In this document: piece after piece, positions 1 to 64,000 of the stretch
Position numbering within the stretch: position 1 is the first letter of the stretch
How the letters are laid out: each line of letters begins with the position of its first letter
DNA from: Histomonas meleagridis 2922-C6/04-290x
Taxonomy: Eukaryota > Protista > Parabasalia
Direction of reading: 5' to 3'
NCBI GenBank assembly: GCA_020184695.1
Contig: JAANOX010000096.1
Coordinates: 1 to 64,000, forward strand
Length of the DNA stretch: 64,000 nt
The notes under the pieces: model-generated
Databases searched by the model: none
What the model saw: only the letters and a program-made list of their open reading frames with translations
What the model was told of the DNA's origin: nothing
Program-made: the position numbers and the translations under genes

Positions 1-1072
1 GACATTGAAGCTTCTTTTATATTTTCTTTTTGCTTCACTGTTCGGAATTCTTCTTAAATTTACTTTCGACACATCCATTAACATAAAGAATGTAAATAAA
101 TTTTCATAAAATTCAGGCGTGAATGAATCAGCAAGTTTTGAGAAATAATCAAAATCTTGTAAATGCTTATCACTTGTTTTTGTTACAACATATCTTCTAT
201 CATAACTTTCAATCTTTATTGGAACATCATTATTCGATACCATTATAAAATTCGCAACATTTTCTGTTTCTCTCATCGGTTCATTTTTTTGATTTATATT
301 TATTGTTTTATCTGTTATAATAGATTTTAATGCATCGGAATTTAAAAATTTATTTGTATCAATACTTTGTAGTTCATTTAAAACCAGTAATTTTTTGTTT
401 TCCAATGTTGCATTAAATTTACCGACTACTGATTCTATATTCGTAACATTTTCATTTGCGTATCTTGCCATTAATTTGCAAATTACATCTGTAAAGAATG
501 TATTTTTTCCTGTTCCTTGATTTCCTAATATAACTAAAGCAACTCCAGTTTTAAAATTTGGTTTTTGAAGAATGCTCGCGATCCAAATTAGAATATATCT
601 ATAAATTTCTTCATTACCATTTGCTATTACTTCTCTCACATGATCTAAAAACGGTTGTATAATTTCTGTTTTTACTTTATCAAGCTTTTTATAATCATAA
701 CCTCTAAAGTAAGAAAAAATTTGAGGGTCTTCGGAATAAAATTTTAATGCCTTCACCGTGAATATTTTTTTTATTTTCTAAATATAAATCCCAGGCGGAA
801 ACATTTTTTGTTTTGTTTCCTTCAGTTCTTTTGCCAATAATTATTTTTTTTTTTTTTTTTTTTGCAACGTTTTCTGATGTGTAACTTACTTTAACATAAT
901 CATTCACTGCGTCATAATCTTTAAACATGAATACTTCAGGTGTTGAATCGCAGGCTAAGAAACATTTCTTTAAATCGATTATTGCGTCATCTCCGTTTAA
1001 ATCATAGGGAGCATTATTTCTAATATCCATTAGATTGAATTTGTCGTTTATATCAATACTTACCTCTGACAT
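1..1072 (-). CDS. SF3 (poxvirus D5-like / NrS-1-type) helicase of a Maverick/Polinton-like or virus-like element; one frameshift; runs off the window start
   Basis: Manual minus-strand translation of 780->1 is open. It contains Walker A (ALVILGNQGTGKNTF, 540-496), Walker B (KLLVLNE), motif C (FIMVSNN) and an arginine finger (DRRY). The N-terminal part (ORF 704..1255, likely ATG at 1072) joins this frame if one A is removed from the A8 run at 772-765. Confidence 0.8.
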
Positions 1073-1126
1073 CTTTTTAGTAAGAATAAAAAAACAAAAA
1101 ACTACTTCAAAACTAAGCTTAATTTC

Positions 1127-1546
1127 CTTACTTACCTTACTCTTACTTACCTTGGTTTTTGTCCGCATGTATTTATCCTCTTTCTTAAATTTTCTAGTTT
1201 TTATAGGTAAGTTAGGTAAGAGTAAGTAAGGTTTTAATATTTTTATTTTTCGCACATGTTTCCTTAAAACCTACCGTTAATCCTAATTTTCAATCATCCT
1301 CTCGTCGTTAATGCTTTCTTTTATGTAGCGCGGCTTGAAGCGAGCGTATCACGCGAAGCTTCAATAGCGCTGTGTGTGTGTGTGTTTTGTAACTGAATAG
1401 TAGTCTGAATTCATTAAGAGTGAAGTGATGGAGTGACATTTTTATGATTGTGTATTTTGGCCATTCGTTCATTGAAATAAGTTTGCCATGCGACCAAACA
1501 ATAACCGTCGCTTTTTGACTACTAACCTCCGACCAAATAATAACCG
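1127..1546. repeat. Structured non-coding region upstream of the helicase: TTAC(C) inverted repeat, GC-rich hairpin, (TG)n and 17-bp direct repeats
   Basis: ccttacttacctta.. (~1127-1153) is an imperfect inverted repeat of ..aggtaagagtaagtaagg (~1205-1232). Hairpin 1327-1371 (AGCGC/GCGCT, TTGAAGC/GCTTCAA, GCG/CGC) is followed by a TG run. cgaccaaa(c/t)aataaccg occurs at 1491-1507 and 1530-1546. Confidence 0.6.
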
Positions 1547-3320
1547 GGGAGAATTTGTGCTGGTTATACGAGGTTTTTGATAGGTTTATGCGGAAAGTGG
1601 CATAAAAAGTGCTATCGTCCCTATGAAAAAGTTTCGCGTTCTCTCAAAATTGAATGCGCATTCAAATTCGTGAGATCTATTTTGTTTTGGAAGATATTTT
1701 TGTTTCATTTCGGTAATAATTAATTAGAAAGTTTAATACAGATAAAAAAGGTATGTGAATTGACTAACTTTATTCGTATTTTATTGCAACAGAGAATTAA
1801 AGCGGTTTTGACATTTTGAATTTATAGACTTTATAAAGTCTTTTTCAACCAACTTTCTCTTCTATAGATTTCTTTTTAATTTTAAAATTATTTGATGTGT
1901 ATTTAATACATTTCAGATTTTAGTATATGAGGAAAGTAGACAAATTTTCATGAAAATATAATAATTTTTATAATATTTCCTTTGAATTTAGTCACTTTCC
2001 TTTAAATTTGTGTTCGATATAATACATAAACGGTCGTCTAAGCAAATTGGACTTTCCAATTAACCACATATAAACCAGTCTATACGCGTACTCGTATATG
2101 ATTAAATATCTTCTACAATTGATAAAATTACCAAATTTTTTTATAAAATTTTATAATCGATTAGAATGTTAAAATTTTTTATGTGAAAAAAAATGTATTT
2201 TTTACAAAAAATTCAATATTTATTCATTTTCTACAATTTTGATAAAAACATGATTTTGATTTTACGAATTTGTTTATAAAATTATTTTAGTAATATAACT
2301 CTATAATGAATATTTTTTAATATATTTTTGTTTTAAATTATTTTATAGTTTTGACATTCTGCCTTACAAATCAGATATTATCCCTTTCTAAAATCATTTG
2401 TTATTATGATTTAAACTATTCATTGTTTTGTTTCCTGTTCGCTAATATTTGTGTGCATTCCTATGTAATTAAAATAATTAAATTCATATATGTCCTTTTA
2501 TCATTTAAATTTACTTCTATATTAAGCTGAATAAATTTCAAACTTCAATTGATATTTCATATGAAATATTTTTATTTGGAATAAAAGCAAAATTATCCAT
2601 AGTATTCAGAGCGTCATATCTTTGATTTTGATGTATTTCTTAGAAAAGCATGCGATACACATTTTGGTGGAGATAATCGAATTAATTCGTAATAATTTGC
2701 ATATAAATTCCAAAAAAGTTTAAATGTGACTTAAGGTAAGCGCTACGTGCATTACTATCATCATGTGAAAGAGCGAACATTATCCCCAGCCACATCCACT
2801 ACAATTGTTTGTGATTCATGATATGAAGGACACAACTTTATGGATAACATTTCACGTGCAATGTTCGAAAACTTAAGTGATGAACTTTTCAGATCAACAA
2901 TGACACAAACTGCACAAGTATTAAGGGATGCGAGCATGTCCAAGTCAGATGTCACATTAAGATAAAAATATTATAAAAATTTCAGTGTATGTCAGTGGTC
3001 TACAATCTTTTCTAAGTTGGATGCTATTAACATCAGCTCGTAAAACATCATCTGGGTATTATGATACTTTCATGAAAATTTAGATTCATCTGTATATTAG
3101 ATTTTGTATTGACGAAGATATTAGAAATCTATTATTATGATGTAAAAAAATTAATTAGTTAGTGCTATAGAATTTAATCAAGTAGATTATATGACATTAT
3201 TTGCTTCAATTGCAATTGAACATATCCGATAAGACTGAGATTTCTATCGTTTAATTTTGGGGTGGCCTAGCCGTCTTTCAAAAACATTTTCTCACTTATC
3301 CTGTTTCAACAATAAGATAA

Positions 3321-5300
3321 ATGGGAAATAGTCAAACGCAAATCAAAGAAGAAAATATAGATTCAATAGGAATGTTACAACAAATAGAAAATTATATCTT
3401 TAAAATGAACGAAAATAATATTCCAGAAACAGTTGAATCAACATTATTTATTAAAACCCATCAATATCCATATTCATTTAAGCTTATAATTTGTCAATTA
3501 CTTTATTCGTATTTTTAAATGGGAAATGAAAATATTCAATTAGTTTTTGAATATATAAAATTATTTAAAATGAAAGAAGAAGAATTATATAAGGAAAATA
3601 AAGATACAAATAATGAAACGAAAGAAGATAATATCATTAATATTTTTACAGATTTTCTTTTTAATTTTGAAACACAAGAATCGAATTATATTCTCGAAAG
3701 ATTAACGGAAAATAAAATAATTGAAGAAAATAAGATCAGATATATAAACTCGTTGTTATTTATTCACTATAAAAGAAAAAGCGAAATTAAAAATATAAAA
3801 TCTAATTTTCTACAATCAATTTTAGATAATTACAAAGAGCTTTCGAAGAATGATTTTGCACTTCATAAGCAATTGATTAAAGAAGGACATAATCCAAATG
3901 AAATTGCAAAAATAATTCGAAATGATGAAATAGAAAAACTTCAAGAAATATCATCACAAACAAATTTTGATTTTAATCAAACAATTAAACCATCACTTTA
4001 TGAAAGTTGGATTTGTTTTTTATTATAATTATGAAATACTTTCATTTCTAATTGATAAAGAAAATAAAAATTTTGAGGAACTTATCAAAACTTCGATTAA
4101 AACTGGAAATATATTTTTATTTAAATATTTTGTAAATAATAATATAGATAAAATCCCTAAAAATGTTTTAAGTTTAATTTTAATTTCAAGAAATAAAGAA
4201 CTTTTTAAAGATATTCTTAAAAATAAATTTATATTGATTAAAAGTAATGATGATATTTAATTAATTTATTTATAGTTTTATATCAAAAATTTAATAACAT
4301 TTTATTTAATTATTTTATTTACAAATTATAAATAATTTTAATTTTAGTTCTACAGAAATGTATCAGTTCTTATTCAAGCAAAAAGCAATAGGAATTAATG
4401 CTAATACAGCACTTATGTATGCATCATCACGTGGTCGTACAGAAATAGTTAAATTACTTCTTGAACAAAAAGGAATTGATATTAATGCTAAAAATGAAAT
4501 TTATTTTAATAATTTATTATTTCAAAATAATATTTGGAAATTATTTAAATTATTTTGGATAGCACTTATTTATGCATCTTTCAATGGTCATACAGAAATA
4601 GTAAAATTACTTCTTGAACAAGAAAGAATTGATATTAATGCTAAAGATATTTATTTGTTTTATTTTATATTGATTTTAATAATTTTCTATATCAAAATAA
4701 TATTTGGAAATCATTTCAAATATTTAGAACAGCACTTATGTATGCATCATCACGTGGTCGTACAGAAATAGTTAAATTACTTCTTGAACAAAAAGGAATT
4801 GATATTAATGCTCAAGATATTTATTTGTTTTATTTAAAATTTATTTTAATCATATTTTATTTCAAAATAATATTTGGAAATTATTTAGATTGTTTGATAC
4901 AGCATTTATGTATGCTTCTAAAGAGAATAAAACAGAAATAGTTAAATTACTTCTTGAACAAAAAGGAATTGAAACTAATGCTCAAGATATTTGTTTGTTT
5001 TATTTAAAATTTATTTTAATCATATTTTATTTCAAAATAATATTTGAAAATTATTTAGATTATTTAAATTATTTTGAACGGCATCTGAAAATGGGCGTGG
5101 AAAAATAGTTAAAATATTACTTAAACAACAAAACATTGATATAAATGCTAAAAATTTATATATTTTTCAAATAATATTTATATAAATTATTTTGGATTTC
5201 AATATAATATTTGGGGTTTATTTATATTTATTAAAACATTAATAAAAGCTCTTGAAAATGAAAGAATAAAAGTTTTTAAATTACTATTAAAAAAAAGATA
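3321..5300 (+). pseudogene. DUF3447-type ankyrin-repeat gene (gene A), damaged, with 17-nt element arrays in its linkers
   Basis: MGNSQT start; in-frame TAA at 3516-3518; IAKIIRNDEIEKLQEISSQTNFDFNQTIKPSLYE motif followed by a large internal deletion and frameshift near 4000; then TALMYAS..TEIVKLLLEQKGIDINAK repeats at 4405-5300. Confidence 0.8.
4499..5232 (+). other. Arrays of 17-nt intervening elements alternating with single codons (19 elements in 5 linkers)
   Basis: Inserts 4649-4728, 4819-4898 and 5156-5235 are each exactly 80 nt = 4x(17+3), giving D-YSGR-TAL, D-KFGD-TAF and N-NWGK-T. The linker at 4496-4558 has only 3 elements (N-EIGW-IAL). The linker from 4989 is degenerate at its 3' end. 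Confidence 0.8.
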
Positions 5301-5334
5301 ATATTGAGATAAATATAAGTGATGTTTTTTATAT

Positions 5335-6172
5335 TTGCACCATTCATTAATAAAAATTTCAATGTTTCCACCTGCAACTGCATATTTACCAGCATTTACT
5401 ACATTTGTGTTTTCTACTTGAGCACCATTTATAAGTAAATATTTAAAACATTTAACTGATGAAAAAAATGCTGCATAATTAATTAATGAAACATTTTCTT
5501 TATTAATAAATGAACATCTTTCATAAAGTGAAGTTTCAATTATTTGATTATAATTAAAATTCGCTTGTGATGATATTTCTTGAAGTTTTTCGATTTCATC
5601 ATTTCGAACTATTTTTGATATTTCACTTGGATTAAATCCTTTCTTAATTAACTTCTTATGAAGTTCCTAATCATTCTTTGAAAGTTCTGAATAATGACTT
5701 GAAAAAGACTTTTTAAATTTATTATTTTCTTCCATTGGTTCATTTAGTCATATTTTAAGTTCTGGTGGTGACTCGTAGCGGGCAAAAAATAATGATTTGC
5801 TTTTATTAAGATCATCGGAATTAATAATCTTTTGATGAATCAATTCATTAAGAATATAAACGATTGGGTATATAAACCAAGAAAATATTGAAGACATAAA
5901 TTTATTATTTTATTTTCCTTTTCGATGTTTTTCTCTTTTATTTAAAAAACAATTGTTAACAATTGTTAAAAAACTTTTTCCTTTTGAGAAACTATTGATG
6001 AAAGAATTATTAAGTAAATCTTAATAACCATAAATTTAAAAGAAAATGATGAATCATTACTGTATAGTTCCACTTTATATTGCCTAATCCCATATAATTA
6101 TTGAACTGATGCATCAAAGTTTTCATCTTTTAAATTAAAAATGATATCTTCTAGTTGAAATAATGTTTCCAT
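5335..6172 (-). pseudogene. Second DUF3447-type ankyrin-gene N-terminal fragment, tail-to-tail with gene A
   Basis: The minus strand reads ELHKKLIKKGFNPSEISKIVRNDEIEKLQEISSQANFNYNQIIETSLYERCSFINKENVSLINYAAFFSSVKCFKYLLING..AGKYAVAGGNIEI, with upstream stops and no ankyrin repeats retained. Confidence 0.75.
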
Positions 6173-6404
6173 TCATGAAAATAAAGTTTGGTATAAGTTT
6201 TTGAAAAATGAGAAATCAAAAAAAAAAAAAAAACATTTTCATAATAACTATTTAATTAGTAATAATACCTTGAACAAACCATATTTAATTTAACTCAAAA
6301 TGGTATTGAACACTTGCTCAAACAAAGAAATTATTTGATATAACTTTATTATATAATATAAATAATATGAAAATGATAACTGTGATGCTCGCTTTTCATT
6401 TGGC

Positions 6405-6929
6405 TTATTTTGATGGTTTTTTCTTATTCATTTTTGAATAATTCATTTCAAGGTATTCACGAAATCCTTCATCCTTAGCCAAAGATTCTGCAATTGTTGG
6501 AGCCCTATAGCGTTTAGCAACTCTTCCTCTTCTTCCTTCAATTGGATTATCTTGAACAACACCAAATTGAAGAAATTCTGGTGGTTTTTCGGGAAGTTCT
6601 ACAGCACCTGCGCCTCCTCTTTTTAGCACAGATCTCATTCGTAGAATTTCCCAGTCTCTTTTATCTTCTTCAGTAAGATTAGCTTTGGGAATATTAAACC
6701 AATTATCGCCAGAAGTTTCACTTTTTTGCTTTGGTTTTTCTGGTTCTATTCTAAATGGATCACTCGTTGCCTTTTTCATTGCTTCATCAATCCTTTTTTG
6801 TTTTGAAGATTCAAGTATATCACCAAAAACAAAATTTTCATTTTTTTCTATTTGAATTTCATTCACCTTAGGAGTTTTTTCCTGTGTTTGTTTTGTTTTA
6901 AGAGCAATCAGTTTGTCCCAGTCTGCCAT
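6405..6929 (-). CDS. FCF2: Fcf2/DNTTIP2-like pre-rRNA processing protein
   Basis: NWFNIPKANLTEEDKRDWEILRMRSVL...PEFLQFGVVQDNP matches the Fcf2 domain pattern as I recall it (WFxMP..LT.E.KRD..LLxMR..L..P.YFQ.G.I). Confidence 0.8.
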   Translation of the reverse strand: MADWDKLIALKTKQTQEKTPKVNEIQIEKNENFVFGDILESSKQKRIDEAMKKATSDPFRIEPEKPKQKSETSGDNWFNIPKANLTEEDKRDWEILRMRSVLKRGGAGAVELPEKPPEFLQFGVVQDNPIEGRRGRVAKRYRAPTIAESLAKDEGFREYLEMNYSKMNKKKPSK

Positions 6930-7279
6930 TAAATAAATACAAAAATTTAGAATTTGTCACTTTTTTACTCGACCAAAATGTAACGTCACTTTTTTAAAAT
7001 GATAGAAACGAAAATCAACAACAAAATTCTTTACATAATTCAAATATGTAGTTAGAATAAAATTACTTGCATAAATTTTATTTATGTGGCGTTACTTGAA
7101 TATTCATCATATCCTCTCATGAAAACAGTTAAGTTGTCATAAATGCCAAATCCTTTGATCTTAAAGATCAATAAATATAATAATATATTTATCATAAAGA
7201 ACTCCATCATTGGATTATTAATAGATACATTAATAAATTACAGACATACTGCTAATGGAATAACAGAAGAAGAAATTAT

Positions 7280-7862
7280 GAAATATTTCAATGAATTAAT
7301 TCATAGTTTTAAATATATTTCAATTATAGCAATTTCAAAAGAAGAACTTTTATAAAATGTGTATGAACCAATTGGTGTAAAAGTATTTGAAATATTATTA
7401 TTTGTAAAATGAAAAATTTTCAATTAACTCAACTGTACTTGGTAAATATCTTTTGATTTCCAGTTGGATAACTAATAATTTTTGTTATTTTTTAGTTATA
7501 AATATTTCATCATCATTATAATTATCATAATTCGTATTTCCAACTGATACTTTAATAAATTATGTAAAAACATAATTTCCAATTGAAGCATGAACGAAAT
7601 ATTTCAGTTTTACCGATAGTATCATATTTCCTAATAACGACAGATTCAATAAAATAACTTCGATTTAAAGCATGCGAACTTATGGTAATAATATAATCAA
7701 TGCGTTCTATTTGAAGTATTGTAATTACTTAAGTAACTTAGTTACGAAGACATATTCTCTTGTTGTCTCACTTGAATTCATTATTGTAAGTGCTTTCATC
7801 AAATATTTCAAAGTATGAAATAAAAATAGAGCACAAACAAGATGAAAAGAAATAATTTTCAT
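7280..7862 (-). pseudogene. Degenerate BspA-like LRR gene relic
   Basis: Signal-peptide-like start (MKIISFHLVCALFLFH) and fragmentary TISSHA/IGSYTF/IENFSF-type LRR_5 motifs across several frames with many stops. Confidence 0.35.
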
Positions 7863-8162
7863 ATTTGAAAAATGTTTGGTGAAACAAGCATCAAATAAGA
7901 TCATTCCACCAAATTTTCAAGGAATTCCTTCTGGTTTTTTACCTAGAACAATTTACAAATAATTCAATAAACATTTTTGATAAACGCTGAAAACTTTTTA
8001 ATGATTTTAACAATAATTTAATAACAATAAATAAAATATATTCATTCAAGAAAACAATCAAATTGTTAAAATATATATTTTGAATTTTATCAACATTTTT
8101 TTATAAGAAATTTCATATGGAAAACATGAGAACAAAATTAATTAATCAAAGTTGATAGATAT

Positions 8163-9017
8163 TTAATAAATATGTTTTTCTTTGAGCAAATCCCATAATT
8201 TGTTCAATGTCATTTCTTTAATTTTTATTCCCTCCAAAGCCTTTGGCATTACACTTTTTACGCTTTCTGTTTTTGCATTTTTTGTTATCTCTTTATGCAA
8301 ATACCATTTAGCAGTATCAGTGTTGCAATCCAATTCTTGGAGCGCTAATTTCGATGCTAAACATGCTTGCACCCTTTTCTTGTATGGAAGGTTCTTATAC
8401 ATCCCAGGGCTTCCTGCGTATTGTTTTAATGCTTTGCAGAGCTCTTCAACTGTCATTCCTTCTTCGTGCGTTTTGAGAATGGTACTGATTCGTTTTTGAA
8501 ATGGAATCACTGGTTCGCCGATACAACGACTTCGTTCCCGCGGCGCTTCTGGTGTGTTTGGACCCCATTTTTCTGGATCCTCGGGTGAACGGACAAATAA
8601 AAATCTGGAGCCTTTTTGAATAGAATAATTGACATGTAAGATGCGCTTATCTGGAATTTGAGTAATCTTTCGTTCCGCTTTGGAAACAATATAATCCCAG
8701 AACTTATGAAGAAATTCAAGAACTTGTTCATCCGTGGCATATCCGCCATAAAGATTCATACAATAAAGTATTGCTTTTTGAACTGATGATAATTTGCGTA
8801 TTGGTTGCCCTGCAATTTCAAACGGATGTTTAACATTGTCCATGTCACTTGGGTTAATGGAATTAAGATCTGGAACTTGATTTTTTGTATCATTTTTTCC
8901 AGATGGTTTGGTATTTTTTCTTTTGACGTCATGAATCTCTTCATTTGAAGCTTTAAGTGTGCTTTGGTTATCAGACTTCCTACGTACGAATAAAGCTTTT
9001 CTTTTTCCTCTTGCCAT
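8163..9017 (-). CDS. Hypothetical nuclear protein with two winged-helix-like segments
   Basis: 284-aa ORF from the ATG at 9017 with a basic N-terminus (MARGKRK). LSSVQKAILYCMNLYGGYATDEQVLEFL and FQKRISTILKTHEEGMTVEELCKALK resemble wHTH starts (inference). Confidence 0.6.
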   Translation of the reverse strand: MARGKRKALFVRRKSDNQSTLKASNEEIHDVKRKNTKPSGKNDTKNQVPDLNSINPSDMDNVKHPFEIAGQPIRKLSSVQKAILYCMNLYGGYATDEQVLEFLHKFWDYIVSKAERKITQIPDKRILHVNYSIQKGSRFLFVRSPEDPEKWGPNTPEAPRERSRCIGEPVIPFQKRISTILKTHEEGMTVEELCKALKQYAGSPGMYKNLPYKKRVQACLASKLALQELDCNTDTAKWYLHKEITKNAKTESVKSVMPKALEGIKIKEMTLNKLWDLLKEKHIY

Positions 9018-9974
9018 GTATTTTATGCATTCAAAATTTTTCGGGTTTGAATAACTCAACCTTCAAAACCGATAAATATCCATTGAAAAATGCTTTTTTT
9101 TAACTTTTTTAGTACCAAACCTGTGCACAGGGAGCTCTCACACAGCTGTATTTAATGTCATAGTAACATGTTATATAGCTTGAATTGTTATGTTTTTATG
9201 GATTTACTATGTATGTTAATATACTTTGTACTGCGATCTTCCTGTGATTCAATCATCGAATGTTTATCGTTTCCATATGACGATATTTTATCGGGATTCG
9301 TGAAAATTATCACACTCTCGATAACAACTCATTCAACCAATTTGAAAACAACTTTTGAATATAAATACGATATTTTTGCATTCAACTTTATGAGCGGATA
9401 AACTTTTTGTAATGCTTAATTTATTAAAAAGCATACAAGCATTTATGATTATTCGAACGAATACAAAGTTAAATCAAAATAGAAATTTGTTTAATGTGAT
9501 AGCTAAAAATTTTAAGAAAACTTTATATATTAAAAAATAGATTTACTCATTTTTAGGGTTTCTCTTCCTTTTTACCATTTGCTTTTATCTGATCAGTATT
9601 ATCTTTTGCTTGTGTTAGATTTTGTTCTGTTGAAAGTTTAATCATTTTGCCATTTATTTTATTTGAATTAAGATATCATCTGGTTTTTACTCTGGATTTG
9701 GTAATTAAGTAATTTCTTCCATTGATTTACCTGAACTTTTGTAAATTCCGTTTTCTTATCTGCTTCTAAACTTACTTTTTTGTTTTCATCTAGTTGATAT
9801 TTACCAAATATTTTGTTATATTTATTTTCGATTTTTCTTCTAATTGATCTCATTTCTATTGTATACAAGATTTTTCACCCTTTTTAATTTTGTGTATTTT
9901 AATTTTGGCTTCGAATTTCGCCTATTGCAAAGCATATGCTCCATTAGATTTACCGGCGAAGCAAAGTCACTTCT

Positions 9975-10101
9975 AATGCACTTCATATAGTAGTTAAAAA
10001 TAATAATATAGAAATAGTAAAATTACTTTTAGTTAAAGGAATTGATGCTAATGAAAAAACCATTCATTTAAATAATTTGTAATATGTTTTACTAATTTAA
10101 A
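9975..10101 (+). pseudogene. Solo ankyrin-repeat fragment carrying two 17-nt elements
   Basis: NALHIVVKNNNIEIVKLLLVKGIDANEKT, then [10062-10078] gta [10082-10098] aaa. Confidence 0.65.
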
Positions 10102-10374
10102 ATTATTATTTAATTCGAACTCATTTGTGTGAAGTGAGAAAATTAATTATTGCGTTAATTTCAAAGAAATGCATGATCATATCTATTTTAAAATACATTG
10201 ATCAACATATAGATGATGTTCAAATCGAAAATAAAATAAATTTTATATAAAATAAGTGTAAAAAAATAATTTTAAAAGATAAAAAAATATCAAAAACATT
10301 CAGTTCGCACTGGGTTGTTATTAGATACTTTCCCAAATGGGCATCAGCTAGCCGATATTATATAATAGATACTA

Positions 10375-10538
10375 AATAATGAAATAGGAAAACTTCAAGA
10401 AATATCATCGCATACAAATTTTGAGTTATACCAAACAATTGAACCATCACTTTATGCAACATTTCATCGATTGATTATTCAGCATTTTTTTCACCATTTA
10501 AATGTTTTAAACATTTACTTATGAATGATTCAAAATGA
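10375..10538 (+). pseudogene. Short DUF3447 fragment
   Basis: NNEIGKLQEISSHTNFELYQTIEPSLYA.. followed by a frameshifted ..FKCFKHLLMNDSK. Confidence 0.6.
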
Positions 10539-10543
10539 TCTCT

Positions 10544-12411
10544 TCAAACGAATGCTATGAATGCGCACACGGCTTTTCCATCCACATTCTTTGCATATAC
10601 TCCATACACTCCATCTCCGTCGCCACTATACGTCACCACTCCGCCGGGAACCAGCATCATCGATTTTTTCATGTCCATCAATTTCATGTACAGTTCGCTG
10701 AACTCTTGATATAGCTTATTACCTTTTGCCTTATATGTTCCATCGCTTACGACGAATTCTCCGATTGTATCCGCCGAATCATTTTTGTCAGTAATTTCGA
10801 TATCATTTTCATTATAAAAATGCGAATGCGTAACAAACATTACCATTCCGACGTCGCATCCAACTACGCCACATTTCACGAAACCATTTATTTCGTCTTT
10901 TTCTTTCCCTCCATCATCAGAGTAAATTTGATTTGGTATATCATCAATTAAATTTACATATTTTTCATGTACAATAATCAAATGACTTACAGAGTAACTT
11001 TGCTTCTTAATTAATGGAATCCATTTACCACCCAAACAGTGATTAACTTTTGTAGTTTCTTCAAAATTAACAAATATTTCACCAGGATCAATCGCTAAAA
11101 GTATTTCGTCATCCATTAAATCGATTGTTTTTTCAGGTATTGGAACTTTCCATCTCGTAGGCCTTGGTTTGTTATCAGTATTAACATTATTATACACCAA
11201 CGAAACAATTCCCATCCAAAAAATACATTTACGTGAGAATCCAATACATGCAAATGCATTTGAAGTTGTAAATTGAACTTGCGTTGAAACGATTGTAAGA
11301 TTCGTCGGATAATTAACACTTCCAGCTAAAAGTTCATTGTCACCAAAACTTTGATAATAACAAAAAATCGGCGCGCCAACACGAGATAATATATAATATT
11401 CATCAACTTCTTCATAATTTGGTGCCCTTAATTCGAATGGTACATCACCAGTGCCTTTTATGATTCGATAACGATTAAATGGCGTAACTGGTAAATAATT
11501 AATATATCCATCTTTACTAATCTTAGTAAACCCTTCTTCTGAGTCGGGAATATATTGCGTACATTCATTAGCATATGTTGGAGTTTCATACGTATAATCG
11601 GTAAGAGTGAATTTAAGATCTGATATTTTGCTGATGAACATGTGATAATTTTCCTTATTGGATTCTGAGGAGACTACAATTAAAAGACGCTCAGCAGATA
11701 TTGTCGAAAGACATCTCAAATAAAAATTTTCGAAAATTGGTATTTCTTTTTCAACATCGAAAAGTTGATGAGTGATCGGATTGTAAAGGTTAAGCCCAAG
11801 TTTCTTACGTGGGAAATCAGTGCCAACTTCGTCCTTTTGGAATAAAATACCTTTACTGGGAATTGGTGTTATATTGGGATCAAATATTTTGGAATTTTCA
11901 TCAACACATTGGATAATTAATACATCAGTTTGTCGCTCGATTCGAAATAGATAATTATATAGTACAATATAGTTTTGTCCTTCAAAGGTTTGCGCTATTA
12001 TATATGGAGATGGATGTCGTGGCATGGAGATGTTGAATACAAATGGTTTACCAGCTGATGTCAAGAATGAAATTTTGGGGTTAATATCAGAATCAGCTGT
12101 CGAAAATAAAATATTATACATTCAATGGGAAATTGCTGAGTCTTGGTTATTGTATCTTTATCCTTAACCAAAGCAAAATATGTTGTATTATCACGATTTT
12201 GAACAAAAATTTTACCATATAGAATTTTCATATTGTTTGGTAATAACACTTGATTTGAGTCAAAAAACATTGGTTTTTGTTCTTGGAAAATTGGAATTTT
12301 GTTTGTGATGTTTTTCATATCGCAATTTTGTTGTTGGTTATCTCTATTCACGTATTTAAATTCACAATTGTCTTCGATTATTTCTCCGAAAGCAGTAAAG
12401 TGGCTTTCCAT
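10544..12411 (-). CDS. Hypothetical protein (~614 aa) with a predicted 23-nt GT-AG intron at 12119-12097
   Basis: ORFs 12061..12411 and 10544..12121 overlap in different frames. Removing GTATAATATTTTATTTTCGACAG fuses them (..FPIE-S-DSDINPK..) into 615 codons. Function not recognised. Confidence 0.6.
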
Positions 12412-12930
12412 AATAATTAAAAAATAATTCGTGAACTCACATTTGTGAAAGAAATTATAAACGGATATTGGGACACCCTATTGGAGTTATAAACAAACCC
12501 TCTCAAAAAATTATCAGGAACCAACTGTTACCCAAGGACGGCTTACAAGGAAAAAAAGTCAACAAATTTTTATATATAAATTTTAATATTATAATAAACA
12601 TTCTTCAGAGCGCTTATTTTAAATTGTTTTTGGTTAGAAATAATTTGTATATAAAATATTTTTATTGCGATCGTAATAAGAAAGAGACACATCCGTATAA
12701 AATAGCTCGGCCACTGTGGCCAGATTTGGTAATAGTTGGTATGCATTGCTGTTTAGATTGTTTTCATATGTGATTTGAACGGCAAATCCAGCACAAAATG
12801 CACTTTTATCTTTCTGCTGCCTTTTTCTTGTACACCATTACACAAACCAAAAACTTCTCATTCCAATATATTTGCATTGGCTCTGTAATTCGTAACATAA
12901 AATTTTTTCATTTATTTAGGTGCATGATGT

Positions 12931-15900
12931 TTATTCAAGTAGTCCAGTAATTCTTAAGTGTCTAATTATTGGCTGTACGAAAGACAGTGCCCAATTCATC
13001 GAGTTATTTTCCAAGCTGTTCACTGCGCAAAACTTTGCCAACTTCGATTCACCGTTCACATCAAAATCGACATCTTTCACTTTTTGAATCTTTCTTCCGA
13101 TGTTTGTTGCGAAGTACAATCTCTCGTGCCTCAGAGTCGCGATTATCGCCGCAGCGCATAACATTACTCCTTCGCCGAAAGTAGCAAATGGAGAAGCCAC
13201 TTGTGACGATCGAAATGCTTCCATATGGACAAATGTAAACTCTAAAACAGACCAAACAGCAGCAAAACCTGTTAAAGATGGGAAATCTAAAACAGTTTTA
13301 CTTTTCTCTTCGAAAATCCCTTTCTTGTTCGCGAGATTTCGCGATACAGAACTTAATAATAATGAGACAACTGTTGGAAATGAGTCTTTGCTTGATGGAA
13401 TAGGATTTTGATTACCTAATGAAATCGCTAATGACTGACCATACATTTGGTTTAAGTCAATGTGATACTTGCCGTCAAGTCCTAAGCCTTTGAAGTAGCT
13501 TATGACTTGGGCACGTGTCATTTTCTTATTTGATATTGCAATATCAAGTAAATAGGCTGATGCTATAACATTGCCCACCGCACGCATTTCTCGGAATAGG
13601 TCTTGAACATCGTTGTCATATGTGAAGTAAGAATATGCTCCTTCAAATCGATCAAAGATTACTTGACCTGTGGCCGATATAGACGGGTCTGCGATACGAC
13701 GAATGGTAACTTTCTGTAAAAGTTTTTCATAAGAATTGGCAAACTTTGAAAAGATTGTATCGAAATCAGTGCATATCATTTGTATCGCACATGTAATAGT
13801 ACCCATATCTAAAAGACGTGCAAAATGACAAAAGTGTTGAACTGTTATAAGTTTTGCTGTTGGTTCAAGGGCTGTTTTTAAGATTTTTGCAAGATTTCCT
13901 TTACCAAATGGAATTGATGGTAATGGCTTATAATCTATAGGCACTAATCTAAGTGGGCAAGTCCTAAGGAAATACTTTGATGATACTTTATGTGTAATAT
14001 ATTTTATCATTGAAACCATAAAGCTAGAAACAAAAGAAGTAGGTGTAGTATCACCTAACGCCACCTTCAAAAGGCTATTATAGTCCGTTAATGCTAAGCC
14101 TTGTTCACATAAAAGCCTATGAGTTTCTCGAATGATTTCAAGGCCTTTAGAAACCGCCACCATCGTTGAGAGGCCGTTTGTTGCTGCAGTTTTAATCAAT
14201 TTTTGAATTGCGTCATTCATTTGCTCCTCTATCGGCTGCACGATAAGAGATTTTACGTCAATTTGTCTGCAGTGTAAATAAAACTGATTTTGTTGTAACA
14301 AATTTGTGAGACGATACGCTCTTGATTCAGGCCATTGTAACTGGCTATCGTTCTTAATTTTCTTAGCGAATTCATCTGGCAAAAATCTAATTGAAGCGTA
14401 AGATTTGAATGCTGTAAATGTAAAATCAGAAATTAATAAAGTTAACGTATGCATACAAATATCGGCTTCAGCCTTAATTTCGTCCAATAAAAACTTCGAT
14501 TTAATTTGTTGTTGAGCTCTATGTGCAGCGTCATCATAAATACCGATTGGATAAAATATCATTTCGGTCAATTCTGGGACCATATAATTAGTTAAAGCGT
14601 ATTCACATAACACATAAGGTAATGAACTACGTACAGGAAATGTTATTACCTTATTAAGATCCAACTGTACTTCTTTAAAGAACAAATCCGATTGATCACT
14701 TAACAGATCAATTAATTGCCCAAATTGCATCAAGTCGCACCAATACAATGAGTTATTCAAAAACGTTTGTAACATATCAATTGATTTATCTTTTCCAATG
14801 TTCTTTTTAATCGGAGCCATTTCGGATGTTGGGTTTAATAAATGTTGGATTTGGATACGTAAAAACTCTACTGATGATGGAGAAGGTGAAGATTTCTTAT
14901 ATACACTTTCATCTTTCGATGATTGCGTTTGTTTAGATTTCGATGATTTCTTATTTTCATCTGGCTCTAAGATATCTCCAAGTAATTCACGTAATGATTG
15001 GAAGACACTCTTTAAGTCTTTATCTGATTTTTGTGGCAAATGTTTTATGATATAATCACAATCATTACGTATGAAACTTTGGAAGATTTCATTGAAGTAA
15101 TTACTTAAGATTCGATATATTGTTTCTGATGCTTGACGTAATTGATCACTTAATGATCGCCATAACATTAATAATTGTAATAATAATTGGATCTCTTCTT
15201 CACTATAGCCTTTACGCATTGACTTCTCAAAGGTACTACTAATCTCAGGGACAATTGGTGGATTCGCTAATTTATAAGCAAGTTGTTCGCGTAAGATGTT
15301 TTTCGTTGATCCAATTTCTTTGATAACTGTTAATACGATCTCATATAACTTCTGTGGAGTGATCTTCTTGCTTTCGGCATTTGCTATTTCAGTGGGGAAA
15401 TTGGATAACAATTTGGTTAATGTGCTTTTGACTGGTTCTTGTTCTTCAAGTTTGAGTTGTAATTTGGCTGATCGAAATGCTGGAACAGACTTGCATAAAT
15501 CACTGATACTAATGCTAACTTCATACGCTAATGGGATAAGAGGATGTTTGTTGGACTGTGAAATTAAAAATTGAATGGTTTTGGTATCACTATCATTAAA
15601 TTTGACAATGAATGATAAGAAACGTAAGTACGCAAATAACATCTCTGGGCGAAGATATTGACGCTTCTCAATGGCATTTGTAATATAATTGGCCAATATG
15701 GAGCCGATGGCTTGCTTCTCAGATTTGGGTTTATTGCTAGTTTTAGATAAGATGGCTGTGTCTAAGTAATTTCTAGATGGCATCCAGGTTCGAATCTCTG
15801 ATAGATTTGTATCATTAAATTCATTTCCTTTGGCCATGTTCTTAAAGTTGGTTAAATCATTAACCAATGATGTTTTGACAAGTTTGATTTCGTCAATGGC

Positions 15901-16407
15901 TGATACTTTATAAAAAAATTCACACATACTATCAATAAGTTGATCAGAATATTTCCCAGTGGACCAGAAAGAATTATAATCAAGAAGTTGTTGCATTGTG
16001 GTGACAGATTCAATCATGAAATTCATGGTTTCATTACAAAGTGCTAATATTTCTTCATAATATGGCTTTGCAGCATTCATAATTGTACTGTCCACTTTCT
16101 TCCTTTTGATAAAAGCAGTGATAGCATTTGAATAGCATCTTCGTGAGTATAATTTATTAATCATTACATCAGCTTGAGCTATTTTTTGAGAAAGTTTCTT
16201 GATAAGAGTTAGTGTTGATTTAGCTGTAAGGTTTGGTATATCTGCTTCATAGATCATATGATGTGCATAAGTTTCATTTGGAAAATCAACAAAAACAGCT
16301 GATGGTACAGATTTAGCAGTTGTGTCGAGCAAAGGAATTACACCAAGGTCATCCCATGATTCAACAAATGCACGAGAAGGGAGTTTGATTCCGTTGTTCG
16401 AGGACAT
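12931..16407 (-). CDS. CYFIP: CYFIP/Sra1/PIR121 (WAVE regulatory complex subunit)
   Basis: 1158 aa. DLFFKEVQLDLNKVITFPVRSSLPYVLCEYAL..YPIGIYDDAAHRA..FLLDEIKAEADIC matches the CYFIP core; C-terminal FGEGVMLCAAAIIATL. Confidence 0.9.
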   Translation of the reverse strand: MSSNNGIKLPSRAFVESWDDLGVIPLLDTTAKSVPSAVFVDFPNETYAHHMIYEADIPNLTAKSTLTLIKKLSQKIAQADVMINKLYSRRCYSNAITAFIKRKKVDSTIMNAAKPYYEEILALCNETMNFMIESVTTMQQLLDYNSFWSTGKYSDQLIDSMCEFFYKVSAIDEIKLVKTSLVNDLTNFKNMAKGNEFNDTNLSEIRTWMPSRNYLDTAILSKTSNKPKSEKQAIGSILANYITNAIEKRQYLRPEMLFAYLRFLSFIVKFNDSDTKTIQFLISQSNKHPLIPLAYEVSISISDLCKSVPAFRSAKLQLKLEEQEPVKSTLTKLLSNFPTEIANAESKKITPQKLYEIVLTVIKEIGSTKNILREQLAYKLANPPIVPEISSTFEKSMRKGYSEEEIQLLLQLLMLWRSLSDQLRQASETIYRILSNYFNEIFQSFIRNDCDYIIKHLPQKSDKDLKSVFQSLRELLGDILEPDENKKSSKSKQTQSSKDESVYKKSSPSPSSVEFLRIQIQHLLNPTSEMAPIKKNIGKDKSIDMLQTFLNNSLYWCDLMQFGQLIDLLSDQSDLFFKEVQLDLNKVITFPVRSSLPYVLCEYALTNYMVPELTEMIFYPIGIYDDAAHRAQQQIKSKFLLDEIKAEADICMHTLTLLISDFTFTAFKSYASIRFLPDEFAKKIKNDSQLQWPESRAYRLTNLLQQNQFYLHCRQIDVKSLIVQPIEEQMNDAIQKLIKTAATNGLSTMVAVSKGLEIIRETHRLLCEQGLALTDYNSLLKVALGDTTPTSFVSSFMVSMIKYITHKVSSKYFLRTCPLRLVPIDYKPLPSIPFGKGNLAKILKTALEPTAKLITVQHFCHFARLLDMGTITCAIQMICTDFDTIFSKFANSYEKLLQKVTIRRIADPSISATGQVIFDRFEGAYSYFTYDNDVQDLFREMRAVGNVIASAYLLDIAISNKKMTRAQVISYFKGLGLDGKYHIDLNQMYGQSLAISLGNQNPIPSSKDSFPTVVSLLLSSVSRNLANKKGIFEEKSKTVLDFPSLTGFAAVWSVLEFTFVHMEAFRSSQVASPFATFGEGVMLCAAAIIATLRHERLYFATNIGRKIQKVKDVDFDVNGESKLAKFCAVNSLENNSMNWALSFVQPIIRHLRITGLLE

Positions 16408-16993
16408 TTTACTTGTTGTTACAGTTAGGAAAAAATGTCAAAATCGATCGTTTTTCTCATAAATATTTGACAATCGTTTTTGAAAAAGTATATTTTATTT
16501 CACGGTTTATTGCTGATGATCCTTTTCTCAATTTTTTATTTGGGTGTTTTATGCCCAAGCAGAAGATGCCTTAAGTTTCTGCATTAAGAAATTTTTCGAG
16601 ATAACTTTATTAATTTATATCTTCTTAATAAAAAAACATTGTTATCATTCTTTATCCAATTGTTAACTTTAATGGAAAATTTAATATATCATGTAATATA
16701 TTTGTTAGACTAAAAACAAGACACACAAAGTAAGAAATAATTTTGTAATTTAAAAAAAATTAGAGATGTATTAAATACCAAATTATCGAAATTTAAACCA
16801 AAAAGCAATAAATAAGTTTCAAAAAATAATTCTTTTAAAAATTTTATGGGGAATCATACTTATTAATGTAAGATGAAGATTTCATCAAAAGGAAAAATTT
16901 GTGATCGAATGCGATCATTTTTGATTCAAAAAATATATGATATTAACGTTCGACAAGAAACTGTTGATTTGCGGTTTTGGTCGGCCTTTTGTA

Positions 16994-17752
16994 ATGGGAC
17001 ACATCATCCGAGCTCAGCGTAAAGGTAATGGTAATGTTTTCCGTGCTCATACACACCACAGGAAAGGCGCTGCCAAATTTATGCCACTTACAGCTGCCCA
17101 AAGGTCTGCTCAAATTGTTGGTGTTGTCAAAGACATCATCCATGATCCAGGAAGAGGCGCTCCACTTGCCCAACTTGTTTTCCAAAAGTCTGGTAAAGCA
17201 GGTCTTGAAAGACATCTTGTTATCGCCCCAGAAGGTATTCACACAGGTCAATTAATCCAAGTTGGTTCAACAGCCTCCCTTCATGTCGGTAACATTCTCC
17301 CACTTGGTCAAATCCCAGAAGGTGCCGAAGTTTGCAACGTTGAACATCATCCAGGAGATGGTGGTCGTTATGGCCGTTGCTCAGGCGATTCATGCCGCGT
17401 TATCACACACAACGATGATGGTTACACACGTGTCCAACTCCCATCCGGCCGTAAAGTTGTTGTTTCTAGCAATTGCCGCGCATGCCTTGGTGTTGTATCT
17501 GGTGGCGGTCGTCTCGAAAAGCCACTCCTTAAGGCCGGTACAGTTGCACACAAATACGCCGCAAAGAGGAAGGCATGGCCAGTTGTCCGTGGTACAGCAA
17601 TGAACCCAGTCGATCACCCATACGGTGGTGGTTCACATCAACACATCGGTAAGCCATCAACAGTATCACGTAATGCTCGCCCAGGTCAAAAGGTCGGTCT
17701 CGTAGCTGCCCGTCGTACTGGTCGTAGGAGGGGTACAATTTCAGTTGTCTAA
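16994..17752 (+). CDS. RPL8: 60S ribosomal protein L8 (uL2)
   Basis: [51 protein letters not shown]; highly biased codon usage. Confidence 0.98.
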
Positions 17753-18390
17753 ACAACGAATCACATTCCTCGTTTCAAGTTTTTTAGCACAAAGAACAAA
17801 AACATTCTCATGGTTTTTGGCTGCATTAATTAATTGAACTAAACGAATTTTCAAGTATATAATATTTCATTATCACACCACAAAATATTAAAGTGTATTC
17901 AGAGAAATCATTATTTCTTTGATAAAAAAATTCTTTTTTGTTCTTTTTGTTCCACATTCAAGAAGACACTGAAATCCATCGTTTTAACTTTTTGATATAT
18001 CTCATATAATATTTTCTTCGTCAATTGAATTCTTAAGAAATCTTCTTGAATATTAAAGGATCCTTATATATAAGGATTTTTATTATATAAAAGTGGTAAA
18101 AATTGAAGTTAAATCGATCGTTTTCAACTCAAAATATCGTTTATATTACAAAAAAGTGACAGCTCAAAAATTGAAACAACATGATAAATTACCATTACTA
18201 TTTAATACTTTATGGATATTATTCATAAGGATTTTCCTTTTGGGAAATATTTACATCAATGTGATTACAAAAGTCATATCCATACACAGTATAAAATTCA
18301 CCCAATGTAAGTAACGAATCAATCACAAAACATTTCTCCAATTTTCATCTCCACTTAAAAAATATTTTTTTTCTATAACGAAATATTTAT

Positions 18391-19935
18391 TTAATTATTG
18401 TAAGTTACATCGAGTGTTCCGCATTTCTCATTTATTACAGTTTTCACTCCATGCTGAGCAGCACTTCTAATCATCATTTTCCATGTTTCCTTTTTATTAA
18501 TTAGTTTTTGCATCTCATGTTGTTCTTGCGCTTTCATTGTTTTACTAAAAGCGTTAAAAACAGCTTGAGACGTTTCCATGCAAATTCTAATTACCGAAAC
18601 AGCTAAGTTCTTTATTCCTGTATTCCAATGATTTGTTCCTGCTTGATATAAATATGGACAAATTATTGGAAAGATTTCCTTCGCGTGTAAAGTAGTCAAT
18701 TGCACAAATTTGTCATTTTTCCACATTAACATCGCGGCTTCGCTCACTTGGAAGTTATTTGAAGTTATAGACTTACCAATTTGATGAAACAAAGGGTCAA
18801 TTAGTTCAACAAATTGTTCCTCGTTAGCCATTTCTAAGATTTTACCAAGTTGATTGATAAATAATAATTCTTTATATGAACATGATACAGGCCAAAGCTT
18901 TAAAAGCTCTTTAATTATGATGGGAATTAAGGTGGAGTCTTTTTGGATATATTGCATCACACAAAAAAAGAGATTCGGGGCAAATAAATGTAAGTAATAT
19001 GAAGTATGTAATGGTAATAATATCTTAATTAAGAATGTCTTATGCTCTTGCTTTAATGGAATGGCATAACCTTTGATGATTGAGACCATGATTTCTAATA
19101 ATTCAGTAATCCCACAAAAATAACGAGTTTCATATATGTAGGTGTAAAAGACATTTGTAATGGCTTGACGAATCAATGGGCGTTGTTGGATGAACTTATG
19201 ATAAAGTCGATGTAAAATCATCTTTAACGCATCTCGTTCACGTTGATCAGCGGCATTAAATAGCAATAAAAACTGTGATATAAATGAGGAATCTATGTAT
19301 TGGACAAATTGTGATGGATCCATTAGGGATGATTCAAGAAATCTTTGGAAGATTTGATAAACAACTTCAAGATGTGGCCATGTGGATTCATATATGGTAT
19401 CTTTGATGTCGTCACCAATCATTGGGATTTTAACTAAGTCAGGAATAGGTGATATGGCTCGAATTATATTGGATTTGATCATGGCAAAAAACATTTTAAA
19501 TGTTTCAGGTTCAAACAATTTGAAATATTTGGGTTGAGAGATACAATCGAGAATTTCATGAAGATATCCAAGTTTGATTTTTCGATTTTTTAAATCTGAC
19601 ATAGGATCCGAAAAATTACAAATGATTCGACATTGCTGCAGCTTCTTACGCATAAGGTCATTAAATTTGTCTTCTGTAACCGAAGAAATTAATGGTAAAT
19701 CTTCAATTTGACCATAATCTTCAGTAGAATATGTTGAGGGGAAAGATCGTTGAAGACCTATCTCCTGGATCATATCAGAGCGTGGAGTTGACATGACCGT
19801 GCGATTTTTGAGAATTTGATTAGCTTGATTTGTTGCATTGTTCCCTGATGCAAGACGTGTTGACTTTGATTTGGAATCTTTTGTACTTTTCGCTGTGATG
19901 ATTTTTCGAGAACTTGGCGTAGGTCGTGGAGGCAT
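18391..19935 (-). CDS. PP2A regulatory subunit B56/B-prime
   Basis: KKLQQCRIICNFSD, WPHLEVVYQIF, ERDALKMILHRLY, ELLEIMVSIIKGYAIPLKQEHK, NFQVSEAAM, HWNTGI. Confidence 0.95.
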   Translation of the reverse strand: MPPRPTPSSRKIITAKSTKDSKSKSTRLASGNNATNQANQILKNRTVMSTPRSDMIQEIGLQRSFPSTYSTEDYGQIEDLPLISSVTEDKFNDLMRKKLQQCRIICNFSDPMSDLKNRKIKLGYLHEILDCISQPKYFKLFEPETFKMFFAMIKSNIIRAISPIPDLVKIPMIGDDIKDTIYESTWPHLEVVYQIFQRFLESSLMDPSQFVQYIDSSFISQFLLLFNAADQRERDALKMILHRLYHKFIQQRPLIRQAITNVFYTYIYETRYFCGITELLEIMVSIIKGYAIPLKQEHKTFLIKILLPLHTSYYLHLFAPNLFFCVMQYIQKDSTLIPIIIKELLKLWPVSCSYKELLFINQLGKILEMANEEQFVELIDPLFHQIGKSITSNNFQVSEAAMLMWKNDKFVQLTTLHAKEIFPIICPYLYQAGTNHWNTGIKNLAVSVIRICMETSQAVFNAFSKTMKAQEQHEMQKLINKKETWKMMIRSAAQHGVKTVINEKCGTLDVTYNN

Positions 19936-20056
19936 AAGTGTTTTGAATCTCAGAAAAGTTTATAACGATAAAAAACGTTTAGATGACACTTTTTTACAGT
20001 TGGTCGAGATGTCTATAGTTCACTTTAATAGTTTTTCTCATTTATTTCTTCGAGTT

Positions 20057-20450
20057 TGAGTCATTTTCCTTTTTGTTCAAGAAGTAATTTAACGACTTCT
20101 ATATGACCTTTCTCAGACACAATGATGTGTGCTGTTCTAAATATTTTAAATATTATTTTGAAATTCTAAATTATTAAAATAAATCCAAAATAAAACGAAA
20201 AAATATCTCTAGCAATAATATCAATTCCTTCTTGTTCAAGAAGTAGTATAACTATCTCTGTATGGCCATTTTGTGGTGCTAAAATAAGTGCTGTTTGAAA
20301 TAATTTAAATAATTTCCAAATATTATTTTTAAATATTAAATTATTTTATTTGGAAATTTTTTTAATTATTTAATACAGCACTCATAATGGCTTCTTCAAA
20401 TGGTTATACAGAAATAGTTAAATTATTTCATGAAAAAAAAATCAGATGAA
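20057..20450. pseudogene. Two head-to-head ankyrin-repeat fragments with 17-nt elements
   Basis: Minus strand: elements at 20334-20318, 20314-20298, 20204-20188, 20184-20168 and 20164-20148 around TALILAPQNGHTEIVILLLEQEGIDIIARD. Plus strand: gga [20355-20371] aat TALIMASSNGYTEIVKLF. Confidence 0.75.
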
Positions 20451-20669
20451 AAATGTTAAAAAAACAAAAAAAGCAAAAACTCATACTTCTCCTAAGCTTC
20501 ATCATTTATAATATAACAAAATACATATACACATCTGATTTCATAAATAATTATTCAGATTTAACTAGTTTATATTTAAACGTTCTTAGGGCAGGTACCA
20601 AACAGTGTTTACATAAAAGTGACACTTTGTTGGCACCTTTTTATCGTTGATGAACTTCACTTGTATTTG

Positions 20670-21287
20670 ATGCCTCCGAAGAAAGGTTTGTCCAGAGATG
20701 AAAAACTTATTGCAATACAGGACTTAATGATGGAGTCTAAAGATGTTTGGTCATTAAAAGAACTTGAAAAAGAATGTCCGAGAAAAAAAAGTATTAGTGC
20801 AATGCTTGTAAAAGATATAGTTCAAGAACTATGTGATACTGATATGATTTCATCTGATAAAATTGGAAGTGGAAATTTTTATTGGTGCTTTCCATCAGAA
20901 GCATTTAATAGAAGAAAAGTACAAGAAAACCAACTTCTAGAAAGAATAAATGGTTACGAGCAAGAAATAGCAAGCATGCAACAGGAGATAATACAATTGG
21001 AACCAGGAAGAGAAGATTGTGATGAAAGAACAAATTTGAATACAGAAATTGCAAAAATTCAAGCAGAAATTGAACAGCTTAACCAGGAAATATCCAAATA
21101 CTCAAAACTTAATCCAGAAAGCATCAAAGAAAAACAAAGATTATCAATTGTTGCCTTTGATGCCGCAAACCGGTGGACAGATAACATTTTTTCCATAAAG
21201 TCATGGTGCACCAAGAAGTTCAATCTTCAATCAGCTGATTTCGACAAATCATTTGAAATTCCTGAAGATTTTGATTATCTTGAATAA
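20670..21287 (+). CDS. MND1: Meiotic nuclear division protein 1
   Basis: MPPKKGLSRDEK..WSLKELEK..LVKDIVQELCD..DKIGSGNFYWCFPS, a coiled coil, then AANRWTDNIFSIKSW. Inr TCACT at 20657-20661. Confidence 0.95.
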   Translation: MPPKKGLSRDEKLIAIQDLMMESKDVWSLKELEKECPRKKSISAMLVKDIVQELCDTDMISSDKIGSGNFYWCFPSEAFNRRKVQENQLLERINGYEQEIASMQQEIIQLEPGREDCDERTNLNTEIAKIQAEIEQLNQEISKYSKLNPESIKEKQRLSIVAFDAANRWTDNIFSIKSWCTKKFNLQSADFDKSFEIPEDFDYLE

Positions 21288-21975
21288 ATGGCTAACCTGT
21301 TTTTTAAATGTTTGTACATTTTTATTGATATTTTTACTTATAATTTTGTTATGAAATAAATCTTGAAACGTGCGTTTGAAGGGAAAACGCCTTCAATGTG
21401 ACTACGCCATAAAATCAGTCAACTACATAGTAATGAAATCAATAATTGTCAATACGTTCTTGTGGAAGCAAAAGCAAATCAACAATCTGAAAACCGTTTT
21501 GGACAAAAAAGCGCTATCGTCGTTTGAAAATTGTAATATCAATTGGAATTCATGAATAGAGAATTCAAAGCAGTTAACCGTATTATTGTTCTGAAAATCA
21601 ATTATCGTTAATAGAATTTCCTATCGGCTATCCACCTTCTTAGTAGTGGATAAGTTCATACGAAATCTCTTATTGAATGTCATTTATGTTAATATTTTTC
21701 AATTCCAGAACGAAAAGAAATCATAAATGATTCAAATTTGTATGTTAAAGTTTACATGATATCAATTCGTAAACATCAAATGAAAACATGCGATTCGTGA
21801 ATGCTTCTGCACTAAAAACTTTACATTTTCGGAAACAACAGCACCGCCGTCCCAAACTTCCATCTGCAGCACCACAGCGCACTTATGACACATTGCAATG
21901 GAACCAAATTTCATTCTCTCGAACTGATGTTGAATTGTTCGGCATAACTCGGACAAAAGTTCAGACATTTCATGT

Positions 21976-24111
21976 TTACTGCATCAGTATGTTCCACGTC
22001 AGCTTCCTACTCTTCGGCCGCACGCACTGCGCGGGAAGGAGCGACGGCACATAAGTTCCCTCGTGCACCAAACGAAGCGCATTTTTCTTGTCGTCGCCCT
22101 TCACCAAGAACAGCACATTTTCCGCGTTGTTAATGACTCTTTTTCCCAAAGTTATTCGGTGCATATTCACTTGCGGCACGAAATGCGCAATGACTAATGA
22201 CTTCCCGTCGTTGCATGCACTAGTGCCGGGGAATAACGACGCAGTGTGCGCATCAGCTCCCATTCCGAGCACTATTACATCGAACTTCGGAGTAACTTCT
22301 TCATTTTCCAAATTAAAATGTTTCAAAATTTCATTTTTGTATTCATCTGCGGCAGTTTCCGGAAGAATTTCACCTTTCATTCGATGAACATTTTCATTTG
22401 GAACATTAATTCTATCAAATAGACATTCTTTGACCATTCGATAATTCGATTCTTTATCATCAGGTGGAACACAACGTTCATCTACGAAGAACCAATGTAT
22501 ATTATTCACATCAATTTTCTTAATATATTTCTCATTAGTTGATATCATACTAAATATTGGTTGTGGTGTATTACCTCCTGATATAGCTATATTACAACGA
22601 CCGTTTGACTTTAACGTTCTCTCTATAATTTGAACCAATAAATCTGCCGATGTAATCGTAAATTCCATTGAATTGGTGAAGTAGTTTTTAATTGAATTGA
22701 ATTTTGTTTTCCTTTTTAAATCGCCATAAGAAATGTTTAAACCTTTTGAATACTTTATAACAAAATATTCGTCTTTAAGTATCGGCTCGATAATTCTCCA
22801 CGAAGCTTCAATCTCATCAGAGCGCGGAAAGAACGACTGGTCACCGTTAATTGCGTCCAATATTACACGTTCATAAGCGCCTCTTAATGAATATTGGCCG
22901 AATATTTTGTTATACGAAAAACTTAACGGTATTTGTTGTGTTCTAAGTCCTAAACCCGGAACTTTGACATGTTGTTTTAATGTAATTCCTTCATTCGGCT
23001 GTATCTTTATCTTTAAAATGTTCGGCTTATTGATTATATTCTCATTAAATGTCTGATGAGGTACGTCATTAAAAATTAATTTGATTTTCGACGTCTTCTT
23101 TTTAAGACATTTCCCACTAATTATATAAAATGGTACTCCTTGCCAACGCCAATTATCAATGTAAAGACGTAACACTGCTAATGTTGGCGTAGTTGAATTA
23201 GGTTTAATTCCTTTATGTTCTTTATACCCATTATATTGTCCAAGAATTACATCAGAAGTTTCTATTTGACGAATAGCATTAAGAACTTTCATTTTCTCGT
23301 CACGAATTGTTTTGGGGTTTAAATTCGATGGAGGCTCCATCGCAATGATCGATAACATTTGAAGAAGATGATTTTGTATCATATCTCTAAGGACTGTTGA
23401 TGAATCATAATAACCAACACGTTTCCCAACATCGACTGATTCAGATACAACAATTTCAACATGTGAAATGTAATTACGATTCCATAATGGCTCCCAAATA
23501 GTATTACCCCATCGAATTGTGAAGATGTTCATTACCGTTTCTTTAGCAAGATAATGATCGATTCGATATATTTGTTCTTCATTAAAATTATTATGTATGA
23601 ATTCATTAAGTTCTTTCGCAGACTTTAAATTGATGCCAAAAGGTTTCTCAATGATAATACGTGTTGAATTAGACTTAGATATATCTAATTGTCCAAGATT
23701 ACTAATAATATTTTCGATTAATGTTGGTGGCGTTGCTAAATAAATTAAAACAATTTTATAATTTTCTTTGTTAAGTTCAATTGAAAGTGATTTATATGTA
23801 TTAATATCATTATAATCACCACAAATATATGTGAAACGCTTAAAAAATACATTTAATGCTTCACATGATATATTATCAATATTAGTATCAGGTGATATAC
23901 GTGAAAATTGTTTGATTCCATTCGAATATATCTCTTCTAATTCACCAACTTTAAAATTAGTTCGTGCAATTCCTATTATTTTTGTTTTCGGATGGAAATG
24001 TGTATAACATGAAATAGTTTCAATGCTTGGGATTAGCATTCGCATAGTTAAATCACCCGAAGCACCAAAAATGACAATACAAATCGGAGTCTCTGCTAAA
24101 TTCATTGTCAT
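21976..24111 (-). CDS. G6PD-6PGL: Glucose-6-phosphate dehydrogenase::6-phosphogluconolactonase fusion
   Basis: N-terminal GASGDL, EKPFG, RIDHYLAKE and DMIQNHLLQ. C-terminal 6PGL: IAISGGNTP, FFVDERCVPPDDKESNY, LGMGADAHTASLFP, RITL. Confidence 0.95.
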   Translation of the reverse strand: MTMNLAETPICIVIFGASGDLTMRMLIPSIETISCYTHFHPKTKIIGIARTNFKVGELEEIYSNGIKQFSRISPDTNIDNISCEALNVFFKRFTYICGDYNDINTYKSLSIELNKENYKIVLIYLATPPTLIENIISNLGQLDISKSNSTRIIIEKPFGINLKSAKELNEFIHNNFNEEQIYRIDHYLAKETVMNIFTIRWGNTIWEPLWNRNYISHVEIVVSESVDVGKRVGYYDSSTVLRDMIQNHLLQMLSIIAMEPPSNLNPKTIRDEKMKVLNAIRQIETSDVILGQYNGYKEHKGIKPNSTTPTLAVLRLYIDNWRWQGVPFYIISGKCLKKKTSKIKLIFNDVPHQTFNENIINKPNILKIKIQPNEGITLKQHVKVPGLGLRTQQIPLSFSYNKIFGQYSLRGAYERVILDAINGDQSFFPRSDEIEASWRIIEPILKDEYFVIKYSKGLNISYGDLKRKTKFNSIKNYFTNSMEFTITSADLLVQIIERTLKSNGRCNIAISGGNTPQPIFSMISTNEKYIKKIDVNNIHWFFVDERCVPPDDKESNYRMVKECLFDRINVPNENVHRMKGEILPETAADEYKNEILKHFNLENEEVTPKFDVIVLGMGADAHTASLFPGTSACNDGKSLVIAHFVPQVNMHRITLGKRVINNAENVLFLVKGDDKKNALRLVHEGTYVPSLLPAQCVRPKSRKLTWNILMQ

Positions 24112-24206
24112 AAATAATAATGAGGTGACGTGACACATATTTTCAAAGGAGCCGTCAGCGGTTGAATTTATTTGATCCGACTTTCATAAAATTTATCATT
24201 CAGCTA
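24112..24206. promoter_or_regulatory. 95-bp bidirectional promoter with an Inr on each strand
   Basis: TCATT at 24123-24119 (minus, just before the G6PD ATG) and at 24196-24200 (plus, just before the 6PGD ATG). TCAYT is the known trichomonad initiator. Confidence 0.65.
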
Positions 24207-25595
24207 ATGTGCGCTGATATTTGTGTCTCTGGACTCGGTGTCATGGGTAGTAACATTGCTCGTAACATTGCCAGGAATGGATTTAATGTTATAATACATA
24301 ATAGATCATATGCTAAAACTCAAGCATTACTTGATTTAAAAGAAGGAAATATGATACCTTGTAAAACAATTGAAGAAATAGTATTAAAATTAAAAAGGCC
24401 AAGAATTGTACTCATTATGATCACTGCTGAATTCGTAGATCAAGTTTTGGATGAGTTTTTAAATGTTCTGGAGCCTGGTGATATAATCATTGATGGCGGA
24501 AACTCTTATTGGAAAGATACTAATCGAAGATTAGCTAAATCTGAAGGAACTGGAATTCATTTCGTTGGAATGGGAATCTCTGGTGGTGAAGAAGGAGCTC
24601 TGAATGGACCTTCAATGATGTTCGGTGGATCAAAATATGCATGGGATATAGTTAAAGATATTCTAATTCCAATTTCAGCTAAAGCTTCGGATGGTTCTCC
24701 TTGCGTCGATTACATTGGTACAGGTTCTGCTGGACATTTTGTTAAGATGGTTCATAATGCTATCGAATATGCCGATATGCAATTGATAGCTGAAACTTAT
24801 CATATACTCAAAAATAAGTATCAACTTGATAATGAGAAAATCGCAGACCTTTTCGGAAAGTGGAATCAAGGTCTTCTTAAGTCTTATCTCATCGAAATCA
24901 CCGAGAAAGTAATACGGAAGAAAGAATCTGATGGAAAATATCTATTAGATCTAATTGTGGATAGAGCAAATCAAAAAGGGACTGGAAAATGGGCTGCGCA
25001 AGATTCGTTTGACTTCGGAATCCCTGCGCCAGCATTTAGTGAAGCAGTTGCAGCACGATCAATTTCATTCATGAAGGAAGAACGTGTTTGCGCATCGAAA
25101 GTAATCAAAAACCAGAAAATCAATGACATATCGTTCGAATTAACGTTCGACGAAATGGAAGATGCTCTTTATGCTTCAAAGATCGTTTGTTATGCACAGG
25201 GACTTGCGCTCATTAAGGCAGCTAGTGAAAAGTTTGGATATGGCGTAAATATCTCTGCTTGCGCTAGGATTTGGCGTGGTGGATGTATAATAAGAGCAGC
25301 TTTCTTGAGGGTAATTGCTGAGCATTATACGGAAGATACAAAGAATTTGCTTATGGTTCCCCACTTTAGAAATGCTGTTGAAGAGAGAATTGCATCCTGG
25401 AGAAAGATTGTCGCGCTTGGAGCACTTGGTGGATTTCCAATTCCACTGTTTTCATCAACATTAACTTACTTCGATTCATACCGTAGTGATCTTCTTCCTG
25501 CAAATCTTCTTCAAGGGTTACGTGACTGCTTCGGTGCTCACACTTATGAAAGATTTGATAAGCCAGGAAACTTCCATACAGAATGGGAAAAATAA
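24207..25595 (+). CDS. gnd: 6-phosphogluconate dehydrogenase (decarboxylating)
   Basis: GLGVMG, IDGGNS, GMGISGGEEGALNGPSMMFGG, GHFVKMVHNAIEY, KGTGKW, IWRGGCIIRA, QGLRDCFGAHTYER. Confidence 0.97.
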   Translation: MCADICVSGLGVMGSNIARNIARNGFNVIIHNRSYAKTQALLDLKEGNMIPCKTIEEIVLKLKRPRIVLIMITAEFVDQVLDEFLNVLEPGDIIIDGGNSYWKDTNRRLAKSEGTGIHFVGMGISGGEEGALNGPSMMFGGSKYAWDIVKDILIPISAKASDGSPCVDYIGTGSAGHFVKMVHNAIEYADMQLIAETYHILKNKYQLDNEKIADLFGKWNQGLLKSYLIEITEKVIRKKESDGKYLLDLIVDRANQKGTGKWAAQDSFDFGIPAPAFSEAVAARSISFMKEERVCASKVIKNQKINDISFELTFDEMEDALYASKIVCYAQGLALIKAASEKFGYGVNISACARIWRGGCIIRAAFLRVIAEHYTEDTKNLLMVPHFRNAVEERIASWRKIVALGALGGFPIPLFSSTLTYFDSYRSDLLPANLLQGLRDCFGAHTYERFDKPGNFHTEWEK

Positions 25596-26060
25596 AATTT
25601 GATTAACCTCAAGGCTTTGTTGTAAAGAACTGCTTTCTGTTGTGTTTACTGATCAGTAAAGTTATTTTGATATATGAAATATTAACTTTTCGAAAAGTTT
25701 TGTTGCAACAAAATAAACGGACTTTGGTATACACAAACCTCTTTTTTTGAGAGAACCCATGAGGTCATTTAAAAAGTGGTTTATATGTCAGGTGCCACAA
25801 TTAGGAATGTGATGAAATGAATGGAATTTGTGTTTGAAATGATCGAAAACCACTAACTTCTCAACCAAATATCTTCTCAATAAAAATACAGAATAAATTC
25901 TCATGAAATATTAATAATTTTGAATATAATTGATATATTTTACTTAACCTTAGATATAACATGTATTTTATTATAAGTGTCTAACTATTTCACGAAATTG
26001 AACAAAAAATTTTTCCAGACACCTCCCAAATGGTGATTTGATTTTAGAATTGGTTTGCGT

Positions 26061-26213
26061 TCAAAATAATAAAAATAAATTTTAAATAAAACAAATGAAT
26101 ATCTTTAGCATTAATATCAATTCCTTATTTTTCAAGAAGTAATTTGACTATTTTTGTATGATCTTTTTCAGATGCTAACATAAGTACTATATTAAATAAT
26201 TTAAATAATTTCC
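26061..26213 (-). pseudogene. Solo ankyrin fragment with three 17-nt elements
   Basis: gga [26210-26194] aat IVLMLASEKDHTKIVKLLLEK*GIDINAKD [26100-26084] aaa [26080-26064]. Confidence 0.7.
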
Positions 26214-27140
26214 ATGTGTTATTTTGTTATTTTTGCATCTCAATTTCCCATTGTTTAAACCTCACTTATTCTTTTTTTGACTTTATTCAACTCTTATCAT
26301 CATTTTTTTTGATTCTTTGCTCACCAAATTGTGGCGAATTCAATTTCCCACAAATTTTGGAGATAGTTCTCAGCCTTCTATGGTTGGTATCCAATAATAT
26401 CATAAATATAATAATCTTTATATTAGATAAAATAAGTTTTCGAAATGGGAAACTTCGGCTAGCCGATTCCCATTTTAGAAAAGCATCTAATAGAGACCCT
26501 GTCATCTCATGTTTTTGACCTTTTCTGTTGTTTTTAAAAATTATAATTTTTAAAATTAACACAAAAACCAATTTTCTCACTCCCAATATTTTTCTATTAT
26601 ACTGTTAACTTTTTATAATTTAATCTCTATATTCCAATGAGTTTATTACAAAAAATTTCTTAATGTTTGCGGGGCATAGCGAAGCAAACAGCGCAAAGCG
26701 CATTCTTGATATTCAGAATAAGAATTTAGTCAATTATTTTTATGAAAATACATTTTCAATTTATGACATCCAACATTAATATTTTTATGTCTTTTAATGA
26801 GGAATTAGCTAAGCTTTCTATTTGAGTTTTAGTTCCTTTTTTCATGTTACAGTAGCGGTTATTTTCATATCACCAATTTTATGATAACCGCCGTTTTTAT
26901 TGTGTTTATACTTTTTTAATGTTATAACAGAACAAATAATTATTTTATATCCATAAAAAAACTTGACCCAATTTTTTTTAATTCTTAATATCAAAGAAAT
27001 TTTAATATAATTCGAGAATATAGAGATATTATAAATTTTTGCATTTTGTGATTTTGAGTTCATATCTGGTCACCGAGCCTAAGCAAAGAATTGTAAACAC
27101 ATAGAAAAAGCGCTTACAAAACGCGTTTGGGGAATTTTTT

Positions 27141-30100
27141 ATGAAAGAATCAGTCACTATTAAGAAGCTCGCCCCTCAATTAGCTGCGACAGGTGTGCTT
27201 TATTTGCTTAGAGATATAAATGCACCAGAATTAGTTTTTTTAGAATTATCAGATCAATATATACCTCTTCTTCAAAATGAACCTTTTCAGAAAGAAATTT
27301 CGCAAATGATTTCAAGGATTATTGGAATGACAAAAGATGATTGTTTCCTTTATTTTAATGCCATTAAAAGTATTATTTTATCCTTATCTTCAGAAAAGTC
27401 ATTTCCAGAAACGCTCAACCAACTTGTGGAGTTATTATATGATTCTTTAGTTTTTACATGTCAAATTACTGATCCAAATTATACATATCACCAACGTTCA
27501 TTAACAACACCAGAAACAACTTTTCCAGAGTCGTTCTTTCCATACATTGACATTTATCTCGAACTTGTTTATCAACTCGTTTTGTTACAAAAAAGTTTTA
27601 ATTTTTCACAATTGTCTCCTAAAAATCATACAATATTTGGTGATCTTCTTTTACATGTTACTAACGATCCAAATCTTTCACGTTATGATGGTAAAATTTA
27701 TTCATTTTTATCAATTGATCCAGAATGGCGTACTGTCATATTAAATCGAATTCAAAGTTTACTTAGCGGCAACAAACAATCACGGAAAGCCTTAGCACCT
27801 TTTCTACATAACTTACGTTTATTAAGATCTGTTGAACAAGAAACCATTAATCAATTAACATCATCTGATTCAAAGTCTCTTGATTTTGAAACGCAATGTG
27901 AATATCTTAAATTTGTTTCTAAGACCATTATTTCGTCCAATATCAAATCCATCAACCCAAAGTTCTTCAAATTAGTATGTAAACTATGCAATCCGAAGCA
28001 AAAGAAAATTGACCATCGAACGTTAAAATCGGCGTTTGTTATCGTTTCGGTCACCTCGGAGACCGTTAAGCCCGACAAAATTCTACAATTTATAAAAAAC
28101 ATATTTAAACTTGATCCATTACAAACTTCCAAACTTTTAGTTAAATCTTATAAATTAGTTTGTCCTAATAAATTAACCACATCATTATTTCTCAAAGAAG
28201 TACATCAAAATTTATTTAAGAAATCCAAATTATTAATATTTCCCGAAATCTATTTAGAACATTTAAATAATTTTTGTGACTTATATTTATATGCAGCTAA
28301 AGATGATTTAAAGACTGTATTTGCATTCTTAAATAGTATTGCAACTACAGCACCACAATTCATAGATAATCAAACATCATTAGTATTTTTGATTAAAATG
28401 ATAAATAAGATATATACTATATCAGAAGCAACTTCAGCAGATTTAATTACAATTATATCCACAAACATTAAATCATTTTTCTTAGCAAAAGCAACAAAGC
28501 CTTTACTTATTGAAATGATGTATTTAATACCAATTTTATGGAAACATTCGAAAGATGCTCAAAGTTTATTACCACATTTAATAAAAGATGCAAATGAACT
28601 TAATGACATTGATTTATTAATAGCAGCAACTAATGGTTATACGGAACTTATGCAAAAGAATTCTATTCAAGAATTATTAGCAGATTTAACAATGAATATA
28701 CCAATTAATTTAGTATCACATATGAATCCTAAAATCAAAATCGATCAAGTTATACAAATCATTGAAACATTAATAAAATATTTCACAATCCTTAAGAAAT
28801 TAGAAGGTGAAAATGTTATTAATATTAATCATTTATTATTAACAATAGAAAGTAAAATATTTCCATTTATATTTATTAAATCTAAGAAAATGTATACATC
28901 ATTACATCAATTATTTATATTATTTAATCGATTATCGAATAAATTTAAGTTATCGAATTATTTCATTGATAATCAACAAAAAACAAATTCATTCACTAAT
29001 TGTATAAAAGAAAATGAAGAATGGTTTATTAATATATTTGTTGAAAGTGCCGACTTTTGGATACAAATGGATCGTTATCAAAATCAAGAATATACAAATA
29101 CATTTTTAAAGGCATTATATCAATTAACACGATCGAAGAATATTAATAATGAGCCATTAAAGATCACAAAATTATTTTTATTTGCATCACTTGAATATAT
29201 GTATCGATGGAAATATAATGAAATTCAACAATATATTCAAATGTTAGATCCATCGAATTGGGATTTATTATTTGAAGTATATGAAGAATTAAATGTTAAA
29301 TATAATGGACAACCAATACAATACTTTTTATATATTCAAAACGCAATTATTTCACATCGTAAATTTAAATATTATAATTTTAATGATCAAAAAGATATAT
29401 TTTTGCCAACAATTCAAAACTATTTAAAGTTAAAAAGATTAAGATTCGAACGTGATATACCAATAGATAAAATGTCATTAAATGTATGTTCAACTTATCT
29501 TAGAATCCATCCGGAAAAAATCGAAGAATTAAAACAAACGAAAGAAGATATAATTGGATTCTTAATGCAGAAAGTTAATCCTAAAGAAATATTTGTTATT
29601 GATGAACAATTCTTATTCGCGAGTTTAGATTTATTTTCGGCGATATTAAAACATCAATTAATTGATGATAATAAACGAATTGAAGAAATAATGAATTATA
29701 TAATACAATTCTCCGAAAAATCGTCAATCGATTCGATAATTCAATATATTATTTCTGATTGTATTTCTTGTTTATTTGCTAATAATAAAAATGGTCGATC
29801 TATAATAATTCGATCTTCATTATCTTCAAGAAGATCACAAATTTTAGGTAATGCGATACTTAAAAGTAATGTCGAATTCACACGTATGGAACTTACGCAA
29901 TTATTTGTTTTAGGAATGTCAATATTTAATATTGAGCCAAACTTTGGGATTAATGTCGCAAAGTTATTATTAAAGGATAAATTAGAAATAAACCCATTTA
30001 GTAAATATGATATCGAAACAGAACATAAAATTTGGGAACAAATCGAACAAAATCTTTCGGATGAAGAAATCGATGTATACTTCGAAATGTTAGAAATTTG

Positions 30101-31718
30101 TATTAATTCATTACAAAGAGAACCGAAAGTTCCATTATTCTTTACATATTTCTTAGAGAAAGATTTGAATCGATCTGATTTCGAACCTCTTTTCACTATA
30201 TTTTCGACAACTTCTTATAAAAATGTGTCGAATTTATTGCCATTAGTTAAAGTGTTTGATAATTTATTCCAAAATTGTTCTGATACTATAAATGAAATGT
30301 TAGATTTCATGTTCCAAAATGATAATAATTATAAATCAACTTCATTCATTACAAACATTATGTTCAAATCTTATCCAGAAGAAGTATCGAAATATCTTAA
30401 ATCGAAATTAAAGTTTTTATATTTAATAAATTCAGAAGAAATTTGGGAATCATTCGATAACTATAATGACATTACAGCAGTATCTTGTTTAAGTATGATA
30501 TTTGCATTACATATGAACTCATTAAAATATTTCGATGATGTTTTGCCTCAAATGATATTATATTCATTATATTTACAATCGAAAAATATAGTTAAAAACG
30601 ATATTCCAATTCTTTGTCATACTTTAATATATCAAATGGAAGGAAATTTAAACGAATATTTCCAAAATAGTAAATTCATAACAACCGAAGCGTGTCGTAA
30701 AGTATTCGAACTCCTTAAGAAAAATAGCATTGAAAAAGCTGAAGTTTTTGAATCGCTTTGTATGCCTTCAAAAATTTCTTCAATTTGTTTCTATATAATT
30801 AAAAGTGTATCAATATTATTCAGTTCGAATTCCTTGACGAAATTAATCCAAAATTCGATTAATTTCATTCGGCATGATAACGTTAATAATTTTTTGCAAA
30901 TCTTACCATCAATATTTATACATTTAAAGTATCTGAAACATGAAAAAGCTAATCTATACATTGAACTAGTATTACAATTTATGTATGAAAACAAGGATCA
31001 ACGTTTGATGTTAACATTATCAAATAATTTATCAATTTTGGAAAGTAATCAAACAGACAATTTATATAACATAGACAACAAAATAATACTAAATACGGCC
31101 TTATCATCCTTGTTATTAGTAGAATCTACTCAAAGTTTATTATATTTATCGACAATTAAATTCCTCAAAAAAATCAGTAACTATTCATCCAACAAAGAGC
31201 TGATCTTAAACACAGCCTCAATCTTAGAAGATCTCTGTCTCATCCAAAACAATGAAATAAAGATTTCGACATTCATTGAAAACTTAACACAAAACATATC
31301 AAATGACATATCCTTAGACCTCTTAACGTTCCTGATCATCCTTTCATCATCAAACATCGTGAACGAATCGAATTTCAGATTGAATATTGTGTCATATGTT
31401 TGTTGTTTGTTTGATAGATTGAATGTTAACATCGATGTCGCGCAGTTTCTGTACATTAGTACGTTCATAAGCGATAAAGAGATATCGATGAAGTATGCGA
31501 AGCTGTTGGCGAAGGTCATCGTCAATAACAACGAGCTGGACATCGACTTCATGGACGTGCTGATATACTTCTTCCCGACAATAGTCTTCTACGACCAAAA
31601 TACGAACGAGGAATTTTATGTGGTGTCGCCGGAATTTTACCAAATGCCGCAGTGGAAAGGGCTCCCGAAGCCATTGGAGGAGAGGCTCGAAAGCATCGAC
31701 GAAAATTGGAATGACTAA
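27141..31718 (+). CDS. Large Leu/Ile-rich, probably alpha-solenoid (HEAT/ARM-like) hypothetical protein, 1525 aa
   Basis: Uninterrupted 4.6-kb ORF in very AT-rich DNA; helical amphipathic pattern; no family recognised. Confidence 0.75.
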   Translation: MKESVTIKKLAPQLAATGVLYLLRDINAPELVFLELSDQYIPLLQNEPFQKEISQMISRIIGMTKDDCFLYFNAIKSIILSLSSEKSFPETLNQLVELLYDSLVFTCQITDPNYTYHQRSLTTPETTFPESFFPYIDIYLELVYQLVLLQKSFNFSQLSPKNHTIFGDLLLHVTNDPNLSRYDGKIYSFLSIDPEWRTVILNRIQSLLSGNKQSRKALAPFLHNLRLLRSVEQETINQLTSSDSKSLDFETQCEYLKFVSKTIISSNIKSINPKFFKLVCKLCNPKQKKIDHRTLKSAFVIVSVTSETVKPDKILQFIKNIFKLDPLQTSKLLVKSYKLVCPNKLTTSLFLKEVHQNLFKKSKLLIFPEIYLEHLNNFCDLYLYAAKDDLKTVFAFLNSIATTAPQFIDNQTSLVFLIKMINKIYTISEATSADLITIISTNIKSFFLAKATKPLLIEMMYLIPILWKHSKDAQSLLPHLIKDANELNDIDLLIAATNGYTELMQKNSIQELLADLTMNIPINLVSHMNPKIKIDQVIQIIETLIKYFTILKKLEGENVININHLLLTIESKIFPFIFIKSKKMYTSLHQLFILFNRLSNKFKLSNYFIDNQQKTNSFTNCIKENEEWFINIFVESADFWIQMDRYQNQEYTNTFLKALYQLTRSKNINNEPLKITKLFLFASLEYMYRWKYNEIQQYIQMLDPSNWDLLFEVYEELNVKYNGQPIQYFLYIQNAIISHRKFKYYNFNDQKDIFLPTIQNYLKLKRLRFERDIPIDKMSLNVCSTYLRIHPEKIEELKQTKEDIIGFLMQKVNPKEIFVIDEQFLFASLDLFSAILKHQLIDDNKRIEEIMNYIIQFSEKSSIDSIIQYIISDCISCLFANNKNGRSIIIRSSLSSRRSQILGNAILKSNVEFTRMELTQLFVLGMSIFNIEPNFGINVAKLLLKDKLEINPFSKYDIETEHKIWEQIEQNLSDEEIDVYFEMLEICINSLQREPKVPLFFTYFLEKDLNRSDFEPLFTIFSTTSYKNVSNLLPLVKVFDNLFQNCSDTINEMLDFMFQNDNNYKSTSFITNIMFKSYPEEVSKYLKSKLKFLYLINSEEIWESFDNYNDITAVSCLSMIFALHMNSLKYFDDVLPQMILYSLYLQSKNIVKNDIPILCHTLIYQMEGNLNEYFQNSKFITTEACRKVFELLKKNSIEKAEVFESLCMPSKISSICFYIIKSVSILFSSNSLTKLIQNSINFIRHDNVNNFLQILPSIFIHLKYLKHEKANLYIELVLQFMYENKDQRLMLTLSNNLSILESNQTDNLYNIDNKIILNTALSSLLLVESTQSLLYLSTIKFLKKISNYSSNKELILNTASILEDLCLIQNNEIKISTFIENLTQNISNDISLDLLTFLIILSSSNIVNESNFRLNIVSYVCCLFDRLNVNIDVAQFLYISTFISDKEISMKYAKLLAKVIVNNNELDIDFMDVLIYFFPTIVFYDQNTNEEFYVVSPEFYQMPQWKGLPKPLEERLESIDENWND

Positions 31719-31945
31719 AGAGAAATTTTATTTATTTTTTGGAATGATTAATCAATTAACGGTCGAATCCGGCTTAACGTTAAACGGTCGCATAAAGAGA
31801 AGCTAAAAAACAAAAGCAGATCAAAAGAATCCACATTGCAAAAATACATTCAACAAGTTTATCAGTCAATAATAATGTTAATATTATACAAAACATTCAA
31901 GTTAATCTAAATATTCGAACAAGATCAAATGTTGGAACAAGTCTA

Positions 31946-32442
31946 ATGAAGCAAACTCATGTAAAAAACATACCAAAGATATATCCATATCTTAATGAAA
32001 TTGTTGAAAATGTATATAGAAGTCCAAAAAAAAAAAGATGGACTGCAGGTGAACGAATTTTATGTTCAATGGTTTATCCTCCATCGTCCTATTCAATTTT
32101 CACAGAGCAAATGCCCCTTCCAGCAATTTCAACACTCCATAAAGTACTAAGTTCTGAAATTTTGAATTAGGAAATTTCTGGAAAAGAACAAAATAATAAT
32201 AATAATACTATATGCAGCACAAAAGACATTACTTTGAATCCATCTTCTCAATCAAATATACGAGGAAGACAAGAAATGGATCAATATGGAAGAAAATATT
32301 GTGCTTGGACAAAAAAAGAAGAAAAAAACTCAAAGATTTAAACAGCGACTTTGGTTGTGATCTCAATAAATTAATGAAATATTTTCCTGATCGCTCTCCA
32401 GAGTCAATAAAAAAGAAAATAACAAGAATGAACGTTAAGTAA
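31946..32442 (+). mobile_element. Degenerate transposase-like relic (P-element/THAP-type N-terminus) plus Myb-like fragment
   Basis: RWTAGERILCSMVYPPSSYSIFTEQMPLPAISTLHKVL resembles the R.S..L..SP.AY..L..LPS..TL segment of P-element transposases. LMKYFPDRSPESIKKK resembles a SANT/Myb helix. Broken by stops. Confidence 0.35.
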
Positions 32443-33043
32443 AATTTCTAACTTTACTCCCCATTTTTTTGTGAGAATAATATGTTGGAACCACTCTGTA
32501 TCTTTTTAAGGAGTTCTCAATTTTCTGAAGCTTATTGCGCATTAGTTTTTTCGCTTGTGGATGTGGGGGTATTTCATTATACCTGTTTTAAAAAATTTGA
32601 AAACATTTCTCTGCTGTCACACATAAAGAACTAATTAATGGTATATATGAAATTTTGTAATATATTATACAGAGCAAAATAGAGTAGAGTTGGAAGATTT
32701 GGCAAAACAGCGGTACAAAGAGGAAACTTAGTTAACCTAAAAAAAATAATGTCACTATAAATATATTTTAATTCAATTACTTCCTATTTACATTAAATGA
32801 AACAATTAATCGTTGAATTTATCTTTTTTAGTTATAAATATGGAAGATTTTTTTATTCGGAAAAACCAATGTTTACCAAAAAAGGAAAATCTAAAGTATA
32901 TTATGCATACTTAAGTATGTTTTTCCAATATATTTAATCAAATAATATGATTTACAAATATAGTGTTTATATTGTAAATACTGTGTTTTCTATTATATAT
33001 GTATTTTGATTCTAACTTCTTGTTGTTATTTTTTTTAAATTTG

Positions 33044-36036
33044 TTACTTTGGAAACAATTCAATAATTTCATCGTATCCACATCTTTTTGCAAAATCAAA
33101 TGCTGTTGCAAATTTTGTAAAAAAGTTCCAAAAATTTATTTAAAATGAAAAATTATTAAAACAAATTTTAAATAAAGCAAATAATTATCTTTGGTTTTAA
33201 TATCAATTCCCTTTTGTTCGAGAAGCAATTTAACTATTTCTGGTTTACGATTGAAAACAGCTGTAATAATTGCTGTACGTAATAATTAATATAATTCCCA
33301 TATCTTATTTTAAAATATTAAATTGTCAAAATAAATTTTATCTTTAGCATTAATATCAATTCCTTTTTGTTTAAGAAGCAATTTAACTACTTCTGTTTTC
33401 CAACTTTGAGTCGTCAAAATAAGTGAAGTTCTAAATAATTTATATAATTACCAAATTTTATATTCGAATATTAAATTAGTAAAACAATTTATGATAAAGA
33501 TGATCAGATATCTTTAGCATTGATATCAATTCCACTTTGTTCAAGAAGTAATTTATCTATTTCTATATATCCATTTTGAGATGCAAGTATAAGTGCTGTA
33601 TAAAATAATTTAAATGATTTCCAAATATTATTTTGAAACATCTAATTCTTATAATAAACATTAAATAAAACAGATAAATATCTTTAGCATTAATATCAAT
33701 TCCTTTGTGTTTAAGAAGCGAATTAACTATTTCTATATGATTATTATAAGAAGCAAGCATAAGTGCTGTTTGTAATAATTTGAATAATTTCCAAATATTA
33801 TTTTGAAATTTTAAATTATTAAAATAAACATTAAATTAAGCACATAATTATCTTTAGCATTAATATCAATTCCACTTTGTTCAAGAAGTAATTTATCTAT
33901 TTCTATATATCCATTTTGAGATGCAAGTATAAGTGCTGTTTGTAATAATTTAAATAATTTCCAAATATTATTTTGAAACATCTAATTCTTATAATAAATA
34001 TTAAATAAAACAGATAAATATCTTTAGCATTAATATCAATTCCTTTGTGTTTAAGAAGCGAATTAACTATTTCTATATGATTATTATAAGAAGCAAGCAT
34101 AAGTGCTGTTTGTAATAATTTGAATAATTTCCAAATATTATTTTGAAATTTTAAATTATTAAAATAAACATTAAATTAAGCACATAATTATCTTTAGCAT
34201 TAATATCAATTCCTTTTTGTTCAAGAAGTAATTTATCTATTTCTATATATCCATTTTGAGATGCAAGTATAAGTGCTGTTTGTAATAATTTAAATAATTT
34301 CCAAATATTATTTTGAAACATCTAATTCTTATAATAAATATTAAATAAAACAGATAAATATCTTTAGCATTAATATCAATACCTTTTTGTTCAAGAAGTA
34401 ATTCAACGATTTCTGTATAACCATACCAAGATGATGCATACATAAGTGCTGTATTAAATAACCTAAATAATGTCCAAATATTACTTTGAAATATTAAATT
34501 GCTAAAATAAATATCAAATAAAATAAATAAATATCTTTTGTATTAATGCCAATTTCTTTTTGTTCAAGAAGTAATTTAACGATTTCTTTATAACCATGTT
34601 GAGATGCAATAATAAGTGCTGTTTTAAACAATACAAATAATTTCCAAATATTATTTTGAAATTTTAATATAATCAAAAGTATTTTAATTAAAACAAATAA
34701 ATATTTTTCTCATTAATATCTATTTCTTCTTTTTCAAGAAGCATTTTAACAATTTTTGTTTTACCAATTCCTGCTGCTTTCATTAGTGCTGTACTAAATA
34801 TTGAAGATAATTTCCAAATAATGTTATTAAATACTATGTTATGATAATATATATTAAATAAAACAAATAAATAGACTTAGCATTAATATTAATTCCATTT
34901 TTCTCAAAGAAATACTTAAAAACTTCAAAATTGGAAAACACAGAAAATACCAAAATATTTTCAGGGATTTTCTTATCTTTAATAAAATCTAAAATAAGAA
35001 ATATTTTCCCATATCTTGCAGAAATATTAATAATATATTCATTGATTTCCATTCCTTTATCTATTAAATATTGAAGAAGTTCATAATTATTAAAATAAAT
35101 GCATACATTTCCTAACTCAGTTAAGTCAAGTTCAAATTCCTCAATCTTGTTTTCAAAAAGATATTTAAAGATTTCATTTTGATGATATTCAATTGCTGTT
35201 TTTAATGATCCTTCAAATTTTGCACCATTTTCTTTACACAAATGAATGATTTCAATGTTTCCACTTAAAACTGCATATAATCCAACATTTCTTATTTTAG
35301 AACCATTTAATAGAAGGAATTTAAAACATTTAATGGATCCAAAAATTGCTGCATATTTTATAAGTGAAACTTTAAAACATCCAAAAATAAATGGATGTTT
35401 CTCATATAATGATATATGGATTTTTTGATCAAAATCAAAATTTGCTTCTGTAGAAATTTCTTGAAGTTTTTCAACATTATCATCAAGAATTATTTTTGCT
35501 AGTTTTGAGTTAGTTCCATCATTTATATATTTTTTATGAAGTTTCCAATTATCTTCTCGAAGTTTATCTATGTTTTTCAAAAAGAAAGAATTACTTTTTA
35601 ATTTATTATTAAGTTGTTCTTCTGACATATAATGTGCAAAATATAAAGAAATATTTGTTGTAACTTTAGGTTCAATTAATTGCTGTTTAACCATCTCATT
35701 AATAAGAAAATAAGTATTTTTTGCAATAAGTTTTTTTGTAAATAGAGTCACTATATCATGTTTTTCTTCTTTAATTTTAGTTTTTCCCTTAATTTCATTT
35801 AGAAAATTGATATATATAGAAGGATCCTTGTTTTGTGATACATAAGATGAACATAATAATTCGGTTAGAATAATTTTTGAAGAATATGGAAAATGAGAAT
35901 CAAATAAATTTATTATTGTTTCAACTGAACTTACTATATTTTCTTCATTTAAACTAAAAACTATATGTTGGATTAATTGAAGAGTTTCTAAATGGGTTTT
36001 ATTTAGGTTAGAACAATAAGTTTTGTTGCTATTCAT
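33044..36036 (-). CDS. DUF3447 + 11 ankyrin-repeat gene (gene B); intact 753-aa protein if 43 non-canonical 17-nt elements are removed
   Basis: 388-codon first segment (36036-34873). The remaining 1829 nt minus 43x17 = 1098 nt = 365 codons plus TAA (33046-33044), with no internal stop, ending TAFDFAKRCGYDEIIELFPK*. Confidence 0.8.
33107..34872 (-). other. Eleven arrays of 17-nt intervening elements separated by 3-nt microexons (43 elements)
   Basis: 80-nt inserts at 34872-34793, 34702-34623, 34532-34453, 34359-34280, 34189-34110, 34019-33940, 33849-33770, 33679-33600, 33509-33430 and 33186-33107. One 63-nt insert at 33339-33277 lacks the first element. Confidence 0.85.
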
Positions 36037-36118
36037 GAATATGGCCGCTGTCAAAAAATTCAATGTTGAATTCACTTTTGAGCGGTATGAATTGACAACC
36101 TCTGTTCGAACAATTTTA

Positions 36119-37099
36119 ATGGTTTTGTGCCAACACTGTCAAAAAGAAAAAGCGCAAATTGTTCGCCCGGAAACAGGGGAAAAACTTTGCAAAAGTTGTT
36201 TTTCGACTGCGTTTGAAGATGAAGTATATCACACGATCCAAAGATTTAATTTAATCGAAAAAGGAGATGTTGTTGCAATTGGTGTTTCTGGTGGCAAAGA
36301 CTCTACAGTTCTCATGCACATTCTTAACGCTATAAACATCCGTTACAACATGGGTTTTGAAATCCAACTTGTTTGCATTGATGAAGGCATCACAGGATAT
36401 CGTGACAATGCTCTTCAAACAGTTAAACAAAATTCAGAAGCTTATAACCTCCCACTTACTATTCTTAGTTTCACCGATATCTTTGGATGGACACTTGATC
36501 AAATCTTCCAAGCGACTCAAACTCGTGAAACTTGTACATATTGCGGTATCTTTAGACGCCGCGCACTCGACATCGGCGCACAGCGCGTAAATGCCACCAA
36601 AGTCGCGGTTGGTCACAACGCCGATGACATTGCGGAGACCGTTATTCTTAACGTTCTCCGCGGTGATGTTTCACGCTATGGACGTTCTGTTGACATTAAA
36701 ACTGATGGGATTGACTCCAAATTAAAGGGGTCATCGATTGCGCCTCGAATCAAACCATTTGCTTTCCAAAACCAAAAGGAAATTGTTTACTATGCACATT
36801 TTAATAAACTTCTTTATTACGCTGTGGAATGCACATATGCAGTGCAAGCATTCCGTCGCTTCCCAAGAGAATACCTCGTTGCTAAACAGCAAAAGGATCC
36901 TGGAGTAATGCGGAGAATCATTGAAGGTGCAATAATGTACCAACAGAATATTGAAACAGAACCAGAAAGTGAGGCAGAGATTGGGTTCTGTAAGAAATGT
37001 GGTGCAGCGTGTAATCACGACATATGTATGGCATGCAGATTGCTTGAAAAACTTGAAGCAGGACATGCGAAGAAGGATATAGTTGAAGAAAAAGAATGA
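36119..37099 (+). CDS. CTU1: Cytoplasmic tRNA 2-thiolation protein 1 (Ncs6/CTU1)
   Basis: CQHC and CKSC zinc sites, PP-loop SGGKDS, CTYCGIFRR, GHNADD, ECTYA, C-terminal CKKC..CMAC. Divergent from gene B with about 80 bp between ATGs. Confidence 0.95.
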   Translation: MVLCQHCQKEKAQIVRPETGEKLCKSCFSTAFEDEVYHTIQRFNLIEKGDVVAIGVSGGKDSTVLMHILNAINIRYNMGFEIQLVCIDEGITGYRDNALQTVKQNSEAYNLPLTILSFTDIFGWTLDQIFQATQTRETCTYCGIFRRRALDIGAQRVNATKVAVGHNADDIAETVILNVLRGDVSRYGRSVDIKTDGIDSKLKGSSIAPRIKPFAFQNQKEIVYYAHFNKLLYYAVECTYAVQAFRRFPREYLVAKQQKDPGVMRRIIEGAIMYQQNIETEPESEAEIGFCKKCGAACNHDICMACRLLEKLEAGHAKKDIVEEKE

Positions 37100-37608
37100 T
37101 CGTTATGATAGAAATAATTAAAATTTTGTTGTGACTCCCAAATTTAATCACAAGAACACATGATATTGTCACTTTTTACTTTCAAAACAAACGTTTAAAA
37201 ATTATTATTGTAACAGGGCAATTATTTATTTATCTTTATTTTTTTATAAAAAATACGCAAACATATATTCTTTTTGTTGTTACTATTTATTCTTGGCGTC
37301 AATCTCAGATCTAATTTTGAAATTGCATTTTTAGTGTTTATTCTGTTTTTACGGATTCAACCCCTCTAATGATGAAAGAGATTTTAGCTGTTTAATAATT
37401 TAATGACCAATATTTATTATCAAACAATTTGATTTTTTTTTACAATCCACAAAACGACACCAATAACAGCATTCACAAATTAATGGAATATATCACGTTT
37501 TCAATATCTTAGAAATCTGATTCAATTATACTATTGTAAATTTCCATTTTTTTTTTTTTTCTTAAAGAAGATCTCAAAATTATTTAATGGCATATTTTTT
37601 ACTATCAT

Positions 37609-38262
37609 TCAGCAACATATGCATGACGTTTCATCATCCTGAACCTTCTTCTCAAGTTTTTGTGGCTTTGGCAAGATCTCTGCCTTATTTGGAATGTTAG
37701 ATTTACAGAAAAGTAGAGCTGCTTCTTGAAATAGTTCTTCGACTCCTTCGCCAGTTAATGCACTGGTTTCAAAATATTGAACAATTGAGCGACTTGTTTT
37801 TTCAGATAGTTTTTGGGACAGCTTTTCTACTAAATCCTTCCCCTCTTGTTCGCTTACTTGACGATTTGGAAGATCAATCATATTTCCGCATATGCATATT
37901 ATGCCATCTTCATTTTGTACCATCTCTTCATCAAACCAAGATTCTACGGAATAGAAAGAATCCCTGCTGCTATTGTCTTCTTCTTTTGCATTTGGTTGAA
38001 CTGCTACTTTAAAAACAATGATAAAAATATTTGCATTCCGACAATAACTTGGTACAATACTTCTGTACGTTTCTTGCCCGGACGGATCCCAGATTACTAG
38101 ATTTTTTGTTTTTCCAGCTACATTGATACTTTTTTGAAAATTATCAACACCAATAGTATTTGGGTAATAATCAAATGCACCTTCACAAAAGCGTTTTACA
38201 ATTGCTGTTTTTCCAACGCCACTATCCCCAAGCATGACAACTTTTAAAGAAGATTCCTCCAT
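37609..38262 (-). CDS. Rab-family small GTPase (divergent)
   Basis: GDSGVGKT, WDPSGQE (atypical G3), GNMID (atypical G4), ETSAL, C-terminal CICC prenylation motif. Confidence 0.9.
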   Translation of the reverse strand: MEESSLKVVMLGDSGVGKTAIVKRFCEGAFDYYPNTIGVDNFQKSINVAGKTKNLVIWDPSGQETYRSIVPSYCRNANIFIIVFKVAVQPNAKEEDNSSRDSFYSVESWFDEEMVQNEDGIICICGNMIDLPNRQVSEQEGKDLVEKLSQKLSEKTSRSIVQYFETSALTGEGVEELFQEAALLFCKSNIPNKAEILPKPQKLEKKVQDDETSCICC

Positions 38263-38852
38263 CACCAAAGTATTAAACGGTTTTTGTGAAAACCTTATTG
38301 AAAATATTTACATAAACTTAACAAAATTCAAAAAAATGAAAATTTCAATTTTGGCTTTTTTTGTGAAAAAAATACGTTTCTTAATTATTCCTTAAAGAAC
38401 GTATGACACTCTCACTTTTAAATATTGAGAAGTGGAACGTTTTCTTGTTGGTGGTCTTGAGCTTTCACTTACGCATTATCGAACAAAAATGGTTGAGGTG
38501 AGCTTCGCATTGTTACTGAAAACGAGACATAATAACTCGAATTTCCTGTGAAGATTGAACGAATGCAATTTTTTGACCGACATATTATATATAGCTCTTT
38601 CACAATGAACAAATACATCATGTGACACATCAGAATATTAAACAAAATAAATTATATTTGTTTTTGATTTCTTTTTTTTAAACCACCATATCGTTGTCAG
38701 ATTGATTTGGCGGTGTGATCTTAAATTCAAATTTCGGCATCACAGACCTCATAGAATATTTTGAATCAATGCATTGAGATGATTCTTTCAGAAAAAGTGG
38801 ACCATCTAGAGGGATCCCTCAGCTGCCCAGACGTCAGTTTATATTTTTTTAT

Positions 38853-40839
38853 ATGATTATTCAAAGAAGGAGTATAAAGCCAAAGAATAATTACTTTATT
38901 TTTGATATTGAAGAGGACCAAGATCGAAAAGAAGTAACGATTGCATCATTAGGAAGTACCAATGTTATGTTACATAGAATGCATCGAATTTCTTCTGCTG
39001 ATGGATGGGATGTTTTTAAGCTTCTCAATTTTCTTTCTTATTTTCCTGCTGATTTTTCATCAGAAAAAGTTCAAAGAACGACCAAAGATGGTTTTAACAA
39101 AGTTATTAAAATTAAAAAAGAAAATGTGATTTATTTTGGAGTTTATGTAACAAATGGATTTGAAAAGCAAGCAGTATTTCTAAAAAATTGGGTTAATTGG
39201 ATTGAACGAAATGGTTTTCATTATTGTGTAAAAAAATTGAAATGGTCCCTTGAAAAAGATACTCATCATCCTTTATTAATATTTGCAAAATATTTTGCAC
39301 ATACTGATAGAGCACCTTGTTATATTTTTCATGCTGTTTTTAAAGGATTATTCAAAAGGCCTGGAAGATATGATAAAGATCTTGCAGAAGAAACTGTAGA
39401 AGGAAAATTACAAAATATAGCAAAATCTTTACCAGGGTATGTTGAAATTGTTCTTCAAGATTATGTAGAAAATGGATTCATTGTTGAAGATGGAAAAGTA
39501 TTTCAAAGATTCACATGGGTTTGTTCATGGGTTGAAAATAGAATCGAACAAACTCATTATATCGAATTAGATGCATCCTTCAAGGCCACAAAGCCTTACT
39601 GTTATTGTCGCATCAATAGTATTCGGAACAATGAATCGGTTCCAATAGCTTTATCAATTGAAATGAAAGAAAATTCACATCTTTACGAAAATGTTTACTG
39701 TAGTATTGAGTCATTTGGAATTAGTTCTGAATTATTAAATTCCATTCCAATTTTGTCGAATATGGGAAAAGGAATCATAAAATTTTCGAAAAAATAAAAA
39801 TTGAACACATTTCTTTTGTCATCGACATATTCTTGAAGTTTTTGGCAATCCAATTTTAAGGAACTGGGTACTCAGATTGCTTGAATGTGTCAAAGAAGAA
39901 CAATATATTCGACTTTGCCCTCAAATTTCAGAAGAAATTTCGATTTGGTGCAGTCAATTGGGACCTGAATCAATACCAGATAAAATTAACTTAATATATG
40001 AGATGCTTGACATCAATTCATCTCATTTACAATATGATGTAAAAAAATGGGTATTATGGGAAAGAATCGGATTTCATGTAGGTCGCTGCACGAATCACAG
40101 TGAATCCTTTCATCATGTAATTAATTCACATTGTTTCATTCGAAATAATTTTTTTAATAGAGTAATAGGCATTACTAAAATGATAATCAAAAAATATACA
40201 AAACAAGGAGAAGTTCATGGACGAACAATAAAAAATCGATTTTGGAAATATTCGCAATCTAAATCCACAGCAATAACAAAAGGATGGGATCTTTCTAGAA
40301 ATTCATTAGATCATTGTGAGTGTGGTTGAAATGATTATTATTCAAGTATCTTAAATGTGAGATTTCCATGTATACATGAAATTTCTAATAATATATTCAA
40401 TAGAGCACCATCACCACCAGAGCTTATTATAGAATCTTATTCACAAATAAATGAAGTAAAATTAATAGAAACACAGAAAGTAAGAAATCTTCCGAGAATA
40501 TCAAATGAAATAGATACAACAAAAATGCCATTAGAATATAAAGATGAAGAAATTTCTCACAAGGGCTCAAGCTTCGTATATGAGGGTCCAAATACAAAAT
40601 ATGCCAAAGAAGAATCCTGGAAAGTGGTTCGCGAACTGAAGGTGATGTATAAAATTGATAAACATGATGCAATTGATATTGTTATGAATGAGTTTGCGCA
40701 ATGGGGATTAAATAATGAGCAAACTGCTTCAATAACTAATATTGCTCATTTTAGAATTTCTTGTTGGAATGTTGGGATTAAGTTTAAGGAAAAAAGAGAT
40801 AAAAGCCAACGACAGGGTAACAGTGATACACATTCTTAA
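38853..40839 (+). mobile_element. Mutator-like (MULE) transposase with SWIM zinc finger, pseudogenised
   Basis: IELDASFK (first catalytic D), VPIALSI..ENSHLY, ILSNMGKG (second D appears as N), FCHRHIL after a stop and frameshift near 39800, CTNHSESFH (catalytic E), CECG*..FPCIH SWIM interrupted by TGA at 40327-40329. Confidence 0.8.
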
Positions 40840-41491
40840 AGTCTTTCACATATGAATAAACATCGAAGGTGAATAACAAATATTTTTGTTTCAATACATA
40901 GTTTTGAGATTTAGTAATATACTTTCAATGACAAATGCATTCATTGCACGATAAAAAGAACAGAAAGCTCAAGGAAGATGAATAAATATCATCATTCTAA
41001 TAAAATAGTATATAAAAGCTTTGAAATATTCAGATTTGGTGATAATATAATTATCTTTGGCTCTTCAAAGCCTTGTTTTGGTCTGAAAACGAGTGACAAT
41101 CAATTTTAAAACACTATGGTAGATAGTTAACTAAATCAGCAAGTATAATATTTTGTTAAATACTTATGTGTTTAAAGCGGCGTTCATATTTAGCTCTTGG
41201 TAAACAAAAAGGTTCTTTCATTATTTTCTATAAATCTTCGTGAAGTCCAATCATTTGATAAGTCCGAGAAACATGTTTTAGAAGAAATAATTTTTGGCGC
41301 TCAATAAACCGCGAACGAATCATCAGAAAAAATATTTCAATGCATTAATTCAAAATATTCTATGAGGTCTTTGATGCCGAAATTTCAATTAAACATCGCT
41401 CGTTCGATTGATTTGAGTCTCAAATTTTCTGAGTGTCCAGAATATTTGTATGACTTACAAAAAGTGTAAAAAACATATGATTTTTTTTTTA

Positions 41492-43864
41492 TTAGCTATT
41501 ATTTGACCTTTCAATCAGCAAATTAACAATTTCTGTAAATCCTTTTGAAGACGCCATATCAAGCGCTGTTTTAAATGTTTGTAAGAATTCCGATTTATTA
41601 TTTTGAAACACCACATAGAAGAAATAAAAATTTTATCATATGAAATAATATTTTTGGAATTGATATCAACTCCTTCTTGTTCAAGAATTAATTTAACTAA
41701 ATCTATTTTACCATATTTAGATGCATACATAAGTGCTGTATTAAACTTTCTTAAAAAAATCCAAAAATTACTTTGAAATAGAAGAAAATCGTTTTAATTA
41801 ATTTCAAACAAAATAATTAAATATCTTTAATATTAACATCAATTCCTTCATGTTTAAGAATCAATTTGACAATTTCAACTGGATTCCCTTGGTGTAGCAC
41901 GCATAAAATAAGAACTGTCTGAGAAATTTTTGATTAATACCAAATAATATATTGAATTATCGAATCATAAAAATAAATATCTAAAAGAACAAACGAATAT
42001 TTTTATCATTTATATCAATTCCATCTTGTTCGAGAAGTAATTTTGCAATTTCATTTTCACAATAACGAAATGCTTTCATAAGTGCTGTCTCAAATAATTT
42101 AAATAATTCCCAAATACTACAATGAATTTATAAATTATCATAATAAAATTCAAATAAAGTATATAAAAGCCTTTAACATTAATATCAATTCCGTTATGTT
42201 TAAGAAGTAATTTAACTATATCAATTTTTCCATTTCGAGTTGCAAGTATGAGTGCTGTTTCAAACAATTCAAATTGTTTCCAAATATTATTTCCAAATAT
42301 TGTATTATTCAAACAAACAACAAAAAATAAATAAAGAATATGATCTTTAGCATTAATATTAATTCCCTCTTGTTCAAGAAGTAATTCAGCAATTTCTACA
42401 TGGCCATTCTTAGAAGCGCACATAAGTGCTGTCCAAAATAATTAATATGATTACCAAATATTATTTTGAAATAGGCCATAATTCGAAAAACAAATTTTAT
42501 ATATAATAAATGATCATTTTGAGCATTAATATCAATACCTTCTTGCTCAATAAGAAATTTAATGATATCATAATTACCATTTTGAGTAGCATTTAAAAAT
42601 GCTCTTTGAAATATTTTTAATAATCTAAGAAAATTATTTTGTAATATCCTATTTTATTAAAATCAAAACAAATTGAAAAAATATTTTTATTTTTGTTGCT
42701 GACATATTTATTTCGAATAATGAAATTAAAAAGTTCTTTATTGCCTGAAAAAGTTCTGATTTCCATAAAATTTATTGAGATTGGATTTTTCCCAAGCAAA
42801 TATTTTAAAATGAATATATTACCTGTTTCAATTGAAACAATGATAAGAGAATCATTAACTTTCATTCCATTTTCGAATAAAAATGCTAAAACTTCATAAT
42901 TATGATGAATGATACATTTTTTTCCTAATTTTTCTAAGTTGTTAATTTCTTTAATTTTATTTTCATAAAGATATTTAAAGATGTCATTTCGATGAAATAT
43001 AATTGCTGCTTTATATGCACCTTCAAATGATGAATGATTCTGTTCACATAAATGAATGATTTCTTCATTTCCAACTGCAACTGCATATTTACCTGCATAA
43101 TAAACATTTGCACTGTTCATAAGTAAATATCTAAAACATTTAATTGATCCAAAAAATGCTGCATAATCAATTAATGTAACATTTTCTTCATTAATAAATG
43201 AACATCTTTCATAAAGTGATGGATCAATTATTTGATTAAAATCAAAATCATTTTTTGATGATATTTCTTGAAGTTTTTCTATTTCATCATTTCGAATTAT
43301 TAAAGCAATTTCATTTGGATTATGTCCTTCTTCAATGAATTTCTTATGAAGTTCCCAATCATTCTTTGATAGTTCTTCATGATTATCAAAAAAAAATTTA
43401 TATAAATGATTTGATTTAAATCTGCTTAATTCTTCATTTGACATATAATGTGCAAAATATGGTGTTACTTTATTTTTACAAATGTTTGAATCAGTGAGAT
43501 CGTTTTCAATTATTTTATTAAGCAAAAAATTTGATTCTTGTGAATGGATATTAAATAAAAATTGTATAAAAATGTCAATTACCTTATAATTTTCATTATT
43601 ATAAATATCTCTTTCTCTTATTTCAATTTGTTTTAAATATTCCATACCTGATTTATTAAATTCTATAATAAAACATGAATATAAAATACTACAAATTATA
43701 AAATTAAATGAATATGGAAATTTTTCATCAAAATAAAATAAGGAAGAATCTACTGATTCATTGATATTATTCTCATCTAAATATAAAATAAGCTGTTTTA
43801 AGGACATTAATTTTTGAAGCATTTCCTTGTCTTGGCTTTCTATTTGACTTTGCTTGCTTCCCAT
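41492..43864 (-). CDS. DUF3447 + 7 ankyrin-repeat gene (gene C) with 17-nt element arrays
   Basis: MGSKQS start. Ankyrin cores RAFLNATQNG, TALMCASKNG, TALILATRNG, TALMKAF, TVLILC, TALMYASKYG and TALDMASSKG are all stop-free and end at TAA 41494-41492. Linker inserts are 77, 83, 84, 80, 80, 83 and 80 nt. Confidence 0.72.
41570..42682 (-). other. Seven arrays of 17-nt elements and microexons in gene C
   Basis: 42515-42433 N-KWPGW-TAL; 42168-42089 G-EIGE-TAL; 41998-41919 N-DDGQ-TVL; 41822-41740 D-ESSGN-TAL; 41649-41570 N-NGRK-TAL. 42342-42259 needs one 18-nt element. 42682-42606 is degenerate. Confidence 0.75.
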
Positions 43865-43952
43865 TGCAGTTATAGGAAATCAATTGCAGAAAAATGTGAC
43901 AATGAAAGCACTTTTTCCCTAAATTTTAGCTTACTTGCTTTGGAACAAAATA

Positions 43953-44902
43953 CAGCTCGTTGCAATTGCTTTTATAAGGTCAGCAAAACGAAATATCCGA
44001 AATTGAGAAGTTTACAAACAGGCAGAAAAACAGGGTATCCCGCTAGCAAAACTAAATATCCAAATTTGAAAAGTTTACAACACAAAATAAGGACAGGTGG
44101 ATTTTGATGAATAAATAAATTGTTTTTTACTCTTTTGTCTAAAAGTTCGTAGGAATAGGACTCAGTTTAGATTAAGTCTCGTGAAGCAGTTATCAAATGA
44201 AATATTTCCACTTCTTTATGCTTTATTACATACTGTATAACCAGAATCACTTTGTGACTGGATTTGAATGGTTTAAAAATTATACGTCACTTTTTTAATC
44301 ACTCAAAAATTCATGCAACTCTGTTGTAAATCAAATGATATATCGTAACATATTATACAGTTGCATACAAAGTATTATTTAAGGGTGTGAAGTATTCTGA
44401 TTTTGATTTTATATGCAGAAAAATTTTTTCATTATACATGTATATTCGATTGAATATTTTGAGAGTAATTTGAAATTCAGTAATAAAAATAAGGAAAAAT
44501 GATGATAAAACTTCAAAAAGAATTTTTCACCTTAGCGTTTGTTTATTCAATTTTTCCTTTATAAAATTTATCTCCCATCAGTATTTATCATCTGTTAAAG
44601 TTGATTGTGCAGACGAATTCATTTGTGACATAAAAATTTGAGATTAAATAAAAGTGCATTAATATTTATTCACAAATATTGGATATTTATTTTTTTTTGC
44701 AAGCGACTTTGTTATGCACGCGTCACTTTTTTGTATATTTACTTTTGCAATTGGGATATTCCGTTTTGCAAACGTCACTTTTTGGCTATTCTGTTTCTCT
44801 GGTTAGCTACTTTGTTTTGAGGAAAGGAGATTTACTTTTGCACGCGTCACTTTTTGAGATATTGAGTTTTGCACAATGTATAAAAGCAATTGCAACGAGC
44901 TG
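43953..44902. mobile_element. Non-autonomous TIR element (MITE), Tc1/mariner-like, TA target duplication
   Basis: Perfect 24-bp TIR CAGCTCGTTGCAATTGCTTTTATA (43953-43976; reverse complement 44879-44902) flanked by TA on both sides. Subterminal repeats gcaaaac.aaatatcc.aa.ttga.aagtttacaa on the left and ttttgca..cgtcactttt on the right. No transposase ORF. Confidence 0.85.
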
Positions 44903-45169
44903 TAATAAATTATGAAATCTCAGAGTGTGAATTCCAAATATACTTCATATAACTGTTTAAAAAAATAGGAAACAGTAAGTGTGAAATATTATATTGTTTC
45001 AGCTACATTTTTGGGAAGCATAATTTATTATTAAATTAAATAAGGTTAATAATAATTTGTAAAAAATGAATAAAAATGATTACATCATAGTCTTTTTCTC
45101 AAATAACTTTCAGAAATATTTTCAACAAAATGATCATAAATATATTTTTATTAATTTACAACATTAATG

Positions 45170-46879
45170 TTAAAACACTTTAACAAAATCCGTTAATTTT
45201 TTTCTTAATTGCACATTAAAAGCGTTACTTTTATCAAGCTGCAAACCTTCTACATTTTCCTCAGGGATTAAAGATACCAAAATATTTAATTTTGGATATT
45301 TCTTATGAATTTTATTCATCACATCCATATAAAGATTCACAATTCTCTCAATGAAATATTCAAATTTAAAGTTATTTATATCCTTTTGTCTTTGTTTAGG
45401 TATTGTATTTAACATATCAGACTTACCCAAACAAAGACAAATTGATTTAGATTTATCATTTGCTTCTTTCACTCTATTCCAAAAAATAGTTTTTTCGAAG
45501 CAATGTTTTTTCTTTCTTAGCTTCCAAATGGACAAATTTGGAATCGGATGGATAAGTGTCATCAATCCAGTTTCAGCGCATTGTTCATCGCCGATAGCCA
45601 AAATTGAATGGTCTATCATCCTATCGTTGATCGGGAAGCCAAAGTGAATGAGCACGTCAAAGTAAAGTTGATATTCGATTGGAGGGTAATCCTTGATGAA
45701 GTATTGATATTCGATTATATCTATCAATCTACTTGCTATCACGAACTCAGAATAATTACCACTCAAGAAAAGAAACAACAAAGTTATTATTATTATACAA
45801 AAAATGTTTTTCATTTTAGGATCAAATGTTTTAATTTGTGGGAAATCCGATAATTTTCCGGAATAATTCTTTTTGTTTATTCTGTTAGATAATAATTGAC
45901 TTAATTTCCCTAATTGGAATGAGCCAATAGTTATGTTTTTGTTTGTTTGATAAAATTTTATTAATAATGAATTTAATTTACTGAAATCGCGGTCAAGTAA
46001 TTTGATCCAAAAATATCGACGCGCATTAGAAAACGATAAATTTTGGAATGTTTTATTAGAATAATATAATTCAAGGCCTTTATTGATATGGCCATATTTT
46101 ATAAATGATTCCGATATTTCACGAATAACTGCTGCTTTAATATCAGTGTTTAAGATGGATTTTAACTCATTATATATGAGCTCGTTTTCACATGGAATTG
46201 GTATATACTTATAAAACGTGGATTTCAATAAAATCCGTAAGAGTAAATATGGCTGATATTTATTGATTGTTTGGACCATGGAATATAAGAGCTTACTGTG
46301 AAAATATGTGTAACCATCAAGCTCATTAAGAATGTTAAGCATCTCAAGATAATCAGGCTCGGGATTATATAGTAAATTTTCATAATATTGATAATACTCA
46401 GGATATTTTGTTAAGATAATTTGCTTGGATAATGAAATAAGTTCAGGATTATAGGTGTTCTTTATCATATTCGCAAAAAATGGTATGCCATTCGAAGTGA
46501 CTAAATAAAAAATGGAAGCATTAGGAATATCATTTTTATGTTCATAGTCTTGGCCTACCTCAATAAGTTTTTCGGCTAATATGGTATCAGATGTTTTAAT
46601 AAAAGAATCTTCATAACTTGGTAAATTAATAATAAGTTCTTCACCAGTTTTAAAATATAGTTGATCGCCATTCCATTCTATTACTTCTTCTTCACTGTTA
46701 ATAATGTAAATTTTAGTTTCAGAAAGAGAAAAATTTTTTTGAAAAAATATATTATATTTGTTAAGTGAAAATTCAACGATGTCTAAAATAAGTTCACGTT
46801 CAAAAGAGTCAAATTCGAGTAGAAAACAATATGGTTCTTCCGCTTCAAAATGAACAAAAAGTTCGTTCATGCCTAACAT
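45170..46879 (-). CDS. Hypothetical protein (569 aa)
   Basis: Long open frame; no recognisable family. Confidence 0.6.
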   Translation of the reverse strand: MLGMNELFVHFEAEEPYCFLLEFDSFERELILDIVEFSLNKYNIFFQKNFSLSETKIYIINSEEEVIEWNGDQLYFKTGEELIINLPSYEDSFIKTSDTILAEKLIEVGQDYEHKNDIPNASIFYLVTSNGIPFFANMIKNTYNPELISLSKQIILTKYPEYYQYYENLLYNPEPDYLEMLNILNELDGYTYFHSKLLYSMVQTINKYQPYLLLRILLKSTFYKYIPIPCENELIYNELKSILNTDIKAAVIREISESFIKYGHINKGLELYYSNKTFQNLSFSNARRYFWIKLLDRDFSKLNSLLIKFYQTNKNITIGSFQLGKLSQLLSNRINKKNYSGKLSDFPQIKTFDPKMKNIFCIIIITLLFLFLSGNYSEFVIASRLIDIIEYQYFIKDYPPIEYQLYFDVLIHFGFPINDRMIDHSILAIGDEQCAETGLMTLIHPIPNLSIWKLRKKKHCFEKTIFWNRVKEANDKSKSICLCLGKSDMLNTIPKQRQKDINNFKFEYFIERIVNLYMDVMNKIHKKYPKLNILVSLIPEENVEGLQLDKSNAFNVQLRKKLTDFVKVF

Positions 46880-47429
46880 GAACGCAAAGATAAATTGACA
46901 TATATTGTTAATTTTTTGACAATAATTGTTTTTATTTTTCTAGTGAAGCTTTTAAGTAAAGTTCGAATATTAGAAAGCTTACATTGTTAAAACTATCTTG
47001 GATAATTTATTTTTATATTATTAATCAAATCAAGAAAAGTTTTTTCGTGCTTCTCGAAAGTGATGTGTTATCGTTCAAAGCCTTTCTAATCTTATAAGAA
47101 AACGTTATAATTCCGATTAAATGTTATAATTTATTTTTCTATCAAAATATTTTGAATAATGTAGAATTAAATATATTCAAATTAAATTTCATTAATCATA
47201 AAATTTTATAAATTTGGATGTACATCCAACATATTTTACTAAAATTTATAATATGATCATGGCTTTCTAATTTTATTTTATTAAACAGGGCAATGTTATC
47301 ATAAAGGCATCAAAATTTACTATTTTTATAATTAAATCATTTTTCTTTCAAAAACTTCAAGGAACTTGTCTAACTGGTTTTGTCTTAACAGAGGGAAAAC
47401 TCTTCATATCTATTATTATTTATTTCTAC

Positions 47430-49109
47430 ATGATTCTCATGTTTCTTCTGTTTTCTTTCTCTTTCTCTTTAGGTATTATTGATATTAATAATCAAAACAT
47501 TAAATCGACACAAATAAGTAATGTATTTAATGAATATTTTCCAAAACAGGATAAAATCATTATTACACTTTTGTTTCTTTCCTTCCTTTTACTTTTTTCG
47601 AACAAAATATTTTCGTTCAGTTTAACATCAAAACAATTTAAAGTTATACCATTTATTTTACCTTTATTTTTCATTCAATCATATAATTCATCTTTTCATG
47701 ATGGTAAACTTACTTTAGATGCTTACAATGATTTTTATAATAGTTTCAAAAGCAACCCATATTATGTTACATCTTTAGTTATTAATAGTGGTATCGAAAC
47801 GATTACTTCGTATGCTTTTGCCAATTGGGGAAATATTTTGAATGTTACATTGCAAGAAGGTGTTAAAACCATTGAACAATATGCATTTATGAATTGCAAA
47901 TCAATGCAATTAATTATAATTCCAAGTAGTATAAATAATATAATATTTAATGCATTTTTCGGATGTACAAATCAAACATCTTTCTTAGTAAGTTCTAATA
48001 ATAGTGATTATACAAATCATAATAACGATGGTGTCTTATACAGCAAAAACCTTCAAACATTATACGTTTATCCAAAGAGAAAAACAGAAGGAACATTCAT
48101 AGTACCATCAAATGTAAAAAATATATATACATATGCATTTTCTAATTGTAGTTGTTTAGAAACAATTGTATGGAATGATGCTATTACTTCCATTGGTGAA
48201 CATGCTTTTTATTGTTGTACCTCATTAAAAAATATATCATTACCAAAGTCTATAGATAAATTCCCAAAATATGTATGTAAAGGATGTGTTTCATTAACTG
48301 AAATTGATTTCGATCATTGCAAGTATGTATCCAGTAATTCATTTTCCCAATGTACAGCATTGAAAACAATAAATATTCCAAACATCGTTCATATTGGTAG
48401 TGATGCATTTGCTGAATGCACTTCATTAGAAACGGCTGTTATGAATATTAGTGAAGAAATTGCATATAGAGCATTTGAAAGTTGCTCAAGTTTGAAATAT
48501 GTATCTATTTCAGGTGAAATGAAGCAAATCTTCCCTTACGCTTTTACTGACTGTTCTTCATTAAAGGAAATCACTTTTCCTGATAAATTAGAGGATATAC
48601 AAGAAGGTGCATTCCTACAATGTACATCATTAGAAACAGTTATGATTGGAGAAAATGTCAAGAAAATTGGAGATAATGCATTTAAAAATTGTTCTAAACT
48701 TCATTGTATATATTATAATGGTACAAAAGAACCAATCACCGGAAAAGACTCATTTTCTGGAGTTAATACATCTTACATTATGGTATTAAATACATATAAT
48801 GGTAGTTCTACAATTGGAGGATTAAATACCTACGTTGGAATAATTAATGAATGTGTGCAACCAACAGGATCACCTACAGAATTACCAACAGGATTGCCCA
48901 CAGGATTACCAACAGAATCGCCCACAGGATTACCTACAGAATTGCCAACAACAACATATGATCCTTCAGAAACGAATACCCAACAACCTACAGCTAAATC
49001 AGAGGAAAGCTTTCCAAATAAATCAGAATTTCTAGATAGCAATGGATTCAAATCTGGTGCTGCATATTCCATTTTAATGGTAATTATGACTTTGGCCTTA
49101 ATACTTTAA
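47430..49109 (+). CDS. BspA-like LRR_5 surface protein with signal peptide, Pro/Thr stalk and hydrophobic C-terminus
   Basis: Repeats of the ITSIGEHAFYCCTSLKNISLP and IGSDAFAECTSL type, the FLVSSNNSDY..DGVLYSKNLQTLYVYP insert, a PTGLPTE stalk and a C-terminal AAYSILMVIMTLALIL. Confidence 0.92.
   Translation: MILMFLLFSFSFSLGIIDINNQNIKSTQISNVFNEYFPKQDKIIITLLFLSFLLLFSNKIFSFSLTSKQFKVIPFILPLFFIQSYNSSFHDGKLTLDAYNDFYNSFKSNPYYVTSLVINSGIETITSYAFANWGNILNVTLQEGVKTIEQYAFMNCKSMQLIIIPSSINNIIFNAFFGCTNQTSFLVSSNNSDYTNHNNDGVLYSKNLQTLYVYPKRKTEGTFIVPSNVKNIYTYAFSNCSCLETIVWNDAITSIGEHAFYCCTSLKNISLPKSIDKFPKYVCKGCVSLTEIDFDHCKYVSSNSFSQCTALKTINIPNIVHIGSDAFAECTSLETAVMNISEEIAYRAFESCSSLKYVSISGEMKQIFPYAFTDCSSLKEITFPDKLEDIQEGAFLQCTSLETVMIGENVKKIGDNAFKNCSKLHCIYYNGTKEPITGKDSFSGVNTSYIMVLNTYNGSSTIGGLNTYVGIINECVQPTGSPTELPTGLPTGLPTESPTGLPTELPTTTYDPSETNTQQPTAKSEESFPNKSEFLDSNGFKSGAAYSILMVIMTLALIL
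48861..48954 (+). repeat. 12-nt tandem repeats encoding PTG(S/L)/PTE(L/S)
   Basis: ccaacaggatca cctacagaatta ccaacaggattg cccacaggatta ccaacagaatcg cccacaggatta cctacagaattg. Confidence 0.85.
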
Positions 49110-49479
49110 GGTAAAAAAGTAAACCTTACATTGATGCCACTTTAGGCTTTTTTATTTTAAAAGAAGATATTTATTAATTCCAACATTTCACATTAAACAG
49201 TCATTGAATTGACCGTTTATGTATTTTATTTTAAAAGTGACACATATGAATTGGATTCAAAAGTGAAGTCGATACTAATACGCATGCGTATTGTAATAAC
49301 ACCTACTTACAATAAATTAAATATAACCATGTTAAATATTTTGGAGACTATGTTTTTTGTAACTGTACAAAATTAGTCAGCATTTCTCTTCCTTTATCCT
49401 CACTTTATACCTTAAATGGTTGTACAACTAGCATGTGCCAAGGATACACTTCATTAACAAAAACTATAACACCTAGCTT

Positions 49480-50232
49480 TAGGTATGCTAATATAATGAA
49501 AAATGCGTTTGCACAATGTACATCACTTACAGCCTTAAGCTCTGATCAATATGTTAGGTCTATTCAATAAAACGCATTTATTTATTGTACTTCTTTAGAA
49601 ACAGTTGATATTAGTGTACATAAAGGAATTGGTCCTGGTTCATTTGCGCGTTGCACAAATTTGAAGAGTGTAACAATTAAAGATAGTATTGAGGATGGAA
49701 TAGATACCAATGCACTTCTTGATTGTAAGTCATTAGTAACCTTGAAACTTCCCAAAGTATTAGCTACTATAGGAAGTGGTGCATTTGCACGTTGCTCGAT
49801 TTTATTAAACCTTACACTTCCAATTGGCATAACAGATATAAATGAAAATGCATTTTTGCAATGTACTTCATTAAGTAGAAACAGTTATCTTTAAAGGAAG
49901 ATTAGAGTTCAATGCATATATTATAATGGTACAAATGAACCAAGTACCGTAGGAACAAATGGTTTCACCGGTATAAAAAAAAATTTCATTATGGTGTTGG
50001 ATACTTATGAAGGTAATCCAACGATTGGCACATTAAATACTTATAAAGGAACGATCATGGAATGTTTACCTTATACACCTTCAGAATCACCAACACTGCT
50101 TCGCCAGTGCCTGAAACAAATACACCACAACCTGTATCTGAAACAGAAGAAGAAACAGAGACAGAGAGTAACAATTTCAGAATAGGTGAATGCATTCTGA
50201 TGGTGATTCTCTCAATAGTCTTAATATTCTAA
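49480..50232 (+). pseudogene. Tandem BspA paralog, fragmented
   Basis: ENAFAQCTSL, IGPGSFARCTNL and IGSGAFARCS LRRs, with the same YYNGT..MVLDTYEG..TIG.LNTY.G...EC tail as 47430..49109, but with stops and frameshifts. Confidence 0.8.
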
Positions 50233-50738
50233 GATAATTAATAAACCTTAAAATAATTTTATACTATTTGATATCTTTAAATTCTTAAGTATGTGAACAA
50301 TGGTTTTGATTTTGCTGTCATTTATCAAAAATGTTGTGTGGCATTTTCCATAATATTGATTAGGAATGTTGCTCAGCCTTGGCAGTGATCCATTGTAGTT
50401 CAATGCTTCTAATCTGAATTGTAGTTCAATCCAATCTGCTAAATGAAAGAAAATACATTTGATTATTTTATAATTTATACAATTTGTGAGCTAGCTCAAA
50501 TATGTAACATAAGCTCTTGTAATAATTTTAAAATAAATAATAAAAATATTTGAAATTTCCTTTTATATAATTGCCTTTGAATTTTTTGATGAATAACATT
50601 AAAATATAAAAATTTAAATATTTCTAAACAGATGTGTTATAATATTGTGATATATTAATATTATTGTGCATGAAGTAAACATAAAATGAGAATAATAATA
50701 TTGATATATATTATTTATTTTTATTAAAAATACAAATT

Positions 50739-52550
50739 TTATTTTTGATTTTCCATCAAATACACATTAATTCTTGACAATGAACTTCTTAATTGTAATC
50801 CTTTTGATGGTTGCTTCAATTCTGTTTTGATAAGTTCTATCAAGTTATTCAAATCCTGTTGCGTCTGCAAGATCCGAAACACTTCGTTCCAAATCTTTTC
50901 ATTCCATCTTTTTGGACATTTGTCGAACTCATTCAATTTATTTAACATTTTTTTGGTACATAAAAAATGATATAACTTTCCAACTGATTCACGATCGATA
51001 TTACCTTCATGTGCTACAAGTTTATCGCATCTACAAAGTATTAATCCAACATCTTCCCAAGATGGATCATTATTAAATTCTTTTGGAAGTTCTTTGGCTG
51101 GTATCTTGTTTAATAAGTTCTCGGGATCAATATAACAATGTGATACAAAGTTTTGTTCTAAGTCATTTAGAATTAATAATAATTGATACAGATAAAATAA
51201 TGATGTTGGTTCATCAAAACCACGTGGTTTACTATGACTAAATGTAATAACGTCTTGAAATGTACCATATTTAAGATACTTAGTTACATAATATTCTTCA
51301 ACAGATGGAATCTTAACTAAAAATAAATAATAATGTTGTGGATTAAATGGTTGTAATTCTAATGGGTTTTGTTTCAAAACAAAGGAAGAAGTATTATTTT
51401 CACATAAGAATGCGGAATTACCAAGTTGTTGAACAATATTATAATGGCGCCCGCCGAACATTAACCGCTCGCCGATAGCTAACGTTTTCTTTATCGTTGG
51501 GGTGGGGACCCTCCGCTTTTGGGTGGGCCCTTTCTCAGCTGACTTGTTGCCAAAGGTAACTGTGTTAGTGACTTGATGACCTCTTTGATCTGGCTTCTTA
51601 AGAATGGACCGTGGCTTTTCATCTGGTAAATCAAATGGTCCTGGCATTGATGGTGGTTCTTTCCGGATTTCTTGTAATGGAGTACGGTTACGTTTGGGAG
51701 GAAGCTCAGGTTCTGGAAAACCAAATTGAGGCTTGGAAATCGGTGATGACTTTTTAATTTCTTGTAATGGAACACGTTTGGATTTCGGTGGAAGTTGAAC
51801 TTCCGTTTGTGCAAGCCTACGTGCTACAAAGTCTATTCCTATAGAACGAAGACGAGCTTCTTCAAATGAACATTCATTTCCATCTTGATCAAGAAGTAAA
51901 GATGGATCATAACCGGGTTGAAAACGATCGTTTCTAGTACCGCTTACATTTGGTGATTGGATTGGAGATAATGAAAATCCATTATGACCAATAAGTGATG
52001 ATAAATCATGTTTTGGAATTGATGGAGTTTTATTTTTTGTGTTAATACATGTAATCATTCCATTATTAAAAGTGTATGTAAGACCTTCGAGTTCACCAAG
52101 ACTAAAAGATTTTTGAAGAGAAAATCGTTTTTGCATTCTATTACGAAAATCATTAAATTTCATTTCAAGAAACACAGCGGGCTCAGCACCAAACTTTTTT
52201 CCTGTATCATAAATATCAAAAGAAGTTATAAAATTACTTTGATGTTCATATTCAAGTGCTAAGGATGCATAAAATAAAGAATGTGATCTACCAATACCAA
52301 ATGAATAACAATTTTCTAATATCCTAGTAGCATTTTGATGGTTTAATAAAGAAGAAAATGCGACAATTGATGAAATAAGATTTGTTTCATTAGAAAATTG
52401 AGGATTAATATTTTCGAGCTGATTTTGAATTCTATTCCAATCATTTGGTATTTCTCCATTGATTGGTTTTAATGAATTAATTTGATTAATGAGATTTGCA
52501 ATATCTTTCATTAATAAACGTTTCGAAGAAATATCACATGAAAAATACAT
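50739..52550 (-). CDS. Bub1/Mad3(BubR1)-family spindle checkpoint protein with degenerate kinase domain
   Basis: Mad3/Bub1 TPR region (GIGRSHSLFYASLALEYE..YDTGKKFGAEP), GLEBS-like ECSFEEARL, C-terminal kinase-like fold (KYGTFQD, LFYLYQLLLIL, HCYIDPENLL, GLILCRCD). Confidence 0.8.
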   Translation of the reverse strand: MYFSCDISSKRLLMKDIANLINQINSLKPINGEIPNDWNRIQNQLENINPQFSNETNLISSIVAFSSLLNHQNATRILENCYSFGIGRSHSLFYASLALEYEHQSNFITSFDIYDTGKKFGAEPAVFLEMKFNDFRNRMQKRFSLQKSFSLGELEGLTYTFNNGMITCINTKNKTPSIPKHDLSSLIGHNGFSLSPIQSPNVSGTRNDRFQPGYDPSLLLDQDGNECSFEEARLRSIGIDFVARRLAQTEVQLPPKSKRVPLQEIKKSSPISKPQFGFPEPELPPKRNRTPLQEIRKEPPSMPGPFDLPDEKPRSILKKPDQRGHQVTNTVTFGNKSAEKGPTQKRRVPTPTIKKTLAIGERLMFGGRHYNIVQQLGNSAFLCENNTSSFVLKQNPLELQPFNPQHYYLFLVKIPSVEEYYVTKYLKYGTFQDVITFSHSKPRGFDEPTSLFYLYQLLLILNDLEQNFVSHCYIDPENLLNKIPAKELPKEFNNDPSWEDVGLILCRCDKLVAHEGNIDRESVGKLYHFLCTKKMLNKLNEFDKCPKRWNEKIWNEVFRILQTQQDLNNLIELIKTELKQPSKGLQLRSSLSRINVYLMENQK

Positions 52551-52687
52551 TTTTCACATGAGATTTCATTCCTTTTTTTTTCTACATAACCAAATTTACT
52601 TTTTGAATTCATATTACGGCTAAAAACAATTTCAAAAATTATTAAAAATCTTTTTATTATGATTTAAAAAATATATATATTTTAAGA

Positions 52688-54529
52688 TTAAAAACGATAA
52701 AGTTGATCTTCGTTGTGTGATAAGAATCTTTTTGCTCTGAATACATCTTGGATTGGTAAATCACTCATCATGAATATCCAAGGCTTTTCGAATATTACGA
52801 TTTTGTCATTACTTAAATATTCTGCGTATAAAATATCATAATAAGGTAATTTATATGCTCCTTTTTCTAGTCCTTTATAATCTCTAATCAAAGCTCTTGC
52901 GGAAGAATATTGTAATACTTTCGTTGGGCTTTCTCTATTAAATGAAATACCATTTGCTGAAACATAACCTTTCACTCCGAACTTTGTAATTTTCCTTGGC
53001 TTAACTTTATTGTTTTTAACATTTATCACTAACATCTTTTTCCCTCCATTACTCACCAATATTCGATTATAACCTGGTTGGAATTCGAATGTTGAGAAAG
53101 GTGTTTCAAACATTGGTAAAACATTTATTATGTTATTTAATTCATTATCGAGAACAAAAATTCGTTTTAATCCTCCAACACAAATAATATTATCTTTTGT
53201 AGAAAATGAAATCCTAAAAATTGGAAATCCAATATTAAATGATTTCCCATCTTCTCTATGTATATAACCTCCGATTGTTCCATAATATAAAACTCCTGTG
53301 GGTGAATATCGTAATACTGTTGCTGCTTCATAAATATTTTCTGCAAATGACCATTTGTCATTATTATATATTAACTCTCGTGTATTATTTGCTGAATATG
53401 ATATCTTTTTACCATCTAAAGATACTGCAACAGTATTAATTTGAACGCCATCTTCTGCCGTTTTTAATGTTAATTCAAGTTTCCCTTCATTGCCATCAAG
53501 TTTCCAGACAGTAAGTGTCTTACCAAAGCCTCCAGCAACTATTATTTCATTGTCATCAGATCGAATTGCTGATGATACTGCTGGACTCTTTTGATGAGGA
53601 TAAATTAAATTACGACGCACACAAAAAGTCGCATCGTTCGAGGCACTTATGACATAGTTATGGCCATCAAAAACTAAGGAAACAACATCATGTGTATGGT
53701 TACGTGATAAACTGGTTTGAACCCATTGCTTAGTACGTGGATTATATGAAAATTGGACAACTGTAGGATCAACACCTGACGCCCAAAGAATTTTTTTGTT
53801 AGATACAATACAATAGATTGGGGCTTGATGTGAAACAAATTCATCTGTGATGGTGGCTGTTAATGAATCCCATATACGAAGTGTTCCTGTAGAATCGCCA
53901 GTGGCAAAAAGATTATTATTAAATGATAATGGTGTAATTGCCCAAATACTAATATGATCATTGGGTGAATTATTGGGAACGTTGAAGATTGCAATAATGG
54001 CACCTGTCTTTGTGTCGATTTTACATATTTTCCCAGTGACATTTCCTGAATAAATATTATCATCATTATCAAAGCATACAGAAATGACTGTTGAGTCTAA
54101 AGGCTCTGATGTGCGGATAAGTTCTAGGCCATTATCTGTGCTGAAAATACGAATGACTTTTTGATCACCACAGGCAACTGCTATGAGATTTTGACTGTGA
54201 TTAGTGGCAATGGCAAAAATGCTACCGCCATACCCTGCATACCCAAGAGAAACGCATCGCTCGGCATCAAAAATGGATAATTGTCCTGATAAAGTTGCAA
54301 CAGCAATTACATCTTTGCCTTCAAATTTGCAAAATGTTATACCTTTCAAGTCATTGCTAACTGCGACTTCAAATGAGGCAATGCAATATGAGTTTTCTTT
54401 GATATTCCACAGTTCAAGAATTCCATTCGAACGACCAACTGCTAATGTATCATGGGCTTCATTAATGGAAATAGAGACAATTGGTGATGGAACGTAATCG
54501 AAAAAGCGTATTCTGTGGATCTCAGTCAT
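52688..54529 (-). CDS. UTP4: U3 snoRNA-associated WD40 protein UTP4/cirhin
   Basis: IHRIRFFDYVPSPI..LAVGRSNGILELWN, ATGDSTGTLRIWD, ASGVDPTVVQF, HTHDVVSL. Confidence 0.88.
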   Translation of the reverse strand: MTEIHRIRFFDYVPSPIVSISINEAHDTLAVGRSNGILELWNIKENSYCIASFEVAVSNDLKGITFCKFEGKDVIAVATLSGQLSIFDAERCVSLGYAGYGGSIFAIATNHSQNLIAVACGDQKVIRIFSTDNGLELIRTSEPLDSTVISVCFDNDDNIYSGNVTGKICKIDTKTGAIIAIFNVPNNSPNDHISIWAITPLSFNNNLFATGDSTGTLRIWDSLTATITDEFVSHQAPIYCIVSNKKILWASGVDPTVVQFSYNPRTKQWVQTSLSRNHTHDVVSLVFDGHNYVISASNDATFCVRRNLIYPHQKSPAVSSAIRSDDNEIIVAGGFGKTLTVWKLDGNEGKLELTLKTAEDGVQINTVAVSLDGKKISYSANNTRELIYNNDKWSFAENIYEAATVLRYSPTGVLYYGTIGGYIHREDGKSFNIGFPIFRISFSTKDNIICVGGLKRIFVLDNELNNIINVLPMFETPFSTFEFQPGYNRILVSNGGKKMLVINVKNNKVKPRKITKFGVKGYVSANGISFNRESPTKVLQYSSARALIRDYKGLEKGAYKLPYYDILYAEYLSNDKIVIFEKPWIFMMSDLPIQDVFRAKRFLSHNEDQLYRF

Positions 54530-54720
54530 GATTTTTTCTAATGTTTTTGGTTGACCACAAATTTCATAAACGGTCTCATAAGTACAAACGGCCGTAAGCC
54601 AAACGTTATTTTATAATGTCATTTAACAGACTTAGTCAATTTTAAGTCGACCGTTAACATTACTAAGTATGACAGCAATCATTACTTTTCTAAAGCTTAC
54701 ATGATATCACATTTTTAAAA

Positions 54721-55674
54721 ATGAATGCAAACCATCAAGGAATTAATCCAAAGCAATCAAAGCAGAATTCAAATTTTCGAATTGATCAAAATCAACAAAC
54801 GATGAATCCAAACTATCAAGGAATTGATCCAAATCAACAAACGATGAATCCAAATTATCAAGGAATTAATCCAAATCAACAAACGCTGAATCCAGGCCTC
54901 CAAAATCTTTATCAAAACCAACAAGTAATTTATCCAATTCAACAAATATCTTGCACAAATCAACAGGGAGTTGACATAAATCAAATAGCACTTCTTAACC
55001 AGCAAGTTGCAAGATTAAATATCCAAGTCAGCAACCTTCTAAGTCACGTCAAGAATTTAAGTCAACAAATAATGATTTTAAGCCAACAGATTTGTAATAC
55101 AAATCAAATCATATTAACTGGAACAACCAAACCAAGCAATAAGCCAAACGTTTCTCCACCAAAATCCAACAATTCCCAATCAATTTTTAAAAATATTTCT
55201 CATTATTACATTTTAACCAAACAAGCCGATTTTAAACAGAGCAAACTTCCATGTCTTTTACGCATTATCCAGAATATTCAGTATCGCAAAATTATTATTT
55301 TTGTTACCCAAAGTAAAGATGCTGAAACAATAAAAGACAGCTTTATGAGCATTAACATTAACTCTTCATTCATTTCTAATAGTCTTCCACAAAATATATT
55401 TCAAAAGAATTTGCGAAATTTCTTATCAGGTAAATCGAACATATTAATATCAACTGACCCTTTACCAGATGCACCTTTTAAGCAAATATCGGCTGTAATT
55501 TTTTGCGGACTTCCGAAAACTGTTTCCCAATATCAAAACAAAATTAGTATAATAGAATGGGACATAAATGGTGGATTTGTGTTGAGTATTATAGCTCCGG
55601 ATCATCAGCAAAGGCTCAACAAAATTGAAAAACAATGTAGCATAAAGATATTTCAGTTCCCATTTCTCAAATGA
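54721..55674 (+). CDS. Q/N-rich repeat protein fused to an isolated, degenerate DEAD-box helicase C-terminal (RecA2) domain
   Basis: MNPNYQGI(D/N)PNQQT repeats, a coiled coil, then KIIIFVTQSKDAE..LPQ..NFLSGKSNILISTD..VIFCGLPKTVSQY. Motif VI (HRIGRTGR) and the ATPase domain are absent. Confidence 0.7.
   Translation: MNANHQGINPKQSKQNSNFRIDQNQQTMNPNYQGIDPNQQTMNPNYQGINPNQQTLNPGLQNLYQNQQVIYPIQQISCTNQQGVDINQIALLNQQVARLNIQVSNLLSHVKNLSQQIMILSQQICNTNQIILTGTTKPSNKPNVSPPKSNNSQSIFKNISHYYILTKQADFKQSKLPCLLRIIQNIQYRKIIIFVTQSKDAETIKDSFMSININSSFISNSLPQNIFQKNLRNFLSGKSNILISTDPLPDAPFKQISAVIFCGLPKTVSQYQNKISIIEWDINGGFVLSIIAPDHQQRLNKIEKQCSIKIFQFPFLK
54781..54900 (+). repeat. 42-nt tandem repeat (14 aa)
   Basis: atgaatccaaa(c/t)tatcaaggaatt(g/a)atccaaatcaacaaacg at 54802 and 54844, with partial flanking copies. 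Confidence 0.85.
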
Positions 55675-55755
55675 AAAAGTGACAAATGCTGTTAATAAAC
55701 TTTACAAATTATTTTTGAAAAAGAAATGCAGCTAATTTTGTTTATTCTGTTAATG

Positions 55756-56349
55756 TTAACATTTGCATTTTTTACCATTCCCTCCATCGTCCTTTTTCGT
55801 AACGTCAACTGTAATTGGTTGCGCTGACGTGAGTATCTGGAAAACACATTCTGCTGCAGCGTTAAATAACGGTACAACTCCATTTTTCGTAGATGCCGAT
55901 GTTAGGAATAATGAATGTGCTTTATTGTTTTGTACCATTACATCAGAATCATTTAAAATTTCTGATCTTTGTTCTGACGTCAATAAATCCTCTTTTGTCA
56001 GAACAAGGAAAATTATGCACTCTGGTACTTGTTGGCGAACTCGTGAGATCCAACTTGGTATTGTGTCTTTGGAATCATAATCAAAACATATAAAAGCAAT
56101 ATCAGAATCACGATAAAACATTCCACCAATAGATTGAAATCTTTCTTGGCCTGCTGTATCCCAAATATGAAGTTCAACTTTAGATTGATCTGAGACTTCA
56201 ACAGTAGTACTACAAAATGCAGGAGCAACAGTAGGTTGTGTTTCAGTTTCATATGGTTGCTCAAAAAATGTATTTATCAGAGAAGTTTTGCCAACGCCGC
56301 TTGATCCTACTAAGATGATCTTTAGCGGCCTTCTTTCTTTTTCGTCCAT
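55756..56349 (-). CDS. Rab-family small GTPase
   Basis: GSSGVGKT, PTVA, WDTAGQERF, TKED, TSAS, C-terminal CKC. Confidence 0.92.
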   Translation of the reverse strand: MDEKERRPLKIILVGSSGVGKTSLINTFFEQPYETETQPTVAPAFCSTTVEVSDQSKVELHIWDTAGQERFQSIGGMFYRDSDIAFICFDYDSKDTIPSWISRVRQQVPECIIFLVLTKEDLLTSEQRSEILNDSDVMVQNNKAHSLFLTSASTKNGVVPLFNAAAECVFQILTSAQPITVDVTKKDDGGNGKKCKC

Positions 56350-56610
56350 TTGTTTGCACTTATTAACGGTTTTTAACATTGAAATTTTGAGCAATGAAAT
56401 TAATTAATTCAAAATTGTGAACAGTCAGATCATTTCCTTGTCAAAAATTGTTGTAAGATGGGTTCCAATTATAAAACACCTAAAAAAATAAGATTATATA
56501 TATATATCCAATAAGTGAACATATATCGTGATATTATACACAAAAATATCTGATCAAAATATATAACTTACTATAAATATAAAAAGATAATTTTTGATTT
56601 ATTTTCGTAT

Positions 56611-57140
56611 TCAGTCTGCTGAAGCATTTGCTTCAAATATTTCTTTGCCATAAACATAAAACATGCCACTGATTATGTATCCAACTTTTGCTTCTGGTAG
56701 ATTACCATCTTTAGCAAACAAGTCAAATTCGAATCCAAAACAATTAATAACTATATGTATGAATTTAGTTCCTATAATTGTATCCGTTTTAACTGAAGTT
56801 ATTTTCCCATTAATAATTGCACTTGGAATTTGTGAAAAAAAATCAGTTTTCCCGAAAAAGCAGGAGAACCAGCTTTTGAAGAAAGTAGTTCTGGCGCTAA
56901 TTTAAATTTGTTGTTGGCTTCAAATTCTCTTTCATCCTTATAAATATTTCCACATGGACCTAAAAGCAGAACAAGGTGGAAAGAAAGTATTTTGCCCACA
57001 GATGGGTCTTTTAGGTTAAACATTTGAACATAAAAAGGAAGTTCGGTTCGATCATTTTGAAACAAGAATTTAACAACAGCTTTATCATTTCTCAGATCAC
57101 TTTCCAAACTCAGAAGCTTTCGCTTATGAACCTTTGCCAT
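56611..57140 (-). CDS. Hypothetical protein with a single homopolymer frameshift, resembling an uncharacterised bacterial family
   Basis: ORF 57140-> joins SQIPSAIINGKITSVKTDTIIGTKFIHIVINCFGFEFDLFAKD..KVGYIISGMFYVYG* if one T is added to the T8 run (plus-strand A run 56835-56842). Confidence 0.5.
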
Positions 57141-57533
57141 ATCGAAAAATACAAAATAAATCTCCCATATGGGAAAAAAGAGATGTAAAAAGTTTCGTTG
57201 AAGTTTCCAAAAAAATTTATTTTCTCAAATTCTCAATGGTATATCATGTGTTTTAACTATAGTATATTTTTAAACATGCAATGCTCTCTATAGAGTTTGA
57301 AGCGTATGATTTGATTAAATTGTTTTAAAATTAATTATTCATTTTTCTCGTGAACAATGCAAGAAAAATAGTAAATAAATTTAACGCTAGAACCATATCT
57401 TATATACATATTTCCAAAATATTTTTCAAACATTATGCAAAATTCCATAACAAATTAATTCATATTCTTGCACAAACATAAAAGAGTTTTGTGTTATCTT
57501 TTTAAAAATATTTAAAAAATCTATATATAAATT

Positions 57534-59831
57534 TTATTCAATAGTTTCCTCGTTACTTATTTTATACAATTCATCTATAAATAGAGTTGCTTGTTCGTGT
57601 AAATCAGCATATTCCACTGCTTTTTCCAATATCCAAGTTACAGCGTTTGATTGTTCTTCGAAATCGATTAAACTTTCGAAATTTATTTTTGCTATACACG
57701 AAACCAAAGTAAAAGAAGAATCGATCACGTCAAAATAATCCAACACATTTCTATAAACGATATCCAACAACGAAAAAGCGATTTGAAGCACATCAACAAA
57801 ACCACAATTTAAAACGCATTTTGTTAAATCGATCCAATTTTCAATTTTTACTTCTATTACATTTACCGAATTTCTTAATTTCATATTTTCCACATTTAAT
57901 AACTCAGCAAAAAACGGCACAAATTCACACATTACTTCTGAATGATACTCAAAAAAAGAGACAAAAGTTATTATTATATTATCTAAATCATATTGGTCAT
58001 TTAATTTGTTGATCATCTCGAACAATTTCTTTGTAACTTGATGAACAAAAGGACGAAAATATATTGAGCAAGAAAGTAATGAATAACAAGACAACAAAGT
58101 TCTTAAATCATTACTATCATTAACAATAAAATTTTCCAAAATTATAACAATTTGATTCATATAATTTTGGATTTCGATGTTATAATATTTTGCTAATGAA
58201 CAAATTGGTAATAAACAATAACTTTGTATATTCTTGATATATAAATTATATATAACTGGTAAATATTCAATTGCCGAAATTGTAACTTTCGATAAAATCA
58301 AATTCATTAACTCAAATATTTCATCTTGAAATGTTAACAACAAATGATTAACAAATGATTCTTCCATTAATTTAATTGTTGGTTCGATTAATATATGAAC
58401 TATACCAATATTATCAATATGCTGAACAATATTAAAAAATGAATCAAATGAAACAGAAACAATTAAAAAATTAGTCGAATGAAACATAATATAAAATATT
58501 GGAAATATTTCATTATAAGGAAATCCTTCAACAATTGATAACTTAGAAAGAATTCGTAACGAAAGAATAACATTAAATGGATGATCATTTTCTAAGATAG
58601 ATATAAATTGTGGAATGAATTTAAGTAAATGATTCGAATATTCTTCTTTCTTACTTATGGATGATATTGTACTTAACGCTAAATTTCGAATTCGAACGTT
58701 AGAATTATTAATACAATTTTGCAAAAATGTGATTACAAATTCGATAGGTGGTAATTTATCAGATAATTTTAATAATATATGTAATAAAATTATTGATATT
58801 TCTAAAAAAGTAGAATTGTTACTTTGTGAATAATTGGAAATTAATGGTAAAAAAATTGTCGATGAATGATCTGGAAATGCTTGTGAAAATACAAATAATA
58901 ATGAAATAGAAGCAAGATGTGGATTCCAATCTTCAGGTGAATTAGGTTCTGTAGAAGGGATAACAGAAAGAATTCGTAATATATGTGGAAAAAAAGTGTC
59001 AAAAACTGTAAAGTTTAGAAAAAATTGATTTGTTTTGATTTGGCGGTTTACGATCGATTTAGTGAGTCGAAGAGATGTAATAAGTAGTTCCTCATTGTCA
59101 GATGTTGCTAGGATGTCCTTGGTTATCGAAAGTAATAAGAGTATGACTGGTTTAATAAAAGGAAATGAAACTCGTGAAAAGCGATGCCAAACATTTAAAC
59201 ATTGAATTTGAAAATTTGGATGTGTGGTAAGTTGAAGAAGACATTCAAGAAAAGATTGCCTCTCTTCAATGGGAACTGCTTCAATAATATTTTCAGACAT
59301 ATTTTGCAACGTGAGTAAAATATCAGATGTGAAATTTGGATTTAAGAGATATTGAATTAATGTATGGAATAAAAATAATGACTGCGTTTTGTTTAACATT
59401 GTAGATTGAAGCATTATACTAAATGATGTTAATAAATTATGCAGAAAAAAATCATTTTTTTCTGATGTGATTTTCCATATTTCTTCAATTGCTTGAGGAT
59501 AAATATTACTCCTAACTAAAACTCCTAAAACCATACCAAGTAAAATGGAGGCTGCTCTAGATAAATTATTGATACCAAGATCCATATATAAAATACAATC
59601 ATTAATTATTCCTTTACAAAATTCAATATTATGAAATCCTTTTTCAACTTCTTGATATAAAAGAATAAATGCATGATTGATTGCTAATGAATCTTTTTTT
59701 CTTCTAATAACATCGACCAATTGATTTAAATACTGTTCATAGTTTTCGCTTTTGAGTTTGGTAATGAAATTCATTGCTTCATCTCTAATAGAATTTTCAT
59801 TACATGAGAGTCTGTTCAGCACTGGCTCCAT
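57534..59831 (-). CDS. Importin-beta/karyopherin-like HEAT-repeat protein
   Basis: N-terminal SIRDEAMNFI..NYEQYLNQL, EDWNPHLASISLL (cf. importin-beta W.P..AA..CL), RIRNLALSTISSI. Confidence 0.65.
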   Translation of the reverse strand: MEPVLNRLSCNENSIRDEAMNFITKLKSENYEQYLNQLVDVIRRKKDSLAINHAFILLYQEVEKGFHNIEFCKGIINDCILYMDLGINNLSRAASILLGMVLGVLVRSNIYPQAIEEIWKITSEKNDFFLHNLLTSFSIMLQSTMLNKTQSLFLFHTLIQYLLNPNFTSDILLTLQNMSENIIEAVPIEERQSFLECLLQLTTHPNFQIQCLNVWHRFSRVSFPFIKPVILLLLSITKDILATSDNEELLITSLRLTKSIVNRQIKTNQFFLNFTVFDTFFPHILRILSVIPSTEPNSPEDWNPHLASISLLFVFSQAFPDHSSTIFLPLISNYSQSNNSTFLEISIILLHILLKLSDKLPPIEFVITFLQNCINNSNVRIRNLALSTISSISKKEEYSNHLLKFIPQFISILENDHPFNVILSLRILSKLSIVEGFPYNEIFPIFYIMFHSTNFLIVSVSFDSFFNIVQHIDNIGIVHILIEPTIKLMEESFVNHLLLTFQDEIFELMNLILSKVTISAIEYLPVIYNLYIKNIQSYCLLPICSLAKYYNIEIQNYMNQIVIILENFIVNDSNDLRTLLSCYSLLSCSIYFRPFVHQVTKKLFEMINKLNDQYDLDNIIITFVSFFEYHSEVMCEFVPFFAELLNVENMKLRNSVNVIEVKIENWIDLTKCVLNCGFVDVLQIAFSLLDIVYRNVLDYFDVIDSSFTLVSCIAKINFESLIDFEEQSNAVTWILEKAVEYADLHEQATLFIDELYKISNEETIE

Positions 59832-60124
59832 CCATGCAAGGAACCTTGAAGACCGTTAATGAGTTAATAACTTGCAATAATGTATATCGGTTTTCCGATC
59901 GTTTCCTCACAATTTTCAGAATAGCCGAAAGACGTCTTTCGGATTTAAAAAAAAATCAAATAAAATATTTTTAATTATAAATTTTTTGTTATTTAAATGA
60001 GTTTAAATATCTATAAATTTGTTGATCTGATTTGAGATGTATATATGCATTAATAATTGTACTAGATTTAGTTGCAAAAAATTGCCAGTTTTCAAAAAAA
60101 TGCCAGGCTCAAAGTTGTTGAGTC

Positions 60125-62782
60125 ATGGAGACAACAAGAGGAATTAAAGACGAGAAAGGAAAAACAATAAAATTTGAAGTAATTCCTGAGGCCTTTTATG
60201 CAGCTGTAATGAAGGCAAAAGGAAAACCAGTTGTTTTTGTTACTATTTTTGGTTCATATCAAAATGGAAAATCAACAACTATAAAATTACTTACAAGAGA
60301 CGAAAGAATTAGAATAGGAAATGGAGTGGCCGAAAGCACAACAGGTGCCTTTATGTATGGACCAATTTCTTTTAATGATTTTCGGAAACGATTTGGTAAA
60401 GAAAGCGTAGAAGGCGATGAAACACAAATTTTTTTCATTGATACCGAAGGTAGTGATGGTTTTACGTCAGGTTCTGGAAATACTGAAGTTAATCGACTTC
60501 TTATTATCCAACTTATTGCACCATATGCCTCTATTAGCAATGTCCTCATTTCAATGTTTCCTGCGAATGTTACTATTGATTCTGCAACAACTATTAAAGA
60601 AATAATTGATATTGTAAATCGGATTCGCAAAGGTTTACCCGCCGACAAAGTTCGGACGCACTTAATTTCTTTAATATCAAACTTTGCTGGGTATAAACCT
60701 TCTAAATTTGATAAATTCCAAAACAAATGCATGAAAGAAATAATTAAAAAAAAGCTCAAATTCCAAGATCTTGGAATCAACGAAGCAATTCCACTTTCTC
60801 AATATGACATTAACAAAAGTCCATATGAACAAGATGCTGTTTTTAATGAAGGATTTAAAATATTTGCTCAACATGTAATACAGCATATCGAAGCATCGCA
60901 AAAAGATTTTAAACTAGAAGCCGAAGATTCATTTCAAATGTTCCAAAAATTAGCTAATCTAACTGAAGAACAACAAATTACACAAATCATTGATGAGTTA
61001 TATCGCCAAGAATTCCAAAAAGGCGTCGAAACAAAATGTTCACAAATAGTTGATCAAATTATTAATGAAAAAATCGAAGATTTGCAAAAATTAATTTCTG
61101 ATATTCAAGATAAACTTAACAAAGAATTAAATGTTGAGTTACCTAAACTTAATGAAAATGAAATTAATAATGAGTTATTCCAAAAACTTGATAAAGCACT
61201 TGATCCCGAAGATAAAACATTAAATATATATCCAAAATTCAAGCTAAAAATTGTTGAATCGATTTCAAAAAAATTTCAAGAAATTAATAACATTTATAAT
61301 TCAGTTAAAAATCAACAAATTAAATTTGTTAAACAAAGAATTTTCAAATTATTTAATGACAAAAATGATCAATTAGAAGCGAAAATCGATGATAGTGATT
61401 CGAATAAGATATTAAACACAATTAATTTCAATGAAATTAAAGATGAAATTGATGAATATGTACATAATTTTTATCAAGAAAAAAATATTCATTTAAATGA
61501 TATTGAACAATTAAACATTAATGATTTCATTGACGAACATATGAACATCTTAAAGAATAATATTGAACAATATGTAAATGAAAAAATCGAGAAAAATATT
61601 CAAGAAAAACTAAAAGAAACTGAAGAAAGAATTGAATTAATTGTTTCAACTGTTGTTAAACATTTAGCAAATGAAATTAAAAGTTATAATATTAATCAAT
61701 TAAATGAAATAACACCAAAGTTAAAAGACAAAATATATAATAATTGTTTACAATATTTGGAAGAAATGCCAAATAAGAAAATAAGAAAAATTATTAATGA
61801 TAAAATAGTTAAAAATTTAAGTGAATTAAATACAATAATTGCAGAAGAAAAAGCTGAAAGAATTAAAACATTTAATGAAAATGTTAAAAATAAATATAAC
61901 GATATCATTGGACTTATAAAACAAAAAGAAAATGAATCCGAAAATATTATTAATAGTAAAAATGATATTTATAATTTAGATGAAATCATTAATTTAAGTA
62001 ATATTAATAATATCGAATCCGAAATTAATAACGCATTAATAAACAACGAAAAATATATCGATGAACACGCAAAAGAATCCATTAAAACAGAAATTAAAAA
62101 CTTGAAATCTAATATTAATAATATTGCAAAAGATAAACTCAAAAAAAATATAAATAAATATATCGATGAAAACATTCAAGTTGTTGTACAAACAGAATTA
62201 AATAACATACAAAACTCAATACAAAATAATAAAATACCAACAGATATACAAAATGAATTATTAGAAAGATGTGTAAATTCATTTATAGATAAAAGTCGAA
62301 ATGTTTTTCCAATTGATGAAAAGTTAAAACAAATAATAAATAACAAAGTTTTAAACGCTTTAGTAAACTCATCACAGTTTACTAATTTACCAGATTTGAT
62401 AAGTCATCAACAAACAACAGCTCGAAAACAAGAAATTCAAAATGCTAAAAATAGTATTAATTCTATATTAACAATTGAGAAAATGAGCGCTAAAATTAAG
62501 ATGCAAAATAGTAAATCATGTGAATTCAGTGGCGTCTTCCCAAGTAATATCCAATCGACTTTAAGTAATAAATGTAATGGAATTCTTTCCCAAATTAATG
62601 AAGAAAATATAAAATCTGAAATCGAAGCGTATATCAAAAATGAAATATCTAATTGTGTTACTGAATTATCTGATGAAGCGAAAATAATATCGAGAAAAAA
62701 TAAGAAAGAGAAGGAAAAGTTCGAAAAAGAAATGTTAAGTTTTCTTAAAGATTCTGCTAAGGCCATCTCAAAAATTAAATAA
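60125..62782 (+). CDS. GBP/atlastin (dynamin-superfamily) large GTPase with a long helical/coiled-coil tail
   Basis: VTIFGSYQNGKST (G1), ESTTGAFMY (cf. GBP T.GIWMW), FFIDTEG (G3), followed by about 600 aa of N/I/K-rich helical region. Confidence 0.8.
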   Translation: METTRGIKDEKGKTIKFEVIPEAFYAAVMKAKGKPVVFVTIFGSYQNGKSTTIKLLTRDERIRIGNGVAESTTGAFMYGPISFNDFRKRFGKESVEGDETQIFFIDTEGSDGFTSGSGNTEVNRLLIIQLIAPYASISNVLISMFPANVTIDSATTIKEIIDIVNRIRKGLPADKVRTHLISLISNFAGYKPSKFDKFQNKCMKEIIKKKLKFQDLGINEAIPLSQYDINKSPYEQDAVFNEGFKIFAQHVIQHIEASQKDFKLEAEDSFQMFQKLANLTEEQQITQIIDELYRQEFQKGVETKCSQIVDQIINEKIEDLQKLISDIQDKLNKELNVELPKLNENEINNELFQKLDKALDPEDKTLNIYPKFKLKIVESISKKFQEINNIYNSVKNQQIKFVKQRIFKLFNDKNDQLEAKIDDSDSNKILNTINFNEIKDEIDEYVHNFYQEKNIHLNDIEQLNINDFIDEHMNILKNNIEQYVNEKIEKNIQEKLKETEERIELIVSTVVKHLANEIKSYNINQLNEITPKLKDKIYNNCLQYLEEMPNKKIRKIINDKIVKNLSELNTIIAEEKAERIKTFNENVKNKYNDIIGLIKQKENESENIINSKNDIYNLDEIINLSNINNIESEINNALINNEKYIDEHAKESIKTEIKNLKSNINNIAKDKLKKNINKYIDENIQVVVQTELNNIQNSIQNNKIPTDIQNELLERCVNSFIDKSRNVFPIDEKLKQIINNKVLNALVNSSQFTNLPDLISHQQTTARKQEIQNAKNSINSILTIEKMSAKIKMQNSKSCEFSGVFPSNIQSTLSNKCNGILSQINEENIKSEIEAYIKNEISNCVTELSDEAKIISRKNKKEKEKFEKEMLSFLKDSAKAISKIK

Positions 62783-63097
62783 TGAAATTATTTAATTATT
62801 TTTTTTTTAATTTTAAGTGAATTAAATGAAAATTAAATCATTTACTGTTTGCGATTCTTTTGACATAAGAAAGAGTTTTATGTGTGATAAATATAATGAA
62901 AATTCAGGTTCTATTTAGATATGAATATTGTGAGTAAATAGTACATAAGAAATTGTTATTTAAATAAGAACTTATTCATGAAAAAATAAGTAACGTGGTA
63001 TTGCTTAAAGCAGACACTAATCTTTCATTAATTGTTACAAATTCGCAAATTTTAAAATTGTTGTATAAAAAACAAATAATTCTAAAACATTCATATT

Positions 63098-63733
63098 TTA
63101 TGACGTGGGTAACTTATGCCTACAGCTTGGACATTCTGAGTGCAACTGAAGCCAAGGGTCAAGACAGTTTTTATGGAATGGATGGCCACATTCGAGTAAA
63201 AGAATTTCTTCTCCTTCATTAAGTTGTTCTAAACAAATTAAACATGAATCTTCACTACATTTATCTTTTGAAAAAGGAACTGTGTGCAATGATTGAACAT
63301 ATTTCTTGTCAGCTGGTGGAGAACCTAAAGCTTGACGATCCATATTGAATAAATGTTCTGCAAGTGCTCTAACTTGATCTTCTCCTCCAAGAACATAATC
63401 ACCCATTTGATTTGGCATTCCTCCATGCCCAATTCGGGCTTGAAAATGTGAACCTTCTCGAGCTTGTTGCATAATTGATCGAAGAAATTGTAATAAATTG
63501 TTTCCTTGTAGATCCATCATGTTCATTCCCATAGAAACACCACTACGGACAAAATCACCATGATAAACTGTTACTGGTGAGACAACAATATTCATTTCTC
63601 GAACTGGTGAATCTAGTTGCCCTTCTTCTAATAAAATAGAATTCTCGAATTCAACAAAGCTGCCTTTACAATCGCCACATTTGAATGTACCATCATTTGC
63701 AACAAGTTTTTTGCACTTGTAACACCAAAGCAT
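63098..63733 (-). CDS. RING-H2 E3 ubiquitin ligase, RNF126/RNF115-like
   Basis: N-terminal WCYKC..CGDCKGSFVE zinc finger, GDYVLG, GSPPA, CLICLE..LECGHPFHKNCLDPWL..CPSCR. Confidence 0.9.
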   Translation of the reverse strand: MLWCYKCKKLVANDGTFKCGDCKGSFVEFENSILLEEGQLDSPVREMNIVVSPVTVYHGDFVRSGVSMGMNMMDLQGNNLLQFLRSIMQQAREGSHFQARIGHGGMPNQMGDYVLGGEDQVRALAEHLFNMDRQALGSPPADKKYVQSLHTVPFSKDKCSEDSCLICLEQLNEGEEILLLECGHPFHKNCLDPWLQLHSECPSCRHKLPTS

Positions 63734-64000
63734 ATAACCAAACGATTAAAATGCGTTCAATTCCAAAAACCAAAAGAACGATAGTATCATGGCTATTCAT
63801 TTATCGTCAGTTCGGCACTTTTTTAAGTTTAAAGCCCACCTCAAAACCGTTTACTCTTTACATTCACCTGCACAAGATGAAAGTCCAAAAAAACAAGACA
63901 TTCAGTGAAGATTTTATAGAAGCTATTACATTATTTTCTGATCCTAATTTTTCTAAAGAGGCTGAGTGTTCAATTTATGAATTTCCATATATTCCAATTG

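Follow-up and report, generated by a model that had tools for sequence, protein, structure and literature searches.

The introns of heterotrich ciliates are 15-16 nt long and those of chlorarachniophyte nucleomorphs 18-21 nt, and the tiny introns of both groups, as well as those of mikrocytids, keep GT-AG ends. Excision from nuclear pre-mRNA without GT-AG ends is known for the non-canonical introns of Fritillaria and Oikopleura and for the non-conventional introns of euglenids, which are longer and variable in length, the euglenid ones depending on a structure formed by pairing of their ends. The micro-exon genes of schistosomes and the 3-nt micro-exons of animals and plants use symmetric micro-exons, which encode variable surface residues and lie between long GT-AG introns. 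For mikrocytids, spliceosomal introns of 16-17 nt were described (PMC10245619). The type B short spliceosomal introns of Trichomonas measure 23-28 nt, with a total of 63 introns in T. vaginalis, and metamonad introns show uniform minimal lengths and a fixed spacing between branch site and 3' end (PMC6679479, PMC12316389). Here, we describe an ankyrin gene of a Histomonas-like parasite in which arrays of 17-nt elements, separated by single codons, are removed from the RNA.

Structure of the ankyrin gene and its relatives

The window, i.e., the whole stretch of 64,000 nt which was analysed, contains an expressed ankyrin gene on the minus strand. Its 3' transcript end was found at about 32951, and RNA contigs span 32951-33109 and 34872-35989, those of exon 1 being colinear, without a single mismatch, over 34872-35482 and 35454-35989. 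Between 36036 and 33044, exon 1 is followed by 11 ankyrin repeats. The N-terminal ORF matched Pfam Ank_2, Ank_3, Ank_4 and DUF3447 and 2001 relatives were found at E<=0.001, which, at the sequence level, places the gene in the parabasalid ankyrin-repeat/DUF3447 protein family. A protein search by words with a piece of exon 1 yielded a single relative, and a protein derived from transcripts of this gene was not among the results. The hairpin linkers of the repeats, 10 of exactly 80 nt and one of 60 nt, consist of four (or three) units of a 17-nt AT-rich element plus one codon, giving 43 elements in total (sequence and script). The features are given below, with the retained codons of each linker in brackets.

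33044..36036 (-): coding region of the ankyrin gene, ATG 36036 to stop 33046-33044 (ORF and spliced translation)
34873..36036 (-): exon 1, N-terminal DUF3447/ankyrin domain without interruption (ORF, Pfam, RNA contigs)
34793..34872 (-): linker 1 (NSGS), elements 34872-34856, 34852-34836, 34832-34816, 34812-34796
34855-53, 34835-33, 34815-13 (-): single-codon exons of linker 1 (script parse)
34623..34702 (-): linker 2 (KKGK), elements 34702-34686, 34682-34666, 34662-34646, 34642-34626
34453..34532 (-): linker 3 (DNGN), elements 34532-34516, 34512-34496, 34492-34476, 34472-34456
34280..34359 (-): linker 4 (NDGQ), elements 34359-34343, 34339-34323, 34319-34303, 34299-34283
34110..34189 (-): linker 5 (NKGQ), elements 34189-34173, 34169-34153, 34149-34133, 34129-34113
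33940..34019 (-): linker 6 (NDGQ), elements 34019-34003, 33999-33983, 33979-33963, 33959-33943
33770..33849 (-): linker 7 (NKGQ), elements 33849-33833, 33829-33813, 33809-33793, 33789-33773
33600..33679 (-): linker 8 (NDGY), elements 33679-33663, 33659-33643, 33639-33623, 33619-33603
33430..33509 (-): linker 9 (INGR), elements 33509-33493, 33489-33473, 33469-33453, 33449-33433
33277..33339 (-): linker 10 (K-NGR), three elements only, 33336-33320, 33316-33300, 33296-33280; slot-1 element precisely absent
33107..33186 (-): linker 11 (KFGA), elements 33186-33170, 33166-33150, 33146-33130, 33126-33110

This 17+3 parse had been put forward in an earlier note and was reproduced here from the sequence and by script. 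Spliced translation after removal of the 43 elements gave the stop-free protein claimed there, 753 aa from the first ATG at 36036 (766 codons from GTG 36075), and reading through the linkers does run into stops, e.g., N-I-Y-L-F-stop at 34702. As a control, the 18 possible registers of retained triplets were compared. Only the register of the earlier parse combined 0 stops with Gly in the third slot (10/10) and hydrophilic ankyrin-like residues, while the remaining stop-free registers gave runs of I, F, L and Y as found in AT-rich non-coding DNA. If a single 68-nt intron, or a pair of GT-AG introns, is removed from each linker, the products are not ankyrin-like; the GT positions are not conserved between units. 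Unit 6 arose from unit 4 by a recent duplication (340-nt period). Among 15-20 diverged units variability peaked exactly at the proposed retained triplets. Between genes, identity at retained codons 2 and 4 was 0.34-0.39, about the composition expectation, versus 0.66-0.68 for the elements and 0.56 for third positions of exons.

Two further members of the family were found in the window by sequence parsing.

41570..42682 (-): gene C, second family member, seven linkers of 80, 83, 84, 80, 80, 83 and 80 nt
4480..4898 (+): gene A, third family member, partly decayed; its linkers at 4499-4558, 4649-4728 and 4819-4898 contain 3 or 4 elements each

Gene C shows the same linker architecture with one 6-nt micro-exon; one of its linkers needs an 18-nt element and one parse yields TGA. 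The same 17+3 units were detected in the metagenome contigs L001, L032, L033 and L037, which appear to come from other organisms, and in L034 (GCA_020186115.1). Linkers of 80 or 60 nt, i.e., n x (17+3), account for 25 of the 27 linkers which were examined in detail from the window, L001 and L032-L034. Verified elements are all 17 nt long; some paralog linkers, however, parse only with an 18-nt element beside long T runs, which means that either the assembly is wrong there or the ruler is looser. Unit 10, unit 2 of gene A and L033 each lack precisely the slot-1 element, which looks like intron loss. The elements occur at a single position within a single gene family, and no convincing case of 17-nt elements was found in non-ankyrin genes among adjacent out-of-frame ORF pairs. 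These ORF pairs gave one other intron candidate only, a 23-nt GT..AG sequence. A scan of JGI metagenomes with the slot-3 pattern gave 30 matches, all by chance. Public gene calls for relatives end right after '...INAKD-I', bearing out the expectation that annotators would see truncated genes.

Elements are excised one by one at the RNA level

For linker 1, the 76 nt that separate 34872 from 34795 in the genome are represented by 8 letters in RNA contigs from three runs (X3 rec12, X4 rec20, X5 rec25). The RNA is thus 68 nt short, and the 8 unaligned letters between the flanks rule out that this stretch was removed in one piece. These junction letters are known by number and flanking borders, and their count equals the prediction of the 17+3 parse. 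Retention of the complete 80-nt inserts in the transcripts, named beforehand as part of what would overturn the proposal, was not observed at linker 1, where 68 of the 80 nt are absent from the contigs of all three runs. By the same contigs, the insert is not part of the mature mRNA at linker 1; translational bypass or frameshifting would demand that it is. At linker 2, RNA contigs cease to match at 34702, where element 1 starts; its first base is identical to that of the next codon. At linker 5, contig X4 rec18 (0 mismatches) starts at 34113, adjoining the retained codon. At linker 10, X4 rec16 starts exactly at 33279, and at linker 11, X3 rec9 starts exactly at 33109. Two contigs were found partly processed, with upstream elements gone and downstream ones kept: X3 rec10 lacks 33316-33300 and contains 33296-33280 in linker 10, and X5 rec23 starts exactly at 33149 in linker 11 and is colinear through elements 3 and 4. 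Overall, four RNA contig ends coincide exactly with 3' borders of elements (34795, 33279, 33149, 33109), and at all four the preceding genome base differs from the predicted transcript base. The conserved ACAG within the Thr-Ala codons was discarded as a 3' splice site, since the codon before ACA is contiguous with the exon in RNA contigs.

Genomic reads had been proposed as the place to look for excised versions; contigs of the DNA run keep the elements through linkers 1, 9 and 10, being colinear with the window over 34688-35186 (X1 rec6), 33360-33552 (X1 rec3) and 33213-33356 (X1 rec2). RNA contigs without elements, partly processed forms and colinear DNA contigs together show that the elements are excised at the RNA level, element by element and at exact borders. 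Neither ribosomal hopping nor DNA elimination is consistent with this. The earlier proposal of an undescribed excision or recoding system had left RNA, translation and DNA as possible levels; it is upheld, and the layout of the reads assigns it to RNA. The share of sampled words was about 0.5 in the RNA runs versus 0.85 for DNA, as expected for mRNA without elements.

Signals of the elements and candidate machineries

For element statistics, 109 distinct elements were used, and 70 elements for the analysis of borders. Base 1 is a purine in 100 of 109 (A 73, G 27), bases 2-4 are rich in T, positions 11 and 14 often have A, and most elements end in TTT. An A is found at position 10 or 11 in 87/109. 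The last dinucleotide is never AG (0/109) and mostly TT (79/109), others being AT, AA, TA or TC. A GT start was seen in 6 of the 43 elements of the ankyrin gene and in many paralog elements. The motif RTWYWD occurs in 49/109 elements versus 12 expected from shuffles (shuffle maximum 24), the strict form GTWYWD in 16/109. Consequently, the claim that the elements have neither GT nor AG ends holds for the 3' end, but not for the 5' end, which is purine-T in most of them. Judged by motif counts, the 5' ends resemble a degenerate parabasalid 5' splice motif R-T-W-Y-W-D and are thus not signal-free, making a spliceosomal origin likelier than the earlier note implied. The elements depart from canonical parabasalid GT-AG introns (GT 5' end, AG with the fused CTAAC...ACAG 3' motif, length of at least 23 nt), and from U12-type AT-AC introns, with a 5' consensus of ATTTAT versus ATATCC and an AC end recorded in 0/109. 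Universal terminal dinucleotides were rejected, as the allowed border shifts gave AT at no more than 46/70 starts and TT at no more than 51/70 ends. RNAalifold on 15 diverged linkers plus flanks predicted 0 base pairs, hence no conserved fold of the kind that defines excision at bulge-helix-bulge sites or at the twin stem-loops of IRE1-type HAC1/XBP1 sites, and an Rfam scan of the window gave no matches.

We propose that the elements are spliceosome-type micro-introns, excised stepwise with a length-defined 3' site and inherited as an array by duplication, a reading to which we assign a probability of roughly 60%. The 17-nt intervening sequences, four per ankyrin hairpin linker (in some linkers two or three), would be independent of each other and leave the pre-mRNA one at a time, and ligation of the flanking single codons would restore the D-x-x-G-x-T hairpin. 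The machine would be the parabasalid spliceosome operating at minimal intron size. As 5' site it may recognise a degenerate GTWYWD motif with A mostly replacing G1; a putative branch-like A at position 10/11, corresponding to -8/-7, would lie near the -8 branch A of Trichomonas introns, and the 3' cut, which follows A-T-T-T, would be set by distance (17 nt) and not by AG. The four-element array would have been inherited through repeat and gene duplication, not by insertion, with single elements occasionally lost precisely, like introns. The very narrow length class and the removal from mRNA, seen in the element lengths and the RNA contigs, are those of ultra-short fixed-length spliceosomal introns. 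Against the spliceosome, a single codon enclosed by two introns offers no room for contacts on the exon side, and we know of no spliceosome which routinely accepts such ends (no AG, mostly A at base 1). Moreover, the position-specific conservation of whole elements, especially in slot 3, exceeds in the sequence comparison what splice signals alone need and could instead reflect pairing with a trans-acting guide.

The latter feature leads to a different machinery, a dedicated RNA excision-ligation system of endonuclease and RNA ligase outside the spliceosome, possibly with small guide RNAs pairing with the slot-specific 17-mers, which we regard as conceivable, though rather unlikely. Slot-specific conservation of whole elements above that of synonymous sites fits such a system, as do the missing AG and the lack of any universal terminal dinucleotide (23/70 elements have unambiguous borders, with mixed ends), the limitation to one position in one gene family, and the 3-nt exons, which are awkward for a spliceosome. 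However, the conserved fold expected for bulge-helix-bulge or IRE1-type sites was not predicted, the 5' ends match the known parabasalid 5' splice motif far above chance, and GT is frequent in the more diverged paralogs. Furthermore, no candidate for a guide RNA or enzyme was found, the window being without Rfam match, and tiny spliceosomal introns typically have a uniform minimal length (PMC10245619). In its most specific form, non-spliceosomal nuclear machinery of an unknown kind would measure 17 nt and read slot-specific sequence, perhaps with guide RNAs, thereby allowing the four hairpin codons, hypervariable in this large ankyrin family, to evolve or be skipped separately as single-codon exons; we consider this doubtful.

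Very improbable is an element-free form existing as DNA, be it by programmed elimination, as a processed gene copy or as a strain allele, with which the RNA would be colinear. The RNA and DNA runs do come from different studies. Nevertheless, the depth of the DNA run over the elements (about 580-730) equals that of single-copy flanks (566-612), the run being flat at about 570-700 with RNA runs almost nil intergenically, and with DNA contigs colinear through the linkers this differs from programmed elimination of the ciliate IES type. Removed and retained elements are mixed within one linker in partly processed RNA contigs, exon matches to the window extend over up to 611 nt without a mismatch, and the elements are present in both sequenced assemblies as well as in their paralogs and in the metagenome relatives. 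Germline IESs were rejected on the basis of the retained elements in the DNA contigs, and a ciliate code by the long standard-code ORFs which fill the window. Hardly credible is a decaying pseudogene array with spliced contigs from intact paralogs or from assembly or reverse-transcriptase artefacts, or else ribosome bypass: many paralog transcripts map to the repeats, gene A looks partly decayed, and template switching might be suspected from the ATTT found at either end of many elements, but the spliced contigs match gene-specific flanks with 0 mismatches in three runs, template switching needs junction homology and would leave one repeat copy where both ATTT copies are removed and four exact 3' borders lack homology, neutral decay is incompatible with a stop-free 753-aa ORF, codon-specific variability and an architecture conserved across organisms, and bypass is unnecessary if the mRNA is already without elements.

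Significance and comparison with known systems

A published description of such elements was not found in the literature. Confirmation at read level would place the 17-nt elements among the shortest introns known. They would then also be the first large metamonad set without a 3' AG and, to our knowledge, the sole case of several single-codon exons joined by tandem micro-introns. They bear on the choice of the 3' site by a reduced spliceosome, with distance rather than sequence as the cue, and test the lower size limit of exons. As they are missed by standard aligners, gene callers and intron pipelines which filter by motif (e.g., PMC12316389), the annotation of Histomonas and related gut parabasalids probably lists their ankyrin proteome wrongly, as truncated genes or pseudogenes.

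With translational bypass, as in T4 gene 60 and the mitochondrial byps of Magnusiomyces, the elements share the short non-coding inserts in an ORF and the lack of splice signals; bypass elements, however, remain in the mRNA, whereas the 17-nt elements are absent from RNA contigs. With the micro-exons of schistosomes, animals and plants they have in common symmetric micro-exons for variable surface residues, but the introns are here 17 nt long, four within 80 nt. Like the introns of Fritillaria, Oikopleura and euglenids, the elements are excised from nuclear pre-mRNA in the absence of GT-AG ends, but they are of fixed length and without predicted structure. The introns of mikrocytids, heterotrichs and nucleomorphs resemble them in an extremely narrow length range near the lower limit of splicing, in sequence conservation across introns and in removal from RNA. 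Those introns are scattered over many genes between normal exons, while the 17-nt elements lack AG, occur in ankyrin hairpins only and are flanked by single codons. Compared to the type B introns of Trichomonas, the elements are shorter (17 nt versus at least 23), lack the CTAAC...ACAG motif or AG and have mostly A as base 1, and they form tandem arrays split by 3-nt exons, unlike the few introns of T. vaginalis, a species which lacks such elements. Nevertheless, both belong to the same phylum and share the uniform minimal length and the T-rich interior; GTWYWD with R at base 1 is found in just under half of the elements, and the A about 7-8 nt before the 3' end lies where the fused branch site of Trichomonas introns is located.

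Gene architecture and parse

The minus strand was read from 36075 to 33044 and then parsed by script. The main ankyrin gene (36036-33044, minus strand) starts with one long exon, after which come 11 ankyrin units made of a linker and a 90-nt exon (T-A-L ... I-N-A-K-D). The linkers, 80 nt long in 10/11 units and 60 nt in 1/11, divide into 17-nt AT-rich elements (slots 1-4) with one codon after each, 43 elements in total. Deletion of all 43 yielded a stop-free ORF of 753 aa, counted from its first ATG (36036) to the TAA at 33046-33044, with the 11 hairpins NSGS, KKGK, DNGN, NDGQ, NKGQ, NDGQ, NKGQ, NDGY, INGR, (K)NGR and KFGA. When the 18 possible registers of the retained triplets were compared, only the one proposed in the earlier note combined freedom from stops, Gly in the third slot (10/10) and hydrophilic residues. 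Strand reading, script and register control thus bore out its 17+3 parse, element number, product and linker residues.

The N-terminal ORF matches Pfam Ank and DUF3447, a combination typical of parabasalids, and a paralog of this domain is present in GCA_020186115.1. The AT-rich 64-kb window (~28% GC) is dense with long ORFs in the standard code on either strand, some of them encoding proteins that are clearly eukaryotic (CYFIP, a G6PD-6PGL fusion, WD40 proteins); no tRNA genes were found in it. The glucose-6-phosphate dehydrogenase/6-phosphogluconolactonase fusion gene (21976-24138, minus strand, 720 aa) has counterparts in Trichomonas, Giardia and Plasmodium.

Element-by-element excision at the RNA level

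Contigs and depth from three RNA runs (X3, X4, X5) and one DNA run (X1) were compared with the window. The RNA runs behave as RNA: in two intergenic bins (32634-32901 and 35984-36117) their depth was about 0, against ~570-700 for the DNA run. In 3/3 RNA runs a mismatch-free contig covered 34872-35186 (up to 35482) and 34702-34795. Between 34872 and 34795 it holds exactly 8 letters, known by number only, against 76 genomic nt; 68 nt are therefore missing at linker 1. Eight is the predicted number: three isolated codons give 9 letters, the first of which is identical to base 1 of element 1. Removal of the 68 nt as one block was ruled out by the letters remaining between the aligned pieces.

RNA contigs also ended exactly at the predicted element 3' borders 34795, 33279, 33149 and 33109. 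At each of these the upstream genome base differs from the transcript base of the model, which fixes the four borders to the nucleotide; the elements concerned end in TT, TA, TT and TT, respectively. Two contigs were partly processed. One (X5, rec23) begins at 33149, immediately past element 2 of unit 11, and from there follows the genome across elements 3 and 4 as far as the 3' end; the other (X3, rec10) lacks 33316-33300 and keeps 33296-33280. Word shares were ~0.5 in RNA runs versus 0.85 in DNA runs, as expected if the mRNA lacked every word touching an element, and many paralog RNA contigs carried 12-nt linkers of the D-x-x-G-x-T type. Excised versions had been suggested as a check of genomic data; the DNA contigs were colinear with the genome across linkers 1, 9 and 10, elements included, and as deep there as in the single-copy flanks. 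The level of excision, left by the earlier note between RNA, translation and DNA, is hence RNA, and the elements leave one by one.

RNA contigs from two runs ended at 32951, ~95 nt past the stop codon, one with 16 further unaligned letters. The gene is probably polyadenylated at this position.

Conservation and family members

In 15-20 diverged units from three window genes and related loci, the least conserved linker positions coincided exactly with the proposed retained triplets.

Between-gene identity (composition expectation in brackets)
17-nt elements: 0.66-0.68 (0.42-0.49)
Exon third positions: 0.56 (0.41)
Retained codons 2 and 4: 0.34-0.39 (0.32-0.39)
Gly codon (retained codon 3): 0.68 (0.49)

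By this pattern, the triplets behave as hypervariable residues at the tips of ankyrin hairpins do, and the elements like constrained non-coding sequence.

Further family members in the window
42682-41570, minus strand: gene C, architecture of the main ankyrin gene
~4480-4898, plus strand: gene A, same architecture, partly decayed look
20100-20420, minus strand: isolated ankyrin fragment, N-terminal domain lost, slot-3/slot-4-like elements kept, adjoined by an inverted partial copy

The fragment is probably a decayed family member. Relative to the main ankyrin gene, gene A is missing the central part of the N-terminal domain owing to an ORF break at 4026 (4000-4400, plus strand); one repeat joins I-N-A-N straight to T-A-L without a hairpin, and downstream units are degenerate. 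Judged by its sequence, it is likely a pseudogene. In gene C, the first retained triplet of the first linker (42682-42603, minus strand) is TGA under the simple parse, and the third linker (42342-42259, minus strand; 84 nt) stays in frame only with one 18-nt element beside a six-T run.

A HMMER search with the first exon returned 2001 relatives (E<=0.001). The closest end in "...INxKD-I"; gene callers therefore stopped at the first element, in line with the expectation that annotators would be misled. Their contigs carry the same 4 x (17+3) units.

Contigs of relatives
L001, L032, L033: ENA metagenomes, 4 x (17+3) units
L034: Histomonas assembly, 4 x (17+3) units
L037: metagenome contig, 20.6% GC, 4/5 linkers exactly 80 nt; appears to come from another organism

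In L035, a Histomonas paralog of greater divergence, the linkers contain two or three elements; one element of this paralog lies one codon further downstream, and a few cases can be parsed only if an element next to a long T run is given 18 nt. The 18-nt cases in gene C and L035 are either homopolymer assembly errors or true 18-mers reflecting tolerance of the ruler. Precise absence of the slot-1 element in unit 10 of the main ankyrin gene, gene A and L033 looks like the pattern of intron loss. In more distant homologs, e.g., P0015 of Tritrichomonas foetus, part of the repeats have ordinary uninterrupted hairpins. At its locus (L036:3720-4350, MLAK01000907.1), T-rich stretches of 138, 255 and 55 nt separate ankyrin exons at the hairpin/helix 1 border, starting with GTTTTT in 2/3 and ending with AG in 0/3; these stretches may be related to the 17-nt elements, only longer, or may result from decay of a pseudogene.

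Candidate machinery and comparison with known introns

Features of 109 distinct elements
Position 1: A 73/109, G 27/109
Position 2: T 83/109
Position 3: T 102/109
Position 4: T 95/109
Position 10 or 11: A in 87/109
Position 14: A 75/109
Last three bases: mostly TTT
Last two bases: AG 0/109

The claim that the elements have neither GT nor AG ends holds for the 3' end but only in part for the 5' end, where a quarter carry GT, more frequently in diverged paralogs. With R allowed at base 1, the Trichomonas short-intron 5' motif GTWYWD was found in 49/109 elements (shuffles: mean 12, maximum 24). No terminal dinucleotide was universal under any border shift.

We infer that the spliceosome removes the elements, with a probability of roughly 0.6. 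It would recognize a degenerate GT-type 5' site and an A 7-8 nt upstream of the 3' end, the place of the fused branch site in parabasalid introns, and would place the 3' cut by distance without using AG. Removal would proceed 5' to 3', since neighbouring introns of 17 nt cannot both be engaged at once; the two partly processed contigs suggest this order. Besides the GT-type end and the A, the spliceosome is favoured by metamonad introns, which are known to be uniformly minimal in length and to keep their branch-to-3' spacing constant (PMC6679479, PMC12316389), by spliceosomal introns of 16-17 nt elsewhere (PMC10245619) and by the lack of a predicted RNA structure. RNAalifold detected no conserved pairing in 15 diverged linkers with their flanks. 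Rfam had no matches in the window. The main rival, a dedicated and possibly guided endonuclease plus ligase, would fit the total absence of AG ends, the 3-nt exons and the slot-specific conservation of whole elements; we consider it a distinctly less probable but serious candidate. Given the alignment of RNA and DNA contigs, three further readings are each highly improbable: removal in the DNA, a pseudogene or an artefact, and bypass during translation.

A 23-nt candidate intron (12119-12097, minus strand; GTATAAT start, CGACAG end) would join two ORFs, 12477-12063 and 12121-10546, in frame. Given its resemblance to Trichomonas type B introns (23-25 nt), canonical GT-AG splicing seems to operate alongside the 17-nt elements. 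The latest Trichomonas census lists 63 introns, all GT/AG and the shortest 23 nt, from a pipeline that drops any junction lacking canonical motifs (PMC12316389). According to the Histomonas genome paper, which says nothing on ankyrin genes, about 5% of genes have an intron, at most one (PMC8529796). A full-text literature search for parabasalids returned no description of 17-nt elements lacking AG or of arrays of single-codon exons, in agreement with the earlier note's view of an apparently undescribed excision or recoding system. We therefore rate the elements as tiny introns of a new and extreme kind, and see a real chance that they are something categorically new.
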